Shown: piece by piece, positions 1 through 64,000 of the stretch
Numbering within the stretch: the first letter of the stretch is position 1
Layout of the letters: every line of letters begins with the position of its first letter
NCBI RefSeq assembly: GCF_009914755.1
Contig: NC_060925.1
DNA: 64,000 nt
Strand: one strand, 5' to 3'
From: the human T2T-CHM13v2.0 reference genome, Homo sapiens
Made by a program: the position numbers and the translations under genes
The notes under the pieces: model-generated
The model's input: the letters and a program-made list of their open reading frames with translations, nothing else
Told to the model about the DNA's origin: nothing
Databases searched by the model: none

Positions 1-427
1 TATTTCAAGACTACTTTTTGAGAGTCACCTTAGTGGAGGAGACAATGAAACCCCCGTTTGAACAGGTACCAAATCCCACAGCTTTAACTCTATTTGTGCC
101 TTATGTGAAAGGGTCACATGAATTTAAAAAATGTATATTCTAATTTTTCCCATTGTGTTTCTGCAGATCTTGCCGATCCAGAGTCAGTGACCCAGGCCGC
201 AGTTTGAGAAAGTGATAGCTGATAGAATGTCCCTATGGCTGCCTTAGGACACTCAATAAGCATCTAGTACATGAGAAAAATTACATCTGCTTTGCCTCTT
301 ATTCTTCTCCAAGGACTCTAAGAATCTAAGTTGTGACACCAAGATAGAAAACAAGATAGTAAAATAATTCTCTGTTATCATCATCTTCTACATTAAATAA
401 CTCCCCTAGATAGCTCTATTGTCTAGA

Positions 428-619
428 GGTCAGTGATGTCCACCAGAACTTTCTCCAGTGATGGGAACGTTCTTAATGTAGTAGCTACTAGACACACATA
501 TAGCTACTGAGCAGGAAGTGTGGCTAGTGTAAACTAGAACTGATTTTTAAATTTTATTCCAATTAATATGAATTCAAATTCTACACATGGCTAGTGACTG
601 TCTTATTTGACAGCACAGG
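428..619. mobile_element. MER3-like hAT-Charlie element
   Basis: gtccaccagaactttctccagtgatgg...ggctagtgactgtcttatttgacagcacag. Confidence 0.7.
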
Positions 620-629
620 TCTTTACAGT

Positions 630-1220
630 CTAATGTTAACCCTTACTAACAGAATGTGCCCCACCCACAATTAAGTGGCCATGTTTTGTGTTACATGACC
701 TTACCCTCCCACCTGATTGGACCACAGGCAGTTACCGGCCCCCAGGACAGCCAATCACAGGCTGCTAATGATCTATACTGTGAAACCTGACTCCATAGGT
801 GAGCTACACCAATCATATTTCTCTCTTTGGATTTTGGAACTGGGAAATTGAGAGGGGATTGGCTATGGGAGCTGAGCTTACTTCATTACACAGACTCAGG
901 GCCCCGGTGGTAACTATGGGCCACCTGCAAACTGGGGCTATGAGAAAACAGGAGTCCTGGTATGTGTTAAAAGGGAGAGCTGGCTGCTGCAGATCGGGGA
1001 GAATGGGGTCAGACGTGCTCACAAGAGCAGAAGCTGTGAGGGACCCTCACGGCCCATGAGAAAGAGGCAGGAAGCAGCCTTGGGTTTTCTCTTTGGGGCT
1101 TGGCTGTATTTCAGCATGTGTTTATGGCCGCTCACAAGATTCTCTTATTTATTTCCTGGAAATGCGCTCCCTTAGCATAAGCCAGAATGAGTGGAACTCT
1201 CTTTCCTGTCATCTAGACCA
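630..1220. mobile_element. Old ERVL-type LTR (LTR16-like)
   Basis: Degenerate LTR16-like motifs (ctgattggaccacagg, ccaatcacagg, ctctctttggattttggaactggga). Confidence 0.4.
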
Positions 1221-1685
1221 CTTTTAATGAAATTATGATATTGTAATATAAATTATAAAGAAAAGCATGTTATGCACCCTAGAAGTCAATATATTTTTGA
1301 GCTGGAAGGAAATTAGGAATCATGGAGTTTAATCTCATCATTTTAAAGATGAGATGGAAGCTATTTTGAAATGTTGCTGTCTAAAGTCACAGAGCTGGTT
1401 TCTGAGAAATTTTCAAGTATTAATTTGCTTTCTGAAAGTTTGTTAGAAAAACCAAAATGAAACAAAAAAATCTGTCACTGTAGTTTTTGAGAGAAAAATA
1501 AAATACAGTAGTGGATGGATACCTCAGTTTTAAGATGAATCTAACTTTTTAACAGGGCTTACTAACCTAATGGGGTTTCGTTAATAGTTAAAATCCACAT
1601 TTTACAGGTGTTTGCCCCTAAGTGAATAATTCAGGGTCTCTGTTTTCTGCAAAATATCCTCCCACCCAAATATTTCTGGGGGGCC

Positions 1686-1940
1686 ATGGCGTGTCTCCTG
1701 CAGGGTATCGAGGAGAGCTTCCCCAGATGCTCTGCCTCCAAGCGCCACGTGGGGGCGCTGCCTCACCACTGCCTGACCTGCGCACGTGTCCGGGAGAGCG
1801 CTGACCTCCGGGCCAAGGCCACTGTGTACTGGCCATTTGCCAAAGCGGAGCTGGCCTCCGCGCGGTTCCCAATTAACCAAAGCCACGTGGATTTGTCATC
1901 AGAGCGTTCAAGTGACACGGCCGGGCCCTGCGCGTGTGGA
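1686..1940. promoter_or_regulatory. Small CpG-rich patch with CTCF-like motif and three CACGTG E-boxes
   Basis: About 20 CpGs in 250 bp; GCGCCACGTGGGGGCGCTG near 1742-1760. Confidence 0.5.
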
Positions 1941-2758
1941 GTGCCTGGTGAAAGCTGCTCCTTGGTTTCTGCTTCCAGCCATAAGGTTCAGACAGGAACC
2001 ATGAACCCAAGGGCTGGATCAAAAATAAATGTGTCACACAGACAGCTCTCTGTGAGTTCCTCTGAGTCTCTGACAACCTGGGGCCACTTCCCACATCCCG
2101 ACCTCTTCCTGTTCTCCAATACTGCTTTAAGCACGGTACAGCTTGTGTGCCAGCCAGTGCTACTTCAGGTGGAAAGCTTCCCCTCCCTCCCCTGCCTCCC
2201 ACAGGAGGCTGGGCACCAGTCGCTGGCCCATGTTTCCACCTCTGATGCACTTCTTTTGGGGCCACACTCCTGGTCCTCTCCCCATCTCCTGCTGTCTGGG
2301 GAAAAGGAGAGGCTTACCAGATGAGTGAGTTAGAGAGAGGGGACAGAGCCCGGGGGCCAGTTCCTTCCCCTCTGCAGAGCTCATCTCTGCCAGAGGCCTC
2401 TGTTCCTGCCTCCAACACTCTTGAGCTGAGTTGCACAGGCCTTTGTAAAGGGGGCCTGCAGTTTTCCATCTCTGTCCAGGATTGTGTGAGCACATTTAAT
2501 TCTGGGACGAAATCCTAATAATATTATTTTTGAGCCTCCTCAAGTTAAAACTCACCGCCTATGTACTTGACACTATATTAAGTGTTAAGGATTCAGAGAA
2601 TACCAAGAAAAGCTGTAAGAATCTCCAGAGAGCTGGTGTCTGGGGAATAGGGACAGGAGGTGTTAGTGCCACTAACCAAGACTGGAGACATCTGCAGAAG
2701 AGGGTCAGGCCAAGTCAACCTTGGTCTAACACAGTTCGTGGCATTTTTGGTTTTTTAA

Positions 2759-3067
<309 letters not shown>

Positions 3068-5456
3068 TGAGTGAGGTTGCAATTTTATAATAGTGGTTTT
3101 TTTCTTAGTTGAGATTGTAATAGAATAATTTTAATGATATAATTGTTTTAATGGTAGAATTTAATGCAGTTTTTTCCATATAGCATTGTGATTTCCAAGT
3201 GTAAAAATGTACACTAATAAAAGAATTTTTGAATTAAAGTAGCAAAAAAACTTTACCCTATTACTCGTATATTTCCTTCCAGTCTTTTTTCCCCTCTGTG
3301 CAGGTTTTATGTGCCTTTGATGATATGTTTGATTTTAATTCAACTGTAATTATTTTGTCATTTTCTATCCAGAGTTTGTCACTTAAGACTATCTTATGAG
3401 AATATTTTCATAGTACAGTCTTCATAAAGATAAGCAAAAAATGGTCATAATATATTTGACTAACCAAATATACTCTAGTTTAATGATTTCTCTATGTTTG
3501 GACAATTATTTCAGTTCCCTCCACCTTTTGCTACTATAAATTGACTAAAGGATAGAGCATTTGAAATCAGAAATAAATGGCTGTAACTCTAGCCTTGACG
3601 CTAGTAACCTAGGAGCTTTGTGTAAGCTCCTTAGTCTCCTTGAGTCTGTTTTCTGTGAAATGGGAATATGTAATTCTTACTTCATAGGTTATTTTAAGCA
3701 ATAAATAAATGTTGTACACGAAGCACCAAGTACAATGCTTAACATCTAGTACATGTTTAATAAAAGTATTTCCTACCTCTCTTTCCTATGACATGAATAC
3801 ATAAATAAATTATGTGATTTCTGACAGGCCCTACCTAGCAGACAATTGCAGATCACTAGGGGAATATATTAGATAAGTACTTTGATGTATTAAGGCACCA
3901 GCATTTTACAAAACGAATGATGAAATTTATGTCTTTGGCCCAAAAGAGTTTACAATTTAGAGTTAACAATTTTCCACCTGTCCCCAAAACCAGTAGAAAG
4001 TTGAATAATAAACAAACCTGCATTCAAATGGATAACCTTCATGAGTCAGGCCCAATATGAGCTCTTCAATGAGTTTTCCTTTAGCATAGAATCTTTTCCC
4101 TTCATGATTGCTATTAAGATGTATTTGTTCATTTGTTCACTCATCTGGGCCTGGACCTGTCTAATAAGTCAGGAGGTGACTTGAGTCCACTCCTGAGTTT
4201 TGAAGATGGCATCAGCCTTAAGGAGGCTGCTTACCTTCCTCTTTGCTGGGGGGCTGGTAGTGGCAGGGGGAGGGCTTCTTACAGTATGTGTGAATGCTGA
4301 AACAATTTATATGTAATTTTGATTAAAGGCTGCCTGCTCTCCACTGGGAACTGGACCTCTGATGATGAACTTTCTCCTTGTGCCATCTACTCTTTCATCA
4401 AGCAAAGCTTCCTGAAGCATCTGCTGTATCAGGAGCTCTGCTAAGAGACACAGAAGAGACTGTGACTACCATTTCTATCAGGTAGCTGGTAGTCTAGTGG
4501 GGAGGAAGACCTGGGGTAAATTGCTGCTAAAGATAAGTACTATGATGGAGGCTTATCAAGCATTCATTCATTCAATGATAAATGTCTATTGATTATGAGA
4601 CACCAGTCAGACCTGCACTGGAAACTAAGGATGCAGAGATGAGAAAACATTCTGGTCCTGTCCTTGTCCATCTGTCCATCCTGTCTAGGAGCTGCTTGGC
4701 ACTACCAGCATTCTTCTCTCTCCTTTTCTCAGTGGAAATGAATTCAACCAGTGTTGTAGTTGGCCAGCAGTTTAAAATAGGACAGTGAATAAAACAAGCA
4801 TTTTCCCCCTAGGAACTCAGACAGTTGGGGCTAAAGGATTTCACTCTTATCCCTTTGTACCAGATCCTGCCTTGAGGTAACCTGAGACGGCTGGCTTTTC
4901 AAATCCTGTGTGTTCTTTCCTAGCTGGAAGTTTGTTCTTCCTTTGTTTTAAAGTGGGGGGAAATTTATGTAAATGGATCTCAGTCATGCAAAGAAGATTT
5001 AATTGGTGATTTAGGGGTATAATCTTTTTCCTCCATTGAAAACTTGGAACTGGATTGTTCTTGTCTGAACCTAATCTGTTTTCTTCCCAGGAGTCCTGAC
5101 TGATTGGGGCTCATCCCTCTTTGGCTGGGAGTCTAGTCCTGGGAGTGCAGGGCTTGTGTCTTCTCCTGTTGTGCTAATTTCCCCTCAAGGAACTGTGTTG
5201 GCCCCTTTACCTAAGGATGGAGAAAAGCCTGATATTAATTCCCACTCCTCCTTGAGGACAAAAGGGGAGGAAATAATAGAAGTGTGGGGCTTTCAAAGGG
5301 AAAGCCCTAATTCTAAATGATTCCACTAATTAGCCATAGGACCCTATACCTGGTCCCTCCAGGAACTGAGATGGACTGGGTGGGCGATAGGGGTGGGGTG
5401 TCAGGGAATTCTAGTGAAACCAGGGAAGGAAACCAACTTACATGTAGAAATTGGGA

Positions 5457-6028
5457 TTTATAATCCTTTGGGTATATACCCAGTAATGGGATTGCTGGGT
5501 CAAATAGTATTTCTAATTCTAGATCCTTGAGGAGTCGCCACACTGTCTTCCACACATGCACACACATGTTTACTGCAGCACTGTTCACAATAGCAAAGTC
5601 TTGGAACCAACCCAAATGCCCATCAATGATAGACTGGATAAAGAAAATGTGCCACATATACACCATGGAATACTATGCATCCGTAGAAAAAGATGAGTTT
5701 ATGTTCTTTGCAAGGACATGGATGAAGCTGGAAACCATCATTCTCAGCAAACTAACACAGGAACAGAAACCCAAACACCGCATGTTCTCACTCTTAAGTG
5801 GGAGTTGAACAATGAGAACACATGGACACAGGGAGGGGAACATCACACACCTGGGCCTGTCAGGGGTGGAAGGCTTGGGGAGGGATAGCATTAGGAGAAA
5901 TAACTAATGTAAATGATGAGTTGATGGGTGCAGCAAACCAACATGGCCCATGTATACCTATTAACAAACCTGCACGTTGTGCACATGCACCCCAGAACTT
6001 AAAGTATAATAATAAAAAATAAATAAAT
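5457..6028 (+). mobile_element. 5'-truncated, 5'-inverted L1PA element
   Basis: 5457-~5552 antisense L1 ORF2 end; ~5553-6028 sense ORF2 end, 3'UTR and A-rich tail; TSD AAATTGGGA at 5448-5456 and 6029-6037. Confidence 0.9.
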
Positions 6029-6058
6029 AAATTGGGAGTCTGAAACCCCTTTGACTTC

Positions 6059-6745
6059 TGTGATCTGAGACACCAAAATAGATGACCCTTTGTTAACGAA
6101 GACAGATCCTGAGGTTAAGGAAATGAAAGTTACCTACAGGTTGAGGTCTCAGGGCTAGACTGGCATGGCAACTTCCTAAATTCCTATGGCTACAAGAAAA
6201 AACACACTTTTGCTAAACTCCCTAACAGTAGGAGCTATCAGGAAAATTGTCAGACACTTCCTAACTCTGCTTTACAATCCAGACTCGTACAACTCTGATT
6301 GGATAGAGGACCATCTTGCAAACATTCTTTCCTGATAAGCAACTGCAGACCTGAAGTCAGTTCCAGCCAGATCTAGAGACAGCGCACAAAGTGTCTTTGT
6401 GTTCTATAGTTCACCTTTTGATGTAGAGCCAAATTCTACCTCATTTTAATCTAAAACCCTGCCCCAAAGTAAACTGAGCTCTCTGTTACATGTGTGTTTG
6501 CCCATTGTGCATACACAAGACTCCCCTCATAAATATGTATAGCTTTCCCCCAAATCTGCTATGTATGATTCTACTGTGTAATATGGACCCCGTGAGGCAT
6601 AAAAGCCAACCTGCTCTTCCCTCTTCAAAGAGAAATCACCTTCAGTACATGCCAGAGACAGTCTCTTCTGGTACTGCAAACTGATACCACAAACACAGTT
6701 CACCATTCTGCTGTTCAGCCACCCTAGTGGTCTTTTGGATGATGA
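6059..6745 (+). mobile_element. ERV1-class solo LTR (subfamily uncertain)
   Basis: tgtgatctgagacaccaaaatagatg... LTR-like start and composition. Confidence 0.6.
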
Positions 6746-7879
6746 TCTTTTCACTTTTCCTCTTTGGGGCTTCCTTTCGGTTTCCTTTGCCTTTAGTTTT
6801 GAAGTACAGCTTCTTTTGAAAACTTCACCTAACTCTCTCATATACTGCTGTATTACATTTTGAGAAACTGGGCAATATACATGTCATTTGACCCAGCAAT
6901 TTCACTTGAAGGAATTTATCTCAAGGAATAACAAGTACAGTACATAAAAGTGTCTGTATAAGGGTGTTCATCCCTACATTGTTTATAATACTGTAAAGAC
7001 TGGCCATGATATAAATGTTTACCAAGTGAAGACAGCACAATAAAGACTGGTATAGCCATACAATGGAATGCCATGTAGCTGTTTGTAAGGATATCTATAT
7101 TTGTTTTAAAATATTTCATCATATATGGTGTGTTAAGTTATTCCTAAGTATAGCCATTGGCTCCCTTTGAAATTAAAACCCGTAGGAATGGTCAGCTAAC
7201 ATTGTCATCAGGAAGCTCTCACCCAGTGTGACCACTGTCAAGATCCTCCTCTTTCCCACCTCTTCATCAAACGTGGAGGCTTTGCTAATGGCTGGAGTGA
7301 TTGTTAAGAATGGTCTTTATTGGCAAAATCAGTTATATTGAAGATTGGGTCTAATGAACTATTTGAAACCCTATATTTGCCTGAAAAAGAACATAAGAAT
7401 GGAGCAAGGCCTGTGGCCTATGATGACACTTGAGATTCCATCCCAAAATCCAGGGGCCAGTTTAGACTCAGGTTCACCTTTAGACAGCACTCCAGTTGGG
7501 TCTGGATTCGCTTTCCTGGTGCCCAGACTGACCAAATTCTATGATATTCCGCATTGGCTACGTGAAGCTTTTCTGCACGATGGCAAAAGACCTAGAGTTG
7601 GGCTTTCCCCCAGCTCATGAAATAGATGACATGACTATTTTTGTGATCCTTTCTCTTTGTGTGTGTGTGCGTGCGTGTGTGTGTGTGAATTTGACCTTGT
7701 TTTCATTCGTGAGGGGAATAGCTGACTCTCATGATCTCAAAATTTTCTGTAGCTACCAATCTCTACCAAAGTGAACTTAAGGCATATACATGGCCAGATT
7801 GGCTAATGTCAGTTGGCCACACCATTTAATGATGATGCAGATTTACATCGTTAATGTGGAGATGTCTGTGATATATTGG

Positions 7880-8300
7880 TGCATTTGTTATCTGCTGCTG
7901 TGCAACAAAGTACCCCCAAGCTTAGTTGCTTAAAACAATAATTGTTTATCATCTATCACAAGTTCTGCAGATTGGGAATTCAGACAGGATGCTGTAGAAA
8001 CAGCTTATCTCTATCCCGAAGTATCTGGGACCTGGATTCATTAGAGGTACATTCTCTCATATGTCTAGGTACGTTCTCTTACATAGCTAGGTGGTAATGC
8101 TGTCTGGCTGCTACAAGACTAGCTGGGACCACTTTACAGCATGTGGCTGGGACCCAGGGGCAGGTGTAAAAAGAGAGAATGAGTGAGTGCCAGATGGAAG
8201 CCATATGCTTTTTCTGATCTAGCCTCAGCATTAACCCCCGACTATTTGCAGCATGCTTGTTAGTTAGAAGCCAGTCACTAAGTCTATCCCATACTCAGGC
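7880..8300. mobile_element. MLT1-type MaLR LTR (degenerate)
   Basis: ttatctgctgctgtgcaacaaagtacccccaagcttagttgcttaaaacaat MaLR signature. Confidence 0.6.
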
Positions 8301-8315
8301 CAGAAGAGAGAGTAC

Positions 8316-8623
<308 letters not shown>

Positions 8624-11502
8624 TAATAGCTCTTAGGAGTGAGGAGATTTTTCCAAATTCCCTCTGCAGGAATTCTCCAGCCTCAGAGCTGGGGTACTCA
8701 CGCACTCACTCCAGAACCAGCTAGTAATAAGAGGGATGGGATTCCTCTCAGACAAAAGAGGCCTCCTCCCAGAACTGGGGTGGGGTCAGCATCACCTATG
8801 AACACAGATATACGGGGTGGAGTGGCTACCTGATTAAACGATGCTTCTTCAAGAAAGGAGGGGTGGGGTCAGTCCTAGATAGCTCATCAATTTTGCTCAT
8901 TTTGTGGGTTACAACTTTAAGTTCTGCACGGCAAATAAGTATGTATTTAATAAGCATCCGTTGGTGATAAGAATGATGGTAACACCAGTGAGGATGACAA
9001 TATGGAGAACTCTGGTTGGTTGCACTTTGTGTGCCAAGTACTGTGCTAAGCTCATTAAATGTATCATACTTAAACCTCACAATTCTTTTCTATGTATTGA
9101 TGTAATTTGATTGTTCCAATATCCCAAAGTATACTATGAAGCTTTATGGGAAGAGTACATTTTGAAAAGGGGTTGCAGGAAGAGAGAAGTCATGTGCTCC
9201 AGGTGGGGAAGGGAGTGGCTATGAAGTTCCCAGCTAGTGACCTAAATGCAGTGTTCCATTTAACAACTGTCTTGGCATGTGTCTAGGTGGTGATGCTGGC
9301 TGGCTGCTAGGGAACTTGCTGGGGCCATTGGCCGGATAACCCACACGGCTGGGATCTAGGGGCAGGTGTTCTAACCTAAAGGGGGCAGCTGAAGACTCAG
9401 GGGCCAGGAAAGACAAGGAGCAGTTAGATGAAGGTAGTTATAGGGCAGCTGGTGGAGGGTCTTGAAGGTCTGGCTTGGGACTGATATGTGACAGAAGAGC
9501 TATTTTTGAGACAAATTGCTCAAATCCAAATTCCCAAAGTCTTAGTAGAAGCTGAACTGTAATAAGGTAAAAGTCAAAATAATATGTCACATTAGTGACT
9601 TACCCCACAGGTTGTTGGACTATCCCAGTTTACACAGATGAGGCGGCAGAGACAGTTACCCAAGCACACTGGGCCACAGAGTGGCTGAAAGGCAAAACCT
9701 CTCCTGCTGAGCTTCCAGGGGTGCTGAGATGCCAAGGCCACCAGCTTCCTCCTGTGGACCTATCCTGTGCGAGGACCTATAAAAAGAGATACAAAGCCGA
9801 GGGAGTTAAATGGAACACTGTGTTTGACATTTCCAACTCAAAGTGGAGAAAATCAAGAGAGCTACTAGAATGGAAAAGAATGGAGGCAGGTGCTACCATG
9901 GAAAGGGCACAGAATCAGAAAAACTCAAATCCAAACTGGGATTCCTGAGTGGATCTACTAGTGCCCTCAGGTTCCTGGGCTCTGTAGAAGGCAGGAAGTC
10001 ATAGAGCAAACAGATAAATGAAATCTGGAGAGGAGATGTATGTGATGTCCTGGAAAATCGGGGATTTAAATTGCTTCTCTGTCATTTCTCAGACTTGTAG
10101 AACTGGGGGTGTTGCCAAGGTCAGCCTGCACAGGACTGGGATAGTCCATCAATAACAGTCATTTACTCACTATGTATGGAATATTTATTGAATGTTTCTT
10201 ATAAAAACCACGTTCCTCTATCTAGCATCAATGTTAAAAAAAAAAAAAACCCTCAAATCTCATTTTTTAAAAGTGGGATAGTAATGTTACCTACTTTGTG
10301 GGTTATTTATGAGCATCACATAAAATAATCCATGGAAATTGCCTAAAGAGCGTCTGGCATGGTGTACATACTAAAAAACGGTAATTATTTTATGCTTTCT
10401 CAACAGTTTAGGGGTTAAAATGCAGAAATTAATCTTTTCCTTTTAACACCATCTGTTTTACAGAATAACCTTTCGCTTAGATAAGCTCACCACGCTAGAC
10501 TCATGATTAATTCTGCACCTCATTGTTTTTCATTTTACCCAGTACATTAACATGAAATAAATATTTATCACAATCCTAATATTTAAATAACGCTGGCTTT
10601 GTGCTCCGCGCACTTTTCCATTAATATTTTCGGGTATATTTTTTCATCAGACCATCACTGGGGAAGTTCTCTCATTGTGCTACCACATTTCAATTATTAA
10701 AGTTTTCAAGATTTTTTCTTTTGTGGCCAAAGACGACAACTCCTGAGGTACCAGAGGTTAAATTTTGTACAAAAGGCCTAAAATGTCAATCTGGGAAACC
10801 TTACAATGTAAAGGCAATGGGGTGAAATAAGGAAAGGACTTAATCACAGGAAACACAGAACATCAAGTTGACTGGCCCCGAGTCAAGGGCACTGAGTCAT
10901 CCCTGAGGTGTCTCAGGGCTTTGGTGTCATCTTACAAAAGTCACTCAAAGAGATTGTGTTAAGACTGTCTGCATGGTAATTGCAAAAAGGGTTGACTCAT
11001 GGAATTTGTGACTTTGACAGAGAGCTGCTTCCCTGGCCCTCATTATGAATGGACTTATTCATAGGCACCTTCCCATCACCTCTCTGTAGCTTCCTGGGCA
11101 ACAGCAAATGCCAGGAACAGCATGCTTGCAGGTAAGCAACCTTTTGAAGGAGACAGGGAAGACAGCACACAGAGCACGATCAAGACCCTGGAGCCTGATC
11201 TAATGGCAAAATGCAGCATGATGCAAGGGCCTCAAAGCACCCTTTACCACGAGTTCAGCCCTCCCCATCCCCTAGTGTTTACTATAGGGCTTTGCAAAAA
11301 GGCCGACATACACTATTTCTTCCCACTGTGTTCAAAACAAAGTCATTTTATAAAAGTGGTTTTCCCATATATACTTTACTAGGCCCTGTGAGAGGACACA
11401 AAGGAACATATACTGCTCAGGACTCCTGCAGGGCATCTTCTTCATCCTTAGCTAACATGTCCTTATTCTTTGTAGGCTACAGGTTTCCTGAACAAGAGAC
11501 AG

Positions 11503-11506
<4 letters not shown>

Positions 11507-11554
<48 letters not shown>
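11507..11554. repeat. (TG)~24 microsatellite
   Basis: Perfect TG run. Confidence 0.97.
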
Positions 11555-11558
<4 letters not shown>

Positions 11559-11859
11559 AAACCAACAGTGACATCTCTGTGCAGGGGAATATGAATGGAG
11601 TTACTTTTGTGTAAACTAAAGGGTAAACACACATGAAGCTTGTTTCTGGACATACAAGAAATTGAGCAGCAGTTACCTTGGGGGAGAGGAACTGGGAGTG
11701 GGGAATGGGATTTCTTTTCATGTTTTTCTATGGCTTGATTTTTTCCTAATTTGGTCATTGGCAGTTTTTTTGTAGGTAAAATTATGGGCCCTTTTATTGG
11801 CTTTATTCCTTTTTAATATTTAAAGATAGTATATAAATACTAATTTGCAATGAGACAAA

Positions 11860-12482
11860 AGACAGATACAAGTATTGGCAAGGATGTAGAAAAATTGGAA
11901 CCCTCATATATTACTGGTGAGAATAGAAAACGGCAGAGCCACTTTGGAAAACAGTTATGAAGTTCCTCAAAATGTTAAACATAGACTTGCCTTATGGCCC
12001 AGATCTATTTTTAGGTACATACCAAGGAGAAATAAAAACATATGTTCACACAAAAACTTATACATGAATGTTCATAGCAGCAGGATTCCCAACAACCTGT
12101 AGGTGGGAACAACCCAACTGTCCTTCATCTTGTAAATGGATAAACAAAATGGAAAAGTAGATATTCAACCATAAAAAGGAATTGCTGAGTTTTGCTGCAA
12201 CATGGATATAGCTTGAAAACATGCTAAGTAAAAGAAGCTAATCACAAAAAGCTACATGTCAATTTCATTTATATGAAACATCCAGAACAGGCAAATTTAT
12301 AGAGATGAATTAGTGGTTGCCGTGGGCTGGAGAAAGGAGGGACTAGTAAGTGACTTATAATGGGTACAGGGTGTCTTTTGGTGTGGTGATGGTTGCAGAA
12401 CTCTATGAATATACTAAAGACCACTGAACTGTATACTTTCAATGGGTGAATTGTATGGAATGTGAATTATATCTCAAAGCCA
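11860..12482 (+). mobile_element. Old L1M (L1MB/MC-like) 3' end
   Basis: ggcaaggatgtagaaaaattggaaccctca ... gtatggaatgtgaattatatctcaa. Confidence 0.8.
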
Positions 12483-13073
12483 TTTCAAAAATTATGAGAA
12501 ACAAAGGCTAAGTATAGCTGCAACTGGATTTGTGATTTTTTGTTATCACAAAGCTTTTCATTTCTATGAGCCAAGGGTCCCATCCTGGAGACACAGGAGC
12601 TAGGGTGCAAAGAGGTTACTGACAGAGATGGGTAACCTGCTGGCCCGAAGCGGCCTCTCTGGTCACATATTGCTACATTAGGGAACAAATACGAACTGCT
12701 TAAAATCCAGCCATTCTCTGGCAACTTTCTAGACTCCTTTAAATCGGGTTAAATTATGTCATGGTTTGCTATGATTCACTCAGCAAATGTTCTGAGCTCC
12801 TGCTCTGTGCCAGGCCCTTTGCCCTAAACAAGGACAGCAGCATTTTTAGGAGGAAAGTCTGACTTCATAAGGTCTGGGTAGCAGAGCCTTCCGTGAAGGT
12901 GACTGGCAACAAAACCAGCTTTCTCAACAATCCCACCTTGCCTGTCTCAGGACTGCGTCAGGGGCGTTCGCCTCCCCTCTGTGAGGGAAGGGTGGCCAGT
13001 GGAAACATCTTTTCTGCTTTAACATTTTTAAAAGCATATTTTAATTGACAAGTATTTGTATTGATCATGTCCA

Positions 13074-13368
<295 letters not shown>

Positions 13369-13670
13369 TGAGATGTATATGTTGTGGAATAGCAAAGTTG
13401 AGCTAGCTAACACATACATTACCTCTTATTTTTTTGTAGTGATAACACAATGTACTCTTAGCAATTTTCAAGAATACATTGTTATTAACTACAGTCACCA
13501 TGTTGTAAAATTCTTTAACTTATTCTTTGTAGCTGAAATTTTGTATCCTTCCATAAACATTTCCAAACTTTTCCCCCTTATTTTCTTTGAAAATAATCTT
13601 CTAGGTGTTTTTGACACACATAAGATAAATTTAATGTTCTGAGAGGACTGCTTATAGACTGACGAGGGGA

Positions 13671-14010
13671 TATAACAGTTTGAATGCTTGTGCCTTCCAA
13701 AACTCCTGTTGAAATTTAATTGCCAGGCTGGGCCGGGCACCGTGGCTCACACCTGTGATCCTAGCACTTTGGGAGGCCGAGGCAGGTAGATCACCTGAGG
13801 TCAGGAGTTCCAGACCAGCCTGGCCAACATGATGAAATCCCACCTGTACTAAAAATACAAAAATTAGCTGAGTGTGGAGGTACACACTTGCAATCTCAGC
13901 TACTTGAGAGGCTGAGGGGGGAGGAGTGCTTGAACCTGAGAGGCGAAGTTTGCAGTAAGCTGAGATCATGCCACCACACTGCAGCCTGTGTGATAGAGCA
14001 AGGCTGTCTC

Positions 14011-14045
<35 letters not shown>

Positions 14046-14330
14046 GAAAAGAAAAGAAAAGAAAAAACAAAAGAGCCATTGTAACAGTATTAAGAGGTAG
14101 GACCATTAAGAGGTCATTAGGCCATGAGAGCATCACCCTCATGGGTGGGGTTGGTACCATTATAAAAGGGCAACTTTGGCCACTTCTTACTGTCTCCACA
14201 GCAAGGCAGCCCTCACCAGATGCTGACATCTTGATTTAGGACTTCCCAGCCTCCACAACTGGGACTCTATAAATTCTGTCCATTATAAACAACCTAGTCT
14301 GAGGTATTCTAGCGTCACAAAACAAAGACC
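13671..14330 (+). mobile_element. MST-type MaLR LTR interrupted by an Alu
   Basis: gtttgaatgcttgtgccttccaaaactc..gttgaaatttaattgcca resumes after the Alu as ttgtaacagtattaagaggtagg. Confidence 0.7.
13731..14072 (+). mobile_element. AluS with (GAAAA)n-expanded tail
   Basis: ggccgggcaccgtggctcac... tail aaaagaaaagaaaag. Confidence 0.95.
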
Positions 14331-14341
14331 AGATAAATTAA

Positions 14342-14727
<386 letters not shown>

Positions 14728-15789
14728 AGGTACAACTTATTTTATCCAGTATCATCGGAGCCTATTATTCCACCACCTTTAAAACAAAAACAGCCTAGCT
14801 TCATGGAAGTATCCTTCCCAACCACTGTGCTTGAAATGAGAAATTTCACTTGATTTGGCCATTTCTTGTCATGGCCAAGGTACTTGGAGGTATCGGGGAA
14901 GGTGGCTTCCCTGTGGCAATGTCTACCACAGTCTCTTTCACATTAGCAAGGGTTAAAAAGCAGTACTTCTTGGAAAATGTAGAAAGAGGCAATTAAGTGG
15001 CACAGCTATCCAATCTCTGCTCCCTCTGGCTTGCAAATGTTGCAGTAAGGCTTAATCAAACCTTTATTAAACAGTAGCTGACATTTAGCCCTTAGAGGGC
15101 AGAAACGTGCTGTGGTGTAAGACACAAAAGCATATTGTCCGTTCACAGCATGAAAACCGAGCAAGAAATCATGGGAGTAGAGTTTCCAAAGGACAGCTGC
15201 AAATCAAGACCCGTGGAAAAAAACTGAAGGGGATTAAGAAGGTTCTAAGAACCAAAAATTTAGAGCCAGACAGCTAGAAACAATTGATAGTTTTCTATTT
15301 CAGAGGTGAGAAAGTTGAGTTCACAGAGATTACATCTCTGTGTCTGTATCTGGCTCTTCTGATCTGAATATTCTGAGTGAAGATGGGAGTGGCAGGGAAC
15401 GTGACATTGTTAGAATAGGCTTCTTTCCAAACGGCTGCTATAACATCAGCTTCAACTTCTGGTTTCCTACCATTATTCTTGTTACCAGACCATGTAAACA
15501 AGTTCCATGTTGTTGGTTGTTGGACCAGAGTACTGACTTCATTTCCTAATATAAAAGGGAACTTTGTCCAAAATAAGGATCCAATAAAATGTTTCAATAC
15601 ATGGAGGGTAAAGTCAAGATGCTGTTTCCAGTCACCTGCCAGCTTCCTTAGGTTCTCAGGTTAGACTTCCAAGAAGCCAAGATAAATATTTCCCTGGAAA
15701 GTGACAAAAAGAATCTTAATGCTTCAAGAATTCAACTCCTAAGTTGTTGGTGACCAGCAGACTTCCAACTTCTCTCGATCTTGTTTATA

Positions 15790-16697
15790 TACTATAGAAT
15801 TTAATTGGCTTTAACACTATTGTATATAGCACATTTTGAGATGTGTATATATTGTAGGATGGCTGAATCATACTAACATGAATTACCTCACTTATTTCAT
15901 AAGAACCCAATCTGTAGTCACCATGGTGTACAAAAGATCCCCTGAACTTATTCCTGAGTTTGCAGCCTTTGAGCAACATCTTTCCATCTTACCCTCTGCA
16001 AACCACAAGTAACCAACCATTCTACTCTCTGCTTCTGTAAATTCAAGATTACATGTTTAAGTGAGATCATGTACTTTTCTATACCTGGTTTACTTTAACA
16101 TTTTCCTCTAAGTTCATGTCACAAATGACAAGATTTCCTTTAAGACTGAATAGTAGTTCATTGTATACATATACCACTTTCATCCATCTATTGATGGAAA
16201 CTTTGATTTAGTATCTCAGCTATTGTCAATAGTGCTAATAATGACTATGGGAGTGCAGATATCTCGTCAACCTACCAATTTCACTTCCTTTGGATACATA
16301 CACACTAGTGGAATTGCTGGCTCATGAGGGTAGTTCCATTTTTTGGAAGAACCTCCGTAACATTTTCTGTGATGGCTATACTAATTTACATTCCCATCTA
16401 CAGGGTTCAAGGGTTCCCTTTTCTCTATATCCTCACCAATACTTCTTTCCTTTTTGATAATAGCCATTCTGATGGGCAGGAGGTGAGCTCATTGGTTTTA
16501 ATTTGCATTTCCCTAATAAATGAGAATGTTTAGCATCACTAGTCTGTTGGCCATTTGTATATCCTTTGAGATGTCTACTCATGTCCTTTGCCCATTTTTA
16601 TTTGGGTTCCTTATTGAGTTACATTTTTGACATTAATCCCTTATTAGATATATGGCTTGCAGATGTTTCTCATTCCACAGCCTGTCTCTTCATTGAC
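15790..16697 (-). mobile_element. L1MA-type 3' end
   Basis: Antisense L1 3'UTR and ORF2-end motifs (gggagtgcagatatctc, ggaattgctgg, gtttaatttgcatttccct). Confidence 0.8.
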
Positions 16698-19269
16698 TTG
16701 GAAAGTCCCACCTTCTTGTGAGTCATACATGAACAGGAACACCCTGGCTAACACAGGGGAGGAGGGAATCTGACCTAATAGGATCTGTGGTTATAGACTC
16801 ACAAGTGTCAAACTAGAGAGGTAAGAGGAGACAGACATATGGCCCCCTTTCTGAGTTTCACAGACAAGCATGATGAGGAGCTGACATTAGGCTAATGGAA
16901 GAATTTGCTTCCAAAAATAGGTGCCTACCCTCAAGAAATTTAGGGTAGCTAGAACTGTTACACAGCTAGTATGTAGGCAAGACATGGCAGGGGAAGCTGA
17001 GGCTGACAGCTGTGCGGTGGAAAGCTACCCCGCCATATTAAAATAGGAGGCTATGTTGCCATATCACTTACATGTAGAACACTTTTCTGGAAGATCAGTT
17101 AGCAAGAGGCACGTAAGGAATAAAGTGATTTTTCTCTAGGAAAAAAGATACAGGGATGAATTACATTATCCTGGATTGATCAGAACGATTTAGTCAGGAG
17201 GGAAAGAACTATCGGTTTAACTAGAAATGAGAAACTAAAGTTAAACCCATTTGGAGGATAGTGAATAAGTTTGGGGTAACAGTCTTTCGTGAGTTACTTG
17301 ATAGAGGCTATTTAAAATTAGACAGATGCCTCCAAAAAGAGGTTTAATGGGGCCTCTGAGGGGAATAATCAAGTTTCTGGTTTAGCTATGAGACTATATT
17401 AAACTATAAGTTAATGGTTCTAACTGACTTTTCTCGAGTAGAAACTCAACTTCAAGCTAGATTTTGGCCAGAGACTATTCAGAGATGTTTTTGTCTTTCC
17501 TTGCAATATTTTCTCTGATCAGACTAACTTCTAATAGATTGTTTGAAAACCAGGAAAACTAAATCTGCAGAAATAGGTTCTGTAGAATTACTCTTATTCT
17601 GAAAAGAAGTTTCATGGTAAAATATGGGAAATAGGTTTTGCTCCCTTTGAAGGCATACCATGTTAATATAAACAGTCCCAGAAACCCTGCTAGAGAGAAT
17701 CTGGCAAGTCCTAGGTAGAGGCTTAAGTATCAGGGTTTTCTTTGGTTAACTGCAGTAGCCGTTGGTTAGTACAGGTATTACTACCCTCCTCTTAGAGGGG
17801 CGAGTGGCCTTTATGCCAGGTTCTGCTAAAGCTTTCCTCTTTTGGAAACTCCGATTCCTGACTTGTCAAGGTCAGTTGCTTGAGAGGACCCTATATACTC
17901 GCTTTGTTTTAGAGGGATAGGCTAAAAACTTATGCCCGTATCTATTTCCTCATAGAAAAAGATGAGACTTAGCAATTCCCTTCTCCCATTTACCCAACTT
18001 TGTTTCCTTGAATCATCTGACATTTGTCAGAGTTGCTGAGGAAGCCTTCCTGTTCATTGCTTTATTCCCAATGCCTACTATGCTGCTTATATAGCCAATA
18101 TACATTTTAATGGAGTAGATTTGAGTCATACAGCAACTAGCTAGAATAGCTCCCTGCCAGCAGCAGCTGTTGAGCACTTGAAGTTTGGTTAGTAGAATTT
18201 TAGTTTAAAACAGGTACTATTCAGCTATTGGAAAACAGTTGGGTATAAGTTTTCCCAACAATCTAATATCTAGAAGTACATCGTATTTCCAATTAATGTT
18301 TAACATTCAAAATTTGTTATAAGTATATTCAAGAGATTGAATAGGAAAGCAAAACCTTGAATATGATATTCAGTAGTAGGTTAAGTTTCATCTGATTGCC
18401 AAGTAAGTTACATGTATACTTGAGTTGCTTAACCTAGACACCAAAACACTACCCCACTGCAGTCAGAGACTATTCTTCTCTAAATGTCTGACTTCATTAC
18501 AGGTCAACAGACAGACCTTTGCATGTAGCATAGCCATTATCTCCCCAAGCCATTATCTTTTCATAAGCCTGAGACAACCCTTTGTCAAGCTGCACCTGTG
18601 CCTACCGCTGGCAACTAGTCTTTCTGAGGAACTGAGTTTCAGTACCATGGGGAGTTAAGGGTGCAAGTTAGTGTTAAAACTTGAACTGGAATCTATCTTT
18701 TGTTGCTCAAGTGACCCTGGGCAAGTTATTTGATTTGTATCTTTCCCAGATTCTAGACGCTGGGGATGAATGAATACTATGTGATATTTTCATGAGGCTC
18801 AAGTATGTTAACATCAAGCTTCTAGGATAGTTTGTTGCGTGAAACACACGTATCCCTGTAAGGTCAGGGTTTACATCCTGCTTAGCAATTTGAAGTAGGG
18901 TTGGCTTGACTACAAAGCAGCTGTTCAGGAGTGTAACACCTTTACCTTGCTGAAAGGTCAATTTAGCAGTTATTCCCTGAAAAATAAGTAGGTGAAGTTG
19001 ATAGAACCAGGATTAGTTTCAGAATTTCAGTGAGAATAGGAAGTACCCCAGAGTATGGCTGAGCAGCAGCATCAGTTATAAGAAAGTTCCTTAAACAGGA
19101 TGTTTGCCTTGAGAAGTCAGTGATGGTATCCCCACCCACCCCCTTTAAAAAAAAAAAAGTCTTAGTTCTTAAGACTAGGAAACTACTTGTCAGTTCTGGC
19201 TCAAAACTAAGTCTCTGATGATCAAGCCACCTCCAGTTGGAGGATCTATGATCAGATACCTTTAGTCAC

Positions 19270-19490
19270 TGTTCTAGACATTGGTTTAAGTCTGGTGCTC
19301 AGACCAGGGAAGATCAGCATCATCTAGGAAATGGCTGGAAATGTGAGTTTAAACCTTTGTCCACACCTACTGAATCAAACTCTGAGAATGGGACCAGGCC
19401 TACTGAATTCAAACCGAGAATGGGAACAGTCATCTGTTTCTACCAGCCCTCCCATGATCCTGAGGCACACTCAAGTTTGAGAACCAGTGA
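19270..19490. mobile_element. MER5A-like hAT element
   Basis: cagcatcatctaggaaat...ctactgaatca...ctcaagtttgagaaccagtg. Confidence 0.65.
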
Positions 19491-19732
19491 TCTAGATTCA
19501 TAATTAGTTCTACCCTAGTTTCCTTGATCTTATGGAAAAATTTTATTCCACGTTCTCTGACCTAAGACCTCTACTAAGTCTGAAATTTTTGTATCAGTTT
19601 CTATTCTATTCTCAGTTGAGTTATACTACCAAGCTTAAGAGATAAAGTGATGTGAACAGATGAACTAGTCTGAAATTAACCTTTTACCTTTCAAATGAGA
19701 AGCTCAGCACAGGCTGGGAATACACTCTGGTT

Positions 19733-27865
<8,133 letters not shown>

Positions 27866-27944
27866 AATGCTACCAGGAGTTCCTGCCGGCTGCAGACTCT
27901 CCGCCTCCTCTCCCAAGAGCCGAGGGTCTGCCTGCCCAGATTCC

Positions 27945-27952
27945 TTTATATA
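27945..27952 (-). promoter_or_regulatory. ZP4 TATA box
   Basis: TATATAAA on minus strand, ~80 nt upstream of the ATG. Confidence 0.75.
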
Positions 27953-27971
27953 CAGAAGTCAGGCTTGTTTT

Positions 27972-28062
27972 CAGCTGCACATCTTTGTGACACTCAGGTG
28001 GGATGCCTTCAGAAAGGGGAATTCCTCTAGCCTCATTTGCTTTGGGGCACAGTCTGCAGCTG
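27972..28062. promoter_or_regulatory. Two CAGCTG E-boxes (27972-27977, 28057-28062); candidate FIGLA/E12 sites
   Basis: Motifs seen directly; ZP promoters are known to use a proximal E-box bound by FIGLA. Which one is functional is not determinable from sequence. Confidence 0.5.
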
Positions 28063-28249
28063 CCTCACATTAAATACCACAATCCAGGCAGACTTCAGAG
28101 CCCAAGAAAAATGTAGTAACTTTTAGCTAACAGAAAGGAAGGAAAGAAAGCTTCCTCAGGGTTGCTCAACATAGCATTTGTCCCACCAGTTTATTGAACT
28201 TATTGACTTCAGAAGACCTCCCTCTAGAATTTTGCACATTTGGGTGTGA

Positions 28250-28430
28250 AACTACCATCTATGAACTATGGGGTCTGGGTACGTTACAAACTCTCTGAAT
28301 CTTGGTTTTCTCATCTGTAAAATGGGAATGCTATCTCCTGGCAGTGGTGTGCTTGAGGATTAAGCAAGAGATTCTATGTCAGGTGCCTGGCACAGTGCTT
28401 GGCCAAGCAGTGAGTGCTCAGTCAACATTG
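28250..28430. mobile_element. MIR (similar MIR cores near 3570-3760, 24950-25090, 30230-30450, 58810-59060)
   Basis: Core motif ttttctcatctgtaaaatggga...gaggattaag...gtgcctggcacag. Confidence 0.7.
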
Positions 28431-29653
28431 TCGGGTGAGAGTTGGGGCCCTTGAGAAGCCTTGTCACCTTCTCCATCCATTCTAGAAAAGTTTCTGTACG
28501 ATTAGAGCCTGTCTTGAAATTCTAGAAAAAAATCTAAACTTATTTCCTGAGAAAGGTTGATTTTGAACCCTTTCCTGGTCCTTAGAGGGAATCCTACCAC
28601 AGCAATCTTTCAACAAATTCCAAAGTGGTTCATTGCCATAACTGTCCTACAGTGTTTCCCCACAGGATCTGGGGGAAATGTGGATTAGGCCATGAATTCC
28701 TCAAACTGGTTCTGCCTCTTACAGCTATTTGACAATTTTATCTTTCGGCTGTGTTTCAGGCATATTTCATAAAGATGTCAGGGTTTCTTGCTTGCTTTCT
28801 ACATTTTTGTTTTCCACATAAACTACAAGTTATATACTTTGGTCACTCTTTAAGCTAGAGTGTCAGACCAGATTGTAGAGAAATTCTAAGAGATTTGGGG
28901 ATAAATGGATACATTCCCCACTGGAGAGGCAAGAGCATGGAAACTTGTCTTCTGCAGTCTGCCACCAATATTCCCAAATTGTACCCTGATTGTATTTAGA
29001 CTGATATTTTTCGGTTGACTAAAAATTGTAGTCAAAGCACTGAGAATGTGTAACTAGGTATCTCTAGTTCTCTTCAACTCATCACAGAGGACAAATAAGT
29101 ATGTGTCTTCCTGGGAAAATTGGTGGCCCTTTTAACCACATGATGAAAAATGACATTGAAGGAAAGCTGGACTCTGCCCTCAAAGACAGATGTGGCTTCC
29201 CTGACACCGTCTACCTGGATTAGGTGCTCACCACTGGGTTATTACATGCCATTTACTCACAGGATTTGCCAGGTTGGATTGTAATGACCTCTTTCTTATT
29301 CAGTTTGCCACTAGAAGCACGTGAGGCCAGGGACTTTTTTATTTGTCACTGCATCCTGCGTGCCTTGGATGTATGTACTCAGTGTTCTCTGAGTAAAGAC
29401 TGAATCAATGAATATGCTTTCATTAGTGGCCATGTCCTAGGGCTAACCCCCTTGAAAATGTAGTTTCCAAACCTCACCGGTACAAATTCATTTCCTTTAT
29501 GATGAGCTCAAACTCATAACCCTTAGGTATTTTTCCTTCAAGTAAATATCATGTGATTGCACATGTAAGAAAGAATCTGAGGATTTGACTCATGCAAGAT
29601 GTCTCAGGAGTTAAAAGGCCAGTCTCCTGACTAGACTTACTAATATTGCTTTA

Positions 29654-30176
29654 TGCTGAGACCAGCTCAGTCGGGGAGACCCTAACCCAGGGATGCTAGA
29701 GGAATAAAGACACACACACACACACAAATATAGAGGTGTAGAGTGGGAAATCAGGGGTCTCACAGCCTTCAGAGCTGAGAGCCTCGAACAGAGATTTACC
29801 CACATATTTACTGACAGCAAGCCAGTGATAAGCATTGTTTCTATAGATTATAGATTAACTAAAAGTCTTCCTTATGGGAAACAAAGGGATGGGCTGAAAT
29901 AAAGGGATGAGCTCTGGCTAGTTATCTGCAGCAGGAGCATGTCCTTAAGGCACAGATCACTCATGCTATTTGTGGTTTAAGAACACTTTTAAGCGGTTTT
30001 CCATCCTGGGTGGGTCTGGGGTTCCTTGCCCTTATTCCGGTAGACCCATAACCTTGCAGCGTGGGCATCATGGCCATCACGACCATCACGAACATGTCAC
30101 AGTGCTGCAGAGATTTTGTTTATGGCCAGTTTTGGGGCCAGCTTATGGCCAGATTTTGGGGGGCCTGTTCCCAACA
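29654..30176 (-). mobile_element. MER9 (HML-3) solo LTR
   Basis: tgctgagaccagctc...gttcccaaca; perfect 6-bp TSD GCTTTA at 29648-29653 and 30177-30182. Confidence 0.9.
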
Positions 30177-31950
30177 GCTTTATAAAGTGGTGAAAAGTCA
30201 AGGAGCGTAACTTCCTTTGCTCATACTTGGAGGCAATATAGTATAGTATATCATGTGAGTTTTGACAATGGGTGGACTTGGGTACAAATTCTGACTGTTA
30301 CTCTGCAACCTCTGTCAATGTATTAACCTCTTTCTCTCAGTTACAGTTTTTATATCTGTAAAATAGGGATAATAACATGGACAGTATTATTACAACAGAC
30401 GGTTAGATGAAATAATGTATGTACAATGCTTGTTGCATAATTGCTACATTGTCACTAACATCAACAGGACCAGCCTGGGAGATAAAGGTGAGATGGGTGG
30501 CAAATGGAAAGCAAATGCCAAGCAGTGCACTCATTGGATCTGCAGGGAGTCTGAGGAACAGCCTATACTCATGAGGCTGCATTCCCAAATGAGGTCCTGT
30601 GTTTACATAATGAAGTTGAAAAATCACACAAGCCTGGAACTATGTGGAGCTATCTTGAAGTCCACCTAGGATCACACCCATCTCTCTGATGCTGCAGAGG
30701 GTCAAAGATGGATGCCAAGATAATGCAGGCAGGTCTGGGGTTAGGTAATGTTATGCTCATTCCTCTGCTGAATCTTCCAAGAACATCATCATTTAATTTC
30801 GGGATGAGAAAATGCACTGATAATGTGTGATCCACCTCGAGGAGCCCCAGGCTTAACAGAAAAAACATCCTATCCACTATTATCACAACATGAATGCTCT
30901 GTCCTTTGAATGTGAAAGGGCAAATGCTGTTCTTTGTCTTATGTCAGAATCACCCAGTCATTTAAAAATTGTTTCAGAGCCATTACGAACAGATTATGAG
31001 GCATCCTAATGTGTACAGACTTATCAAAAGCCCCATAGTCATGGTAGTATTCATGCAACCCACATTTTATAGGCGGGCTTAAGGATTCCCCTTGTGTTCC
31101 TTACCAAAGTACTTGGGAGTCCTGCACTGAAGCTAAGCTGCCCATTCCTCATTCACTGAAGCTGCCCATTCCTCATTCAGTGATCTGGCCACTCAGGTCA
31201 TGAGGGCAACCTGTGTGATTGGGGAAAGGCAAACGGTGATTTCCAAAAACCTTCTTCAATCTGGTCATATTTACATTTGAGTGTTTCATTTTAAACTGCA
31301 GAATAGGGACATCACCCCACAAGGTTTGGATAGCATGGAGCTGTAGTACAATGCTTTCTGGCCATTGAGTACAGACTCCTCATCTGACATTAACAGTGAT
31401 TGCCCCGCTGTGACTGGAGCAGGGTCCTCCTAACTGGAGAGTGAAGTACCACTCAAACAAGGCCCCAGGAAGCCCACTTCAAGTGTGGAGAAGCAATAAT
31501 CAAAATTATCCCTCAAATATGGAGGGATGATTAGACCATTGTTGTGTTAATCAGTAATTAGGGAGCAAGGATGGTGCATCCAGCTGCTCTCTGCATGTGG
31601 TGGAAATTAGGACACTTCTCTTCTGAAGGAAGATGTCAAACTTAATTTACTGTAAGTACTTACATGGTTTTCCTTTTCAACAAGCAAGAATGAAGTGTAA
31701 TTCAGAGTCAGTTGCGATGGCTTCCATTACTGGGTCTCTTGTTTCAACGCCTCTTTTGTGTCCAAGGTACAAGACCTGTCTCTGAAGTGTCTCCTGTGCT
31801 GACTGCACAGCACCTGCTCTGTTCTGATGTCTCTCCCCTCCCTGCTCCACACCTTCCTTTGCCATGATGGGTGGAAAATTATCATTCCCTTTCACAGGCA
31901 GGAGGATACCCTACTGAATGGGTAGTCGGACTTTGAGAGGGATGTCAGTA

Positions 31951-33105
31951 TGGTTGACCCTTGAACAATGTGGGGGCTAGGGGTGCCAACCCCGCATGCA
32001 GCCAAAAATCCATGTAGAGTTTTTTGGTCCCCCTCAAATGTAACTAATGTAATTGCCTGATGGGTTTGTCTTACTTGCTGCACAGGCAAGATCAATTCAC
32101 TGAGACCCTGACATTCTGATGAGGAAAGAATATCATTGATGTGAGGCCAGCCACATGGGAGACAGTTATGACTCAAATCAGTCTCTGAAGGCTTGGAGGT
32201 TAGGGGGTCTTCAAGCATAGTTTGGTGGGCAGGGGACTAAGGAACAGCTGCTGTTGATTCATTGGAATGCACTCTTAAGGGTATGGAAAATGGTCCTTGT
32301 GCACTGTGTTCACTTCTGGATCACGGGGCCACGGGACCAGTTGGGTCATGAGTCACAGGTCTGCCTTTGGGTGGGGGTCAGTCAGTTGCCAGAATGCAAA
32401 AGCCTGAAAAATACCCCAACATATCAATCTTAGGTTCTACAATAGTGATGTTATCTATGGGAGTAATTGGGAAAAGTTACACGTCTCCTGACCCACAAAA
32501 CAATGCCTGGTTATCTGTAAGTACACCTAGATCTTAGCAGAATTCCAGCACCTCTCATCCTAACCTTGTAGACTTTCATTAGTCTTACAAAGGTGGTTTA
32601 GTTTTGGGAAAGGCTATTATGAACCCTGCTTTAAGGTTACATTATAAACTAAATCTCTCCCAAAGTTAGCTTGGCTTACTCTCAGGAATGACCAACAACA
32701 GCTTGGAGGTTAGATGCAAGATAGAGTTAATTATGTCAGACTTCTCTTACTTCATAATTTTGCAAAAGTAGTTTCACTAATAGCCTATTGTTGATCAGAA
32801 GCCTTACCAATAACATAAACAGTTGATGAACACATATTCTGTATATGTATTATATTATATACTGTACTCTTATAATAGAGTAAGCTAGATAAAAAAATGT
32901 TATTAAGAAATCATAAGGAAGAGAAAATGTTTCCTATTCATTAAGTGGAAGTGGATCACCATAAAGGTTTTCATCTTTGTCATCTTCACATTGAGTAGGA
33001 AGAGGAGGGGTTGGTCTTGCTGTCTCAGGGGTGGCAGAGGTGGAAGACAACCTATGTATAAGTGGACTCATGTGGTTGAAACCCATATTGTTCAAGGGTC
33101 AACCA
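31951..33105 (-). mobile_element. Tigger2a/MER28-type DNA transposon, split by an LTR
   Basis: Terminal inverted repeats tggttgacccttgaacaa / ttgttcaagggtcaacca with TA TSDs. Confidence 0.85.
32048..32776 (-). mobile_element. ERV1 solo LTR (LTR8-like) nested in the Tigger element
   Basis: TG...CA ends, 4-bp TSD CTAA on both sides. Confidence 0.8.
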
Positions 33106-34122
33106 TATGTTGATATTCCTATTTCTGAAAGTGAAAGAAGAGATTAAGAAAGAGGTAGGAGACTAAGTTGCTAAAGAAAGAAAAAGAGTTAAAATTTAAA
33201 ACTTTTGCACTGGAAGTCCTGACTTCAACACAATGATATATATCAATGTAGCAAAATTGCACTTATACCCCATGAATATATGCAAATAAAAAATAAAAAT
33301 TAGAAAATATAAAATTAAGGACTTTTGGGTGGGGAATTACAGATAAGGTTAGTGAAAATTTTCTGGCCCAGACAGACTGCCTCTGTTGAAGTTCATGCCC
33401 TTCCTCCACCTTTAATTATGCCATCTGCTTAAGTTTGGATCATGTTCTCCCCTCTCTAGACCATGCAGTTGACATGTTGTCTTTACAGGTGACAGTAAGT
33501 TTTGAGCACCACAGACCAGTAGGGTCTCCTCCAACATCCCATATCTATCAAAGTATGTAATTGTCATGGGTTCTAATTCTAACTTTTAAAATACTAACAG
33601 AAGGGAAAAAACCCTGACTCTAGTGATTTCAGGTAGTGTGTCTTACTTAGACTTTCTGTAGACAAGGTATTTATAGTGGCTTCTGCCCACTTATTAATTA
33701 TTTGTGCAAGCCTGTGGGAAATTACTCCTCCACTCAAGAGCAAGACAAAGTGGGCAGAAGGAACAAAGTTTATGGCCAGATTGACTGACAGCTGGGCAGG
33801 CCCGAGATTGACAGTTGCCACTGCACCACTGATTGGCTTTTCATTTGAATGTGGGTGGTAACAGCTAATTTTATACTGTCATCCAAAGAACAAGAGAACC
33901 CCTAGGAAACATATCCTCTTTAGCATTACCCAAAAAATTACAAAACAAATCTTTCCATGCAATTGTGGTTGAGAATGAGGGCTATTACTCTGATTTCAAA
34001 GGCTAATTAAGAGGACAGCAGGCAACGTGTGGATATACCATTTAAAATGACAAATGCCAAGATGTGTGTGGTATGTGTGGGTGTGTGCCTGTGTGTATGT
34101 AAAGAATTTGAAATTGCCTTCT

Positions 34123-34620
34123 GCAATAGTTTACTGGGGCTGCCCTAACAAAGTACTGCTGACTGGGTGACTCAGAACAACAGAAGTTTGTTCTCTCAAA
34201 GTGCTAGAGGCCAGAAGTTCGAGACCAAGCTGTCAGTGGGGCCATGAAACCTATAGGGAAGAACTTCTTTGTATCTTTATCTTCTGGTGATTGCCAGAAA
34301 CCCTTGATATTTTTTGGCTTGTAGGTGCATCCCACTGATCCTGGGCTGTACACACCAGTGTACTCCCTGTGCTGTACACATCAGTGTACTCCCTGTGCCT
34401 TCACAGTCTTCCCTTTGTGTATATATCTCTCTCTCTGTGTCCAAATTTCCTCTTTTATGTGGACACCAGCAGTACTGGATTAAGGCCTACCTGAATGACC
34501 TCATTTTAACTGGATTACCTCCATAAAGACTCTATTTCCAAATAAGCCTACATTCTGAGGGACTAGAGGGTTAGGACTTCATAATATTTTTGTTGGGGGA
34601 GATATAATTCCACCTATAAT
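34123..34620 (-). mobile_element. MLT1B/C-type MaLR LTR
   Basis: ggggctgccctaacaaagtact ... ggttaggacttcataatatttttgttggggga. Confidence 0.75.
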
Positions 34621-35052
34621 GCCTTGTAAGCTGTTTTGAAATTGCACCAGCCAAGTTAATCTTTGTTTGGGGTAGACTTTTTTTTTAATGATGAAATGAA
34701 AACAGTGTGCCTTTCCCTGTTAAAATTCCTTTTGAAAATTCCCAATCTAGCCTTGACTAAACTAAAGGGATTTTGTCATTCTTTTTCATTTAGAGGGAAG
34801 GGATCAGTTATGCACCCAATGGCTGAATTGGTTGGTACTAATGGCTGTTTCAGTTTAGAGAGTGGGCAGACCTGGTGAGGTGGGGTAGTTCAAAAGCAGA
34901 AAATTGAGGAGGAAAGGTGCAGGTCACACGACAGCTATTCTTACTTTGGCCATTGCTTTATGCCTGATAACTATTCTAGCACAATTGCTCTCAGCTAACT
35001 GGAGTTGACTGGGTAATTAATTCACGAAGGTTTTGAGTCTGATGATATCTTA

Positions 35053-35332
35053 TATCGTCATACCTTGTATCTGTGAGGCATTGGTTCCAGAACCCCTGAG
35101 GATCTCAAAATCTGTGCACACCCAAATCTGGCAGACAGCCCTGCAGAACCTGCATATAGGTAAAGTTAACCCTCATCCGTGGGTTTCATATCCCATGAAT
35201 ACTGTATTTTCCATCCACATTTGCTTGCAGATGTGGAACCCATGGATACAGATGACCAACTGTATCTGTTGAAAAACGTCTGTGTAGAAATGGACCCACA
35301 AGGTTCAGCCCATGTCGTTCAAGGATCAGCTG
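35053..35332. mobile_element. TcMar-Tigger MITE (MER2/MER8-like)
   Basis: ttggttccagaacccct...aaaatctgtg and terminal gttcaaggatcagctgta. Confidence 0.65.
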
Positions 35333-35489
35333 TACAGTGTGCTCCTTCTATGTGACCCTAACTTGATCGTAACCAGGATATTGCTTTGCTTTTCTACCCA
35401 CGTGCCTTTAGTACATGGTTCTCTCTTCCTGGAATGCCCACAGCCTCATCTGTATTTGCCCAATTCCTAACTTTCCCTTGAAGCAGAGG

Positions 35490-35662
35490 TTCTGGAAATT
35501 TTGTTCTTAGATCAGCAGGAGCAGAATGGCCTGGGGACTTGTTAGAAATGCATATTTGTGGGTCTCACTCCACATTTCCTGAATCAGAAACTCCAGCCTT
35601 GGGAGCAGCATTAAGTAGCCTTCCAGGTGATTCTGATCCACTCAAGCAAGAAGACCACTGCC
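35490..35662. mobile_element. MER5A-like hAT element
   Basis: ggggacttgttagaaatgca...ctgaatcagaaactc...ccaggtgattctga. Confidence 0.7.
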
Positions 35663-36289
35663 TGGGGCTAGAGCTTTCCAGGTTCTCTTCATGAAGCACA
35701 CTGCCTAATCCCCCAGCTGGAGGTCATTCCTTCTTCATTTGGTTTTCTTGTGCTCTCTATCAGTACTCCTTTTAGGGAGTGACTACTTAGTATTCTTCTT
35801 TCCCTTCCTGGATTATACGAAGTTTGAAGGTCAGTCATACTCACCTTTGTCTTCTCCACATTGCTTACCTCTTATGCTCAGACAGTACTTGTTAGATGAG
35901 TGAACTCTTGATTATTTAAGTGGCCTGCATCTATGCTTTATAGGGGAGCTGGTTTTGCAAGGCCTAATTCATTTTCTGCCACCCATCTGTGTTTTTGAGC
36001 TTACCTCAGCATATGAGTGAGACTTCCTGTAAGATCCAGTCTGCTCTGCTTAGCATGGCAACCCCAGTCCTCTCCGGTTATCCAGCATGGCCTCTTTTCT
36101 CCCAGTGGCTGGTCAAGCAGAAGCCTCTGCAGTTTCTTAAACCCACCCTGATCCCTTCCTTCCCCCTGCTGTGGTCTGTGGATTTTCTTTTCTGAAATAC
36201 TCTCTTACCCTTTGTTTATGTGTGTGTGCCTGCTTACTCTATATTATTTTTATATTTTTTACTCTATTTTTTATTTTTACGCTATTTCT

Positions 36290-36885
36290 TTTTTTAAAAA
36301 AATTATTTGAGATGGAATCTTGCTCTATTGCTCAGGCTGGAGTGCAGTGGTGCAATCTCAGCTAACTGCAACCTCTGGCTCCTGCGTTCAAGCAATTCTT
36401 GTGGCCTAGCCTCCCGAGTAGCTGGGATTACAGGCACGCACCACCACTCCCGGCTAATTTCTTTTTAGTACAGATATGTTTCACCATGTTGGCCAGGCTG
36501 GTCTTGAACTCCTGGCCTCAAGTGATCTGCCCACCTCGGCCTCCCAAAGTGCTGAGATTACAGGCAAGAGCCACTATTTTATTTTATTTTTATTTGTTTA
36601 TTTATTTTTTAGACAGAGTCTCCGTGGCCAGGCTAGAATGCAGTGGCACAGTTTCAGCTCACTGCAACCTCTGCCTCCTGGGTTCAAGTGATTCTTCTGC
36701 CTCAGCCTTCTGAGTAGCTGGGACTACAGACACATGCCACTGCACCCCACTAATTCTCTGTATTTTTAGTAGAGACGGGGTTTCACTATGTTGGCCAGGA
36801 TGGTCTCAATCTCCTGACCTCGTGATCTGCCCACCTCGGCCTCCCAAAGTGCTGGGATTACAGGCGTGAGCCACCACACCTGGCC
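36290..36885 (-). mobile_element. Two tandem antisense AluS elements (~36290-36575, ~36580-36885)
   Basis: Two consecutive dimeric Alus. Confidence 0.93.
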
Positions 36886-36911
36886 CTTTATTTTTTTAAA
36901 GAACCTAACTG

Positions 36912-37209
<298 letters not shown>

Positions 37210-37254
37210 CTAACTAAAGCATCATCTGCTCTGGAAATTCTCTCCCCCACCTCC

Positions 37255-37425
37255 TTTTTTTTTTTTTTTTTTTTTTTTTTTGAGACAGGGTCTCACTCTG
37301 TTGTCCAGGCTGGAGAACAATGGCACAATCATGGCTCACTGCAGACTTGAACTGGGTTCAAGAGATCTTTATGCCTCGGCCTCCCAAAGTCTTGGGATTA
37401 TAGGTGTGAATAACTGTGCCCAGCC
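37255..37425 (-). mobile_element. Short AluJ/monomer-like element with long poly-T
   Basis: T-run then gagacagggtctcactctg ... gtgcccagcc. Confidence 0.85.
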
Positions 37426-40400
37426 TCTTCTCTCGCCTTGATCATTTTGGTGCCTTCCCCTCTCCTGGTCCTTTTCAGAGTATCTTAATTGTTCCTTCCT
37501 TGGTCTAGGTCCCTTGTGATCACAGGTTCGTTGGGTGTAGTCTGTCCTTTCTAAATCAATGCCTCCAACATAGCAAGGCCTCCATCAATATTTATGGAAT
37601 GGGTGGATAATATTCTGAGAATTCAGCTTAAAACATCACAAAAACACCCCAGGAAGAAACAGGCCCCTCCTCAGCCCCTCTGCTCCCTGCCCTGTTTTTC
37701 ACCCCAAGGGCTGGCAGTCCTCTCCGCATTCGGTTCAACGGACTTTCTTAAACCTTCGTAACACCCTTTCCTATAAGTGAGACTAGTTAAATGATTTTGC
37801 CAAAGCATATTTGTGCACATACAAAGACATATAATGAAGACAAGTAGCTGCCGTGTTCACCTCCCTGTAAGCAAATATCAATAGAATAATGAAATTTTTG
37901 TGTTAGGATATTTTTATTCAGTCTGAACACAAATAAGTCATAGAGGGTAGTCAATGCTTTGGAAATAAATCACGTTAATTCCACTATAAACAATTAATGT
38001 TCACCTAGCCCCAACTCTGGGTCAAATATTTTCCAACATTCTAGGGATAAAAAGTAGCCCTCTCTTACCCTAATTTTCTTGTTCTCCCTCCCTCTCTTTT
38101 GCTTTTTCTCTCTGTCTCAATTATCTCTTTCATCAGATGCTCTCTGTCACATACTATGCTAGGCTTGCGGGTAAAACAGTAAATAGGAGAGAATTAGTCT
38201 CATGGCATTTAAATAGTCTCTGAGCAATAATTAATCACACATGTATTCCCTATGGCTAGCCTAATATCTGCCAGTGATGCTTGTTAATGAATCAATGAAT
38301 TGATCAAACAATGAAATCATGGATAAACTAATTAAAAATGTTCCTATGTATTTTGCTTAAGAACAGCCAGCAGCTCATGTTTCATCAGTGCATGTGATTT
38401 GAGGGCTGTCATTTCTGGCTGGATGCTGGGTATTCCAAATAATTCCTCCCATATTCTCCTTTTCCATTCATTTATCACTCTCCTCTTTTTTATTTCTCTC
38501 TTAGTCTCACAGATAAATGATAGGTTAGAATCAGAGCAAGAGAATCTATTCAAGGTTGCTTTTTTCTTTTTTTTAAACTTCAAAGCTCTAGTTTTGCAGA
38601 GCCATCTGAATTCCTTGTGATGGTGACAAAATATAAAGTAGGGTGCCTCCAAGTTCATCAGAAGCCTGCCAACCACTATCTTGTAGTCTGATATCTACCA
38701 CTAGGGGAGCTGCAAGTTCAAAAGGCCTCTCACTAGGAGTCTGCCCTGGAAGCTGACTGTGGCCCTCATCTGATAGCCTCATGGGAGAGCACCTAACTCC
38801 CTTTCCTGCAGTGAGGCTATTACTCACAAGTCTCCAGAATTGATGAAAATGGCTGCAAGGACAAATTTAGATAACAGTGGGGGAAAAAATGGCTTGTGGA
38901 TCAGAGATGCAAATTGGCGATGACATTGGGTAATAAATGAGTCCAATCTGTGTAAGAGGCTGGGGTCATGCCTATTATCATCCCACACGGCGACATTGGC
39001 GAGAGCAGGACTTTGGCAGGCATTTATCACAGAGTATATTACAAATGTCATTAGTGAAACATTAATATTACACAACATTTTAGAAAGGCTGAAGCAATCA
39101 TCTCGTTTTAATAACAAGACAGTTCTTAAAGATTTCCTTTATTTTTTCCTCAAGCAGAAAATGAGGAACATTCTAGGATTATCAGATCTCACTCTTTGTT
39201 TGCAAATTGCAAACTGAAACTGTTGATCACTGCATTTCTTTCTTCTTAAATCGGGTCTGCTTGACAAGTGACTGCCATGCATTTCTCTTTATTCAAGGAG
39301 ACAGAAGACCCTGCTGTTTTGAGGTAAGGGAATTTGCTCCTTGTTGGTTGAAAATTGTAAGCTCTGGAGATGGATTTTTTTAGGCACCCGATAAATACTG
39401 AGCTGTGTTTGTATCATCTTCTGCCATGCTTTGAGGAGAAAAAAAAGAGACCTCTGATGCTCTTAGCATAATAGCAAAGGCTTTAGTAGTTGAGGGTTAC
39501 TTCCAAAGAAACCTGATTTTAACCCTTGGAATTCTGGCCACTTCCACAAAGAGTAGCCAGAGAAATAATCTCACTGGCCTCTGTCACATTTCCTCCTGGA
39601 TTAAGCATCTATTATATGCTCTAATTTTGCTGGGAATTGAAAGGAGTATTAATAAGAAAACCAAAAAATACATATCTGAATTTATAAACAATACATAAAA
39701 TCATTGACTTACAGAATATTAGAGTTGCAAACAATTTTAGGGAGGTCCTTTTTTTATTTAAGAAAATGGAGAATAACTGGCTTTGCTCAGACTAGTTGGG
39801 AGTATTTGAGAGAGAATTGGGACAAGAAACTAGGACTTTAGACTATTTAAAGAAGGAGTTCAAGACTTAGATGGGTGTCAAGGCAAATACAGTGAGGCAG
39901 TTCAGAAATAATGCAACCACAAAAAAATCTCAAACACCAATATGAGACATTATATAATCAAGTGACAAAATATGTGATACAGATAGAAAGGACTAGGACC
40001 AGAGAGCAGTGGGAGGCCAGTGACATTAGAGTTGAAAGTGTCCAAAGGTGGAATTTGAGTTTCAGCTGATGATGCTTGAGTGTGATAAAATAGATGGTAT
40101 GGGAAGAGGCTAGTCACAATTTGATGAATTAATGACTATTAAATATTAAAGGGCAAAGGGCAAAAATGATCAATAAACATGCAGAATAAGGAATTGACAG
40201 GATGTAGGTGGGCGACAGTAAAGGGTCACACCCAGTGGAGAAGGGGATTTGTGTTGAGAGATGAGTCTGATGGACGATGTAGCCTTAGCACCTCTCCTGT
40301 GCAGGCACAAGGAGTGAGAATAAAGGCATGAATAATTTAGATCTCCTGTCAGACCTGGACCAAGATCCCAGCTCTCCTAAATCCTAGCCTAAGGACTTTT

Positions 40401-41766
40401 CCATAGAAGCAAATAGTTTTTGCAGCTGCTTCCTCTGGCGGTATGTGCATATAGATTTTCTTTTGTACAGTTAAAAAATGTAGATTCATGCTTGCCAAGG
40501 TAGATAAGTCTGGGTTTTGTCTCAGCATGAGAAGCCATCAATAAGTTGTTAAAATAAATAAGTAAACAAATTAAAACAACAGGTGATGGTGGTGTTCTGC
40601 ATAGCTTGAGGGGGTCAATGATGGGGAGAGAATTACAAGTAAATATAATTGAAATAAAAACTGAGACAATCTAGGAAGGGGAGCCAGTTCTTCTGACCTC
40701 ACACTTTACATACATGTTAATACCTTTCTTTGAAACTGTATAAATTCACTTTGGCCAGAAATTCCCCAGTTTTTCCCCCCAAGTGATCAGGCCCATTGCT
40801 CATGCTTCCTCCCATCCCATCTGGAGCTTCTTCTCTGAAACTAAATGATGTGGCAAATTGACATTTCTGCAATAGCATAGAAAAAAAGAACAAGACTTGT
40901 TTATGATTTATGCACTGCATTTTCATGCTCCGGGGCATAGATAATTTAGCAGAGGCTTGAAATGAAGGAGAAAGCATTTAAAGTCATGTGGGAATTTGAT
41001 AATACCATTGGGTTGAATGTTATTTGTATGACTTTGGAAATAATTAATTTCTCAAATCTACTTTGTCTTCCAAGTTGATTAGTCTACTTGTTGCAGATGA
41101 CTCCTTGATGGTTAGTGAAACTCTCAGGATGTGGGGTGGGTAAGTATTTACTAATGAAACCAGCCATTAAATGGCATTTTATTCCAATGTGCCAAATACA
41201 GGAGGGACCATTCCAATAGCCTGCCTTCCTGGGAAGGAGAGACTTTTGCCCAGGATTGAGGAGACCTAAGTCCTATTTCCAACTTTGATGAAGACAGTGG
41301 ACTCCTCCATGAACAATTTACTCATCCTTGGACTTCCCACTCCAGGACTGGTACATAAGAATTGTCAACTAATGTGTTGCTGAATGGATGCCAAGCTGGT
41401 TGTGTAATTCTGTGGACTTGCCTCTGGGTCTCAGTTTTGTCAGTTGTATAATAAAAGCATCCTTGTTGCTCATGTTTAAAGTCCCCTTACCGCACTAAAA
41501 TCCTATGACACAAGCCTTACATGATTTGGGCTTGACTTGTTTAATTATCGTTTTGCCTCAATCTGATCAAAATGTTAGCTAGTAGCCTGAGATAAATTGA
41601 AAAATCTTCCTCTGTTTTTTTCGCATGATAAAACGTCTGTTTAAGGCAATTTCTATTTTTAAAAAATCATATATGGGTAGTTATGAATTACTGAGGCATG
41701 AGACCATATCAATAGCAATGAAATAAAATATTATTAAACTATTATTTAAAAAAAAAAAACAAATAG

Positions 41767-42431
<665 letters not shown>

Positions 42432-43907
42432 TTACCCTGGTCCATTCAGCTTTATTTTTTAATTTTAAAAATTAGCCCAAATGGGTGGCTCTACCGTTAT
42501 GAATTACCTAGTAAGATAAAGGTAAGGAGAAGAAAGCTTTGCCTGACATAAGAGCTTAAGAAATCCATATCAAGTCCATTGCTGAATGGTGAGATGTGGG
42601 TGCAATGTGATTTATTTTATATTTTAATGTAAATGCAATGTAATATCCTTCTAGAGATTACATTTGTCCTGTTGCTTCCACTGAAAGAAGAGCCAGAAAT
42701 ATGCCTTAGAATTTTGGAAGAGAACTGCCCATCTTCAAGGATGGATATTGGTCTCCCCGGAGTCGCTGACAGGGTTCCTGGGGAAGAATAAGAGCTCCTA
42801 GCATCGTTGATGTAGCTTCTTTTAGATGGGTGAGGCTGAAAAATAACTCTACTTATTGTATAGAGAAAAGGAGTATAATCAGATCTTTTGTGTATTTAAA
42901 AGGGAAGGCTGCTGGACCTCTAAAGTATGGATTTCTGGTTGGGGAGGAGATTGGCTTGTTCTGGACCAAGGAGGTGGGTGGATACAGCAGAAGCAGCCAT
43001 AAGTAGGCATGTGAAAGCCAACTGGTCCCTGGGTGGTAGCTGTGTATAGCAGTGGAAAGATCTGAGCCCTGATGTATGCATACTTAGCGGCACATTAGAT
43101 TATTTTAACATTAAAGGACTGGGTGGACCATTCTATAGACAGGCCTCAGCAGGTTTCTGTTCAGGTGGAAACTCAGATCCTGCTGATGGAGTACGTACAG
43201 GCATGCCTTCAACAGGAATAGAGACTTCAGGAGGCAGTGAGCAGATTCTAGCTCTGGCATTGCTGGGGTGAGGATATGTCTGCCCTCCCAACCCTCTTCT
43301 ACTTTTGGACTTCTAAAAAGTACCTGGACAATTCAGAGGTAAGAGGCATCTAAGAAGTACATAATAGACTTCCTGCTAACGATGCAGATTAGGCCTTGAC
43401 CCATTCATTGATAAATAATAAAAAGTATTTAAAATAATAAAGAATAAAAAAGTTTTACTGGCAACTCGAGTTAAGGGAAAAATTTATACTATTTTTACAA
43501 GTAATATGTACTCATTTAGAAAATGTAGAGAATGCAGAGAAGTAGGAAGAGTAAGAGCATTCAAATTCACAAACTCAACGATGATCACTGTTAATATTTT
43601 GGAGTGACTATCCCCTTAAGAAAATAGTGCTTTAATAAGTGGACTGCAAATATTCATGGGCCAACTGCATATCTTTTGATGGGGGAAGACTTTGTGCAGA
43701 GTGGCGGGTTGGGCCCACCCCTCAGGCAGTGCAGCCTTTCAGATTCCACAGGCACCTAGGTTTGGTTTTTATTATGAACTAAAAGCTCCACGAAGAATTT
43801 CTGTCTTGTTCACTGCTGACTCCCAGCAGCTAGAACAGTAACTGACCCATAGTTGCCCTCAAAATATATTTACTAAGTGAATGAATGGATGAACGTGTGG
43901 GTGTCAG

Positions 43908-44082
43908 TTGGGGTTACCAAATTTAGCAAATAAATACCTAGCATTCTCATTTAACTATACATTTTTAATACACTTTTTTAGTGTAAATATAATATTGCAT
44001 GGATATATTTGTACTAAAAATTATTTGTTATTTATCTGAGATTCAAATTTAAGTAGATATCCTATCATTTATCTTGTACCCC
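43908..44082. mobile_element. MER53-like palindromic hAT MITE
   Basis: ggggttaccaaatttagcaaataaata ... tttatctgagattcaaatttaa...tttatcttgtacccct. Confidence 0.65.
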
Positions 44083-44679
44083 TTTTATGAGGTTCTGTTT
44101 CTTCTAGATTTCCTCATTCTGTTGTATTTTCTTGTTCCTTCTTATTGGGATACTTACACTGTGCTTCCCTGAAGGGAGGTAGATGACTGAAGTGTGATTT
44201 TCCAAAGGCAGAAGGAGGCTCGTCACAGCCTACTTTATCCAAATGGGCCCTTAACCTGCAGTCCTACCAGCCTCTCAAACAGCGAAACTTTGCAGCTGGC
44301 AGAGATGTGTATGACACACCTGTGCTGCCAATCACTGAAGAAACCATGTCTTGAGGAACCTAAGGAGAAAAACTCAGTGGCAATTGCTTGTCAGTGAAAA
44401 CAGGTAAAGTGGTTGCGTATTTAACATTAGGTTGTGAAGTGAGTCTATCCTCAGGAAGGAAAGGATAAAAGCTTATGTATGAGACATTTCATATTCAGAT
44501 GAAATGAATACCTAGCCTGCACCTTCTTTCTTGGGTAGTTGTAATGTCAGCTCTCTCTGGGGTTCTTTCTTTGACCCACTTCTCTTCTCATTCTAGGTTA
44601 GCCCCTCCACTCCCATGGTTTTAACTGATGAGTTACAAATCTTAGTATCTGTAATGCAGATTTTCATCCAGTAGGTGAT

Positions 44680-46560
44680 TGTAGAACACCTACTATGTGT
44701 GAACAAGATGCTTTGGGATAAAATATTCTTGTTTCTAGTCCTGATTTTTGAAACAGTCTTTTCAGTGGAGACAAAATCAAATATTCAGGAAATAGATATG
44801 AAAGTATTGTGATAACTGCAATGAAGGAAAAACAGAGTAAAATGAACCTGGCAGAGAATAACTTAAAAACAAGGATGGTGTTGCCAGGGTGGAGAGAAAG
44901 GAGAGGGGAGTACTACAAGACAGGCAGGCATAGGCCAGTCACAGAGGCTTGTAGACCATGTGAAATAATTTGCTCGTCATCATGAGAGCAATGGAACTCC
45001 ATTACAATATGTTAAGGTAGAGAATAAAATAAGATATACATTTTGAAATAAACAATAAACAAGATTTACATTTTCAAGATTGACATTTTGAAAAGCTTGC
45101 TGTGACTGTGGTGTGAAGAATGGATTGAAGGTCAATACTGGATATAGGTGAGGTCAGTTAGAAAGCTTTAGGAGTAGTCCATTAAGAGATGAAGGTAATT
45201 TGTTCCAGGATGTTGGTGGTAGAGACAGAGAAAGAATGATGTGGGAGTTAGGTAAGAAGTAAATGGCAGGACTTGATGATGGGTTAAATGGGCTGGTGAA
45301 GATGAGGTGGTATCAGGACTGGCTTGTAGTTTTCTGGTATGTACAACCTACTGGTGTTATGCCAATTACTGAGCTATGGATGACTGGAGGAAGGCCAGGT
45401 TTGGAGAGTCAGATCCTAAGTTTGGGGACATCCTGAATTTAATGTCCCCTCAGAGCTTCATGTTGTATAGGCAATTGGATGTATTGGTACAGGAACTTAA
45501 AAGGTCTGGGCTACATATTTATATTGGAACTTATTGACAGCTGGCTGGTGTTTGAAGCCAGGAGCTTGCCTAAACCAAGAGTATAGAGTGAAAATAAAGG
45601 GAGGGGATATGTTTAATTTCTGAGGAGCTACCTATTTAAAAGACTATACAGAGAAGGATGCCAGGGAAGTTGGGAAGTGGACAGATAAAACCAATGTTGT
45701 GTGATACCGTCAGTACCAAGAGTTGAAGGAAGGTAGAGAGAGTCACTTCAAAGGTTAAGTCGAGTAGAATGGAGATTAGCAGGGGCAGGGCCTGGTGGTG
45801 AGGCAAATGGGTAGATGTTGGTCAAAGGGTACAAAGTTTCAGTTATGTAGAATGAAAAATTTCTAGAGATCGAATGTATACCACGGAGACTATAGCTAAT
45901 AATACTGTATTGTGTACTTGAGGTTTGCTAAGAGAATAGATCTTAAGTGTTTTCACCTCACATAGTTATAAAACTATGTGAGGTGATGGATATGTTCATT
46001 AGTTTGATTAGAGTAATCAGCTCACTATGTATATGTATATGAAGACATTCTGTTTGTGTATCTTAAAACTAGGTTAAGTAAGATAAAGACCCAAAAATTT
46101 CCATTAGATTTACTGTCACTGGGGTCACTGACAACCTCTATAGGGTTGTTTTGGTAGTGAAAAAGATGTAAGTCAGCTTGAAGAGGACTGAGTTTTGGGA
46201 GGTGAGAAAATGAAGATGGCAAGCCAAGAAAACACTGTGATTTTGAAAGTTTTGACTAAAGGAGGGTAGCTAGAACAGTAACTGGTTATAGAGTGAAGTC
46301 AATAAGTAGGGAGAGAAGAAAAATACAGGAAAAGAAGAGTTATTTGATAGTGTAAGAATTCTGCATAAGTGTGCGAAAATGGGTCTCAACATAAGTTGAG
46401 GAACTGACCCATGATAAGAAAAGGGACATTTTTTCCACAGTAACAGCAAGAAACAGACATGTTTCAGCTCCAAAGGTATGTAGGTTTGGTGTTGGGAAGT
46501 TGAGGCCTCCTAATGATTTATCTGTTCTTGTGATGTATGAGGTGAGGTCATTCATCTACT
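44680..46560 (-). mobile_element. Degenerate L2 fragments, with an L1M 3' end inserted at ~45770-46070
   Basis: Typical purine-rich antisense L2 motifs; L1M motif ggtcaaagggtacaaagtttcagttatg...gtgaggtgatggatatgtt. Confidence 0.65.
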
Positions 46561-48719
46561 GAGAGTAAAGGAAATTGGGCAGTACTGGTTTCTAAGTGAA
46601 TTCTGCTAGTGTTTACACGAGCACCCAGCTAAAGGGTGAGTTGAACACACAGTGCAGTGTTGGATGGTTGGATGATTAGAATAGTGGCAATGTAACATTC
46701 TTCATTTCAAAAACTTCCTGACATGGTCACCATTAGTGTTTTATTGCTCCCAACATTTTCTTGGCCTGTAATTATATATTTTCATGAGCAATATACATGT
46801 CTAATACAAAAAAGCTAGAATTCCCTTCAAGTTTAATTAATTTTATGATGACAAAGCTCAAAAATTAGATTTGAAAAGTTATTTCCATTATGTAATGTTA
46901 TAATAGTCTAAAAATGCCTGCAAATATTTTATTTTTATGTTTAAACATGATTAGCAGTTACTGTCAACACCAAAAACTCTTTTCTGAAACCATTGAATTG
47001 GAATTAACTTTACAGTGGCATATGTGAAGTTAAGAATACGAGCAATTGATGTTAATGAACAAAATATAACTCGTTTTGAGTTTTTTATTAAAACCATGCC
47101 TGTCTTTTAAAAGGGTAAGTAATTAAATGTAAATACCAGTGTTTGAAGGAAAAGTTAAAGTTGAGATGTTCATTGAATAAGAATAATGTATCTCAGAAAG
47201 TTTAATTTTTCTTGAACTCTGAATTAAATGAAGCACGAATTATATCAGAATGGTTTTTTTCCTTCCCATTTAACAATTTGTCATTCATGTAGAATATTTA
47301 TATATTTTTAAATTTATAGCTATTATTTCCCATATGTCTTAATGCAAATGCCCTGAAGTTAAATTGGGGGTTGAACAATCTTTTGTTAATTTGTCCAAAC
47401 TCATGCCAACACAGAATTACTTTTTGACCAATAAAATAAAATTTTATAAAGATTTTTAGTTTGCTGAGTCCGAGAGTCAACATTTTCTCCAACTTTTTGG
47501 CATGTTTTTAAAAAGGGGCTTTTATTAGAAGCTGTCAGCAATATGTATAGATTAACTTGTATTAATCAAGCCACTGAAACTCTTTTTACTGGGGAGGAAT
47601 AAGTGTGTGTCTTTGCAATTTGGTCTATATCAAATAAGACAATGGCTTTAGAAGGATGCTAAAAATAAATTACACTGTGATATATTTTCAAACATGCAGG
47701 ACCAAGTCAAAATATGGGTTTAGCTGCAAATGGTCATTAAGGTTTATTGAGTATATTGAGCAGTTACTGAGGATATACTAAATCTCCTAAATTTCAGTCA
47801 CTACACTAGGGGGGTTAAGAAGACAAAAGATGAACACATATTTTGCCTTTAAGAAACTAGAATAATCAATAGATGTTTTATAAGAACAGACAAGAGTTAC
47901 ATGCATACAAGTCACTGAGAGGAATCCAAACTATTTGTTCCACTTGTTCTACCTCTAGCTGAATTCTGTGCAGAGTAGCCAAAAGAGGTTCTTGGTATAC
48001 TTGTCAATGCCATGTGAACCAGCAGTGTTTGGGATAATGAATTGGATAGAGGGTCAGTTCTGGGCACAGGGGCAGTCAGTATCTTATAGGTGGGGCTTCA
48101 GGGAGACCATCAGCCTGTGAGAAGTCCTGCTGTGAGGACTGTTCCCAATAGAGATGCCCTCCAGGTGTGGTGACCAGTACATCATGCCTTGTCATGTCTG
48201 GAATGTGAATGCAAACCCTTCACAAAGGCACACTCAGACAGAAACGGGAAATGGCAGAAACCATCCATGAGTCAAGAGAAGCAACAAAGAAGCAACAGCC
48301 ATGAGATAGAGAGGAGGAGGAAGACACAGGATAAGCCATGGGTGAGGCAGAGCCAGAGAGCCGGAAGAAGCCAAAGCCCACACAGAGGCTGAGGCTCTTA
48401 GATGGATCATTTCTAAGGATACTTTTAGAACAAAAAGTAATTTGTAGACCCCTCATTGATATTGCATGCTTTCCAGAGGACTGACTGACCTTAGAGCTGA
48501 ATTTCTGAATTCAATTAATTTATTGAATATCTTTTACAGTCAGTCTTTCCACCTGGGCTAATATAGCTTGATTTTGTATCTCCGTGGCCATCCATAACAT
48601 GTAACAGGCTCCCTCATGCATCCTCTGTATCTTTCTAGAGCATTCTGTCTAAAACATAAATGGATCAGGCCAACACACAGGTTTTTCCTTCTTTGACTCT
48701 GACTGAAAGTATGTTATCG

Positions 48720-49500
48720 TAATGACTTCTGGCACAAACTACCCTAAATTAGGCCAGACTTCATAGGTTACAGGCACAGTCCTCCACAGAACTCCCCTCA
48801 CTTTAGACACCAGCTACATGCTCAGCAGTCTTGAAGCCTCCTGCACTTCTGACCAACTCGATACAAATTTGGAGGTTCTACTTCCCTTTCAGGTTTAATA
48901 ATTCAGTAGAATAAATTATGGAACTCAGGAAAGTGCTTTATTTTGCCATGGTACACTATACTATGAATTATACTTTTATTATAGCAAAAAAGGATACCAG
49001 TCAGAGCCAGCCAAAAGAAGAGGCATAAAATAAGAATCCTAAATGTGAAACTTCTGTGTCCTCTTCCCATGGAGTCAGAATGCATCATTTTTCTAGCACA
49101 TAATTGTAAAGAATGAGCATAGAGTACTATTAGCCAGTGAAGTTCAACTGAACTTTAGTATCCAGAGTTTTTATTGGAATTTCATAATATAGGAATGATT
49201 GATTGAATCCTTGGCCATGGGATTGAAATCCATCTTCATCCCTCCTCTTCTTCCTGGATGTTGGGTAGATATCACATGGCTAAAAGCCATAGTTGGTCTT
49301 TCTGGTATGGCCACCTCTACCCTGAGTCATCCCATTAGCATAAACTATCTAGAGACTCAGTATGAATCATCTTGTTGGTATAAACTACCAGGGCTTATCA
49401 TAAATAACAAAGATACCCCTATCACTCAGGAAATTGCAAATATTTAGGGACATTCTCCCAGGAACTGGGGACAAAGACCAGTCAGGTTCTTTATTATATA
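48720..49500. mobile_element. MER21-like LTR
   Basis: actaccctaaattaggccagacttcatagg ... ggaactggggacaaagaccag. Confidence 0.65.
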
Positions 49501-51021
49501 GGAGTTATCACATTTTGTTTTTTTAAGATATATTTTAATCTCTTTCATATTTTGTATCTCCTGCCTCTCTGATCTTCAATTTAAGTAATTATTTCAGATC
49601 AGTCTTCGCACTCACTAATTCCCAATTCCTTCTTTGGCTGTGGATAACTTACTTTCAACTGAGTTTTTAACTTCAAAGATTATGTTTTTTATTTATATTA
49701 GTTTCATTCAGTTTTGAAAATATCTGCCTAGTCATTTTGGATAGCCTATTGTTGCTTGCTGATTTTTTTCTCATTTTAGTTTATTTTAATTATTTTATTT
49801 TTTCCTGTCTGTAAGCAAAAGGTTGTCATTTTCTATTCTGTAATCAATAATTTTGTGAACTGTAGTTCTAAGGGTTCTAAATTTATTATCACTTGGTTTT
49901 CATTATCATATTTGTTTCCTTGTGGATTTGGTGATCCTTGATTTTGAGTTCTTATTTAGTTGATCCTCATCTGTGGGAATAATGAGAGCTTAAATTGGGG
50001 TTGTTCTTCTCCAGAGAGGTTTTGCTATTGTATCTCCTGGGATGCTATTAACTTGGGATGATTTCTGTTCCTTTCATTGAATCCATCTTAATTTGGGAGT
50101 TCTAGTTTTAGCATCCCTACATTGATGTGGGCCTACAACTTTGATTTGTCAGTTACAGGAGACTTTGAGGAAATTTGGGAAGGGGAAAAGCAGGAATAAA
50201 GGGGTTCCTAGATATAGCTTTCACAATGATGTCTCCAAACCTCCCTATATGTCAAATATTATGTCCTCTTTGTCTTTCAGCTATTTTATGTGGACTTGCT
50301 GAAAGAAGTTACAAATAATTTCCCTGATGGGGCTGTGCAGGACCATTGGTAGAGATGGGCCAGAAGCAGAGAAACCACAGGTCTTTGACCCTTGCTCTGC
50401 CATTTTCCCCACTGGTTTGGAGAAACAGTAAATAATTATCTTATTTGACATAATACATTTTATACTGTGATGTAAAAAATGTTATAAATTACATACAAGA
50501 AGTTTATAACAAATTATTTTAAAACCTTACAATCCATCTTTTGTGAAATTAACTGAAAAATATACAGAGTAGGGGATTTAAGGAATGTCAGTTAAGTAAC
50601 AGAGACATTGCTCTTCCTGCTGGGTTACACCTTGGGGAGGGTCTGAACACAGTATATGGAAGGAGGAAGCTGATGAGGAGGGAGATCCAGCAATTTCAGA
50701 TCAGGGGACCTAGTCTCATTATGAGCTGGCTCTACAAGACTGCCAAGCCTTTGAAAGCTATGGGCATTTTATACAGTATAGGCTGCCACAGATACAGTGA
50801 CATCTAACGGCCACCGCATACACAGCATGACCTTGTTGGTGATGGTGGTAGGGTGGAATCAATTTGATGTCATTGAGTTGGGCCTGAATTGAAAATGTAT
50901 TAATCTCATGGCACCTTGAGAAAATGCCTTTCCTGAAAAAGCCTTAGTATCTTCCTCTGCAAAAATGGGACTGCAACTAGTATTATTACTACTGAACACC
51001 TCAATTATTTTATTTTGTAGA

Positions 51022-51514
51022 TGTAATAGGTTTTTTGCCCAAATATATGGCAAGTAATTATAGTGAGGCACCAGGTTGCAGCAGAGAAAGAAGTTTAATT
51101 GCAGGGCCACCAAGTGAGGAAATGGGAGGAAACTTCAAATCTATCTTTCTGAGTAGTTTAGGGCTAGGGTTTTTAAGGGTTTTGGAGTGGGCTGAGGTGT
51201 GGAGATCACTGATTGGTCCAAGAGTGCAGGATGAAGACACTGTATTCTTATCCTAATTTGATTCCTCTTTGGGGCTCTTTAAACTGGTTGGCATCAGCTG
51301 TTCTGCTGGAATTCAGAATCTGCTTAAGCAATTCTTAAATAAAATCCTTATGGTTATACCATCAGAAATCTTATGTTTAGGAACAATGGGGACACAAATG
51401 GTCGGTATCTAGTGTTATGTGACTTCTGGTTACAAGGAAGTGCAGCCTGATGAATGCTTAATTATAACTATATTTCTGTCCAGAATTCTTGTTAACTCTG
51501 TGAGGACAGTTTCA
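51022..51514 (-). mobile_element. ERV1 (MER4-group) solo LTR
   Basis: tgtaatagg...gttgcagcagagaaagaagtttaatt...gaggacagtttca; TG...CA ends. Confidence 0.65.
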
Positions 51515-52502
51515 AAAGGCTTTGAAGAAATAGGGACATTTTAGTTTTTATTATTAATTTGCTGGGGAAAAAATTCCATCTTTGGTGTCTTACATTATTG
51601 ATTTCTTTGGGTTCCAGTGCTAAAGGCTAACTTCCAAATGTGAATGTAAAACCTGTTAAAATCTTAGCCCAAATACCTTTGCTTAGTTAGCCTTTACAGG
51701 GCTTTATCAGTTGCCATCCAGGCCCAATGGGTGTTAGTAGAGGTAGGCATGGAGGAAAGTGGTTCCATACCTTCACGGTAGGAGCCAGGGGGCTTTAAGT
51801 GAGGTGGACCCAATCACCTACTTCAACCATCTTGCTTTGATACAACCCTGGAGGCAGCTAACCCTTACCCAAAATCACAGGTCTAAAAATAAATGGAGTA
51901 GCAGCTCTTTCTCATTACCAGGCTTCTGTTTGTTTCCACATTTGCCTGTTTATTTGTTTCATTGGCTTTTAGGCAGAGAGCATTCTGTAAAATATTTGGA
52001 ATAGAAAGAAAGATAGAGCACTGAAAATGCAAAGGCACAAGATATAAATCAGAACTACAATTTCCTTGGTGTTGCTCTTGTTTCCTTATCAATGATGTAG
52101 ATTCTCAGGCATACTCTCAGAGGCTTGAGAAAGCCCTTCTTAAGGACCTTGAACCTTATTTAACAAACACACAATCCTCCATCACCTGGATTCTGGTTAC
52201 CAAAGAAATGGAAACTGGGCCAAAAATGTACACAATGCTCATGTGCAAAATCCTAAAAGAAACAGAAGCTGGCAACAAAGGATAAGTTACCCTGATGGGC
52301 TCATTTTTTCCTAAACACTCCGTAGTTTAAGAATCATTTTTGTTATTAATTGCTTAAACATGATTTTCAAATTTATATAAACATTAGTTAATATTGACTG
52401 GAAAAGACTTAGAATTTTTTTCCATTTAATTAAGAAGCAAAAATACCAGGGTAATTATTAAACAAATCAGTGGAAAGGTCAGAGGCTTTAAGTTACAAAT
52501 TC

Positions 52503-53510
52503 TGCAGGCGGCAAGCCACCCAGGCACCGAGGCAAGAGACCAAGGACACGAGCTGTTCCAGTATAATAAAATATAAAACAAGAATAGTTATACCAGATAT
52601 AGATCTTAGATATGATCATATATGAATATCATTAATCATTAGTTGGCAGTAATTACTCTTTATCCCAATATTATAATAATCCTCACTCTACAATCATAAC
52701 CTAGGAAAAGCCAGGCCATACAGAGATAGGAGCTGAGGGGACATAGTGAGGTGTGACCAGAAGACAAGAGTGCGAGCCTTCTGTTATGCCCAGACAGGGC
52801 CACCAGAAGGGCTCCTTGGTCTAGCGGTGACGCCAGCGTCTGGGAAGACACCCGTTGCCAGGCAGACTGTGGTCTAGCGGTAGCGAAAAGTGTCAAGGAA
52901 CAACACCCGCTACTTAGCAGACCGGGAAAGGGAGTCTCCTTTTCCCCGGGGGAGTTTAGAGAAGACTCTGCTCCTCCATCTCTCGTGGAGGGCCTGACAT
53001 CAGTCAGGCTTGCCTGCAGTTATCCGGAGGCCTAACCGTCTCCCTGTGATGCTGTGCTTCAGTGGTCACACTCCTAGTCCGCCTTCGTGTTCCATCCTGT
53101 ACACCTGGCTCTGCCTTCTAGATAGCAGTAGTAAATTAGTGAAAGTACTAATAGTCTCTGATATGCAGAAATAATGGCGTAAGCTGTCTTTCTCTCTGTC
53201 TCCTCTCCCTCTCTGCCTCGGCTGGCAGGCAGGGAAGGGCCCCCTGTCCAGTGGACACGTGACTCACGTGACCTTACCTATCATTGGAGATGACTCACAC
53301 TCTTTACCCTGCCCCTTTTGCTTTGTATCTGATAAATAACAGTGCAGCCAGACATTCGGGGCCACTACCGGTCTCCACGCATTGGTGGTAGTGGTCCCCC
53401 GGGCCCAGCTGCCTTTTCTTTTATCTCTTTGTCTTGTGTCTTTATTTCTACACTCTCTAGTCGCGGCACACAGGGAGAGATCCACTGACCCTGTGGGGCT
53501 GGTCCCTACA
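52503..53510 (+). mobile_element. HERV-K LTR (LTR13-type, HML-4), 5' LTR, 1008 bp
   Basis: TG...CA termini (tgcaggcggcaagcc...ggtccctaca), matches recalled LTR13 consensus; followed by PBS and betaretroviral gag. Confidence 0.9.
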
Positions 53511-53512
53511 TC

Positions 53513-53531
53513 TGGCGATCTGACGTGGGGC
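53513..53531 (+). other. Degenerate tRNA-Lys primer binding site
   Basis: tggcgatctgacgtggggc, 2 nt after the LTR end; resembles TGGCGCCCAACGTGGGGC. Confidence 0.7.
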
Positions 53532-54399
53532 TCTCCCTCGCTGTGTGAAGTTGCACCCTGAGTGTGGGATCAGCAGAGGAGTTCAACGAGATATTCCTGA
53601 GGATTGCGGTCAATAAACTTGGTGGTAAGCTACAGCGCTCAGAGTATTCTGGGGACACCATGGGACAGGCCAGTACAAAGTACTCAGCTTATTTAAATTT
53701 TATAAAAACTCTTCTTAAAGAAGGAGGTGTTAAAGTTTCTACTGAAAAGTTAATTGAAGTATTTGAGGTTGTAGATCTTCTTTGCCCTTGGTTTCCGACT
53801 GAGGGAACTTTAGAACTTAAAGGTTGGGTTGAGATTGGCCAACAATTCAAAATTGCTCATAAGGGGGGACATTTTATCCCACCCACCATTTGGTCAATCT
53901 GGGCTTCAGTTCGCTTTGTCTTAGACTCCTTACAGACTCAGGAGGACAACATGGAGACTGATCCCTCTTTCCTCTCCTCTGAGGAGGTCGAGGAAGTTCT
54001 CAGTTCTTTTTAACCTGAGGATACTGCACAAATTGAGAACATAATTTCACAGGAGGACTTCCACTCTGACATGCCTGCGCCACCGCCACCTACGCCAGAG
54101 GCTACCACACCCCCGTTGTCGCTTTATGATGATCTTTTAACTGACCTAAATACACTTATTTCCCCAACCAGCAAAACTCAGTTGAAACATATCAACAGCC
54201 ATTGCAGCCAGACCCTCCTGTCTCTCCTCACTCTTTCAACGCTGCCGCCGTGCAAATAGCAGACGCGATCAGGCAGCCTGAAAACGAGTCTATAAATTAT
54301 GTTTCTATGTAGCCCGATACAGAGGCTCCGCTATCTGAACAGCCCAGAAAAGAGGCTTCCAATTCTCGGCCAGGTAATGAGGCCCTCAATCCTATTTCT

Positions 54400-54610
54400 C
54401 CTAATCGGACTCAGTTAGAGTCACAGACTACCTGGAAGCCTGGCTCCTTTCCTGCAAATCGGACTCAGAGTCACAGGCTCCCTGGAAGCCTGGTCCACTT
54501 CCTACAAATCAGACTCGGATAGAGTCACAGGCTCCTTTGAAGCCTGGATCCTTTCCTCCTACTCAGACTTGGCTAGAGTTACAGGCTCCCTTGAAGCCTG
54601 GTCTGCACTT
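54400..54610 (+). repeat. Four imperfect ~50-54 bp tandem repeats within the gag p15-like region
   Basis: Repeated unit ...agagtcacaggctcc(c/t)tg(g)aagcctgg...ttcct. Confidence 0.75.
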
Positions 54611-54818
54611 GCCGTGGCAGCCTGGTTTTCAGGCCCATGAAAGACCTGCTCAGCAGGTAATCTGGTCTCAACCTGGCTTTCAGTTTTTCAACTCTCCTTC
54701 TATTCAAAATTCTACCCCTTTTTCTGCTCCTGGTCCAGTCGCGACTGCTGTTGCCAATACTACCATTGCTGCTCATAAGCAACAAATTACATACATCCCT
54801 GAAGACGACACTCCGCTT

Positions 54819-56282
54819 ATGAGGGCTATAGTTCAGGCAAGGGAATATGGGGATCCCGAAGCCTGGCAATTTCCTGTAATTTTACAACCTCCAGTACCTG
54901 CCACCCCAACAGTACAAAATCACCCACAGCCTGTTGTTGATCCTGCCCAGCAGGCGGCTGACCCCGCAGCTCAACAGGATCAAGAGGCTGATAATCAAGC
55001 CCCTCAGCCCGAAACTCAGGCTGCTCAGGGAAATAATCAGCCTCCGCAATTGCCGGCTCCTGGGGCACAGCCAATACCTGGCATTCCCGCTGTTCAGGCG
55101 GTAGTTCAGCCTGACCCCATACATCCAGGTCAGGTTCAGCTACGCCCTGCTACTTGGGAAAGTTTTTCTTTTAAATTCCTCAAAGATTTTAAGGAATCAG
55201 TGAAACAATATGGCACCAACTCTCCTTTTGTCCGTTCCACATTAAAAGGCTTAGCAGAAGATAAACGTTTGGTGCCCTATGATTGGGAAATTTTAGCAAA
55301 ATCAGTCTTATCTAAATCCCAATATTTACAGTTCAGGACTTGGTGGGTTGATGCTGTCCAGGAACGCATTCATCTTAATCAGGGCTCCAATCCTCCTGTT
55401 AACGTTACAGCTGACCAGTTACTGGGAATGGGTCAATGGGCTGCAATCCGACACCAAACTATACTAAATGATGAGGTTGTTGAACAACTGCAAAAATGTT
55501 GCTTAGATGCTTGGGACAAAATTCAAGATGATGGTAAAGTATGCCCATCTTTCACAGCTGTCAGACAGGGACAACACGAACCCTACCCAGACTTCATTGC
55601 TCGTCTTCCAGACGCAGCAGAAAAGGCTATTCCTGATAGCCACGGCCAAAGACTTGTTGTAGAACTTATGGTTTATGAACAAGCAAATCCAGATTGTCAG
55701 GCGGCTATTCGCCCCGTCAAAGGCAAAATTCCACTTGGTGGTGATATACTCACCTCCTACGTTAAAGCCTGTGAAGGGGTGGGAGGAACTCTGCATACAG
55801 CAATGATTATGGCACAAGCTATGGCCTCTATTCTAATGCCTGGACAATTCTCTGGCCAATGCTTCCTATGCGGCCAGAAGGGACTTGCAAAAAGAAATTG
55901 CCCTCGGCGTGCAGGTCGCAGTCCTTTACATCACCAACAACAACAACAAAAAACTTTTCAGCAACAAGACGCCCCACCTTCTACTGTATGCCCACGATGC
56001 CAAAAGGGCTTTCACTGGGCATCTCAATGCCATTCCAGATTTGATATTGATGGCAATCCTTTACAGCCTTTTAAAAATCAGGGAAACGGGATGAGGGGCC
56101 GGCCCCAGGCCCCTTTAAACAATGGGGCATTCCTCAACTCTCAGCCCCTGGCGTCCAGCCAGACGGGAGCCTTCCCAGTTCAATCCATTCAACCTCCACC
56201 CCAATTCCCACTTCAGCGATGTAGGGACCAGCCCCACAAGGTCGATGGGTCTCTCCCCGTGTGCCGCGACGAGAGAGTATAG
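54819..56282 (+). CDS. Open Gag CA-NC reading frame (487 aa from first in-frame ATG), last ~20 aa from the antisense LTR
   Basis: Stop-free frame 54537-56282 in ORF track; first Met at 54819 in weak Kozak context; expression unknown. Confidence 0.35.
   Translation: MRAIVQAREYGDPEAWQFPVILQPPVPATPTVQNHPQPVVDPAQQAADPAAQQDQEADNQAPQPETQAAQGNNQPPQLPAPGAQPIPGIPAVQAVVQPDPIHPGQVQLRPATWESFSFKFLKDFKESVKQYGTNSPFVRSTLKGLAEDKRLVPYDWEILAKSVLSKSQYLQFRTWWVDAVQERIHLNQGSNPPVNVTADQLLGMGQWAAIRHQTILNDEVVEQLQKCCLDAWDKIQDDGKVCPSFTAVRQGQHEPYPDFIARLPDAAEKAIPDSHGQRLVVELMVYEQANPDCQAAIRPVKGKIPLGGDILTSYVKACEGVGGTLHTAMIMAQAMASILMPGQFSGQCFLCGQKGLAKRNCPRRAGRSPLHHQQQQQKTFQQQDAPPSTVCPRCQKGFHWASQCHSRFDIDGNPLQPFKNQGNGMRGRPQAPLNNGAFLNSQPLASSQTGAFPVQSIQPPPQFPLQRCRDQPHKVDGSLPVCRDERV
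56081..56087 (+). other. gag-pro -1 frameshift slippery site G GGA AAC
   Basis: In-frame CAG GGA AAC after the second zinc knuckle, followed by GC-rich sequence, as in betaretroviruses. Confidence 0.7.
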
Positions 56283-57227
56283 AAATAAAGACACAAGACA
56301 AAGAGATAAAAGAAACGGCAGCTGGGCCCGGGGGACCACTACCACCAATGCGTGGAGACCGGTAGTGGCCCCGAATGTCTGGCTGCGCTGTTATTTATTG
56401 GATACAAAGCAGAAGGGGCAGGGTAAAGAGTGTGAGTCATCTCCAATGATAGGTAAGGTCACGTGGGTCATGTGTCCACTGGACAGGGGGCCCTTCCCTG
56501 CCTGCCAGCCAAGGCAGAGAGGGAGAGGAGACAGAGAGAAAGACAGCTTACGCCATTATTTCTGCATATCAGAGACTATTAGTACTTTCACTAATTTACT
56601 ACTGCTATCTAGAAGGCAGAGCCAGGTGTACAGGATGGAACACGAAGGCGGACTAGGAGTGTGACCACTGAAGCACAGCATCACAGGGAGACGGTTAGGC
56701 CTCCGGATAACTGCAGGCAAGCCTGACTGATGTCAGGCCCTCCACGAGAGATGGAGGAGCAGAGTCTTCTCTAAACTCCCCCGGGGAAAAGGAGACTCCC
56801 TTTCCCGGTCTGCTAAGTAGCGGGTGTTGTTCCTTGACACTTTTCGCTACCGCTAGACCACGGTCCACCTGGCAATGGGCGTCTTCCCAGACACTGGCGT
56901 CACAGCTAGACCAAGGAGCCCTTTTGGTGGCCCTGTCTGGGTGTAACAGAAGGCTCGCACTCTTGTCTTCTGGTCACACCTCACTATGTCCCCTCAGCTC
57001 CTATCTCTGTATGGCCTGGCTTTTCCTAGGTTATGATTGTAGAGTGAGGATTATTATAATATTGGGATAAAGAGTAATTACTACCAACTAATGATTAATG
57101 ATATTCATATATGATCATATCTAAGATCTATATCTGGTATAACTATTCTTGTTTTATATTTTATTATACTGGAACAGCTCGTGTCCTCGGTCTCTTGCCT
57201 CGGCGCCTGGGTGGCTTGCCGCCCACA
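56220..57227 (-). mobile_element. Second LTR13-type LTR, 1008 bp, inverted relative to the first
   Basis: Reverse complement aligns without indels to 52503-53510, ~30 substitutions by manual count. Confidence 0.93.
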
Positions 57228-57714
57228 AAATTTAATTCATTTGAATATCTCCCCTCTAAGAGCTCATTCTTGCAATTATTTTTTACAAACATCTTGGAGA
57301 TATTTTCCTTTGTAAAAATCCTTTCTGTTTATATTAATGAAAACCTGTTGTTTCGAGTCTGATGGGAAGATCCCAGAAAGTGAGAATCACTGAGAGGTTG
57401 CCTGGCTCCTTATTAATCAGGTTTTTTTGGGAAGTATTGGCACATTCCAATTTTCTTAATAATTTAGGACAAGTCCAACCTATTTGAGTGTGTCAACAAA
57501 GAAGAAATGTGATATTAAAAAAAGAAAGAAAAAAGATGTGAGGTATTTTGTATGCCTAGAAACAGCACTAAGACATTTACTGACATCAACAGCTTCCAAT
57601 TCTGACAGTGTTAGAAAGGGAATTTTCAATGGCTGCTTTGAAATAACCCAGAAGACATTTTACACCACAATGAAATCTGCATTCTACTATGTCAGTAACA
57701 TCAGACAAGATGAG

Positions 57715-57787
57715 ATAAGACAGCAGAGCACAGCCCAGCACATCCCGGCACAGCACAACACACCTCAACACGGCACAACACAACACG
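57715..57787. repeat. Degenerate pentamer repeat (CAGCA/CACAA)n
   Basis: gcacagcccagcacatcccggcacagcacaacacacctcaacacggcacaacacaacac. Confidence 0.7.
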
Positions 57788-59215
57788 CTGCTTCTTCAAT
57801 TTAAAGCATACACTTCAGCCTAAAATGCAGACTTCCAAGTCCATTAACCCACTTGAGATGAGCAGGGAGACTGCATGCTGGGTGAGCAATACCAACAGAA
57901 AGCAACCGTGAGTCAGTTCTTTGAAATGGAATTGATCTTTTCAGTATGCTACCACCAATGTTTTGGAAATGTCCAGGCTAGCAATAGAAAAGAAAAATAA
58001 ACTAAAAGAAATCAAAATGTTAGTTTGTGTTTACAAATAAATCATGGTTGTTTAGAGAAAAAGTTGACAGCTGGGACTGAGGGGCTCTCTGGAACCTCTT
58101 CGCAGACCTTGAGGATGTTGCAGGAAGAAGAGAGAGGGCCTCGTTTGGGAGCTGTTCACCTCTGTCCTAATACAGGGCACCAGGTCCTGTTCCAATGGCA
58201 GACAGCATGGGAAGCCATTAATGTGCCTGAGTTCTGCAGTCAGACAGCTGGTGTTGGATCCTCTAACCAACTCTGTGACTGGACAGGTTAGTTAACCTCT
58301 TTGAGTCTCAGTTTCTTCCTCTTTAACATGGATATAACAGTACATACTTCACAGGTTTGTTATATGTATGCAATTATGTATGTATAAAACACAGTACTAT
58401 CTGTTCTTTGTGATAATCATGATTCTAACTATTACAGTGATTATTTTAGCCTTTCTTCTAATGATTTGACAGGAGTTATAGCCTCTTTCCAAGTGAATTA
58501 TGAAGAGCAAGAGCAAGTGTGGATAATATGGAAGCTCATTCCAGGTAATAAGGAGTGGTGAATATCACATTCATTTTAGTCTAGCCTTTTGGCCACAAGA
58601 TATTCCTGGACAAATATCATGAAGCATTATCCTAAAGTTGGTTGTAGTTTCCCATAGGAACACTATTATAATTTAATTCCACAAATATGAATTAAGTACC
58701 ATGATGCCCCAGGCATTGTGCCAGGGCCTGGCTAGTTATAAGGAAGTATAAGATGCTGCTTCCTGCTCAAGGATTCACAATCAAATGAGAAGAGGAAGCC
58801 CAGAAACTAGGAAACTTAATACAAGTAAGATTCTGGTGAGTGGGATCAAGTCCAAGGCTGCTTCTGAGGTCAGTCTGCCTGGGTTTAAATCTCAGCTCTA
58901 CCTCTTATGACATGTGTTTTTCTAACATTTCTGCATCTTGTTTTCCTTTGTGAAATTGGGATTAATAAAAATATTCATTTTGTGAGGTATTGGAAGGATT
59001 AAATAAAGTGATTTCTGTAGGGTTTAAGATGCTGGCTTGTCACATAGTAAACCTTGTAATGTTAGATCCACCATTTTTATTCAGTTGGAGCACAGAGAAA
59101 ATACTAATGCATTTTAATGGGGAGAATAAGGAAACTTCTTTGGTTAGATTTTTTTTTTCTTTTTTAAGTCAGGTATGGTAAGATCTTGAATAGTGGAAGA
59201 AGATAGACCAAAAAA

Positions 59216-59272
59216 GGAGACAGAGAGACAGAGAGAGAGAGAGTGATAGAGACAGAGAGAGAGAGAGAGAGA
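59216..59272. repeat. (GA)n-rich microsatellite
   Basis: gagacagagagacagagagagagagag... Confidence 0.9.
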
Positions 59273-59501
59273 ATAGAAAAAAACATCATCTGCAGAGGGA
59301 ACTGCTCAGAATGGAGAGTATTCTGCCTATTGAGGGAACGGCAAATAATGTTTAACTAGTAACAGAGCTCCAACTGGACTGGAGGGGAGGGACAGCAGGG
59401 CAGTTTGGGTCAGAGTACAGAGACCTCCTTCAATGTGTGCCCTAAAGCTGCTTTCCTATCCATGGATTCAACCTCAATGAAGGAGACCTGTATGCTGGTT
59501 A

Positions 59502-59917
<416 letters not shown>

Positions 59918-60196
59918 TTATGATGTACCAAATAGGCAAAATAACAACAAATAGAACTAAAGCTTGTGCTAATATTAAAGCTGTAATGAGAATTTGTCTG
60001 GTAGAATTTAGAAGGACTTTGCCAGGTATGATTTATATATGTATATAAAAATGACCTGTGACATTAAATGGCCAAAATAATAATCATTCCTTTGATTTCA
60101 GATATATCCTGAAATATTTGAAGCAAATATATATATTTGATATATTGATATATTTGAGGCAAATATGTCATTTACCTCAAAAGTAGACACTACAGA

Positions 60197-63100
60197 AGGG
60201 AATTGCTGGGTCATATGATAACTCTGTTAATATTTTGAGTATTGTCTAACTCTTTTCTAAAGTGTCTGCACCATTTGACACCCCCACCATCAAAGTATGA
60301 GGGTTCCAATTTCTCTACATCCTTATCAACATTAGTTATTGTCTATCTTTTTTATTGTAGCTACCCTGATGGGTGTGAAGTGGTATCTCATGGCTTTAAT
60401 TTTTCTTTCCCTAATGACCAATGATATCAAGCATCTTTTCATATGCTATTTGTCATTTGTATGTTTTCTTTGGAGAAATGACTATTCCAGTCTTTTGTCC
60501 ATTTTAAAATTGTGCCACTTTTTTAAGGTCGAATTGTAAGTGTGTGGGTTTGTTTTTTTTATCTTTGGATGTATTGTACATATAATTCACTTTTCTGGTA
60601 TATGTTTTGCAAATATTTTCTCCCATTCTGTAGGTTGTCTTTTCACTTTCTTGATGGTGATGGTATTTGAAGCTAAAAAGTTTAAAAACTTTTGATGATA
60701 TTTAGTTTACCTTCTTTTTCTGTTGCTTGATTATGGCTTGTACTTGTGCTTTCAGTGTCAGAGCTAAGATACCATTGGCTGATCCACAGTTATGAAGATG
60801 TATCCATGTTTTCTTCTAAGGGTTTTTATAGTTTTAGCTCTTACATTTGGGTCTACACATTTTTTAGTTAATTTTTGTATATGGTGTGACATAGGAGTCC
60901 AACTTTTTTCTTTTTCATGGGGATATCTAGTTATTCCAGTATCATTTGTTTAAACAACTGTTCTTGTTCCCCCTGAATTGTCTTGGCAGCCTTGTCAAAA
61001 ATCAATTGACCATAAATGTGAGGATTTATTTCTGGCATTTCTATTTTAATCCATAGATCTATATGTCTATCTTCATGCCAGTACCAGTAAGGTCTTGATT
61101 ACTGTATCTTTGTAGTAAGATTCGAGATCAAAAGATGTGATTCCTCACACTTTTTTTTTTCTTATTCAATATTTTCTGGCTATTAAGGTTCTGTATTAGT
61201 TGGGGTTCTCTAGAGGAATAGTATAGATGTATATATGAAGGGGAGTTTATTAAGGAGTATTGACTCACACAGTCACAAAGTGAAGTCCCACAATAGGCCG
61301 TCTGCAAGCTGAGGAGCAAGGAAGCCCAACCAAGTCCCAAAACCTCAAAAGTAGGGAAGCCAACAGTGCAGCCTTCAGTCTGTGGCCAAAGGCCCATGAG
61401 CCCCTGGAAAACCACTGGTGTAAATCCAAGAGTCCAAAAGCTGAAGAGCTTGGAGTCTGATGTTCGAGGGCAGGAAGCACCCAGCACGGGAGAAAGATGA
61501 AGTCCAGAAGACTCAGCAAGTCCAGTCCTTCCACTTTCTTCTGCCTGCTTTTATCCTGTCTGTGCTGGCAGCTGATTAGATGGTGCCCACCCCCAGTTTG
61601 AGGGTGGGTCTGTCTCTCCCTGTCCACTGACTCTATTGTTAATCTCCTTTGGCAACACCCTCACAGACACACTCAGGAACAATACTTTGCATCCTTCAGT
61701 CCAATCAAGTTGACACTCAGTATCAACCATCACAGCTTCCTTGCATTTTAACAGAAATTTTAGGACCAGCTTGTCAATTTATGCAAAAAAGCAACCTGAA
61801 ATTTCGAAAAGTATTGCATTAAATCTGTGGATCAATTTGGAGCATATTGCCATCTTAACACCATTAAGACTTTTAATCCATGAATATAGAAGGTCTTTAC
61901 ATTATTTAGGTCTACTTTAAATATTTCATTGACATTTTGTAGTTTTCAGTGTATAAGTCTTGCATTTCTTTTGTTAATGTATTTTATTCTTTCTATATTA
62001 TTGTAAACAAAATTATTTTCTTAATTTTATTTTTTGGATCCTTTAATGCTATTATTCATAAATACAACACATTTTTCTCTTTTGTTGTTATATCCTACTG
62101 TCTTGCTAAACTTGTTTATTAGTTCTAATAATTCTTTTTAGTGAAGTCCTTAGAATTATCTGTATTCAAGATGTCACATACAAATAGAGATAGTTTTACT
62201 TCTTCCTTTCCAATATGGATATCTTTTATTTCTTTTTCTTGTCTAATTCCCCTGGCAAGAAACAATTAGATGTAATTTTGATAATATCTATGTACTTTGT
62301 CTATGATAATATCAGGCTACTTTCAAATTAAATATTTTGTTTTACTAGACTTTACCTTGGCTGCTGGCTTTTCAAGCATCAGAGATATATAATAGTCAAG
62401 CTGCAGAAAGGCAGCCCTGCCAGAGATTTCCATGCAGCATCAGATTGAGACAAATAGAATGAGAATTTAGTCCTCTCTACCCCAGTCTACTTTGAAGATT
62501 AGGTAGAAATACAAAGAGAACAGCTAGTGGTTACTGAATGCTTGCTATGTGCAAGGTACTAAGCCAAGAGCTTTTGTCAATAATCTTATTTCTCAAGATA
62601 AATCAATGATAGATAAGATTAATATCACAATTTAATACAGAAAGCCAAGTTCAGAGGGACCAAACAAGTTGTAACAAATTATATGGCTAGAGATTGTGGC
62701 TGTATGAATAAACAAATGTATGCATGTGAGTGTTTTCCAGAGAGAACAGCGTTATTACCTAAGAGGAACCTTCTACACTAAGAAAGTCTAGGATTTTCTA
62801 TAAGAAAAAAGAGGCTGTCTTATCAGTGTTCATAGACCCACTGTTAAAGATACATTCATAATGTCATTGTTAGGGGATAGATGCTCTTAAAAATATTGAC
62901 TTCTGCCCTATGAATAGTACTCTAAAGAGTGTATTGTGAGGAAAATAAGCAAATATATGACCCCCTCTAAGTTTAGTAAAGTTCTTCAAAGGTCGCTTTC
63001 CCCATTGACATTATCTGATTTGATCTCATTAATACAATGCTTATATTTTAGTTTTTCCTCATATAGACCTTATACATATTTTTCTAGATTTGTACCTAAG

Positions 63101-63975
63101 TTTTTTGTGTGTGTTAATGCAAATGGTATTTGTGTTTTTCATTTTAAATTTCAATTGATCATTGCAGTTGTATAAAAAAAGTTGACTTCTGTATGTTAAC
63201 GTTGTGGCCTGCAACTTTGCTATAATTGCTTATTTCCAGGAATTTTGTCAATTCTTGCAGATTTTCTTCATAGGAAATGGTATCATCTGAGGACAAAGAA
63301 TTTTATTTCTTCCTTCTCAACCTGTACACCCTTTATATCCTTTTCTTGTCTTATTCTGTTAGATAGAACTTCCAGAGCAATGCAGAATATAGTGAGAGAG
63401 AATACCCTAACCTCATTCCCAATTTTAGGGGAAAATCATCTAGTTTCTCACCATTAAGTATAATGTTAGCTGGATATTTTTTGGTGATGTTCTTTATCAA
63501 ATTGAAGAAGTTCTCTACTCCTACTTTTCTGAGAGGTTTTATCATAAATTGGTTTTGAATTTTGCCAAATGCTTTTTCTGCATCTATCAGTATTATAATT
63601 TTTCTTCTTAGCCTGCTGATATGATGAATTAATTGATTTTTGGTATCAAACCAGCCTTACATACTCAGAATAAATACTATGTGGCCATGATTTATAGTTG
63701 CTTTTATACATCGTTGGATTTATTTTGCTAATATTTCTTGAGGAGTTTTGTGTCTCTGTTCGTGAAAGACATTGGTTCATAATTTTTTTTTTCTTGTAAT
63801 GTCTCTGGTTTTTTTGGTATTAGGGTAATGCTGGCTTCATAGAATGAGTTCAGAAGTATTCCCTCTGCTTCTATTTTCTGGAAGAGATTACAGGGTATTG
63901 GTATAATTTCTTTCTAAGATATTTGGTAGAATTTTCCAGGAAAACTATCTAGGACTATTGTTTTCTCTTTTGAAA
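60197..63975 (-). mobile_element. Old L1M ORF2 fragments (~60197-62260, ~63040-63975), interrupted by an MLT2 LTR and other sequence
   Basis: Antisense L1 motifs; ORF 63351-63545(-) KYPANIILNGEKLDDFPLKLG is L1 RT-like. Confidence 0.85.
61192..61733 (-). mobile_element. MLT2A-type (HERV-L) solo LTR
   Basis: tgtattagtttggggttctctagag ... aaccatcaca; near-TSD ggttc/gcttc. Confidence 0.88.
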
Positions 63976-64000
63976 GGATGTTCAAGCTCAGTCGCCCCCG

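What the first reader, a model, noticed from the sequence alone, without database searches (positions are those of the whole stretch)
52497..57233. HERV-K element with an inverted sister LTR: U3 ends at both host junctions, inside one TSD
Seen: two 1008-bp LTRs (52503-53510 +, 56220-57227 -) point toward each other around PBS+gag. pol and env are missing and pro stops ~130 nt after the frameshift site. The outer flanks are AAATTC (52497-52502) and AAATTT (57228-57233), a 5/6 match. The inverted LTR's own flanks (CAGCGA / AAATTT) do not match, so it is not an independent solo LTR. Its U5 CA terminus joins the end of gag with nucleotide precision. Established: proviruses carry direct LTRs with one U3 and one U5 host junction, HERV-K makes 6-bp TSDs, and autointegration joins an LTR CA end into internal viral DNA, including in inverted orientation. 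Inference: this is a germline fossil of an aberrant integrase reaction, with U5 autointegrated into gag and two U3 ends integrated into the host. Simple post-insertion deletion or LTR-LTR recombination does not give precise LTR ends at both junctions.
Basis: partly seen in the sequence, partly recalled or inferred. Interest (0 to 1): 0.9.

Follow-up and report, generated by a model that had tools for sequence, protein, structure and literature searches.

The report
Endogenous retrovirus with inverted twin LTR
A fossil retrovirus in human chromosome 1 has its second long terminal repeat flipped and joined to the end of gag, a second independent copy of the same odd design sits on chromosome 12, and both look like mis-made viral DNA that integrase inserted by two "left" ends.

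Summary
Two 1008-bp LTRs (52503-53510 +, 56220-57227 -; 30 mismatches, no indels) face each other around PBS and gag. U3 termini abut host DNA on both sides, inside AAATTC/AAATTT. The two LTRs are sisters in a 42-LTR tree.

New here: chromosome 12 carries a second element of the same design. It has a perfect 6-bp duplication (TCAAAT) in an Alu tail, and its gag/LTR junction lies 69 nt upstream of the window's. Its LTRs and gag group with two normal proviruses, not with the window element, so the architecture arose at least twice.

In both elements the inverted LTR is preceded by GA. This is the complement of the TC that lies between the U5 CA and the PBS in 6 of 6 readable 5' LTRs. The joined U5 end was therefore unprocessed, whereas integrase strand transfer would join at CA.

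Best reading: before integration, an LTR-gag piece was joined blunt to the natural U5 terminus of an LTR-length unit, by host end joining or an RT template jump. Integrase then inserted the two U3 ends.

I found no description of this in eight literature searches. Ape and monkey orthologues could not be checked.

The parts
52497..52502 (.). left copy of the target-site duplication, AAATTC
   Evidence: Sequence. Matches 57228-57233 at 5 of 6. The family rule of a 6-bp duplication holds in 18 of 28 solo LTRs.
52503..53510 (+). 5' LTR, U3-R-U5, starts TGCAGG and ends CTACA
   Evidence: It is the sister of the right LTR in the tree (100/97*). 27 of 28 solo copies start TGTGGG, so TGCA here is two later changes.
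53511..53512 (+). TC dinucleotide between the U5 CA and the PBS
   Evidence: Present in 6 of 6 readable 5' LTR/PBS junctions of the family.
53513..53530 (+). primer-binding site, TGGCG...GGGG
   Evidence: Sequence. The assignment to tRNA-Lys is recalled, not tested.
53660..56217 (+). gag. It starts at ATG 53660, is broken by a stop at 54011-54013 and by frame changes up to 54405, and is open from 54405 to the junction.
   Evidence: ORF list. Pfam Gag_p10 (E 1.6e-24), Gag_p24 (9.2e-39), Gag_p24_C and zf-CCHC_5.
54417..54628 (+). four copies of a 54-nt repeat inside gag
   Evidence: the repeat finder family D1. Copy number differs between loci.
56081..56087 (+). G GGA AAC heptamer, in phase for a gag-pro -1 frameshift, followed by a GC-rich hairpin
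   Evidence: Sequence and frame. MFE hairpin (z-score -1.54, not significant).
56087..56217 (+). first 130 nt of the pro frame, overlapping the gag tail. Internal sequence ends at 56217.
   Evidence: Alignment with six intact copies that continue AATTTGTGCC.
56218..56219 (-). GA, the complement of the TC beyond the U5 CA: the mark of an unprocessed U5 terminus
   Evidence: The same GA sits at the chromosome 12 junction, where the internal sequence would read TG.
56220..57227 (-). inverted LTR, with U5 towards gag and the U3 terminus (TGTGGG) at the host junction
57228..57233 (.). right copy of the target-site duplication, AAATTT
   Evidence: No extra dinucleotide lies between the LTR end and the duplication, so the outer ends were processed normally.

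Best explanation
This is a germline fossil of a mis-assembled retroviral cDNA that was then integrated normally, but by two U3 ends.

Shown:
- The element is 5' LTR-TC-PBS-gag(to 56217)-GA-inverted LTR.
- Both outer ends are processed U3 termini flanked by one 6-bp duplication.
- The inner joint carries the complete, unprocessed U5 terminus, with no microhomology.
- The same design arose independently on chromosome 12, with its junction 69 nt upstream.

Inferred:
- During or just after reverse transcription, the viral DNA existed as two double-stranded parts. One was the left LTR with gag, ending where the elongating plus strand had reached. The other was an LTR-length unit with natural U3 and U5 termini (the right LTR). 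The stretch between them was still single-stranded or was lost.
- The gag end was joined blunt to the U5 terminus of the LTR unit, flipping that unit.
- This left a linear DNA with a U3 terminus at each end. Integrase processed both and inserted them in concert.

How the joint was made: I lean to host non-homologous end joining, the reaction that makes 2-LTR circle junctions (about 45%). The alternative is an end-to-end template jump by reverse transcriptase from the stalled plus strand onto a free LTR-length plus strand (about 35%). The sequence cannot tell these apart.

The element has no evident present function. As a 1-kb inverted repeat inside a transcribed lncRNA locus it could fold into a long RNA hairpin.
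For: Structure and the single duplication:
-.

Sister LTRs:
- Window pair 100/97*, path 0.036. Each LTR is the other's best genome match, 97% against 95% or less for the rest.

Second element, G000:C12 about 56464236-56469395:
- Same order of parts, perfect TCAAAT/TCAAAT duplication, flanks forming one continuous Alu tail.
- There the flank repeat is direct, not inverted.

Independence of the two elements:
- The chromosome 12 LTR pair is nested with the normal proviruses of chromosomes 19 and 16 (7-row clade, 100/99*). The window pair lies elsewhere.
- The tree of the 5' part of gag agrees (97/96*).
- The AU test rejects all four LTRs as one clade, p 0.015.
- The junctions differ.

Unprocessed inner end:
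- GA precedes TGTAGGG in 2 of 2 elements.
- TC follows CTACA in 6 of 6 readable 5' LTRs.
- Intact copies read AA (window site) and TG (chromosome 12 site) at those positions.

Processed outer ends:
- The duplication abuts TG/CA directly, although the plus strand would start GA|TGTGGG after the PPT.

Family rule:
- The 6-bp duplication is the usual one.
Against: - No orthologous empty site could be inspected, so the duplication in the window rests on a 5-of-6 match of a palindromic hexamer.
- No unintegrated DNA of this structure is known to me, and none turned up in my searches.
- The model needs an LTR-only duplex with a usable U3 end, which is inferred, not observed.
- The two junctions lie within 69 nt of each other in roughly 8 kb of internal sequence (about 2% by chance). 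No model here explains that.
- The AU test group was named after the tree had been seen.
- The window's LTR pair has no mismatch at LTR positions 367-716 but 11 in positions 285-366. Gene conversion between the arms may therefore have occurred, and could inflate the sister signal.
Confidence: 0.75

Rival explanations
1. Integrase autointegrated the processed U5 CA end into gag of the same viral DNA, and two U3 ends were then integrated into the host.
For: - The outer ends are integrase-type junctions with a 6-bp duplication.
- Autointegration is an established side reaction (recalled).
- By my own working through the geometry, a single-end attack on the opposite strand at gag gives a strand that reads LTR-gag(antisense)-inverted LTR.
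Against: - Both independent junctions keep the two nucleotides beyond CA. Strand transfer uses the CA-3'OH, and the 5' dinucleotide is lost in repair.
- The chance that GA appears by accident at both junctions is about 1 in 256.
- Concerted autointegration gives circles, which have no ends left to integrate.
Confidence: 0.07
2. A post-integration host rearrangement of a normal provirus. Either a replication fold-back copied the 5' LTR in reverse after gag, or an inversion was followed by a deletion.
For: - In the window the inverted repeat runs 6 nt into the left flank and 2 nt past U5, as a fold-back copy of 52497-53512 would.
- AAATTT is palindromic, so the window alone cannot exclude this.
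Against: - Both breakpoints would have to fall within 6 nt and 2 nt of LTR boundaries, and this would have to happen twice.
- On chromosome 12 the flank repeat is direct (TCAAAT both sides) and the two flanks form one uninterrupted Alu tail. No host DNA or 3' LTR was therefore lost.
- Host processes do not recognise LTR ends.
Confidence: 0.06
3. Two separate insertions: a solo LTR or second provirus in antisense orientation landed in or beside a first provirus, and deletions followed. This is how antisense LTRs inside proviral chains were read by Vargiu et al. 2016 (supplement passage seen).
For: - Antisense LTR13 copies in 5 RetroTector chains were counted as secondary integrations (PMC4724089 supplement file 1, passages only).
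- Nested insertions are common.
Against: - The inverted LTR has no duplication of its own (CAGCGA against AAATTT).
- The two LTRs are sisters, closer to each other than to any of 40 other copies. The same holds on chromosome 12.
- The outer flanks match as one duplication at both loci.
Confidence: 0.03
4. A non-autonomous inverted-LTR lineage that copied itself, so that the chromosome 1 and chromosome 12 elements descend from one founder event.
For: Same architecture, same GA, and junctions only 69 nt apart. A 69-nt deletion ending exactly at the GA would turn the window form into the chromosome 12 form.
Against: - LTR and gag trees place the chromosome 12 element with normal proviruses and apart from the window element. 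AU p is 0.015.
- A transcript of such an element has no 3' R in sense orientation for the first strand transfer (inference).
- The supposed deletion would have to end exactly at the joint.
Confidence: 0.05

Closest known systems
Canonical betaretrovirus-like HERV-K provirus (the normal members of this family at G000:C19 22.02 Mb and C16 2.68 Mb)
   Same: Same LTR, TC-PBS, gag with p10/p24/zinc fingers, G GGA AAC heptamer, 6-bp duplication and processed outer termini.
   Different: The second LTR is inverted and joined to gag. There is no pol, env or PPT. There are two U3 host junctions instead of one U3 and one U5.
2-LTR circle junction (host end joining of unprocessed viral DNA ends; recalled)
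   Same: A blunt joint that keeps the dinucleotide beyond CA, with no microhomology.
   Different: Here the U5 end is joined to an internal gag end, not to the U3 end. The product stayed linear and was integrated.
Autointegration products (recalled: intramolecular strand transfer by integrase)
   Same: An LTR end joined to internal viral DNA, possibly inverted.
   Different: Those join at the processed CA and give circles. Here the dinucleotide is kept in 2 of 2 junctions and the product had two free U3 ends.
Defective HIV-1 proviruses with inversions or asymmetric LTRs (Joseph et al. 2022, PMC9278108; passages read)
   Same: Rearranged proviruses that arise before integration through errors of reverse transcription. 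In that study 2 proviruses (1.3% each of the de-duplicated set; 88 sequenced in all) carried inversions, and 26 of 88 had unequal LTRs.
   Different: In the passages I read, those keep a U3 end and a U5 end, and no whole inverted LTR with U3 at both host junctions is described.
DIRS-type retrotransposons (search listing and abstract of PMC3950715)
   Same: Retroelements whose terminal repeats are inverted.
   Different: In DIRS this is the normal design, used with a tyrosine recombinase. Here it is an accident of a DDE-integrase retrovirus whose normal copies have direct LTRs.

Membership tests
Betaretrovirus-like endogenous retrovirus (HERV-K supergroup) | LTRs bounded by TG...CA | tested here: met
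   TGCAGG/TGTGGG ... CTACA. 27 of 28 solo copies start TGTGGG.
Betaretrovirus-like endogenous retrovirus (HERV-K supergroup) | Gag with p10 matrix, p24 capsid and CCHC zinc fingers | tested here: met
   Pfam PF02337, PF00607, PF19317 and PF14787, all above their cut-offs.
Betaretrovirus-like endogenous retrovirus (HERV-K supergroup) | gag-pro overlap with a -1 slippery heptamer | tested here: met
   G GGA AAC at 56081-56087 in the correct phase. The -1 frame is open up to the junction.
Betaretrovirus-like endogenous retrovirus (HERV-K supergroup) | 6-bp target-site duplication | tested here: met
   18 of 28 solo LTRs are perfect at 6 bp, 3 are 5 of 6, 5 are perfect at 5 bp, 2 are unclear. Window 5 of 6, chromosome 12 6 of 6.
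LTR13 / HERVK13 (HML-4) by name | Match to the Repbase/Dfam LTR13 and HERVK13-int models | not testable with these tools
   No repeat library is on hand. About a dozen loci bear internal sequence, which fits the 7+5 HML4 chains of Vargiu et al.. That is consistency only.
Canonical provirus | Two LTRs in direct orientation, one U3 and one U5 host junction | tested here: not met
   The LTRs are inverted and U3 lies at both junctions.
Nested solo LTR | Its own matching duplication on both sides of the LTR | tested here: not met
   CAGCGA against AAATTT.
Integrase autointegration product | Viral end joined at the processed CA, dinucleotide lost | tested here: not met
   GA is retained at 2 of 2 junctions. 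TC is present in 6 of 6 5' LTRs.
Host fold-back inverted duplication | The flank beyond the copied arm is the reverse complement of the other flank | tested here: not met
   The window is ambiguous because the hexamer is palindromic and there is no match beyond 6 nt. On chromosome 12 the repeat is direct, and the reverse complement does not match.

The most novel reading that the evidence does not exclude
This retrovirus repeatedly made, and integrase repeatedly inserted, linear DNAs with a U3 terminus at each end.

If so, the two fossils would be the first natural record that:
1. Concerted U3-U3 integration happens in vivo.
2. An LTR-length duplex with both natural termini exists as a discrete, integration-competent intermediate. 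In that case some 'solo LTRs' could be direct insertions rather than recombination scars.
3. Plus-strand synthesis has a preferred stopping zone 60-130 nt past the gag-pro frameshift signal, comparable to a lentiviral central flap.
Probability: 0.3. Interest if true: 0.8.

Novelty: new variant of a known kind. Interest (0 to 1): 0.66.

Why it matters
Retroviral DNA synthesis and integration are known mostly from cell culture, so natural records of side products are rare.
- Two independent germline insertions with the same odd design show that integrase accepts two U3 ends in vivo.
- They also show that an unprocessed U5 end can be joined to internal viral DNA before integration.
- This bears on how defective HIV proviruses and rearranged vector genomes arise.
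- It bears on whether antisense LTRs inside ERV annotations are always secondary insertions, as has been assumed.
- It bears on how kilobase-scale inverted repeats, which are potential sources of double-stranded RNA and of genome instability, enter genomes in one step.

Tried and rejected
- **Paralogous empty site.** Both 350-nt flanks are unique in the genome. There is therefore no paralogue and no segmental duplication.
- **Other inverted-LTR members.**
  - Of the 8 loci of 79% identity or more that hold the 3' part of gag, only the window and chromosome 12 have the junction. The other six read on into pro.
  - A 5'-truncated env fragment on chromosome 3 abuts non-ERV sequence containing Alu-like stretches, not an LTR.
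  - The chromosome 9 copy has pol joined to the last 35 nt or so of a direct U5.
  - A full inventory failed.
- **Internal PPT as the cause of the hot zone.** The tract AGGGAAACGGGATGAGGGG (56080-56098) only loosely resembles the family's PPT AAAAAGGGGGGAGA. I kept this as an idea only.
- **RNA structure at the junctions.** The fold of 56075-56225 gives z -1.54, which is not significant. The chromosome 12 junction site falls at the 3' foot of a 5-bp hairpin, which I do not weigh.
- **Microhomology at the joints.** There is none on chromosome 12, and at most the A and T that follow the G in the window.
- **Literature.** Eight counted searches gave no description of an LTR-gag-inverted-LTR element with a duplication. 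Older subscription papers on defective retroviral DNA are not in the library.
- **Dating.** I give raw divergences only. The clustered mismatches make an age unreliable.


Full report
**What is in the window**

The sequence and the repeat scan show one long inverted repeat. Its arms are 52497-53512 and 56218-57233, 1016 nt long, 97% complementary and 2705 nt apart.

- The LTRs proper are 52503-53510 (+) and 56220-57227 (-). They differ at 30 of 1008 positions with no indel. 27 of the differences are transitions, 11 of them in CpG context.
- The left LTR ends CTACA and is followed by TC, a PBS-like 18-mer and gag.
- Pfam finds Gag_p10 in the first open stretch, and Gag_p24, Gag_p24_C and a CCHC zinc finger in the 604-codon stretch 54405-56217.
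- gag is broken near its start by a stop at 54011-54013 and by frame changes up to 54405.
- A G GGA AAC heptamer lies at 56081-56087, in the phase needed for a -1 shift. Internal sequence ends 130 nt later.
- There is no pol, env or polypurine tract.
- The right LTR is upside down, with U5 towards gag and its U3 terminus at the host junction.
- The host flanks are AAATTC and AAATTT.

**The inner junction**

Six copies elsewhere in the genome read straight on from CTTCAGC into AATTTGTGCC. Internal sequence in the window therefore ends at 56217.

The next two bases, GA, are not gag. They are the complement of the TC that separates the U5 CA from the PBS. That TC is present in all 6 of 6 5' LTR/PBS junctions I could read. 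The inverted repeat duly extends those 2 nt.

The end that was joined to gag is thus the full, unprocessed U5 terminus. This is the same as the 5' end of minus-strand DNA after primer removal (established retrovirology, recalled).

**A second element**

The search with the 3' part of gag found a copy on G000:C12 that stops matching early. Alignment shows the following.

- It has the same architecture: LTR, TC, PBS, gag, then GA and an inverted LTR, about 5160 bp in all.
- Its junction lies 69 nt upstream of the window's, equivalent to window position 56148. The internal sequence there would have continued TG, not GA.
- It is flanked by a perfect TCAAAT/TCAAAT. The two flanks together read as one uninterrupted Alu tail.
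- The flank repeat is direct, and the reverse complement does not fit.

This removes the ambiguity in the window, where AAATTT is its own reverse complement. Both window flanks are unique in the genome, so neither element is part of a segmental duplication.

**Are the LTRs sisters, and are the two elements related?**

*LTR tree.* I built a maximum-likelihood tree of 42 LTRs. The rows were:
- the two LTR pairs of the inverted elements;
- the LTR pairs of two normal proviruses;
- six more 5' LTRs;
- 28 copies from the 40 best-scoring of 609 candidates.

The results were:
- The window pair is sister (100/97*, path 0.036).
- The chromosome 12 pair is sister (100/99*, path 0.014).
- The chromosome 12 pair is nested with the normal proviruses of chromosomes 19 and 16 in a 7-row clade (100/99*).
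- The window pair lies in another part of the tree.

*gag trees.* A tree of the first 600 nt after the LTR agrees: chromosomes 12, 19 and 16 group at 97/96*, with the window outside. The 529-nt 3' gag tree does not resolve the four.

*AU test.* Forcing the four LTRs into one clade costs 67.8 log-likelihood units (AU p 0.015). The caveat is that the group was named after the tree had been seen.

Together with the different junctions, this means the architecture arose at least twice.

**What kind of event**

The outer junctions are ordinary integrase junctions. The duplication abuts TG and CA directly, although the family's plus strand would begin GA|TGTGGG after the PPT. The duplication is 6 bp, as in 18 of 28 solo LTRs. 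Of the other ten, 3 are 5 of 6, 5 are perfect at 5 bp and 2 are unclear.

The alternatives fare as follows.
- A host rearrangement would have to break within a few bases of LTR boundaries four times over, and on chromosome 12 it would have to leave the Alu tail intact.
- A nested solo LTR would have its own duplication, and it would not be the sister of the 5' LTR.
Both junctions keep the dinucleotide, and the chance of GA at both by accident is about 1 in 256.

What remains is a pre-integration joint between the gag end of an LTR-gag duplex and the natural U5 terminus of an LTR-length unit. This produces a linear DNA with U3 at each end, which integrase then inserted.

The joint is blunt. There is no microhomology on chromosome 12 and at most two ambiguous bases in the window. 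It could have been made in either of two ways.
- *Host end joining.* This is the reaction that makes 2-LTR circle junctions (recalled). It would follow if the cDNA still had a single-stranded middle between the growing plus strand and the right LTR, and that middle was lost.
- *An end-to-end template jump.* Reverse transcriptase would jump from the stalled plus strand onto a free LTR-length plus strand that lacks the PBS copy.

I lean slightly to end joining. The sequence cannot decide between the two.

**Unexplained**

- The two junctions lie 69 nt apart in an internal region of roughly 8 kb (about 2% by chance), 60 and 130 nt past the frameshift heptamer. A GC-rich hairpin follows the heptamer, but the fold is not significant. 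A purine-rich tract there only loosely resembles the PPT.
- Mismatches between the window's arms are clustered. There are none at LTR positions 367-716 and 11 at positions 285-366. This suggests some gene conversion and makes LTR dating unsafe.

**The family is rearrangement-prone**

- A chromosome 19 locus (12.118 Mb) has 257 nt of U3, then short antisense pol and gag pieces, then the env end and a 3' LTR, all inside one Alu.
- The chromosome 8 provirus carries two small antisense pieces.
- The chromosome 9 copy joins pol to the last 35 nt or so of U5.
- Four loci share a set of internal deletions.

**Literature**

Eight searches found no account of such an element.
- Vargiu et al. 2016 (PMC4724089; passages of the main text and of supplement file 1) list 7+5 HML4 chains. 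They count 5 antisense LTR13 inside chains and read antisense LTRs as secondary integrations.
- Joseph et al. 2022 (PMC9278108; passages) report HIV proviruses with inversions and unequal LTRs, ascribed to errors of reverse transcription. In the passages I read they do not report this form.
- A teleost study mentions one foamy-like insert with "inverted LTR", without analysis.
- Older papers on defective retroviral DNA are outside the searched library.

**Verdict**

The integrase-autointegration reading of the inner joint is not supported. The finding is a new variant of defective provirus, of clear interest to retrovirologists. It awaits the orthologue check.

Noticed in passing
L042 (G000:C12:56460000-56469999), element at about 4236-9395, minus strand: A second LTR-gag-inverted-LTR element. 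It has a perfect TCAAAT duplication in an Alu tail, a junction 69 nt upstream of the window's, and an LTR pair with 12 mismatches and 2 gaps.
   Followed up: yes
L075+L040 (G000:C19:12113501-12119590): A complex relative inside one Alu. It reads 257 nt of U3, then a 46-nt pol piece and a 237-nt gag piece in antisense, then the env end and a full 3' LTR. The flanks look like one CpG-decayed duplication (CGGGGT / TAGGGT).
   Followed up: partly
G000:C8:146237904-146243800 (table): The chromosome 8 provirus has two short antisense pieces (query 3611-3805 and 54-197) inserted between query positions 1865 and 1874. It also has many extra copies of the 54-nt gag repeat.
   Followed up: no
L038 (G000:C9:103068793-103072368), locus 3345-3400: Internal sequence (pro/pol) is joined directly to the last 35 nt or so of a direct-orientation U5, then host DNA. 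This is a large 3' deletion reaching into the LTR.
   Followed up: partly
G000:C1:3.31 Mb, C4:77.01 Mb, C24:17.86 Mb, C11:4.56 Mb: Four loci share the same internal deletions (the gag match stops at window 53715 and resumes near 54400; pol resumes at query 2039-2045). This looks like a deletion variant that multiplied. The chromosome 1 copy also shows an antisense pol piece near where its 3' LTR should be.
   Followed up: no
window 53461-53624: The annotated exon of lncRNA LOC100130331 starts at an AG preceded by a pyrimidine run inside U5. It ends at GT 53625-53626, just past the PBS, where a retroviral splice donor would be expected. The transcript spans both LTR arms, so its precursor could fold into a hairpin of about 1 kb.
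   Followed up: no
window 52503-53510 against 56220-57227: Mismatches between the arms are clustered. There are none at LTR positions 146-284 and 367-716, and 11 at positions 285-366. This may reflect gene conversion between the inverted arms.
   Followed up: partly
L003-L030 (28 solo LTR loci): Five of 28 solo LTRs have a perfect 5-bp rather than 6-bp flanking repeat (L015, L019, L021, L024, L028).
   Followed up: partly
window 54417-54628: A 54-nt repeat in gag is present in 4 copies here, in more copies on chromosome 12 and in many more on chromosome 8. It is a variable-number coding repeat within the family.
   Followed up: no

What the first reader, a model, noticed from the sequence alone, without database searches (positions are those of the whole stretch)
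52869..56861. 350-bp perfectly homogenised tract between the inverted LTRs: candidate invertible gag cassette
Seen (manual alignment, position p pairs with 109730-p): ~15 substitutions in 52503-52868, none in 52869-53218 (paired with 56861-56512), and ~15 in 53219-53510. Flanks differ by ~4-5% while a CpG-containing 350-bp core is identical, which is very unlikely under uniform divergence. Established: closely spaced inverted repeats undergo gene conversion and NAHR inversion. Inference: recent or recurrent exchange. A crossover would flip the 2.7-kb PBS-gag segment, leaving gag downstream of an inward-facing U3 in either orientation. LTR-divergence dating would underestimate the element's age.
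Basis: partly seen in the sequence, partly recalled or inferred. Interest (0 to 1): 0.8.

Follow-up and report, generated by a model that had tools for sequence, protein, structure and literature searches.

The report
Gene-converted tract in inverted LTRs
A broken ancient retrovirus copy near ZP4 has its two end-repeats facing each other, and a 350-base stretch of them is identical, most likely because one was copied onto the other; that process is ordinary, but the way this copy was inserted is unusual.

Summary
The two 1,008-bp LTRs (52503-53510 +, 56220-57227 -) align without gaps: 15 mismatches, then 0 in 350 bp, then 15. A run this long arose in 16 of 200,000 uniform permutations and 15 of 100,000 weighted by site variability.

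The tract is not a slow-evolving region. 28 paralogous LTRs diverge equally there, and three other LTR pairs of the family carry 8, 9 and 13 substitutions in it. No third copy exceeds 97% identity to it.

Arm-to-arm gene conversion is the best reading (about 0.7). One prediction fails weakly: the tract holds 8 shared derived sites where about 15 were expected. Flipping of the gag segment is geometrically possible but untestable from one haplotype, and gag is already broken.

The inverted arrangement appears to be original. A second locus on chr12 has the same LTR-PBS-gag-inverted-LTR layout with a perfect 6-bp direct target duplication at its two U3 ends. Both loci join gag to an unprocessed U5 end (CA+TC), 60-130 nt past the gag/pro frameshift signal. 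Each therefore looks like an aberrant viral DNA integrated as one unit through two U3 ends.

The parts
52497..52502 (+). Left copy of the 6-bp target-site duplication (AAATTC), directly outside the U3 end of the left LTR.
   Evidence: It matches 5 of 6 with the hexamer after the right arm. The 8 bp before TGTGGG differ among the 28 solo LTRs, so the hexamer is not part of the LTR.
52503..53510 (+). Left LTR (U3-R-U5), 1008 bp, running from TG to CA. Its AATAAA lies near 53333.
   Evidence: 38 other genomic copies match query positions 5-1008 at 92-95%. The ends read TGTGGG...CCTACA in the paralogues.
52869..53218 (+). Homogenised tract, left-arm copy: 350 bp with 11 CpG and no mismatch to the right arm.
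53461..53624 (+). Annotated exon of LOC100130331, made of U5, PBS and leader. The acceptor AG at 53459-53460 exists only in the left arm. The donor G|GTAAG lies at 53624/53625.
   Evidence: Hub annotation and the sequence. Position 53459 is A in the left arm, C in the right arm and in 25 of 28 paralogues.
53511..53531 (+). The TC dinucleotide after the U5 CA, followed by a 19-nt primer-binding-site-like sequence (TGGCG...GTGGGGC).
   Evidence: The chr12 element has the same layout. The Lys-type reading of the PBS is recalled, not tested.
53660..56217 (+). gag, defective. It has an ATG at 53660, in-frame stops ending at 54013 and 54259, and a frame change before 54405. It contains matrix (Gag_p10), four 54-nt tandem repeats at 54417-54628, capsid N and C domains, and a zinc knuckle. 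It is colinear with canonical proviruses up to 56217.
   Evidence: ORFs; Pfam E-values 3e-24, 1e-38, 2e-20, 2e-15; repeats; colinearity.
56081..56129 (+). gag/pro -1 ribosomal frameshift signal: G GGA AAC in the gag frame plus a GC-rich stem.
   Evidence: Rfam RF01097 scores 50.9 bits against a gathering score of 43, E = 5e-7.
56218..56219 (-). Junction dinucleotide. It reads GA on the + strand, which is TC after the U5 CA of the inverted LTR, so this is an unprocessed U5 terminus. It is not gag sequence, because canonical copies read AA here.
   Evidence: The chr12 junction has the same GA.
56220..57227 (-). Right LTR, inverted, 1008 bp, with U5 inward and U3 outward.
56512..56861 (-). Homogenised tract, right-arm copy.
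57228..57233 (+). Right copy of the target-site duplication (AAATTT).

Best explanation
The locus is a defective betaretrovirus-like (HERV-K supergroup) element with the layout LTR> - PBS - gag - <LTR. The two LTRs were identical, or nearly so, when the element entered the genome. They have since diverged by about 4.5%, roughly 2.4% per arm. A double-strand break or gap in the U3 part of one arm was repaired using the other arm, 2.7 kb away in inverted orientation, as template. This is non-allelic, arm-to-arm gene conversion, either a non-crossover or a tract accompanying a crossover. It erased about 16 differences over at most 350 bp. With zero differences now, the last such event falls within roughly the last fifth of the arms' divergence time (3.0/15.9 = 0.19, 95% bound). 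Shown: the tract, its significance, that the region is not intrinsically slow, and that no third copy is a donor. Inferred: the repair mechanism, its direction and its timing. The inverted layout itself is inferred to be original. An aberrant viral DNA, with an unprocessed U5 end joined to gag just past the gag/pro frameshift signal, was integrated as one unit through two U3 ends.
For: (1) There are 0 mismatches in 350 bp between flanks of 15/366 and 15/294. The permutation P is 16/200,000 (uniform) and 15/100,000 (weighted). (2) The tract is not a cold region. Mean pairwise divergence among 28 paralogues is 6.4%, 6.2% and 6.5% in left flank, tract and right flank. The three other LTR pairs examined have 8 (chr12), 9 (chr19) and 13 (chr16) substitutions in the tract-equivalent region. 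(3) In the flanks the arms are sister lineages (support 0.979) with equal branches, 0.0238 and 0.0239. Derived states split evenly, 16 in the left arm and 14 in the right. The paralogues that share a minority allele differ from site to site, and 11 of 30 alleles are seen in no paralogue. This fits independent decay after a common origin. (4) No external donor appeared: the best third copy is 97% identical to the tract, with 40 of 587 candidates scored. (5) CpG retention in the tract, 8 of 10 family CpGs, fits a single-lineage history; the paralogue mean is 66%. (6) Tract size fits published LTR conversion tracts, whose maxima range from 14 to 450 bp (PMC4921805, passages). For the layout: chr12 has the same architecture with a perfect direct 6-bp duplication, TCAAAT, at its two U3 ends inside an Alu tail. 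The chr1 flanks match 5 of 6. 18 of 28 solo LTRs have perfect 6-bp duplications. Both junctions carry GA, that is CA+TC.
Against: A single recent unbiased conversion should leave the donor arm's own accumulated changes in both arms. The expectation is about 15.4 shared departures from the commonest paralogue state (7.4 background plus 8 donor). 8 were seen, giving Poisson P = 0.03, or 0.06-0.10 if the expectation is 13-14. In the tree the pair's stem in the tract is 0.0116, against 0.0153 in the flanks and about 0.039 predicted. The tract therefore looks as if neither arm had changed. Measured against single paralogue lineages the deficit is weaker: 8 versus a mean of 12.7 (sd 2.6), and 3 of 28 paralogues have 8 or fewer. 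No orthologues, no second human haplotype and no reads were available. The decisive tree-incongruence test and an assembly check were therefore not done. The chr1 duplication hexamer is its own reverse complement apart from one base, so at chr1 alone a direct duplication cannot be told from a 6-bp extension of the inverted repeat. Only chr12 settles that point.
Confidence: 0.7

Rival explanations
1. Recurrent NAHR inversion. Crossovers within the arms repeatedly flip the 2.7-kb PBS-gag spacer, and the identical tract is the footprint of those exchanges. Both orientations would then exist among humans or apes.
For: The arms are inverted, 1 kb long and 2.7 kb apart, and now share 350 bp of perfect identity. 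Inverted repeats do mediate recurrent human inversions whose breakpoints lie in the most identical stretch, for example a 782-bp 99.9% block (PMC3961182, passages).
Against: There is no observation of a second orientation. A crossover leaves no mark in a single haplotype, and a non-crossover conversion explains the tract equally well. The RefSeq transcript uses an exon (53461-53624) that exists only in the present orientation, with its acceptor in the left arm. At least that cDNA source therefore had the CHM13 orientation; this is an inference from the hub annotation. The locus was not found in the two inversion papers searched (0 hits for 1q43, LTR or ZP4). Their supplements and the bioRxiv catalogue tables were not seen.
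Confidence: 0.1
2. Local protection instead of exchange. Both copies of the tract simply did not change, because of purifying selection on a regulatory element or a locally low mutation rate such as a germline-unmethylated U3.
For: The tract carries no more shared derived sites than the flanks: 8/350 against 8/366 and 6/294. Its stem is no longer than the flank stem, 0.0116 against 0.0153. 8 of 10 family CpGs are kept.
Against: About 16 differences are expected and none is seen. About 9 of these would be non-CpG changes, which hypomethylation cannot prevent. The same region is among the most changed in the other three LTR pairs, with 8, 9 and 13 substitutions, and evolves at 6.2% among solo LTRs. 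No RefSeq functional element is annotated there (hub table). Absolute conservation of two 350-bp copies with sharp edges beside 4-5% flanks is not how constraint usually looks.
Confidence: 0.08
3. Mosaic at time zero. The two LTRs were made from two different templates, for example co-packaged genomes, during the aberrant reverse transcription. The flanks differed from the start and the tract came from a shared template.
For: The element did arise by a non-standard route. The usual guarantee that the two LTRs are identical at integration is therefore weaker here.
Against: Minority alleles at the 30 mismatch sites are scattered over different paralogues and do not mark a sub-lineage. 11 of the 30 occur in no paralogue, and most of the rest are CpG transitions. 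The two arm branches are equal. Even at the lower per-LTR rates of the other pairs, 5-10 differences would have accumulated in the tract since integration. Exchange would therefore still be needed.
Confidence: 0.05
4. Chance or mutational clustering. Mismatches pile up in CpG-rich patches and the gap between them is a fluke.
For: Mismatches are clumped, with 10 in 52787-52868 and 7 in 53451-53491. 13 of the 30 sit at family CpG sites.
Against: Permutations weighted by the observed per-site variability still give 15 of 100,000. The tract holds 34% of the mutational weight and 10 family CpGs.
Confidence: 0.02
5. Assembly or polishing artefact that homogenised two near-identical repeats.
For: Nothing from my calls supports this. 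It is listed because reads could not be inspected.
Against: The whole structure is 4.7 kb and the flanks are unique in the genome. Long reads would therefore span it; this is an inference. The tract edges coincide with ordinary substitutions, not with indels or low-complexity sequence.
Confidence: 0.03

Closest known systems
Non-allelic gene conversion between HERV LTRs (Trombetta et al. 2016, PMC4921805: abstract start and passages seen. Johnson & Coffin 1999 and Kijima & Innan 2010 are recalled only.)
   Same: A short tract, at most 350 bp here and 14-450 bp at maximum in the paper, is exchanged between highly similar LTRs. This distorts LTR-based dating.
   Different: Here the partners are the two LTRs of one element in inverted orientation, 2.7 kb apart. 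The published clusters were ectopic, between different loci. The expected excess of transferred derived sites is not seen.
Arm-to-arm conversion in Y-chromosome palindromes (Rozen 2003 and Hallast 2013; seen only as entries in the reference list of PMC4921805; their content is recalled)
   Same: Inverted arms with a short spacer are kept identical by intrachromosomal conversion. By the title of Hallast 2013 this conversion is GC-biased and accompanied by rare inversions. A bias towards restoring C/G at decayed CpGs would explain why the tract looks unchanged.
   Different: The arms are 1 kb, not tens to hundreds of kb. Only a third of each arm is homogenised, and the flanks have diverged 4-5%. 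No bias could be measured here.
Inverted-repeat-mediated recurrent human inversions (Aguado et al. 2014, PMC3961182, passages seen)
   Same: An inverted repeat pair with a block of near-perfect identity is the substrate, and breakpoints fall in such blocks.
   Different: By the passage seen, that paper counted inverted repeats of at least 1 kb and at least 97% identity as highly identical. This pair sits at that lower limit. No second orientation is known for this locus.
Canonical provirus and known aberrant retroviral DNA forms, namely autointegration 'inversion' circles and 2-LTR circles (recalled textbook knowledge; no paper in the library searches described an integrated example)
   Same: An autointegration inversion product also has gag joined to the U5 end of an inverted LTR. 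2-LTR circle junctions also keep the two extra bases beyond CA.
   Different: Autointegration uses a processed CA end, whereas both junctions here keep CA+TC. Circles are not integrated, whereas these elements sit in the chromosome with a normal 6-bp duplication at two U3 ends. Canonical proviruses of the same family (chr16, chr19) have direct LTRs about 9.3 kb apart.

Membership tests
LTR-LTR non-allelic gene conversion | A run of identity longer than the flanking divergence allows (a GENECONV-type test). | tested here: met
   A 350-bp run with 30 mismatches in 1010 sites gives 16/200,000 (uniform) and 15/100,000 (weighted).
LTR-LTR non-allelic gene conversion | The region is not intrinsically slow-evolving. 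| tested here: met
   Divergence among 28 paralogues is 6.2% in the tract against 6.4% and 6.5% in the flanks. Three other LTR pairs carry 8, 9 and 13 substitutions there.
LTR-LTR non-allelic gene conversion | Derived variants of the donor are now shared by both copies, giving an excess of shared derived sites in the tract. | tested here: not met
   8 shared departures were seen against about 15.4 expected, P = 0.03. The tract stem is 0.0116 against about 0.039 predicted. The test is weak: 3 of 28 single paralogue lineages are equally low.
LTR-LTR non-allelic gene conversion | Paralogues cluster within species in the tract, and orthologues cluster in the flanks. | not testable with these tools
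   No ape genome is held. Only the window's own genome could be searched.
NAHR-mediated invertible segment | Flanking repeats are in inverted orientation and share a long stretch of perfect identity. | tested here: met
   The arms are 1016 nt, 97% complementary and 2705 nt apart, with 350 bp identical.
NAHR-mediated invertible segment | Both orientations are observed in a population or between species. | not testable with these tools
   Only a single haplotype was available. The locus was not found in the inversion papers searched.
Canonical provirus | Two LTRs are in direct orientation, with the target duplication at the U3 end of one and the U5 end of the other. | tested here: not met
   The LTRs are inverted and the duplication lies at two U3 ends. 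Family controls on chr16 and chr19 are canonical.
Betaretrovirus-like class II ERV (HERV-K supergroup) | Gag has a p10 matrix, p24 capsid and CCHC knuckle. There is a gag/pro -1 frameshift signal, and target duplications are 5-6 bp. | tested here: met
   Pfam finds Gag_p10, Gag_p24, Gag_p24_C and zf-CCHC_5. Rfam RF01097 matches. 18 of 28 solo LTRs have perfect 6-bp duplications.
HERV-K(HML-4) / HERVK13-LTR13 | Sequence identity to the group's reference LTR or pol. | not tested
   No repeat library or reference was on hand. The name is only a recalled guess. It is consistent with a family of few proviruses (HML4: 7 canonical and 5 non-canonical chains; PMC4724089 table) and many solo LTRs (609 candidates).
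Autointegration product | The LTR end is joined to internal viral DNA through the processed CA, so the terminal 2 bp are lost. | tested here: not met
   Both junctions, chr1 and chr12, keep the 2 bp (GA on the gag strand) that canonical gag lacks.

The most novel reading that the evidence does not exclude
This ERV family produced palindrome-ended DNAs (LTR-PBS-gag-inverted LTR) at least twice independently. The cause would be a specific replication error: an unprocessed U5 end joined or template-switched onto gag 60-130 nt past the gag/pro frameshift structure. Integrase then inserted these DNAs through two U3 ends. This would be a class of defective provirus that my searches did not find described. 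Once in the genome, the inverted LTR pair behaves like a miniature palindrome. Repeated arm-to-arm conversion biased towards restoring the original bases keeps part of U3 'frozen', and an occasional crossover flips the spacer, switching a lncRNA exon on or off.
Probability: 0.3. Interest if true: 0.65.

Novelty: new variant of a known kind. Interest (0 to 1): 0.45.

Why it matters
The tract alone is a clean worked example of why whole-LTR divergence misdates an element, 3.0% against 4.5% here. That is useful but not new.

More interesting is the layout. Two loci preserve direct genomic fossils of a viral DNA that was mis-made before integration and was then inserted by integrase using two U3 ends, with a normal 6-bp duplication. 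If a genome-wide census finds more such units, they would give a natural record of reverse-transcription and integration errors in extinct retroviruses. They would also give a set of dated small palindromes in which conversion bias and inversion rates can be measured across primates.

The locus also shows exonisation by a single arm-specific substitution. A C-to-A change at 53459 makes the acceptor of a LOC100130331 exon, so orientation and arm identity matter for a host transcript.

Tried and rejected
1. External donor for the tract. The own-genome search with the 350 bp found nothing above 97% besides the two arms, with 40 of 587 candidates scored. Rejected, within that limit.

2. Post-integration inversion of a normal provirus. 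This needs breakpoints exactly at the LTR ends, twice, and would leave env/pol sequence outside the right arm. None was found: 0 Pfam families in 3 of 3 ORFs right of the arm. chr12 also has a direct duplication at its two U3 ends. Rejected.

3. Nested second insertion into gag. This would give a processed CA joint and different flanks. Rejected.

4. Inverted duplication that includes 6 bp of flank. This cannot be excluded at chr1 because the hexamer is nearly its own reverse complement. It is excluded at chr12, where TCAAAT is direct.

5. Microhomology at the junctions. A PBS-like 9/10 match near the chr1 junction turned out to be canonical gag sequence. No convincing microhomology was found at either junction, so the joining chemistry stays open.

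6. Empty-site test for chr1. Both 300-bp flanks are unique in the genome, so no paralogous unfilled site exists.

7. Two short leader hits, chr1:3.3 Mb and chr4:77.0 Mb. They are a deletion variant, with one LTR each in the 4.2 kb fetched, not inverted-LTR units.

'2 of 4' therefore refers only to the elements at 93% identity or more.

9. Naming the family. No reference was available. The published 1q43 HERV-K loci are other elements: HML-7 at 242.46 Mb on the + strand, 3.4 kb, and HML-2 at 238.93 Mb on the - strand, 2.2 kb. The main locus table of PMC4724089 is an .xls file that cannot be read here.

11. Literature searches for inverted-LTR integrated retroviruses returned only DIRS elements, vector papers and unrelated work. 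This is not proof that none is in print.

Full report
**Observation.** The repeat finder reports one inverted repeat in 51000-58500. Its arms are 52497-53512 and 56218-57233: 1016 nt, ungapped, 97% complementary, with 2705 nt between them. A base-by-base count gives 31 mismatches:
- 16 in 52497-52868, of which 15 lie inside the LTR;
- none in 52869-53218;
- 15 in 53219-53512.

Beyond the arms the pairing is random, at 27-42 mismatches per 50 positions. Divergence is 4.1%, 0% and 5.1%, and the tract holds 11 CpG in each arm. The longest identical run reached 350 in only 16 of 200,000 uniform permutations. It did so in 15 of 100,000 permutations in which each site was weighted by its variability among 28 paralogous LTRs.

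**Is the tract merely a slow region? No.**
- The window's own genome holds many copies of this LTR: 609 candidates, of which 40 were scored. 38 of the 40 are other loci, at 92-95% identity.
- Among the 28 copies I aligned, mean pairwise divergence is 6.4%, 6.2% and 6.5% in left flank, tract and right flank.
- Three other LTR pairs of the family carry 8 (chr12), 9 (chr19) and 13 (chr16) substitutions in the tract-equivalent region. Their longest identical runs (243, 227 and 152 bp) give P = 0.25, 0.03 and 0.50.
- No third genomic copy is more than 97% identical to the tract, with 40 of 587 candidates scored. The identity is therefore specific to the two arms.

**What the element is.**
- The LTR proper is 52503-53510 on the + strand and 56220-57227 on the - strand. 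It is 1008 bp and runs TG...CA. Paralogues match query positions 5-1008 and read TGTGGG...CCTACA.
- After the left LTR come TC, a 19-nt PBS-like sequence, a leader with a G|GTAAG donor, and gag from the ATG at 53660.
- Pfam finds Gag_p10, Gag_p24, Gag_p24_C and zf-CCHC_5.
- Rfam finds the gag/pro frameshift element RF01097 at 56081-56129, with G GGA AAC in the gag frame.
- gag is defective. It has in-frame stops ending at 54013 and 54259, and the frame changes before 54405.
- This is a betaretrovirus-like class II ERV. I guess HML-4/LTR13 from memory but could not test it. PMC4724089 lists HML4 as a small group of 7 canonical and 5 non-canonical chains.

**The inverted layout is original, not a rearrangement.**
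- gag is colinear with canonical proviruses on chr19 and chr16 up to 56217. The window then reads GA followed by the reverse complement of the LTR, where the canonical copies continue AATTTG.
- That GA is the complement of the TC that follows the U5 CA. The inverted LTR is therefore joined through a complete, unprocessed U5 terminus.
- A second locus on chr12 has the same layout. Its junction lies 69 bp earlier in gag and again reads GA plus the reverse-complemented LTR.
- The two outer ends of the chr12 element are both U3 ends. They are flanked by a perfect direct 6-bp duplication, TCAAAT, inside the tail of an Alu.
- The chr1 element has AAATTC and AAATTT at the corresponding places, a 5-of-6 match.
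- In the family, 18 of 28 solo LTRs have perfect 6-bp duplications and 21 of 28 match at 5 of 6 or better. The chr16 provirus has AGAGGG at both ends.
- An inversion of a normal provirus, a nested insertion and an autointegration joint each fail on the extra two bases, on the flanks, or on both.

I infer that a mis-made viral DNA was integrated as one unit through two U3 ends. In that DNA an LTR with an unprocessed U5 end was joined, or template-switched, onto gag 60-130 nt past the frameshift structure. This happened independently at chr1 and chr12. These are 2 of the 4 elements that match the window's leader-gag at 93% or more. The joining chemistry is open, because I found no convincing microhomology. 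Three literature searches found no description of such integrated units, which does not show that none exists.

**How the tract most likely arose.** In the flanks the two arms are sister lineages (support 0.979) with equal branches of 0.0238 and 0.0239. Derived states are split 16 to 14 between the arms. The paralogues sharing a minority allele differ from site to site, and 11 of 30 alleles occur in no paralogue. This is the pattern of two copies decaying independently from one origin, largely at CpG sites. Against that background the tract should hold about 16 differences. Homologous repair of one arm from the other, that is arm-to-arm gene conversion with or without a crossover, is the established process that erases differences over a few hundred bases. 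Published LTR conversion tracts have maxima of 14-450 bp (PMC4921805). With zero differences, the last event lies within about the last fifth of the arms' divergence time (3.0/15.9).

**A result that does not fit neatly.** One recent, unbiased conversion should have copied the donor's own accumulated changes into both arms.
- From the flanks I expected about 15.4 shared departures from the commonest paralogue state. 8 are seen, which is the same density as in the flanks (8/350 against 8/366 and 6/294). P is 0.03, or 0.06-0.10 under lower expectations.
- The tract stem in the tree is 0.0116, against about 0.039 predicted.
- Against single paralogue lineages the deficit is weaker: 8 against 12.7 +/- 2.6, and 3 of 28 lineages are as low.
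- CpG retention, 8 of 10, is compatible with a single lineage.

The deficit may be chance. It may instead mean repeated conversion biased towards restoring C/G at decayed CpGs, as is reported for Y palindromes (recalled). I could not separate these, and I give protection without exchange a probability of 0.08.

**Inversion.** Both LTRs point inward, so a flip reproduces the same structure on the other strand. The 350-bp identical block is a plausible substrate (compare PMC3961182). Nothing in one haplotype can show a past crossover.

One indirect datum concerns the annotated LOC100130331 exon 53461-53624. It needs the acceptor AG created by a left-arm-private C-to-A change at 53459; the right arm and 25 of 28 paralogues have C. 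It also needs the leader donor on the + strand. The cDNA source therefore had the CHM13 orientation. I put real inversion, polymorphic or between species, at about 0.1.

**Limits.** No ape orthologues, no other human haplotypes and no reads were available. Only 28 to 40 of about 600 LTR copies were examined. Seven related loci could not be fetched. Family naming and some mechanistic background are recalled, not tested.

**Verdict.** Conversion is likely, and an invertible cassette is unproven. The tract itself is an ordinary kind of event. The unit-integrated inverted-LTR architecture, seen twice, is the more unusual result.

Noticed in passing
L043+L046 (G000:C12:56459000-56473500), element at about C12:56464235-56469393 on the - strand: A second LTR-PBS-gag-inverted-LTR element. 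It has a perfect direct 6-bp duplication (TCAAAT) at its two U3 ends, inside an Alu tail. Its junction lies 69 bp earlier in gag, with the same GA dinucleotide. Its arms differ by 15 substitutions and one 6-bp indel (1.5%).
   Followed up: yes
window 53459-53461 and 53624-53625: The acceptor AG of the annotated LOC100130331 exon is created by a left-arm-private C-to-A change at 53459. The right arm and 25 of 28 paralogues have C. The exon ends at the retroviral leader donor G|GTAAG.
   Followed up: partly
window 56081-56129: A gag/pro -1 frameshift element (Rfam RF01097, 50.9 bits) with G GGA AAC in frame. The chr1 and chr12 gag-to-LTR junctions both lie 60-130 nt downstream of it, which may mark a hot spot.
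   Followed up: partly
window 54417-54628: Four tandem 54-nt repeats lie inside gag, at 67-100% identity to the reference copy. The chr12 element gives more offset BLAST matches there, so its repeat number seems larger.
   Followed up: no
L051 (G000:C1:3315300-3319500) and L052 (G000:C4:77012300-77016500): Two related elements share an internal deletion. Homology stops at window-equivalent 53715 and resumes near 54390-54440. This suggests a deletion variant that spread, or a recurrent breakpoint.
   Followed up: partly
L044+L047 (G000:C19:22017000-22033000): The canonical provirus pair on chr19 has a 227-bp substitution-free run between its direct LTRs (permutation P = 0.03). This is a possible weaker conversion tract.
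   Followed up: no
window 52787-52868 and 53451-53491: Mismatches between the arms are clumped, with 10 in 82 bp right at the left edge of the tract and 7 in 41 bp near the inner end. They are mostly CpG transitions. The chr1 flanks (4.5%) are 2-4 times as diverged as the flank-equivalent regions of the other three LTR pairs (1.1-2.6%).
   Followed up: partly
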